DNA from: an archaeon
GTDB taxonomy: Archaea; Iainarchaeota; Iainarchaeia; Iainarchaeales; JAAZKV01
Direction of reading: 5' to 3'
Assembly: GCA_036170245.1 (NCBI GenBank)
Contig: JAVHOV010000023.1
Coordinates: 1 to 11,093 of the forward strand
Length of the DNA stretch: 11,093 bases
A program made the position numbers and the translations under genes. Shown piece after piece: positions 1 through 11,093 of the stretch (its first letter is position 1; each line of letters starts with the position of its first letter). The notes beneath the pieces are model-generated. The model was not told the origin of the DNA. It made no database searches and was given only the letters and a program-made list of their open reading frames with translations.

Positions 1-631
1 TTTGGTCATAATAAAACTTTCGTTTTCGTAAAACGTGTTTACTATAGTGCATTACTAACTCGTAACCCAAGTCCCATAAGAAGAACGCAACGAAGAAAAA
101 CATAGCATATGTGTTTAAGAGAGCAAAAGCAAAAACAGTTATTTTCATTACAAATCTATATTCAAAGAACCAATGAACTAACTTGCCAAGAACTCCTTTT
201 TTATATAAATTATTTTTGTCAACAAAATCATTTCCTATTTCATCAACTACTCCCGCAATAGTTATTATTACAAGTGGAACTAGGTAGAATGGATCTAAAA
301 CAAATTTCCAATCCCCTATAAAGAAATAAACAACATAAATGCAAAGCACTGCAATTACAAAAGCGATGTTATCAATTTTTCCTTTAATTAAAACTCCAAG
401 AGTTATTGCAGTTAACAACAGCGCAGCAGCAGGATGAAGAGCCATTACAAAAGCCCAAAAAATTGCGGTTATTGGAGCTAAAATCAAAGCTAGTTTTCTA
501 GAATATGTTTTTTCATCAAAAGCATCATCAATGAATTTAACTAAAACACCCATTAAGAAAAAAGATACTACAAAAAACAAAGTTGTGACTAGAGGGTCTT
601 GTAGTATAACTTCTTGTAGAGGCAAAGGCAC
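1..631 (-). CDS. Multi-pass membrane protein of unknown function, 3'-truncated by the window edge
   Basis: Hand-translated; absent from the ORF track because it runs off the edge. GTG at 631 follows an SD-like AGGTG and the frame is open for 210 codons (MPLPLQEVILQDPLVTTLFFVVSFFLMGVLVKFIDDAFDEK...). Several hydrophobic stretches are separated by acidic motifs (DDAFDE, GKIDN, DEIGND, WDLGYE). It starts 19 nt after the KaiC-like stop, so co-transcription is likely. Confidence 0.85.
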   Translation of the reverse strand, partial: MPLPLQEVILQDPLVTTLFFVVSFFLMGVLVKFIDDAFDEKTYSRKLALILAPITAIFWAFVMALHPAAALLLTAITLGVLIKGKIDNIAFVIAVLCIYVVYFFIGDWKFVLDPFYLVPLVIITIAGVVDEIGNDFVDKNNLYKKGVLGKLVHWFFEYRFVMKITVFAFALLNTYAMFFFVAFFLWDLGYELVMHYSKHVLRKRKFYYDQ

Positions 632-650
632 AAAAACACCTTTTTAAATT

Positions 651-1415
651 TTAAATCTCTGACTCCTTAATTGCTATTCCGCTTGGCTCTATTGCATAGG
701 CAAGAGTTGATTTCAAGTGGTCAGTGTAACGCATTTTTCTTACAGCCATGCTTCTAAAATCAACTGAACCTACTCCAACGTAATGAAGTAATACAACACC
801 ATCTGCAATAAATTCACTTACCCCATCAGCACTAAGAGTTTTTTCGTCCTCAGGCATTTCTGTTGTTAATAGAGTTGTAGTTTTGAATTTCTTCAAAACT
901 TTGAATAAACTATAAAGAACATGTTTTGTAACTATTTGATCCGTTCGAGGAATTGGATTAACTGTCTCGGCTATTTGCACTAAAGAAAATCCTTTGTCAT
1001 CTGCTATTCCAGAAATTAGTAAAGAATCAGTCAAAGTAGTTAGTGAATCAACTACTACTCTCTTTGGTTTGAATTGATCTACAGCTTCATTAAAAGTCTG
1101 AGGAAAACTTCCCCCATCAGTAGGGTCATAATAAATTATTTTTATTAACCCTCTTTGTTCTAAATCCTGTAATTTCCAATTAAAAGCACCAGCTTGCTTG
1201 TATAATTCTTCCCTATTTTGTTCAGTAGAAAGATAAAGTCCTTTTTCTCCAAAAAGTGCTGCACCATTAACAATAAACTGCAAGCATAAAGTTGATTTAC
1301 CTGTTCCAGCTCCACCAGATATTAATACCATGTTACCATTTGGAAACCCGCCATTCAAAGCTTTGTCAAGCCCTTGGATTCCTGTCTTTGTTCGTAGTAT
1401 TTCTTCTATAGCCAT
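651..1415 (-). CDS. KaiC/RAD55/GvpD-like RecA-superfamily ATPase, single domain
   Basis: N-terminal TGIQGLDKALNGGFP, Walker A GGAGTGKS, Walker B region RVVVDSLT, C-terminal ADGVVLL and RKMR arginine-finger motif; 254 aa. Confidence 0.93.
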   Translation of the reverse strand: MAIEEILRTKTGIQGLDKALNGGFPNGNMVLISGGAGTGKSTLCLQFIVNGAALFGEKGLYLSTEQNREELYKQAGAFNWKLQDLEQRGLIKIIYYDPTDGGSFPQTFNEAVDQFKPKRVVVDSLTTLTDSLLISGIADDKGFSLVQIAETVNPIPRTDQIVTKHVLYSLFKVLKKFKTTTLLTTEMPEDEKTLSADGVSEFIADGVVLLHYVGVGSVDFRSMAVRKMRYTDHLKSTLAYAIEPSGIAIKESEI

Positions 1416-1444
1416 TTGAATCTGAATATAGAACGCTAAACGGG

Positions 1445-1452
1445 TATTTAAA
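1445..1452 (-). promoter_or_regulatory. Putative archaeal TATA box for the KaiC-like gene
   Basis: TTTAAATA on the minus strand, beginning 37 nt upstream of the ATG at 1415. Confidence 0.4.
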
Positions 1453-1562
1453 TTTAGGGGGTAAGCTAACTGAAGTAAATTGTTTTCAAATCACGTCGGC
1501 AAATTGGTTCAAAAAAGATTTTAAACTATTTAACAGAACTAATAATTACCAATAAAAGCTTT

Positions 1563-1585
1563 TCTTACTAATAAGATTTGTAAGA
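1563..1585. promoter_or_regulatory. Putative autoregulatory operator of the AbrB-MazF operon
   Basis: TCTTAC (1563-1568) is inverted relative to TAAGA (1572-1576) and GTAAGA (1580-1585), just upstream of the antitoxin start. Type II TA operons commonly autoregulate through such repeats. Confidence 0.4.
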
Positions 1586-1598
1586 TTGGTGGTTTAAG

Positions 1599-1841
1599 GT
1601 GCTTGTTGGAATGAAAACAATAACTATTACAGATAAGGGGCAAATTGCTTTGCCTAAAGAGTTAAGACAAGGAAAGTTCTCTAATGGAAAGAAAATTGTT
1701 GTCTTAGCTTTTGAGGACAAAATAGAATTAAGACCAATTGAGCACATAAATGAAAAACTACTAAACACTCTTCTTAGTGAAAAGTCCTTAATGAGGGATT
1801 GGAATACTAAAGAAGAGGATAAAGCATGGAAAAAATTGTGA
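1599..1841 (+). CDS. AbrB/MazE/SpoVT-family antitoxin
   Basis: Swapped-hairpin signature ITDKGQIALPKELR. C-terminal SEKSLMRDWNTKEEDKAW resembles antitoxin tails paired with PemK-type toxins. Overlaps the downstream toxin gene. Alternative start is ATG 1611. Confidence 0.88.
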   Translation: MLVGMKTITITDKGQIALPKELRQGKFSNGKKIVVLAFEDKIELRPIEHINEKLLNTLLSEKSLMRDWNTKEEDKAWKKL

Positions 1842-2155
1842 AAGGAGATGTAGTAGTAATAAGAATTCCTTTTACTGATTTGACCGCTGATAAAAAAAGA
1901 CCTGCTTTAGTTATTGCTAACCTTGGAGGAGAAGATCTAATCTTGTGCCAAATCACAAGCAAAGAACCCTTAAGCAATTTTGTTAAACTTACTGAAAAAG
2001 ATTTTTCAACAACAAATCTTGATGTAACCAGTTTTGTAAGAATTGATAAAATTTTTACTTTAGATTCAAAAATGACTGAATACAAAATAGGAAGAATAAG
2101 TCAAAACAAAATAACTGAAGTAGAAACAAAACTAATCAAAATAATAACTACTTGA
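1826..2155 (+). CDS. mazF: PemK/MazF-family endoribonuclease toxin
   Basis: KGDVVVIRIPFTDLTADKKRPALVI, ILCQITS and SFVRIDKIFTLD match PemK/MazF motifs; 109 aa; directly after the antitoxin. Confidence 0.92.
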   Translation: MEKIVKGDVVVIRIPFTDLTADKKRPALVIANLGGEDLILCQITSKEPLSNFVKLTEKDFSTTNLDVTSFVRIDKIFTLDSKMTEYKIGRISQNKITEVETKLIKIITT

Positions 2156-2495
2156 ACCTAATCTCAATTGAATCAATTTTTGGTTCAATAAATACTTTTC
2201 TTCCTTTTTTGTTCTTCTCAATCATTCCTTGACTTTCAAGAATAGAAATATCTCTGCTGATTGCTTCTTGTTTTCTTCCTGTGGATTCAACTAAATCAGA
2301 TACGCAAGCAGGAGAAGAGTAAGTCATTATGTGTTTCATTAAGTCAAGTCTTTCTTCTGAAAGTATTTGGTGCGCCAAAATTGCATTTTTTAGATAAACT
2401 GTTGTAGTGCCATTTAATTCTTTTGAAGGTTTGCTCCAAGCTTCGCGCAAATCCTTATCAGAATCTGCACCAATTTTAATAATTAATTTTTTCAT
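2148..2495 (-). CDS. Winged-HTH protein (ArsR-like / HVO_A0114-type), probable antitoxin
   Basis: ILSEERLDLMKHI...VSDLVESTGRKQEAISRDISILESQGMIE wHTH, with N-terminal beta strand MKKLIIKIG and C-terminal IEIRF. ATG 2495 chosen as start; the ORF track extends to 2519. Confidence 0.8.
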   Translation of the reverse strand: MKKLIIKIGADSDKDLREAWSKPSKELNGTTTVYLKNAILAHQILSEERLDLMKHIMTYSSPACVSDLVESTGRKQEAISRDISILESQGMIEKNKKGRKVFIEPKIDSIEIRFK

Positions 2496-2533
2496 ACAAA
2501 CCATAAACATAACTCCCAATGTTATATATAAAT

Positions 2534-2809
2534 TTATTCATCATTGAACTTGATTAAATATTTCTGCCAATTTGCTTCCAAATTATTTTTCAGTTCAAAT
2601 ACAGTATCAATTGTTGGAGGAAAATCCAAATATTCTTTTCTTGAATGTTTTTTAGAGTAATAATGCACGTGAAGAGTTTCTTTTTGAGAATAATCATATT
2701 TTATAACTTCTTCAAAAACTTCATTCACTTTTGTTAAATAAATTATTACAAAAGCATTCACAATAAACTCAGCAGAATACTCAAACTTAATATAAACTTC
2801 ATTTTCCAT
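2534..2809 (-). CDS. Small DUF6516/DUF7718-like protein, putative toxin partner of the wHTH gene
   Basis: VIKYDYSQKETLHVHYY resembles the R/K-YD...HxH motif, and there is a C-terminal NWQKY. It lies upstream of an HVO_A0114-like HTH gene. ATG 2809 follows a G-rich SD-like GATGGGGG. Family assigned by recall only. Confidence 0.55.
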   Translation of the reverse strand: MENEVYIKFEYSAEFIVNAFVIIYLTKVNEVFEEVIKYDYSQKETLHVHYYSKKHSRKEYLDFPPTIDTVFELKNNLEANWQKYLIKFNDE

Positions 2810-2910
2810 ACCCCCATCAAGGAAAATAAAAAATTCCCTAAAATTTTCATTCATTTATGAAATTTAAAAAAAGAGATATATAAAGAAAACTACTTTTTCG
2901 TCAATTGTAC

Positions 2911-4404
2911 TTATTCTTTTTTAGGAGTTTCTTCTTCTTTTCTTTCTGGCTTCATTTGTGGGAAGAAGATTACATCTCTTATTGTTGAAGAATTTGTTAG
3001 AACCATTATTAATCTATCAATTCCAAGTCCCATTCCGCCTGCAGGAGGCATTCCGTATCCTATTGCATCCAAGAAGTCTTCATCCATCGGAACTGCTTCG
3101 CCTTTTGCTCTACCCTGGTCTTTTTGGTCTTCGAAGAATCTTCTTTGCAAAATTGGATCATTTAGTTCAGAGTAACCATTGCAAATTTCGTGACCGTTAA
3201 TGTAACCTTCTGTTCTTTCAATTAGTAAATTCAAATCTTCTCTTGAGGGTTTACATAAAGGAGTTGTTTCTTTTGGATATTCAGTTACCCAAGTTGGCTG
3301 GATTAATTCGGCTTCGCAAAAGTGTTCAAATAATTCTACAACAACAAGACCCCATTTTTTGTCTTCTTCATTAATTTCAACTTTTTCTCTTGCAGCAATT
3401 TCAAGTAATTCTTCAAGAGTCATTGTCTTAACTGCCCTGCCAACTTTTTCACTCAAAGCATCAAGCATTTTGATTCTCTTCCAAGGAGCTTTGAGATCAA
3501 TTTCTTTTCCTTCGTAAGTAACTTTAGTTGTTCCGTTAACTTTTATTGCAACATACTCAATCATTTGTTCTGTTAGAGAAATAATTCCGTTCAAGTCAGT
3601 GTACGCTTGGTAGAATTCCGACATTGTAAATTCAGGGTTGTGAGTTTTATCAACATCTTCATTTCTAAAATTCTTACAAACAGTGTAAACTTTATCAAAT
3701 CCACCAACTAACAATCGTTTCAAATATAATTCGGGAGAAATACTCAAGAAGAAAGTTGATTTCCAAGCATTTGAAACAGTAGTGTAGGGTCTAGCACTTG
3801 CTCCACCATAAGTTGGTTGAAGAACAGGAATTTCTACATCCAAAAATCCTTTATTATTCAAAAATTCTTTCCAAGCTTGAATAATTTTTGTTCGCTTAAT
3901 AAAAACTTCTTTTACTTCAGGATTCATAATTAAATCCAAGTATCTTTGTCTTTGTCTGATTTCAATATCCTGTAAACCGTGGAATTTTTCAGGAAGAGGC
4001 AAAATACTTTTGCACAAAACTTCTAAAGTGTTAACCATTATTGAAAGTTCTCCTCTTTGAGTTCGGTAAACTTTTCCATGAGTTCCAACAATATCCCCTA
4101 AATCAATTGCTTCAAGAAGTTTGAATACTTCGCCAGGAGTATCTCCTTTTTTTAAGAAAAATTGTATTGTCCCTTTAGTATCAGCAACTTTTAAAAAAGC
4201 AATTGCTCCAAAAGAACGTTTAGCCATTACTCTTCCTGCAACATTAAATTCAGGACCAAATTCTTCATTCTTTAAAGAAGTAAATTTTTCTAATAATTCT
4301 GTAGAATAAGCGTTAACATCAAAACTATATGGATAAGGGTTAATTCCTGAATCAACTAATTTCTGCAAATTATCCTTCTTTGCTTTTACTAAATCGTTAT
4401 CCAT
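2911..4404 (-). CDS. lysS: Lysine--tRNA ligase, class II
   Basis: OB-fold N-terminus (GINPYPY, VAGRVMAKRSFG, LPEKFHGLQD, RQRYLDLI), GGASARP, motif 2 NFRNEDVDKTHNPEFT, motif 3 YGMPPAGGMGLGIDRL. ATG 4404 chosen as start; the track starts at TTG 4419. Confidence 0.97.
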   Translation of the reverse strand: MDNDLVKAKKDNLQKLVDSGINPYPYSFDVNAYSTELLEKFTSLKNEEFGPEFNVAGRVMAKRSFGAIAFLKVADTKGTIQFFLKKGDTPGEVFKLLEAIDLGDIVGTHGKVYRTQRGELSIMVNTLEVLCKSILPLPEKFHGLQDIEIRQRQRYLDLIMNPEVKEVFIKRTKIIQAWKEFLNNKGFLDVEIPVLQPTYGGASARPYTTVSNAWKSTFFLSISPELYLKRLLVGGFDKVYTVCKNFRNEDVDKTHNPEFTMSEFYQAYTDLNGIISLTEQMIEYVAIKVNGTTKVTYEGKEIDLKAPWKRIKMLDALSEKVGRAVKTMTLEELLEIAAREKVEINEEDKKWGLVVVELFEHFCEAELIQPTWVTEYPKETTPLCKPSREDLNLLIERTEGYINGHEICNGYSELNDPILQRRFFEDQKDQGRAKGEAVPMDEDFLDAIGYGMPPAGGMGLGIDRLIMVLTNSSTIRDVIFFPQMKPERKEEETPKKE

Positions 4405-4500
4405 AAAATAAACTTCCAAGGAATGAATTAAAAGGCTTACCTTAAAAGCAAAAAAATCATCAAGAATATATTTTTAACCAAATAGAAAGCATACTTAGGT

Positions 4501-5265
4501 ATGCAACATCAAGTAAAAGGAAGAGCAGAAATGCTTGCAAAATTCAATGCAAAGAGAAAAGCAACACGAAAACCAGAACACTATGATGATGCAATTCTTC
4601 TTGGCTCAAAAGGCGGACTTACCAGGAAAAAAATCCAGCAGGTTATCGGAAGAATGAAGAAAAAAAGAGAGAATTATTTAGGACAAGAAATTCCAACCGT
4701 CACATCTTCAGACAATATGCTATTTACTGGGTCAAAAGCAACTGCAACAGATGTTGCAACAAGACTCTCACTAAAATATCTAATGAAACCACTCAAAGCA
4801 ATGAAACTCAGTCAGGAATCTCTTTTGGCATTTGAACGATTGCTTCTTGCAAGAGGCCAAATAATAAAAGGAACAAATATTAGTTTAAGACCACCACAAG
4901 AGTTTTTGATGCTTGACTTGATAAACTCTTTTGGAGAAGACGGATACAGAAAAGCCCAAAAAGTTTCAGAGAAACTCACTCAGAGAGGACACAATATACA
5001 AAGACTGGCCATAAAATCAAAACTTAATGAGTCAGATGTTTTCTATAATGTTCCCCCAAGGGCAGGGATAGCGCAGTCATACTTAGGCATTAGTAAAGAA
5101 AGTTTTATAGCAAATTTTCCGTCAACCTTAAGAGAAAGAGAACTTGAACTTGAGCAACTTAAAAAAGAAAATATTTCAAACAAAGAAATTTTCATAAAAA
5201 TGCTTGAAGATCAAGTAAAAAAAGCAAGGAAAAGTTATATCCTGTTCAGGCAAAACAACATGTAA
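4501..5265 (+). CDS. Hypothetical basic protein
   Basis: 254-aa ORF divergent from lysS, with TATA-like TTTTTAAC at 4471 (30 nt upstream). K/R-rich; no domain recognised. Confidence 0.75.
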   Translation: MQHQVKGRAEMLAKFNAKRKATRKPEHYDDAILLGSKGGLTRKKIQQVIGRMKKKRENYLGQEIPTVTSSDNMLFTGSKATATDVATRLSLKYLMKPLKAMKLSQESLLAFERLLLARGQIIKGTNISLRPPQEFLMLDLINSFGEDGYRKAQKVSEKLTQRGHNIQRLAIKSKLNESDVFYNVPPRAGIAQSYLGISKESFIANFPSTLRERELELEQLKKENISNKEIFIKMLEDQVKKARKSYILFRQNNM

Positions 5266-5306
5266 GCTTAAACTGTATTAAATATTACACTTATTCTTTA
5301 ATAGTA

Positions 5307-5313
5307 TTTAATA
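5307..5313 (+). promoter_or_regulatory. Putative TATA box for the trp leader transcript
   Basis: TTTAATA starts 30 nt before ATG 5337, the same 30-33 nt spacing seen for genes at 4501, 8861 and 10144. Confidence 0.45.
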
Positions 5314-5336
5314 ATCTACATGAATGAATGTATGTT

Positions 5337-5384
5337 ATGAAAGTTAATTTGGTTGAAAAAGTTGTCTGGAGTCCTTTCATCTAA
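5337..5384 (+). CDS. Putative Trp leader peptide 1, MKVNLVEKVVWSPFI
   Basis: Hand-translated ATG 5337 to TAA 5382-5384, single TGG at 5367-5369. Positioned like a leaderless or short-leader ORF relative to the TATA-like box. An in-frame ATG at 5328 is an alternative start. Confidence 0.45.
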   Translation: MKVNLVEKVVWSPFI

Positions 5385-5481
5385 TTATCGACTCACCAGG
5401 TCTGGAATCCAGGCAATCAACCAAAGAAAAATTAATCACACTTACTTCTCTGACTCAAGGATTAAAACTTTTCACTGGTGA
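5353..5481 (+). CDS. Possible 42-aa upstream ORF ending in His-Trp-stop
   Basis: TTG 5353...CAC TGG TGA 5481 gives MKKLSGVLSSNYRLTRSGIQAINQRKINHTYFSDSRIKTFHW. No clear SD, so translation is uncertain. Confidence 0.25.
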   Translation: MKKLSGVLSSNYRLTRSGIQAINQRKINHTYFSDSRIKTFHW

Positions 5482-5509
5482 ACACTATATTTTACTCTAA
5501 AAATATTTG

Positions 5510-5582
5510 GGGAGAATAGTGTAGTGATAACACGAATAAGTTTTTTACTTATTAGTCCAAGGTTTGATTCCTTGTTCTCTTA
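5510..5582 (+). ncRNA. tRNA-like cloverleaf element (non-canonical tRNA, pseudo-tRNA or tRNA mimic)
   Basis: Acceptor GGGAGAA/TTCTCTT; T8A9; D arm GTGT-AGTGATA-ACAC; G26; anticodon arm AATAAG-TTTTTTA-CTTATT; variable loop AGTC; T arm CAAGG-TTTGATT-CCTTG; discriminator A; no encoded CCA. Confidence 0.85.
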
Positions 5583-5600
5583 AATTTTGGAGATGAAAAA

Positions 5601-5639
5601 ATGGAAAATAAAAAAAGTGAGTTAGCCTGGCTACAATGA
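5601..5639 (+). CDS. Putative Trp leader peptide 2, MENKKSELAWLQ
   Basis: SD-like GGAGATGA at 5589-5596, ATG 5601, TGG at 5628-5630, TGA 5637-5639. Ends 19 nt before the trpB2 ATG. Confidence 0.5.
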   Translation: MENKKSELAWLQ

Positions 5640-5658
5640 TTTAGGCAAAAAAGTAGTA

Positions 5659-6897
5659 ATGTTAGAAAAGAATGAAATACCAACGCACTATTACAATGTG
5701 CTTGCGGATCTACCTTTTGAATTTCCGGCACCACAAGGAGATTTGGCAATTTTAGGAAAAATATTTCCTAGCGAAATATTACAACAAGAAATGAGTTCTG
5801 AAAGATATATCAAGATCCCTCATGAAGTAAGAGAAATTTATGCAAAAATTGGAAGAGCAACTCCACTACAAAGAGCAGATAATTTAGAAAAAGCTTTAGG
5901 GACAAATTGCAAAATATTTTTCAAAAGAGAAGACACAACTTTGCAAAGAAGTCACAAAATCAATACTGCACTCGCACAAGCTTATTATATCAAAAAGGCA
6001 GGATTCAAAAATGTTACAACAGAAACAGGAGCAGGCCAGTGGGGTAGTGCATTATCTCTTGCATGCAAATTATTTGATTTGAATTGCACAGTGTACCAAG
6101 TGAAGTGCAGTTATGACCAAAAACCTGCAAGAAGAACAATAATGAAATTATATGGGGCAAAAGTAATTGCTAGTCCCAGCGACACTACAAAAATTGGGAG
6201 GGAAATGCAAAAAAAGTTTCCAAACACTCCAGGGAGTTTAGGGATGGCTATTGCTGAAGCTGTTGAAATTGCAAAAGAAAATGAAGATACTGTATACAGT
6301 TTAGGAAGTGTGCTCAATCACGTTTTGATGCACCAAACTGTAATCGGACAAGAAACAAAAAAGCAACTGGAGAAGATTGGTGAAAGCGCTGATATAGTAA
6401 TTGGGTGCGTTGGAGGAGGAAGTAACTTTGGAGGAATCGCTCTGCCCTTTATTCCTGACAAATTGAATGGAAAAGAAATAGAATTAATTGGAGTGGAACC
6501 AAAAGAAGTTCCAAGCATGACAAAGGGAGAATACAAGTATGATTATGGAGATACGGGAAAACAAACTCCACTTTTGAAAATGCATACTCTGGGTTGCGAA
6601 TTTGTTCCAGAAGCAATTTACGCAGGCGGATTAAGATATCATGGAGTTGCTCCAATAATTTCAGCACTAATTGATCACAACTTAGTGAAAGCAGAGAGCT
6701 ACTCTCAAGAAGAGTGCTTTTTGGCAGCAAAATTATTTGCTGAAACAGAAGGAATAATTGCAGCACCCGAATCAAGTCACGCCCTAAAGAGTGCAATTGA
6801 ACATGCCAAGAAAAATGACGGCAAAACAATTGTATTCAATTTAAGCGGAAACGGAATACTGGACTTGGCTGCATACGAAAAAGTGCTTGGACTGTAA
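5659..6897 (+). CDS. trpB2: Tryptophan synthase beta chain, type 2 (TrpB2 / TrpB-like PLP enzyme)
   Basis: IPTHYYNVLADLP N-terminus, PLP-lysine motif SHKINTA, TTETGAGQWG, GSLGMAIAEA, YSLGSVLNHV, CVGGGSN, YAGGLRYHG and APESSHA are all characteristic of TrpB2. Confidence 0.95.
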   Translation: MLEKNEIPTHYYNVLADLPFEFPAPQGDLAILGKIFPSEILQQEMSSERYIKIPHEVREIYAKIGRATPLQRADNLEKALGTNCKIFFKREDTTLQRSHKINTALAQAYYIKKAGFKNVTTETGAGQWGSALSLACKLFDLNCTVYQVKCSYDQKPARRTIMKLYGAKVIASPSDTTKIGREMQKKFPNTPGSLGMAIAEAVEIAKENEDTVYSLGSVLNHVLMHQTVIGQETKKQLEKIGESADIVIGCVGGGSNFGGIALPFIPDKLNGKEIELIGVEPKEVPSMTKGEYKYDYGDTGKQTPLLKMHTLGCEFVPEAIYAGGLRYHGVAPIISALIDHNLVKAESYSQEECFLAAKLFAETEGIIAAPESSHALKSAIEHAKKNDGKTIVFNLSGNGILDLAAYEKVLGL

Positions 6898-6906
6898 ATA
6901 CAGTCC
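6889..6906. repeat. Perfect inverted repeat spanning the trpB2 stop codon
   Basis: GGACTGTA-AA-TACAGTCC, 8-bp arms. Confidence 0.7.
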
Positions 6907-6971
6907 GGCACATGAATCAAGAATAATTAAAAACACTAAAGTGAATGATATGTATGAGAGAAAGTGAAAAA

Positions 6972-8078
6972 ATGACTGAAAAAATAATCATTGACCCGTG
7001 GGGAAAAGAACTCGTTGAAGATTACACTAGATTGATTAAGGAATTCGGAATGAAAGAGTTTGATGCAAGCATGTTTCCTAATCCAAATTTACAAATGAGA
7101 AGAGGAATAAATTTTGGAGGAACTGATCTTGAACAAATTTCTACTGCAATCCAAAACAAAAAACCATTTTATGCACTAAGTGGAATAATGCCTTCAAGCG
7201 AAAAAATACATTTAGGAACTGAAACTGTAATTCAAAATATAAAATACTTTCAGGATCATGGAGCAAGAACTTACGTTTTAATTGCTGATGTAGAATCCCA
7301 AGCAACAAGAGGAGTTCCAATTGAAGAAGGAAAAAAAAGAGCAATGGAATTTCACATCCCTGCATACTTAGCACTTGGACTTGATATTGAAAAAACAAAT
7401 TTTTATTTACAAAGCGAAAATAAAAAAGTATCAAACCTTGCAGTAATTGCCTCACAAAAAGTAACTGAAAATGAATTTAGGGCAATATATGGATCACTTC
7501 ATCCTTCGAAAGTAATGAGTGCATTTACTCAAATGGGAGATATACTCTACCCACAGCTTGAAGAAAAAATGCCGGGAGTAATTCCTGTAGGAATTGACCA
7601 AGCACCGCACATTAGAATGGTAAGGGACGTTGCACGAAGACTAAAAGCTGATTACTCCTTCTTCCTACCTAGCGCATTATACAACAAATACACTAGCGCA
7701 CTTGATGGTTCATTTAAGATGAGCAAAAGCGGGGAAGAGAATGCAAAAATAGAAATCCCTGAAAAAGATCTCAAGCTCTTAGAGAAAAAAATAAACAAAG
7801 CCCTAACAGGCGGAAGACCAACTAGAGAAGAACAAAGAGCAAAAGGCGGAGAAATATCAAAATGCGTTGTTTACGAATACTGCAAAAATCACTTCATCAA
7901 AGACGATAAAGAATTAAAGGAAATGTTTGAAGGATGCGTCGGAGGAAAGAATTTGTGTGGGGAATGCAAAGCAAAATACGGAGTTCCTTTTGCAACTAAG
8001 TTCTATGAAGATTTCAACATTAATTTCTCAAAAGCAAAAAAACAAATACAAAACGGAAAAGTAAAGTTTGTTGAATGA
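6972..8078 (+). CDS. trpS: Tryptophan--tRNA ligase, archaeal type
   Basis: IDPWG...DYTRLIKEFG N-terminus, HIGH-like HLGT, DILYPQL, IPVGIDQAPH, KMSKS, ALTGGR, C-terminal CGECK. ATG 6972 chosen as start; the track starts at 6945. Confidence 0.95.
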   Translation: MTEKIIIDPWGKELVEDYTRLIKEFGMKEFDASMFPNPNLQMRRGINFGGTDLEQISTAIQNKKPFYALSGIMPSSEKIHLGTETVIQNIKYFQDHGARTYVLIADVESQATRGVPIEEGKKRAMEFHIPAYLALGLDIEKTNFYLQSENKKVSNLAVIASQKVTENEFRAIYGSLHPSKVMSAFTQMGDILYPQLEEKMPGVIPVGIDQAPHIRMVRDVARRLKADYSFFLPSALYNKYTSALDGSFKMSKSGEENAKIEIPEKDLKLLEKKINKALTGGRPTREEQRAKGGEISKCVVYEYCKNHFIKDDKELKEMFEGCVGGKNLCGECKAKYGVPFATKFYEDFNINFSKAKKQIQNGKVKFVE

Positions 8079-8088
8079 AGGGAAAAAT

Positions 8089-8814
8089 ATGAGTAAAAAC
8101 AGAACACATAATCCAAATAGAGTTCCTCAAAAATTTTATGAAAAAACAACTTTAAATCCAAAAAGAGAAGTGATGCAAGAACAAGTCAAAATACTAAGAA
8201 TTGTTGACTCCATAATGCCAATACAAGCAAAAACTGTAAGCGACGCAAAAACAGGGATAGATTATGTTTTCTTCAACACAAGTATTGACAGAAAATTCGG
8301 ATTCTACAATAATGGAGAAGACTCAATAAAGGTAAGAATGAAAGATGGACAATTAGTCAATAGTTCTGATTACACTTTAGTAATGCATAAAGACAGAATA
8401 GAAATCTTGCCAACACAAAGAATCCGAGACTATGTAAGAAAACATCCTAAAAAAATACAGTTTGATCCAAAATTGCCCCAAAGAAAAGGCAGAGGCGGAC
8501 AAGTAATGTTTGATCAAGCAAGAGTAACTCTAAGCGATGTATACAAACAGGAAAAATGTATTCCTGCAACTGTTACAATCCCCTTATTAAAAATAGCAAG
8601 AGGAGAAGCTAAATTAAAAATGAGAGAGGCTGCCAAATTACAAGAACTTATGAATAGAGCCTTAACTAGAATAAGATTACTAAATGGAATAGCCCAAATA
8701 AAACTTAATAAGTCTAAAAAACACTTTTATGAACAATTCTTAAAAAGAAAAAAAGCTACGATAATAAAACCAACTAAAAAAATCATAAAGCGAAAAATAT
8801 TAAACCAGCGATGA
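8089..8814 (+). CDS. Hypothetical protein with PD-(D/E)xK-like motif, paralog A
   Basis: ATG 8089 after purine-rich GAAGGG. Motif D-x3-GIDY-x5-SIDRK; very basic C-terminus; clear similarity to the next gene. Confidence 0.7.
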   Translation: MSKNRTHNPNRVPQKFYEKTTLNPKREVMQEQVKILRIVDSIMPIQAKTVSDAKTGIDYVFFNTSIDRKFGFYNNGEDSIKVRMKDGQLVNSSDYTLVMHKDRIEILPTQRIRDYVRKHPKKIQFDPKLPQRKGRGGQVMFDQARVTLSDVYKQEKCIPATVTIPLLKIARGEAKLKMREAAKLQELMNRALTRIRLLNGIAQIKLNKSKKHFYEQFLKRKKATIIKPTKKIIKRKILNQR

Positions 8815-8860
8815 TGCGCTAGAGAAATAATTATAAACTAAGAAGCTATTCTATAGGTCG

Positions 8861-9532
8861 GTGAAATCAATAAGTGGTTTAGATTTTACTTGCCTATTGC
8901 CAAACGAAACAGAAACTGAGAAAATACCACGCAAAAAATCTTATCTTTTCAAATACAACCAGCAAAAAATAAACCCTAATTGTTTAAAACAAAATCAAAT
9001 GAGAAAAGAATTGCTCAATTTTATTCCAAAAGAAATGTCTTCTGTCAAAGACAGCGAATTTGGGATTGATTACTACTACAAAGGAATTTCAATTGACCAA
9101 AAATTCTGCTTTGGGGAACTCGGAAAAGACACAATAAAAATAAGAGTAAGAAGAAAGGAGCTATTGAACAAATCAGATTGGACAATGATGATTAATGAAA
9201 ACAGAGAAATAATATTTTTCAAGACAAAGAAACTGAAAACATTTGTAAAACGCAACTGGAGCCTTGTACAAAAGAACTTTGTTGAACAAAAAAGAGCTTA
9301 CTCAGAGCATTACGTCAGAATAAAGGATTTTTGCAGGATAGAACAAGTTGAACTAATAAAAGGAAAAATGGAAACTGATTTTTTTATTGACACAATGAAC
9401 AAAATAGTTCATGAAAATGAAAGTGAAATGATTGAGGAAACTATTCAAACTAACAAAACCATTGTTAATTACACAAAAAGAATATGCTTTGAGCCACAAT
9501 TAGTAAAAATTTTCCAGCAGATTTTTGTCTAA
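8861..9532 (+). CDS. Hypothetical protein with PD-(D/E)xK-like motif, paralog B
   Basis: GTG 8861 with TATA-like TTATAAA at 8831. Motif D-x3-GIDY-x5-SIDQK. The true start may be further downstream. Confidence 0.7.
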   Translation: MKSISGLDFTCLLPNETETEKIPRKKSYLFKYNQQKINPNCLKQNQMRKELLNFIPKEMSSVKDSEFGIDYYYKGISIDQKFCFGELGKDTIKIRVRRKELLNKSDWTMMINENREIIFFKTKKLKTFVKRNWSLVQKNFVEQKRAYSEHYVRIKDFCRIEQVELIKGKMETDFFIDTMNKIVHENESEMIEETIQTNKTIVNYTKRICFEPQLVKIFQQIFV

Positions 9533-9569
9533 AGCAAAAGTTAAAGAAATAATAAAATCCCATTATATT

Positions 9570-10076
9570 ATGCAAGAAAATATAAAATTAAGGCTGATAG
9601 AAGAAAGTGATACTGATTTCTTCTTTGAACTAATGCAAAACAAAGAATACCAAAAACACTATCTTGAAAGATTAATCCCTAAAAACTATAATGAAGCTAA
9701 AAATGAAGTTAAGAAATATGTCAAAGACAGGGAAAACAATTTTGCTTACTATTTTATCATAGAAAGAGGAAATACAAAAATAGGTGTACTTGACATTTAC
9801 AAAATAATGCAAAAAGATAAACGAGGCTCAATTGGATATGGGATCAAAAAAGAATACTGGAATAAAGGATATGCCAGCAAAGCCTGCAAACTAGGATTAA
9901 AATTTATCAAAACAAAATTAAAACTCCACTCAGTAGAAGCGACTAGTGAACCGGATAATATTGGAAGCTGCAAAGTCTTAGAAAAAAATGGATTTAAACG
10001 AATTGGAATTATTAAGGATTATTACTTTGACAAAGGAAAATTTGTTGACAGAGTATTATACTGGAAAATACTCTAA
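9570..10076 (+). CDS. GNAT N-acetyltransferase, RimJ/RimL-like
   Basis: IKLRLIEESD, IGYGIKKEYWNKGYASKA (acetyl-CoA motif A) and NIGSCKVLEKNGF. ATG 9570 chosen as start. Confidence 0.92.
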   Translation: MQENIKLRLIEESDTDFFFELMQNKEYQKHYLERLIPKNYNEAKNEVKKYVKDRENNFAYYFIIERGNTKIGVLDIYKIMQKDKRGSIGYGIKKEYWNKGYASKACKLGLKFIKTKLKLHSVEATSEPDNIGSCKVLEKNGFKRIGIIKDYYFDKGKFVDRVLYWKIL

Positions 10077-10110
10077 ATTACAAAAACCCTGTCATGCCAC
10101 AAGGAATGGA

Positions 10111-10118
10111 TTTAAATA
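10111..10118 (+). promoter_or_regulatory. Putative TATA box for the HTH-V4R operon
   Basis: TTTAAATA 33 nt upstream of ATG 10144, preceded by purine-rich AAGGAATGGA (BRE-like). Confidence 0.5.
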
Positions 10119-10143
10119 TCATTAAATTCATTGTTCTAGCATA

Positions 10144-10503
10144 ATGAAACAAATTAAACCTGTCTTGCCAGAAATACTTAAATTAAGTGAAATTGAGAAA
10201 AAAATATATTTAACTATTCTTGAAAAATGGCCTACTACCGCAGTTGAAATTGCTTCAAACCTAAATGAAGATGTAACAAACAGAGAATCACAGAAAAGAG
10301 CAAGTACAAAATATACTTATTATTTGAAAAAATTAGTTGAACGAAAATTAATTGTCTCAAAAAAATCCGGAAATACCTTAATTGTCTGGCCGCTTTTGGT
10401 TGAAAAATACAGAACAATTCATGATATTTTAAAACAGCAAGAACCAGAGCATTTGAGTGCAATAGTGGAAGATGCTTTACGAGGAGGGAGAAACAATGCT
10501 TAA
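10144..10503 (+). CDS. TrmB-like winged-HTH transcriptional regulator, DNA-binding domain only
   Basis: LKLSEIEKKIYLTILEKWPTTAVEIA...YYLKKLVERKLI matches the TrmB N-terminal wHTH pattern. Confidence 0.8.
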   Translation: MKQIKPVLPEILKLSEIEKKIYLTILEKWPTTAVEIASNLNEDVTNRESQKRASTKYTYYLKKLVERKLIVSKKSGNTLIVWPLLVEKYRTIHDILKQQEPEHLSAIVEDALRGGRNNA

Positions 10504-11059
10504 CAGTTTCTTTGATAAATTCATTTTCACAAGCACACTAAAATATAACCATGCAAACTTTTACTTACTTGACATACCCTTTCTGATTACTCCGGTTGAA
10601 ACTCTGATTGGATTATGTGCAGTACAGGACATTGAATTTCAAAAAAAGATTTACGAGTCAGTGAAAAAAAGCACTGCAGAGAATTTAATGAAAGAATTTG
10701 GAACAAACTTTGGAGGAGAAAAGAAAAAACAAATAGACCTTGTTGAAACTTTCTTTTCAGCATCAGGATGGGGACAAATTCAGGCAATTGATTTACAACC
10801 GGAAACAAAAAGAGCCATAATTGTTTTAGATAATTCCCCTTTTGTCTCAAAATTAAAAGGAAAAACACAACTTAGTGCAGATGTATTTTTGAGAGGAACA
10901 CTTGCAGGAATGTTTTCTAAAATATTTGAAGATAATATTGATTGTGTTGAAGCAGAGTGCGCTGCACTTAGTGGAGAAAAATGTAAATTTATAATCAAGC
11001 CAAAAACAGAGTTTGATTTTGCAAATAAAATAGTGCAAGATCAATTAAGCCATGAATAA
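10496..11059 (+). CDS. Stand-alone V4R (4-vinyl reductase) domain ligand-binding protein
   Basis: Strong SD GGAGGGAG before ATG 10496, overlapping the HTH stop. SASGWG, NSPF, FLRGTLAGMFS and VEAECAALSGEKCKF (E-x2-C-x7-C) are V4R hallmarks. Confidence 0.88.
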   Translation: MLNSFFDKFIFTSTLKYNHANFYLLDIPFLITPVETLIGLCAVQDIEFQKKIYESVKKSTAENLMKEFGTNFGGEKKKQIDLVETFFSASGWGQIQAIDLQPETKRAIIVLDNSPFVSKLKGKTQLSADVFLRGTLAGMFSKIFEDNIDCVEAECAALSGEKCKFIIKPKTEFDFANKIVQDQLSHE

Positions 11060-11093
11060 AATAAAAAAATTAAAAAAAAAGAAAAGAAACCAA

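Follow-up and report, generated by a model that had tools for sequence, protein, structure and literature searches.

The trpL leader of Escherichia coli is reportedly a leader-peptide attenuator. Leaderless poly-Cys small ORFs of mycobacteria have also been presented as attenuators, according to a preprint (bioRxiv 10.1101/834739), and published control of archaeal trp genes is the work of DNA-binding proteins, the transcription regulators being TrpY in Methanothermobacter and Tar in Thermococcus (PMC6737238). With regard to recoding, the release factor gene prfB (RF2) carries a CUU_U shift site and an internal Shine–Dalgarno (SD) sequence, and the 2016 review that describes it states that starvation-specific products of hungry-codon shifting had no known examples and that archaeal +1 shifting was predicted only in a virus (PMC5009743). 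A 2021 review gives fucA1 of Sulfolobus as the only reported archaeal -1 frameshift (PMC8211752). As for RNA processing, t-elements resemble tRNAs in structure and are substrates of RNase P and tRNase Z, as at the 5' end of Haloferax 5S rRNA (PMC4326828). Our own literature search, in which subscription journals were thinly covered, found no archaeal attenuator or amino-acid-sensing frameshift.

The trp device analyzed here, a leader and gene start upstream of and within an archaeal trpB2, would be prfB-like and attenuator-like in its working and is a member of neither class. As in prfB, a short zero-frame ORF precedes a product encoded in the +1 frame (25 loci), and the site shares with the prfB site (PMC5009743) an internal SD-like stimulator, CUU as the commonest P-site codon, and a slow A-site codon followed by C. 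Unlike in prfB, the A site is not a stop but a sense codon for the pathway product (Trp, Ile, His, or Pro), and the sensed quantity would therefore be charged tRNA; the device is archaeal, occurs on several genes and also inside a leader, and its P site tolerates GCC, CTC, GTT, and ATT. In the window itself, the P-site codon is GCC rather than CUU (CTT in 10/25 orthologues), and the gene is trpB2 rather than a release factor. The yeast sites of Ty1 and ABP140 (CUU_AGG_C) and of Ty3 (GCG_AGU_U) also combine a slow A-site sense codon with landing on a Gly codon, and Ala P-site variants occur among them, but they rely on rare tRNAs and are not presented as amino-acid feedback in that source.

Like bacterial attenuators, the locus has a uORF with cognate codons before a biosynthetic gene and, like the mycobacterial small ORFs, this uORF is leaderless and a stalled ribosome would block a shut-off structure. 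However, the stalling Trp codons are reached only after a predicted +1 shift, and the blocked structure is an anti-tRNA helix. In contrast with trpL, there are no tandem Trp codons in the initiating frame, where the first uORF has a single one, multiples being found only in the +1 frame; nor did we find a terminator hairpin in the folds or an Rfam Trp_leader match. The tRNA-like fold lies upstream with its acceptor and T arms kept and is predicted to be able to set a 5' end by cleavage, as t-elements do, but those are not described as switchable in PMC4326828, whereas folding here is proposed to be under the control of a stalled ribosome, with an mRNA as the product. Finally, the programmed frameshifting predicted here would affect an archaeal chromosomal gene, as in fucA1, which differs by shifting -1 on a slippery heptamer without amino-acid logic.

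Source of the DNA and Sets of Loci

The window, i.e. the whole stretch of 11,093 nt that was analyzed, is contig C23 of an 867-kb genome that is 86% complete. Because the named relatives of its TrpS (at most 87% identity) are recorded as 'Candidatus ainarchaeum sp.' or Diapherotrites, we take the host to be an Iainarchaeote. Positions 5200-6000 are free of mismatches and indels across contigs of four runs from one study, these contigs not being independent since they are possibly the source of the window DNA. Neither blastn nor nhmmer found a second copy of the leader in the genome, and no PF00290 match (trpA) was found in it at its 86% completeness.

From the trpB2 loci, we dropped 12 duplicates above 97% identity as well as those without the N-terminus or without 120 nt of upstream DNA. 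The set of 22 leaders consists of 15 from the window's family clade (the family-level leaders) and seven from four other families; it omits L006 (without a Trp uORF), L033 and L034 (truncated), and five loci with another gene before trpB2. Since the loci are kin, leader and locus counts are not independent trials and the P values are overstated.

Elsewhere in the window, positions 1599-2854 carry two small toxin-antitoxin-type pairs (a PemK/MazF-like gene next to an ORF of 80 aa, and an HVO_A0114-like HTH gene next to DUF7718), 2911-4419 on the minus strand encode a class II, bacterial-type lysyl-tRNA synthetase even though the host is an archaeon, and the ORFs at 4501-5265, 8068-8814, and 8861-9532 have no Pfam or NCBIfam match.

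A Leaderless uORF and a Concealed +1 Frame

The leader and the genes behind it comprise the following features.

5274..5290 (+): conserved box forming an imperfect inverted repeat, some 15 nt 5' of the TATA box
5305..5314 (+): TATA-like box
5337..5384 (+): ORF-A, leaderless uORF of 15 codons, its single Trp codon at 5367-5369
5348..5425 (+): helix S1:S2, which covers the first Trp codon, 9+9 bp, 5348-5370 with 5408-5425, with a 5-nt bulge
5364..5370 (+): shift site 1 (+1, predicted), GTC followed by TGG
5368..5481 (+): ORF-B, the +1 frame from the ORF-A Trp codon, 37 codons, with Trp codon 5476-5478 and stop 5479-5481
5473..5497 (+): S3/S4, the complement of the 5' half of the cloverleaf, under and 3' of the second Trp codon
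5510..5582 (+): cloverleaf, a decayed extra tRNA-Trp copy with acceptor, D, and T arms kept and a U-rich anticodon loop (TTT)
5589..5595 (+): SD of the real trpB2 start, in the default fold paired to the 3' strand of the tRNA
5601..5639 (+): ORF-C, zero-frame TrpB2 N-terminus, 12 codons, resembling orthologue N-termini
5616..5631 (+): predicted +1 shift cassette 2, with an internal SD-like sequence, GCC 5625-5627 (P site), TGG 5628-5630 (A site), then C
5626..6897 (+): trpB2 body in the +1 frame, a 423-aa open frame matching TIGR01415 (604.6 bits, above cut-off)
6945..8078 (+): trpS (tryptophan-tRNA ligase), 47 nt 3' of trpB2

The initial annotation of this DNA had rightly described 5266-5658 as lacking any long ORF: the plus strand has none of at least 60 aa, and a 65-aa minus-strand ORF (5552-5749) overlaps the stretch. 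The TATA-like box that it had pointed out is aligned and kept in 14/14 leaders, and the ORF-A ATG sits downstream of it at leaderless-start distance. The inverted-repeat box is present in 15/24 trpB2 loci, every one of them within the window's family clade, and in the window's own genome a box of the same type, with similar spacing, precedes cimA, the aro operon, and an ABC-ATPase gene, which makes it a candidate operator of a general amino-acid regulon. It resembles the TRP box of TrpY, whose gene is reportedly preceded by a two-codon Met-Trp ORF. As with TrpY and Tar, this would be archaeal trp control with a conserved box 5' of the TATA box; unlike here, those are cases of protein-DNA control only, and the present box also stands before cimA and aro genes. 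The ABC-ATPase gene just mentioned (G000 C35:12751) is leaderless behind the same box and a TATA box, and is perhaps an amino-acid-regulated transporter.

Across the 15 family-level leaders, the ORF-A ATG keeps a fixed distance from the box and the TATA box, and its distance to the Trp codon is 15, 18, 21, 30, or 33 nt, in frame throughout, alignment gaps between the two being multiples of three. A uORF of the ORF-A type also occurs in the seven loci from four other families, so that conservation of in-frame uORF TGG codons among orthologues, which had been suggested as a check, was found in both groups; the exception is L006, which has a tRNA remnant and no Trp uORF. In the other families, shift site 1 reads CTT, GTT, or CTC before TGG.

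The +1 frame that begins at this Trp codon is open for 32-78 codons in 22/22 leaders, while the -1 frame is open for 1-43 codons. Its peptide sequence is not conserved, yet it has 1-3 Trp codons within nine codons of its stop in 22/22 leaders, and the first of these terminal Trp codons lies 27-42 nt 5' of the tRNA or its mimic in all 18 loci that have one. The probability of the ORF-B pattern in shuffled sequence has a median of 0.003 per locus (range 0.0015-0.054). In L091, L092, and L094, the ORF-B frame is without any start codon. In the family-level leaders, a TTG in the ORF-B frame lies directly 5' of the shift site, which is a point against the shift reading; this TTG is a by-product of the invariant word. 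The ORFs 5337-5384, 5353-5481 (ORF-B read from its TTG), 5601-5639, and 5593-5625 had been listed as separate short ORFs with a single Trp codon apiece: all are present as described, but the reading frames suggest that the first two (ORF-A and ORF-B) are likely one unit joined by a +1 shift at the Trp codon.

Related arrangements were observed at other places. In L085, L088, and L089, a ParB-like gene that lies upstream of trpB2 has an ORF-A-type uORF and its +1 frame in front of it; the last Trp codon of the ParB-gene leader appears by eye to be a second shift site in L085 and L088, and over L085, L087, L088, and L089 the ParB-like gene lies behind one or two Trp-codon +1 sites in series. This gene is possibly a serine kinase supplying phosphoserine. 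In the Asgard loci L068, L069, L070, L077, L080, and L081, a Trp uORF lies about 225 nt before trpB2, behind TGTACA boxes, and its +1 frame, open for about 28 codons, ends ORF-B-like on Trp plus two codons in 5/6 of these close kin. The bacterial-type loci L037, L040, L041, and L065 show the same succession of a tRNA-Trp, a uORF that contains Trp, and trpB2; a T-box-like word seen by eye in L037, L041, and L065 was not confirmed at the Rfam gathering threshold.

A Predicted Shift Inside trpB2

The strongest SD before trpB2 leads to the ATG at 5601, which is one base off the frame of the enzyme. That frame does not open until 5626, after TAG 5623-5625, across GCC-TGG. What had been taken for an SD-led Trp leader peptide (5601-5639) is thus the N-terminus of TrpB2 itself, matching in-frame N-termini of close orthologues such as L027 (body 93% identical) and L004. 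The ORF at 5593-5625, put forward as a further module, turned out to be incidental: its ATG lies inside the SD, it makes use of the ATG-G of the real start, and it is found in 3/15 family-level leaders.

This gene-level site is shared by 25 dereplicated trpB2 loci from Iainarchaeota and Aenigmatarchaeota (the latter phylum name resting on the record of L063), all of which require +1. Their P-site codons are CTT (10), GCC (8), CTC (5), GTT (1), and TTT (1), and C directly follows TGG in 22/25. An internal SD of -3 kcal or stronger is present in 25/25 loci, the window's being weak (-3.9), against 15% of 12,929 background codons. The energies refer to an assumed anti-SD 9-mer, and the spacing of the internal SD equals that of the E. 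coli prfB site. Between the Trp codon and the anchor, the spacing takes nine values among the 25 loci, every one of them in the +1 register, and 13/25 loci have no in-frame ATG within the first 10 codons. By contrast with these loci, which require the shift, 11 trpB2 loci with a strong SD are in frame, L027 included, and the TrpB2 tree shows six or more changes of frame state.

At 5659, 20 nt 3' of the ORF-C stop, lies an in-frame ATG with a weak SD (-2.4), which is present in 8/8 GCC-type loci, so that reinitiation could bypass the gene-level shift. Moreover, the window's P-site codons GCC and GTC re-pair poorly after a +1 slip, unlike the CUU of RF2. Whereas the initial annotation had named trpB2 and trpS jointly as the target, trpS directly follows trpB2 in only 10/24 loci, and trpB2 is therefore the constant target; in the window, the gene order suggests that the two are probably co-transcribed.

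A tRNA-Trp-Derived Cloverleaf and a Computed Fold Switch

The tRNA-like cloverleaf noticed at the outset was recovered both by ARAGORN (anticodon TTT) and by Rfam (tRNA, 49.4 bits, E 2.5e-8) at 5510-5582; otherwise, the Rfam search that had been recommended returned nothing convincing. The best non-self nhmmer match of the leader is the tRNA-Trp of its own genome at C35, at a weak E of 0.82, and this genome holds both that normal tRNA-Trp and a tRNA-Lys(TTT) (C6). At the orthologous position, an intact tRNA-Trp(CCA) stands in nine loci and a copy with a damaged anticodon arm in eight, the window included; by eye, L084 and L090 have tRNA-like minihelices in its place and 4/22 leaders have no tRNA. 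In G018, the leader tRNA-Trp is intact and a second tRNA-Trp exists elsewhere. Because the orthologous copies are intact or anticodon-damaged, we interpret 5510-5582 as an additional copy of tRNA-Trp in which the acceptor and T arms have survived longer than the anticodon; its D and T loops are altered, and its anticodon loop does not match tRNA-Trp identity. An identity as tRNA-Lys was rejected by orthology. RNase P RNA, tRNase Z, and aCPSF1 are all encoded in the genome. As side observations, the T arm and acceptor strand are partly duplicated in L005 and L030, after the tRNA and just 5' of the SD, and the functional tRNA-Trp is preceded, at a distance of about 135 nt, by a duplicate of the tRNA-Trp 5' half with hairpin-rich sequence behind it (L113:270-477; G000 C35:1569-1776).

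As a whole, the leader region folds more stably than expected (z -2.8, 0/100 shuffles as stable). The 18-bp helix drawn over the first Trp codon in the initial annotation was reproduced as S1:S2 (z -3.7, 0/200 shuffles equally stable). Its core of 10 pairs is 95% paired in 14 sequences with five one-sided changes; no two-sided covariation was found in the core among these 14, the 5' strand showing no variation, and compensatory changes outside it were noted only by eye. S1 pairs better with its own S2 than with those of other loci in 14/16. The hairpin said to begin at the second Trp codon and to compete with the cloverleaf was borne out as well: it spans roughly 5472 to a point inside the tRNA 5' half (z -2.4, 3/200 shuffles) and covaries with the cloverleaf across orthologues. 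In the default fold, S3/S4 pairs with the tRNA 5' half in 14/16 loci; it pairs better with its own than with other tRNAs in 14/16 (permutation P 5e-5, inflated by kinship) and disrupts the acceptor stem to a greater extent than its shuffled versions in 16/16.

A simulated ribosome on the last Trp codon brought the acceptor stem above 0.5 in 12/18 loci, as compared with 3/18 without it, and from 0.00 to 0.74 in the window, 6/18 cloverleaves staying unfolded in this ON simulation. In the intact RNA, the same ribosome raised access to the SD weakly (0.08 to 0.20 in the window), an increase found in 17/22 leaders in one computation and 12/22 in another. An in-silico cut at the 3' end of the tRNA raised SD access in 16/16 loci and from 0.04 to 0.95 in the window, this being a comparison without a length-matched control. 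Direct occlusion of the SD by S3/S4 was rejected, natural segments hiding it no better than shuffles (8/16). A relay through S1:S2 and S2:S3 was likewise rejected as the link: blocking S1 left the fold in place, the coupling was small and mixed (in L005, 2.1 kcal against the relay), and S2:S3 pairing was unspecific. No intrinsic terminator (hairpin plus U tract) appeared in the leader folds. The spacer is poor in G and rich in U and C (11% G and 37% U, 16 loci); the window's spacer has no U4 tract, 5/16 loci being without one.

Comparable Sites in Other Biosynthetic Genes

Sites of the same kind occur in other amino-acid genes. To describe them, we used a rule with no amino-acid term (an upstream ATG, a +1 frame into the gene, an internal SD, and a P-site codon ending in two pyrimidines). 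For trpB2, its A-site codon is Trp in 25/43 loci, with another residue in one and no call in 17; for cimA, it is Ile in 21/30; for hisG, His in 11/16 and Leu in one; for proB, Pro in 3/17; and for aro, the rule made a single call, Ser, in 11 loci. Over these five gene sets, the A-site codon is that of the pathway's own amino acid in 60/63 calls, with a rule that was written after the sites were known. Within the window's own genome, two of 41 cassette-like words have the shift architecture, those of trpB2 (Trp) and cimA (Ile); an earlier genome-wide shift scan, which required an SD-led ATG, had missed cimA because cimA is leaderless.

The cimA gene (citramalate synthase) begins with a leaderless 8-codon ORF and requires a +1 shift at GCC plus an Ile codon (L110:330-356; G000 C11:3329-3355). 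This shift form is found in 21/22 family loci and in 0/8 others, several of which have the gene in frame behind Ile-containing leader peptides. In the in-frame cimA loci L136-L142, from other families, short leader peptides carry the SD-like word of the cassette, placed two codons 5' of an Ile codon, which suggests that attenuator and frameshift forms may interconvert.

The hisG gene requires a +1 shift at a His codon in 13/16 loci, the remaining three being masked, truncated, or from another family; its site in L144 (G000 C14, near 18530, minus strand) has the internal SD one codon farther upstream. The proB shift at a Pro codon is found in the 3/17 loci called above. A proB leader peptide (L112:325-399; G000 C7:48824-48898) was seen to end in Pro-Ala-Pro, its end being complementary, by eye, to the proB SD region. 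With respect to the aro operon, a leader peptide with aromatic codons is present in 11/11 family loci and looks like a classical attenuator in an archaeon, judging from its layout; in L111 (G000 C31, near 17790-17710, minus strand), a run of Phe/Trp/Tyr codons is followed by a hairpin and a U-rich tract.

Proposed Mechanism and Rival Explanations

From the observed frames, their conservation, the identity of the codons, and the complementarities, we infer that the leader is probably a ribosome-read Trp sensor in which Trp codons are starvation-triggered +1 sites at two levels. We hold with good confidence that Trp-codon +1 shifting, dependent on Trp supply, would be the sensor. Processing of the cloverleaf as the output, which builds on a computed fold switch, has in our view roughly an even chance, because the SD opens weakly in the intact RNA, the in-silico cut frees it, and the enzymes are encoded. 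On this basis, a ribosome would start leaderless at 5337 and, when Trp is plentiful, stop at 5384, whereupon S1:S2 would re-form, S3/S4 would hold the 5' half of the cloverleaf, and the tRNA 3' strand would be left on the trpB2 SD, which is the OFF state. When charged tRNA-Trp is scarce, the ribosome would pause at TGG 5367, shift +1, and read ORF-B; a second pause at TGG 5476 would cover S3/S4 and enable the cloverleaf to fold, and RNase P and tRNase Z would excise it to give a trpB2-trpS message with a free SD. Translation of ORF-B may also shield the G-poor spacer from aCPSF1/FttA termination. At the second level, a start at 5601 would yield TrpB2 only through a +1 shift at GCC-TGG behind the internal SD, in the manner of RF2 (CUU-UGA). 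The idea from which the analysis set out, a Trp-sensing cis leader of unfamiliar architecture, is partly supported: it would hold as regards a conserved leader read by ribosomes, and direct sensing of tRNA is unsupported, with no Rfam T-box match in the window and 11 related loci.

Among the rival explanations, the main one retains frameshift sensing and replaces the output by transcription termination, ORF-B translation across the spacer blocking aCPSF1/FttA and the tRNA fold being secondary. The spacer composition, the presence of an aCPSF1 gene, the retention of ORF-B by the four tRNA-less leaders, and the weak SD effect in intact RNA speak for it, but the missing U4 tracts do not, and it leaves unexplained both the covariation of S3/S4 with the tRNA 5' half and the 27-42 nt spacing between Trp codon and tRNA kept in 18/18 loci; we regard it as unlikely, if well worth considering, and the two outputs can coexist. 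A more distant possibility dispenses with shifting altogether, ORF-A then being a single-codon attenuator acting through an S1:S2 / S2:S3 relay and TrpB2 being made by reinitiation at ATG 5659. This would fit the conservation of S1:S2, the repetition of the S1 word in S3 (by eye), the ATG itself, and the fact that the cloverleaf, once S1 is blocked, gains 3.2 kcal in the window and at least 0.4 in 9/16 loci. However, an S1 block alone raises the acceptor stem in 0/16 loci, S2 pairs better with its own S3 in only 6/16 (P 0.6), and such a scheme accounts neither for the open ORF-B frame with its terminal Trp codons (22/22) and the constant +1 register, nor for the 13/25 loci without an early in-frame ATG, nor for the cognate codons of cimA, hisG, and proB, which makes it improbable.

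That the frameshifting is programmed but constitutive, setting a low expression blind to amino-acid supply, is rather less probable still: the Ty1 site CUU_AGG_C, one base different from the site here, shifts about 40% unaided (PMC5009743), but a constitutive device needs no match between A-site codon and pathway product, which is what 60/63 rule calls show. We consider it highly improbable that uncharged tRNA-Trp is bound as in a T-box, with the S1 UGG as specifier and the S3 UGGN as acceptor-binding bulge. By eye, S1 shows complementarity to the anticodon loop of tRNA-Trp, and UGGUGGC, a frequent sequence of S3, resembles the T-box core, yet Rfam gives no T-box match for the window and 11 related loci, the S1 UGG is buried in a helix, both UGGs are kept in a reading frame that tRNA binding would not need, and many loci have UGGC, which mismatches an A discriminator. 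As to an ordinary origin in a tRNA-Trp pseudogene undergoing decay, mini-ORFs arising by chance, and a trpB2 that is broken or mis-assembled, the lost anticodon, the other tRNA-Trp in the genome, and the frequency with which frameshifts mark pseudogenes would agree with it; but the same break at a Trp codon recurs in 25 loci, from two phyla, whose enzyme bodies are intact, the contigs of four runs agree, and the ORF-B pattern has a median shuffle probability of 0.003 per locus. This reading is already contradicted by the conservation data, and we give it next to no credence.

Implications

Returning to the starvation-triggered shifting that we favor, a broader reading, which we hold tentatively and at slightly under an even chance, is that Iainarchaeota and Aenigmatarchaeota may use a protein-free amino-acid code built from a portable cassette (internal SD, slippery codon, and cognate hungry codon). 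The trp leader would then be a serial AND gate with excision of a tRNA-Trp: the first shift would lead into a hidden stall ORF, the stalled ribosome would let the domesticated tRNA-Trp gene fold and be excised, thereby activating the mRNA, and the second shift would give the enzyme. With its length of about 16 nt and its swappable codon, the cassette could act as a modular amino-acid sensor. In these lineages, wrong starts have likely been annotated for trpB2, cimA, hisG, and some proB genes. If the proposal is true, these archaea would offer a natural case of programmed hungry-codon frameshifting as metabolic feedback, together with ribosome-mediated amino-acid control in archaea and tRNA processing as a regulated output.

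Follow-up and report, generated by a model that had tools for sequence, protein, structure and literature searches.

An anticodon-less descendant of tRNA-Trp in the trpB2-trpS leader of Iainarchaeota as a candidate two-state fold of a tryptophan sensor

The element at positions 5510 to 5582 of the window (the whole stretch of 11,093 nucleotides that was analyzed; leader features are on the plus strand) is, as judged by sequence comparison, the descendant of a second tRNA-Trp gene in the trpB2-trpS leader of Iainarchaeota, a group of small, uncultured DPANN archaea. It has lost a working anticodon, and on balance we consider it likely to be the two-state cis fold of a tryptophan sensor. The tRNA-Trp origin, purifying selection on the arms, an open +1 frame, the fixed distance of a second Trp codon, and the complementarity of the spacer can be read from the compared leaders. 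Overall, the element looks like a real, selected, tRNA-derived regulatory RNA in an apparently undescribed kind of leader, for which the mechanism proposed below is plausible and specific. The initial annotation, made from the letters of the window, had linked the element to the trp genes, which holds, and had missed that it derives from tRNA-Trp and belongs to a larger leader, which carries an anti-tRNA helix besides three Trp-codon sites.

Structure, identity, and conservation of the element

The initial annotation had described four paired stems, the expected elbow bases, A19, U56, a 6-bp anticodon stem, and U37, and this description was borne out: the cloverleaf is real. ARAGORN called tRNA-Lys(ttt) over the 73 bases at 5510 to 5582, the Rfam tRNA model matched with 49.4 bits (E value of 2.5e-8), and the arm parse recovered 7/7 acceptor, 4/4 D, 6/6 anticodon, and 5/5 T pairs, with acceptor pairs 1 and 2 both being G-U. 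The elbow contacts G18:U55, A19:U56, U54:A58, and G15:C48 are present, and the anticodon loop consists of six U and one A, with U at base 37. Folded alone, the element forms the cloverleaf at -16.7 kcal/mol with a z score of only -1.87, 9 of 200 shuffles being equally stable; the cloverleaf is nevertheless more than chance, because relatives hold a tRNA-Trp(CCA) gene at the orthologous position. An assembly slip is unlikely, since four DNA runs from a single study, which may be the source of the window, carry identical letters from 5200 to 5800.

Compared with the tRNA-Trp(CCA) genes of the same family, the element shares the D arm, the T arm, A73, and the genomic position of the leader copy, whereas its anticodon loop has been replaced, its anticodon stem is one pair longer, G1-C72 is lost, and A19:U56 is found at the elbow. 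It is therefore a tRNA-Trp by descent, on the basis of orthologous position and arm sequences, and not by identity elements, as the CCA anticodon and G1-C72 are absent. A functional tRNA-Lys(UUU) was rejected on structural grounds as well (U37, the 6-pair stem, and a 6-base loop in the relative L062). The genome (G000; 0.87 Mb, 86% complete) carries separate, ordinary genes for tRNA-Lys(UUU) and tRNA-Trp(CCA), so that the element is not the genome's tRNA-Lys, a point that the initial annotation had raised. Annotation miscalls such elements as tRNA-Lys or pseudogenes.

A role in trans of the released RNA, either as a lysine-accepting tRNA(UUU) or as an uncharged decoy, appears improbable. UUU and A73 are the bacterial class II LysRS determinants listed in PMC9976931, the LysRS of this genome is of class II (bacterial type; window 2911 to 4419), and the loop has 7 bases in three of the four relatives. 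Against this, the loop of L062 has 6 bases, other anticodon-less loops consist of 4 to 6 unrelated bases, base 37 is U, the acceptor stem is the fastest-varying part, and a normal tRNA-Lys(UUU) exists.

In Escherichia coli, the thrS leader carries a synthetase-binding operator. The initial annotation had suggested an operator of this type for TrpRS or LysRS, a reading that is very improbable here, even though the element lies upstream of trpS and TrpRS could bind those leader copies (10 of 17) in which CCA is retained. Since C34, C35, and G1-C72 are gone, a TrpRS operator is unlikely: among the archaeal Trp identity elements (C34, C35, G1-C72, and A73, according to the accessible part of PMC9976931), all but A73 are lost, whereas the arms are conserved, and the element thus does not keep the cognate identity elements of a thrS-type operator. 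With regard to LysRS, the loop has 6 bases in one of the four relatives and is unrelated in the other anticodon-less versions, and lysS, encoded on the opposite strand at a distance of more than 1 kb, is a neighbor whatever the leader holds (including tRNA-Trp(CCA) or no tRNA). Elsewhere, window 1599 to 2854 contains two toxin-antitoxin-like pairs, one PemK/MazF-like behind a small ORF and one HVO_A0114-like with DUF7718.

The window's subtype comprises four species (G000, G012, L062, and L074), with A19:U56 common to all. Their D, anticodon, and T arms (51 bases) show no substitutions, with one loop U lost in L062, despite 35% divergence at 4-fold sites of trpB2 among the three of the four species that were comparable; in 51 arm bases, 23 to 24 changes would be expected after matching of base composition (log10 P of about -15). 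The subtype is thus under selection, which agrees with the earlier suggestion of selection on the L-shape over decay. The A19:U56 pair by itself is weak evidence, because G-to-A and C-to-T changes are common in AT-rich DNA and a 5'-half duplicate next to the housekeeping tRNA-Trp gene also has A19. The acceptor stem varies fastest, yet its changes mostly keep pairing (7, 7, 6, and 6 of 7 pairs in the four species). A decaying pseudogene of a redundant tRNA-Trp, which would fit the loss in many leaders, the partly decayed copies of G010 and G053, the AT-directed changes, and the weak folding z score, is accordingly the least probable reading of all and is excluded for the window's subtype by its unchanged arms.

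On the trpB2 tree, the anticodon-less forms require at least three changes, and a single clade was rejected (7 rows versus 8; AU p of 1.5e-121), although the history of the leader may differ from that of the trpB2 gene. Positions 19:56 can pair in all eight parsed anticodon-less forms (G:C in three, G:U in one, and A:U in four), and the loops are 4 to 7 bases long. What these comparisons mark as conserved is the shape, not the decoding end.

The leader and its Trp-codon sites

Of the 37 distinct leaders compared, genomes supplied 27 and metagenome contigs the other 10 (of 37 metagenome pattern matches, 21 were chance matches, 6 duplicated rows already in the set, and 10 were used); these leaders are related, and counts overstate their independence. 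In the window, an imperfect palindrome of the TGTA-N8-TACA type (5274 to 5289), found at the same place in 35 leaders, is by its position a candidate transcription-factor site. It precedes a TATA-like box (5307 to 5315); an AUG follows 28 to 33 bases after this box in 35 leaders, and the transcript is predicted to be leaderless, starting at or just 5' of the uORF1 AUG. uORF1 (5337 to 5384, 15 codons) has a single Trp codon (5367 to 5369) directly after a candidate +1 slip codon (5364 to 5366). Exactly one Trp and a length of 7 to 16 codons were found in 35/35 leaders parsed (the script needed an in-frame AUG and a TATA-like box, and two missed leaders were added by eye), and thus, as in ribosome-mediated attenuators, a conserved leader ORF carries the regulatory codon.

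ORF1b (5365 to 5481, 38 codons) occupies the +1 frame of uORF1, lacks a separate start codon where the two join, and ends with Trp-stop, the Trp codon being at 5476 to 5478. Counted from the codon preceding the first UGG, the +1 frame is open for at least 29 codons in 37/37 leaders (median of 46), and the +2 frame reaches 25 codons in 8/37; the chance of an open +1 frame in shuffles has a median of 0.10 per leader. In 28/37 leaders, a Trp codon is found among the last 8 codons of this +1 frame, and leaders that lack a second Trp codon keep the frame open as far as the next gene's SD or start codon (shown for 8 leaders). Helix P1 pairs 5364 to 5371, which contain the first Trp codon, with 5407 to 5414; in the alignment, 91.7% of 350 cells are paired and 3 of 10 pairs have changed on both sides. 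Six leaders of families f27, f2, and f20 are organized alike, and their first site resembles that of prfB more clearly. A conserved CUCACC motif (window 5390 to 5397) has the letters of the 16S rRNA anti-SD and is found in one to three copies per leader, at positions that vary. In most of the genus, the +1 frame reads it as Arg-Leu-Thr; a role as anti-SD was rejected, as little pairing with the SD is predicted.

A Shine-Dalgarno (SD) sequence (5589 to 5596) lies 6 bases 3' of the element, the 3' end of the genome's 16S rRNA having been found. It is followed by uORF2 (5601 to 5639, 12 codons), with an internal SD-like sequence at 5616 to 5621, a candidate slip codon at 5625 to 5627, and a Trp codon at 5628 to 5630. 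The trpB2 frame (5626 to 6897) is +1 to uORF2, has an upstream stop just before the slip codon, and reaches its first own Met at 5659; its product matches TrpB-like NF009057 (E value of 8.5e-192). trpS, encoding tryptophanyl-tRNA synthetase, follows (6945 to 8078), with the closest named homologues in Ca. Iainarchaeum/Diapherotrites, which places the host among the DPANN archaea as a member of Iainarchaeota. Searches with six proteins from the operon of one relative found no other trp biosynthesis genes in the 86%-complete genome. The same third site, that is, an SD-linked short ORF with a slip-prone codon and Trp and the next gene in the +1 frame, was seen at 15 of 23 hand-picked loci, while six others are plain in-frame starts. 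The gene in the +1 frame is trpB2, trpB1, or an Asp/Glu racemase, and Trp is replaced by Arg once. Annotation truncates trpB2 at such leaders.

Several single loci deserve mention. At the trpB1 start of L022 (G021), CGG (Arg) after CCC replaces UGG. Asp/Glu racemase-family genes under a Trp leader and frameshift occur in G016, G046, G047, and G051 (L023:97-774 and L151:1709-2389); in L151:1612-1720 (G047), the +1 frame of the leader runs into the slip-Trp site of the racemase without a second start codon, so that this racemase would need two successive +1 shifts. In L083, an Aenigmarchaeota record, the SD-like sequence, slip codon, UGG, and +1 layout are found 5' of trpB2 outside Iainarchaeota. 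A frameshift match in G053 lay inside a gene and was discarded.

The known +1 site of prfB (RF2) slips at CUU_U with an SD 3 bases upstream (PMC5009743). Shared with it are a slip codon followed by a slow A-site codon, an SD-like sequence 3 bases upstream, a short zero-frame ORF, and the existence of in-frame orthologues, all of which mark the third site of the window; in other families, both frameshift sites are of this type. Unlike in prfB, the slow codon is UGG, a sense codon, the proposed signal is charged tRNA-Trp, and the sites stand in series; moreover, the first site in the window's family lacks a clear SD-like element, and its re-pairing is poor. The archaeal frameshift examples in the accessible part of PMC5009743 include no regulated hungry-codon case.

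The competing helix and the proposed switch

An anti-tRNA strand (5483 to 5498) pairs with 5511 to 5526 of the element and excludes the cloverleaf; in the window, this duplex is worth -14.2 kcal/mol (z score of -3.9 against shuffles). The second Trp codon lies 23 to 36 bases 5' of the tRNA in 17/17 leaders, and the spacer pairs with tRNA bases 1 to 18 at -10 to -19 kcal/mol. This duplex beats shuffles (p<0.05) in 11/17 leaders versus 0/14 housekeeping tRNA-Trp genes, and the spacer's own partner beats permuted partners (p of 0.0013 for 11 rows, each standing for a lineage). Spacer scores are best in the window's subtype, all four members of which reach z scores of -3.9 to -4.9, and covariation is seen in L069, where G-C replaces a U-A pair of its close relatives G002 and G021. 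In 10/16 leaders, predicted acceptor pairing with the real upstream sequence is below that with at least 18/20 shuffles. In the second family, f27, which has the same layout, the helix was found in 0/4 leaders with a 30-base spacer window, and 3/4 passed only with a 45-base window picked afterwards.

For the window, the predicted anti-tRNA fold (-28.4 kcal/mol) and cloverleaf fold (-25.9 kcal/mol) are 2.5 apart, and masking 9 to 18 bases after the second UGG, as a ribosome footprint would, gave an acceptor pairing of 0.64 to 0.69, with the cloverleaf favored. Blocking of the spacer raised predicted acceptor pairing in only 7/17 leaders; in another 7/17, including the window's three closest relatives, it stayed below 0.1, and 3/17 were folded in both states. 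The folding programs take no account of tertiary contacts or modifications, a limit that works in both directions. Regarding mutually exclusive helices, P1 and the anti-tRNA helix are supported, and a ribosome-dependent switch is predicted in only 7/17 leaders.

Several outputs were considered. A classical 1:2/2:3 attenuator stalling at the first UGG only was rejected, as no consistent downstream change appeared in 36 folded leaders, in several of which the helix finder mis-assigned region 2. Hiding of the SD by the 3' half of the tRNA is, as a general output, unsupported for the window's subtype: this pairing beats shuffles in 7/17 leaders, none of that subtype, and shows no partner specificity (p of 0.46). 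A simulated RNase P cut of the window led the element to refold onto the SD (acceptor pairing of 0.01). A simulated RNase Z cut, made with no control, raised SD exposure by at least 0.2 in 13/17 leaders (from 0.37 to 0.91 in the window), a rise that is not counted as evidence because removal of any upstream RNA would be expected to give it.

Termination at the loop U run, or at the T arm with the U-rich 3' acceptor strand, is distinctly improbable. Archaeal RNA polymerase can stop at oligo-T without a hairpin, as described in the accessible part of PMC13675443, the U run is kept in 4 species, and 5558 to 5574 was flagged as terminator-like (1 found, 0.1 expected). Neither feature, however, occurs in other subtypes or in the CCA copies, and the leader alignment held no hairpin with U tail common to the leaders, only the one window-specific match. 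The folding-gated U6 terminator of the initial annotation fails in that the run is confined to the window's subtype; in addition, stem folding could hardly gate the run, because the run would act inside the polymerase before the 3' side of the stem is made.

According to the mechanism that we propose, when Trp is plentiful the ribosome would read the first UGG in frame, stop five codons on, and leave. The naked spacer would then pair with the 5' strand of the tRNA, no cloverleaf would form, and the downstream genes would be off, through FttA termination on ribosome-free U-rich RNA (PMC13675443), a hidden SD, or both. When charged tRNA-Trp is scarce, a +1 slip at the first UGG would lead to translation of ORF1b, and the ribosome waiting at the second UGG would cover the spacer and let the cloverleaf fold. 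RNase P and RNase Z would excise the cloverleaf to leave a trpB2-trpS mRNA starting 6 bases before the SD, and the ribosome would have to slip +1 once more, again at a Trp codon, to enter trpB2. Relatives with an intact CCA would thereby gain extra tRNA-Trp as well; where only the shape matters, the anticodon would be dropped.

Cleavage by RNase P and RNase Z was chosen by analogy with t-elements and is the likely output, although it is the least certain part of the scheme. Among the possibilities raised in the initial annotation, such a processing signal is our best guess; the genome encodes RNase P RNA, RNase Z, and FttA. In Haloferax and in the mitochondria of plants, t-elements are known substrates of RNase P and RNase Z (PMC4326828 and PMC1920247). 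Like these (Haloferax 5S rRNA; Arabidopsis mitochondrial cox1, ccmC, and nad6), the element is a tRNA-like fold in a longer transcript, in which the acceptor stem, T arm, and elbow can form and, in context, a competing fold exists; t-elements serve as RNase P/Z substrates that make the end of a neighboring RNA, whereas for the window cleavage is a proposal. The fold of the window further differs in facing a conserved competing helix that is connected with a Trp codon, in its location in a leader regulated by an amino acid, and in coexisting across relatives with intact tRNA-Trp.

It is also conceivable, though unlikely, that the element is an unregulated t-element, always cut by RNase P/Z or always shielding the mRNA 5' end, in which case the frameshifts and ribosome coverage would sense Trp and the spacer complementarity would be incidental or only tuning. 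Known t-elements work in this manner (PMC4326828 and PMC1920247), 20/37 leaders lack a tRNA, and three leaders fold the acceptor in both states; nevertheless, the spacer complementarity is specific to the leaders, covaries, and is strongest in the window's subtype, and the second Trp codon lies at a fixed distance. The regulated switch, in its complete form, would be a serial AND gate in one RNA: a hungry-codon +1 shift, a stall at the second Trp codon, a tRNA fold cut by RNase P/Z, release of the trp mRNA, and a third shift opening the enzyme frame, with the ancestral form also a homeostat for charged tRNA-Trp and the window a tRNA fully domesticated into an anticodon-less switch. We put forward this whole chain tentatively, being slightly inclined to doubt it in full.

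Origin, spread, and relation to known systems

A tRNA fold is present in 17/37 leaders. The other 20/37 have no tRNA, and the tRNA is therefore dispensable, an add-on module to the frameshift sensor. Among the 17 tRNA-bearing leaders, the CCA anticodon is kept in 10 and lost in 7, across several lineages; one of the 10 CCA copies has an intron-like insert and another a broken T stem. Extra anticodon-less forms precede trpB2 in G053, which has no recognizable leader, and in G112, which belongs to another family; the latter (L161) is a 51-base mini-tRNA with an acceptor stem and T arm and with merged D and anticodon arms. Partly decayed-looking copies are found in G010 (T stem 2/5), L048 (T stem 3/5), and G053, and those of G010 and G053 may be decaying. 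No tRNA was found in the 600 bases upstream of trpS in 14 genomes of other families.

Seven genomes (G000, G002, G010, G011, G013, G018, and G019) have the leader copy plus a separate housekeeping tRNA-Trp, and in G021, G023, and three f27 genomes the leader copy was the only match to an intron-less pattern, these genomes being incomplete. The ancestral leader likely raised tRNA-Trp, TrpRS, and TrpB in response to a fall in charged tRNA-Trp; given a housekeeping copy, the fold alone would likely have been needed, and loops unable to miscode would have replaced the anticodon.

Further observations concern tRNA genes outside the leaders. On contig C35 of G000, a partial 5' tRNA-Trp duplicate with A19 lies ∼135 bases upstream of the housekeeping tRNA-Trp (1704 to 1776), and a degenerate 3' duplicate lies ∼80 bases downstream. 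Similar 3' duplicates flank a short palindromic insert after tRNA-Trp in G002, G010, G013, and the leader copy of G011, which resembles a small element integrating at tRNA-Trp 3' ends. The housekeeping tRNA-Trp genes in L140, L138, L134, and G000 C35 have C at 55 and several have C15:A48, which is unusual for tRNAs. Contig C15 of G000 carries at 12083 to 12158 a tRNA-Ile with a UAU anticodon, which is uncommon in archaea.

Bacterial ribosome-mediated attenuators such as trpL combine a Trp-codon leader peptide with alternative helices before trp genes. The leader described here resembles them in all three respects, its alternative helices being predicted, and differs in having one Trp codon, a +1 frame that continues to a second Trp codon, a switched tRNA fold, and an archaeal host. 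The presence of two UGG motifs ahead of trpS and trp genes also recalls the leaders of T-box riboswitches; unlike there, both UGG are in-frame codons and the tRNA is in cis, and a T-box was rejected, as there was no match to the Rfam T-box (Stem I or antiterminator). TrpY and Tar are DNA-binding proteins that control archaeal trp operons, and these operons likewise have Trp-linked control and a palindromic site near the promoter, according to the accessible part of PMC6737238, whereas the palindrome of the window is spaced differently. In the literature searched, which covered a minority of subscription papers, neither this leader nor a ribosome-stalling leader whose switched fold is a tRNA was found to be described. 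Thus, the parts have precedents (t-elements, trpL attenuators, the thrS operator, prfB, and TrpY/Tar), and the combination is undescribed in that literature.

The leader points to ribosome-based amino acid sensing in archaea, in which the known Trp control, according to the same part of PMC6737238, is by DNA-binding proteins. It also suggests that frameshifting at hungry codons is used in nature as a gate for regulation and that a tRNA gene can serve as the structure that is switched, the output likely being provided by the enzymes of tRNA maturation. From intact tRNA-Trp, by way of anticodon-less forms that arose several times independently, to loss of the tRNA, the leaders form a living record of a tRNA becoming a cis-regulatory RNA.
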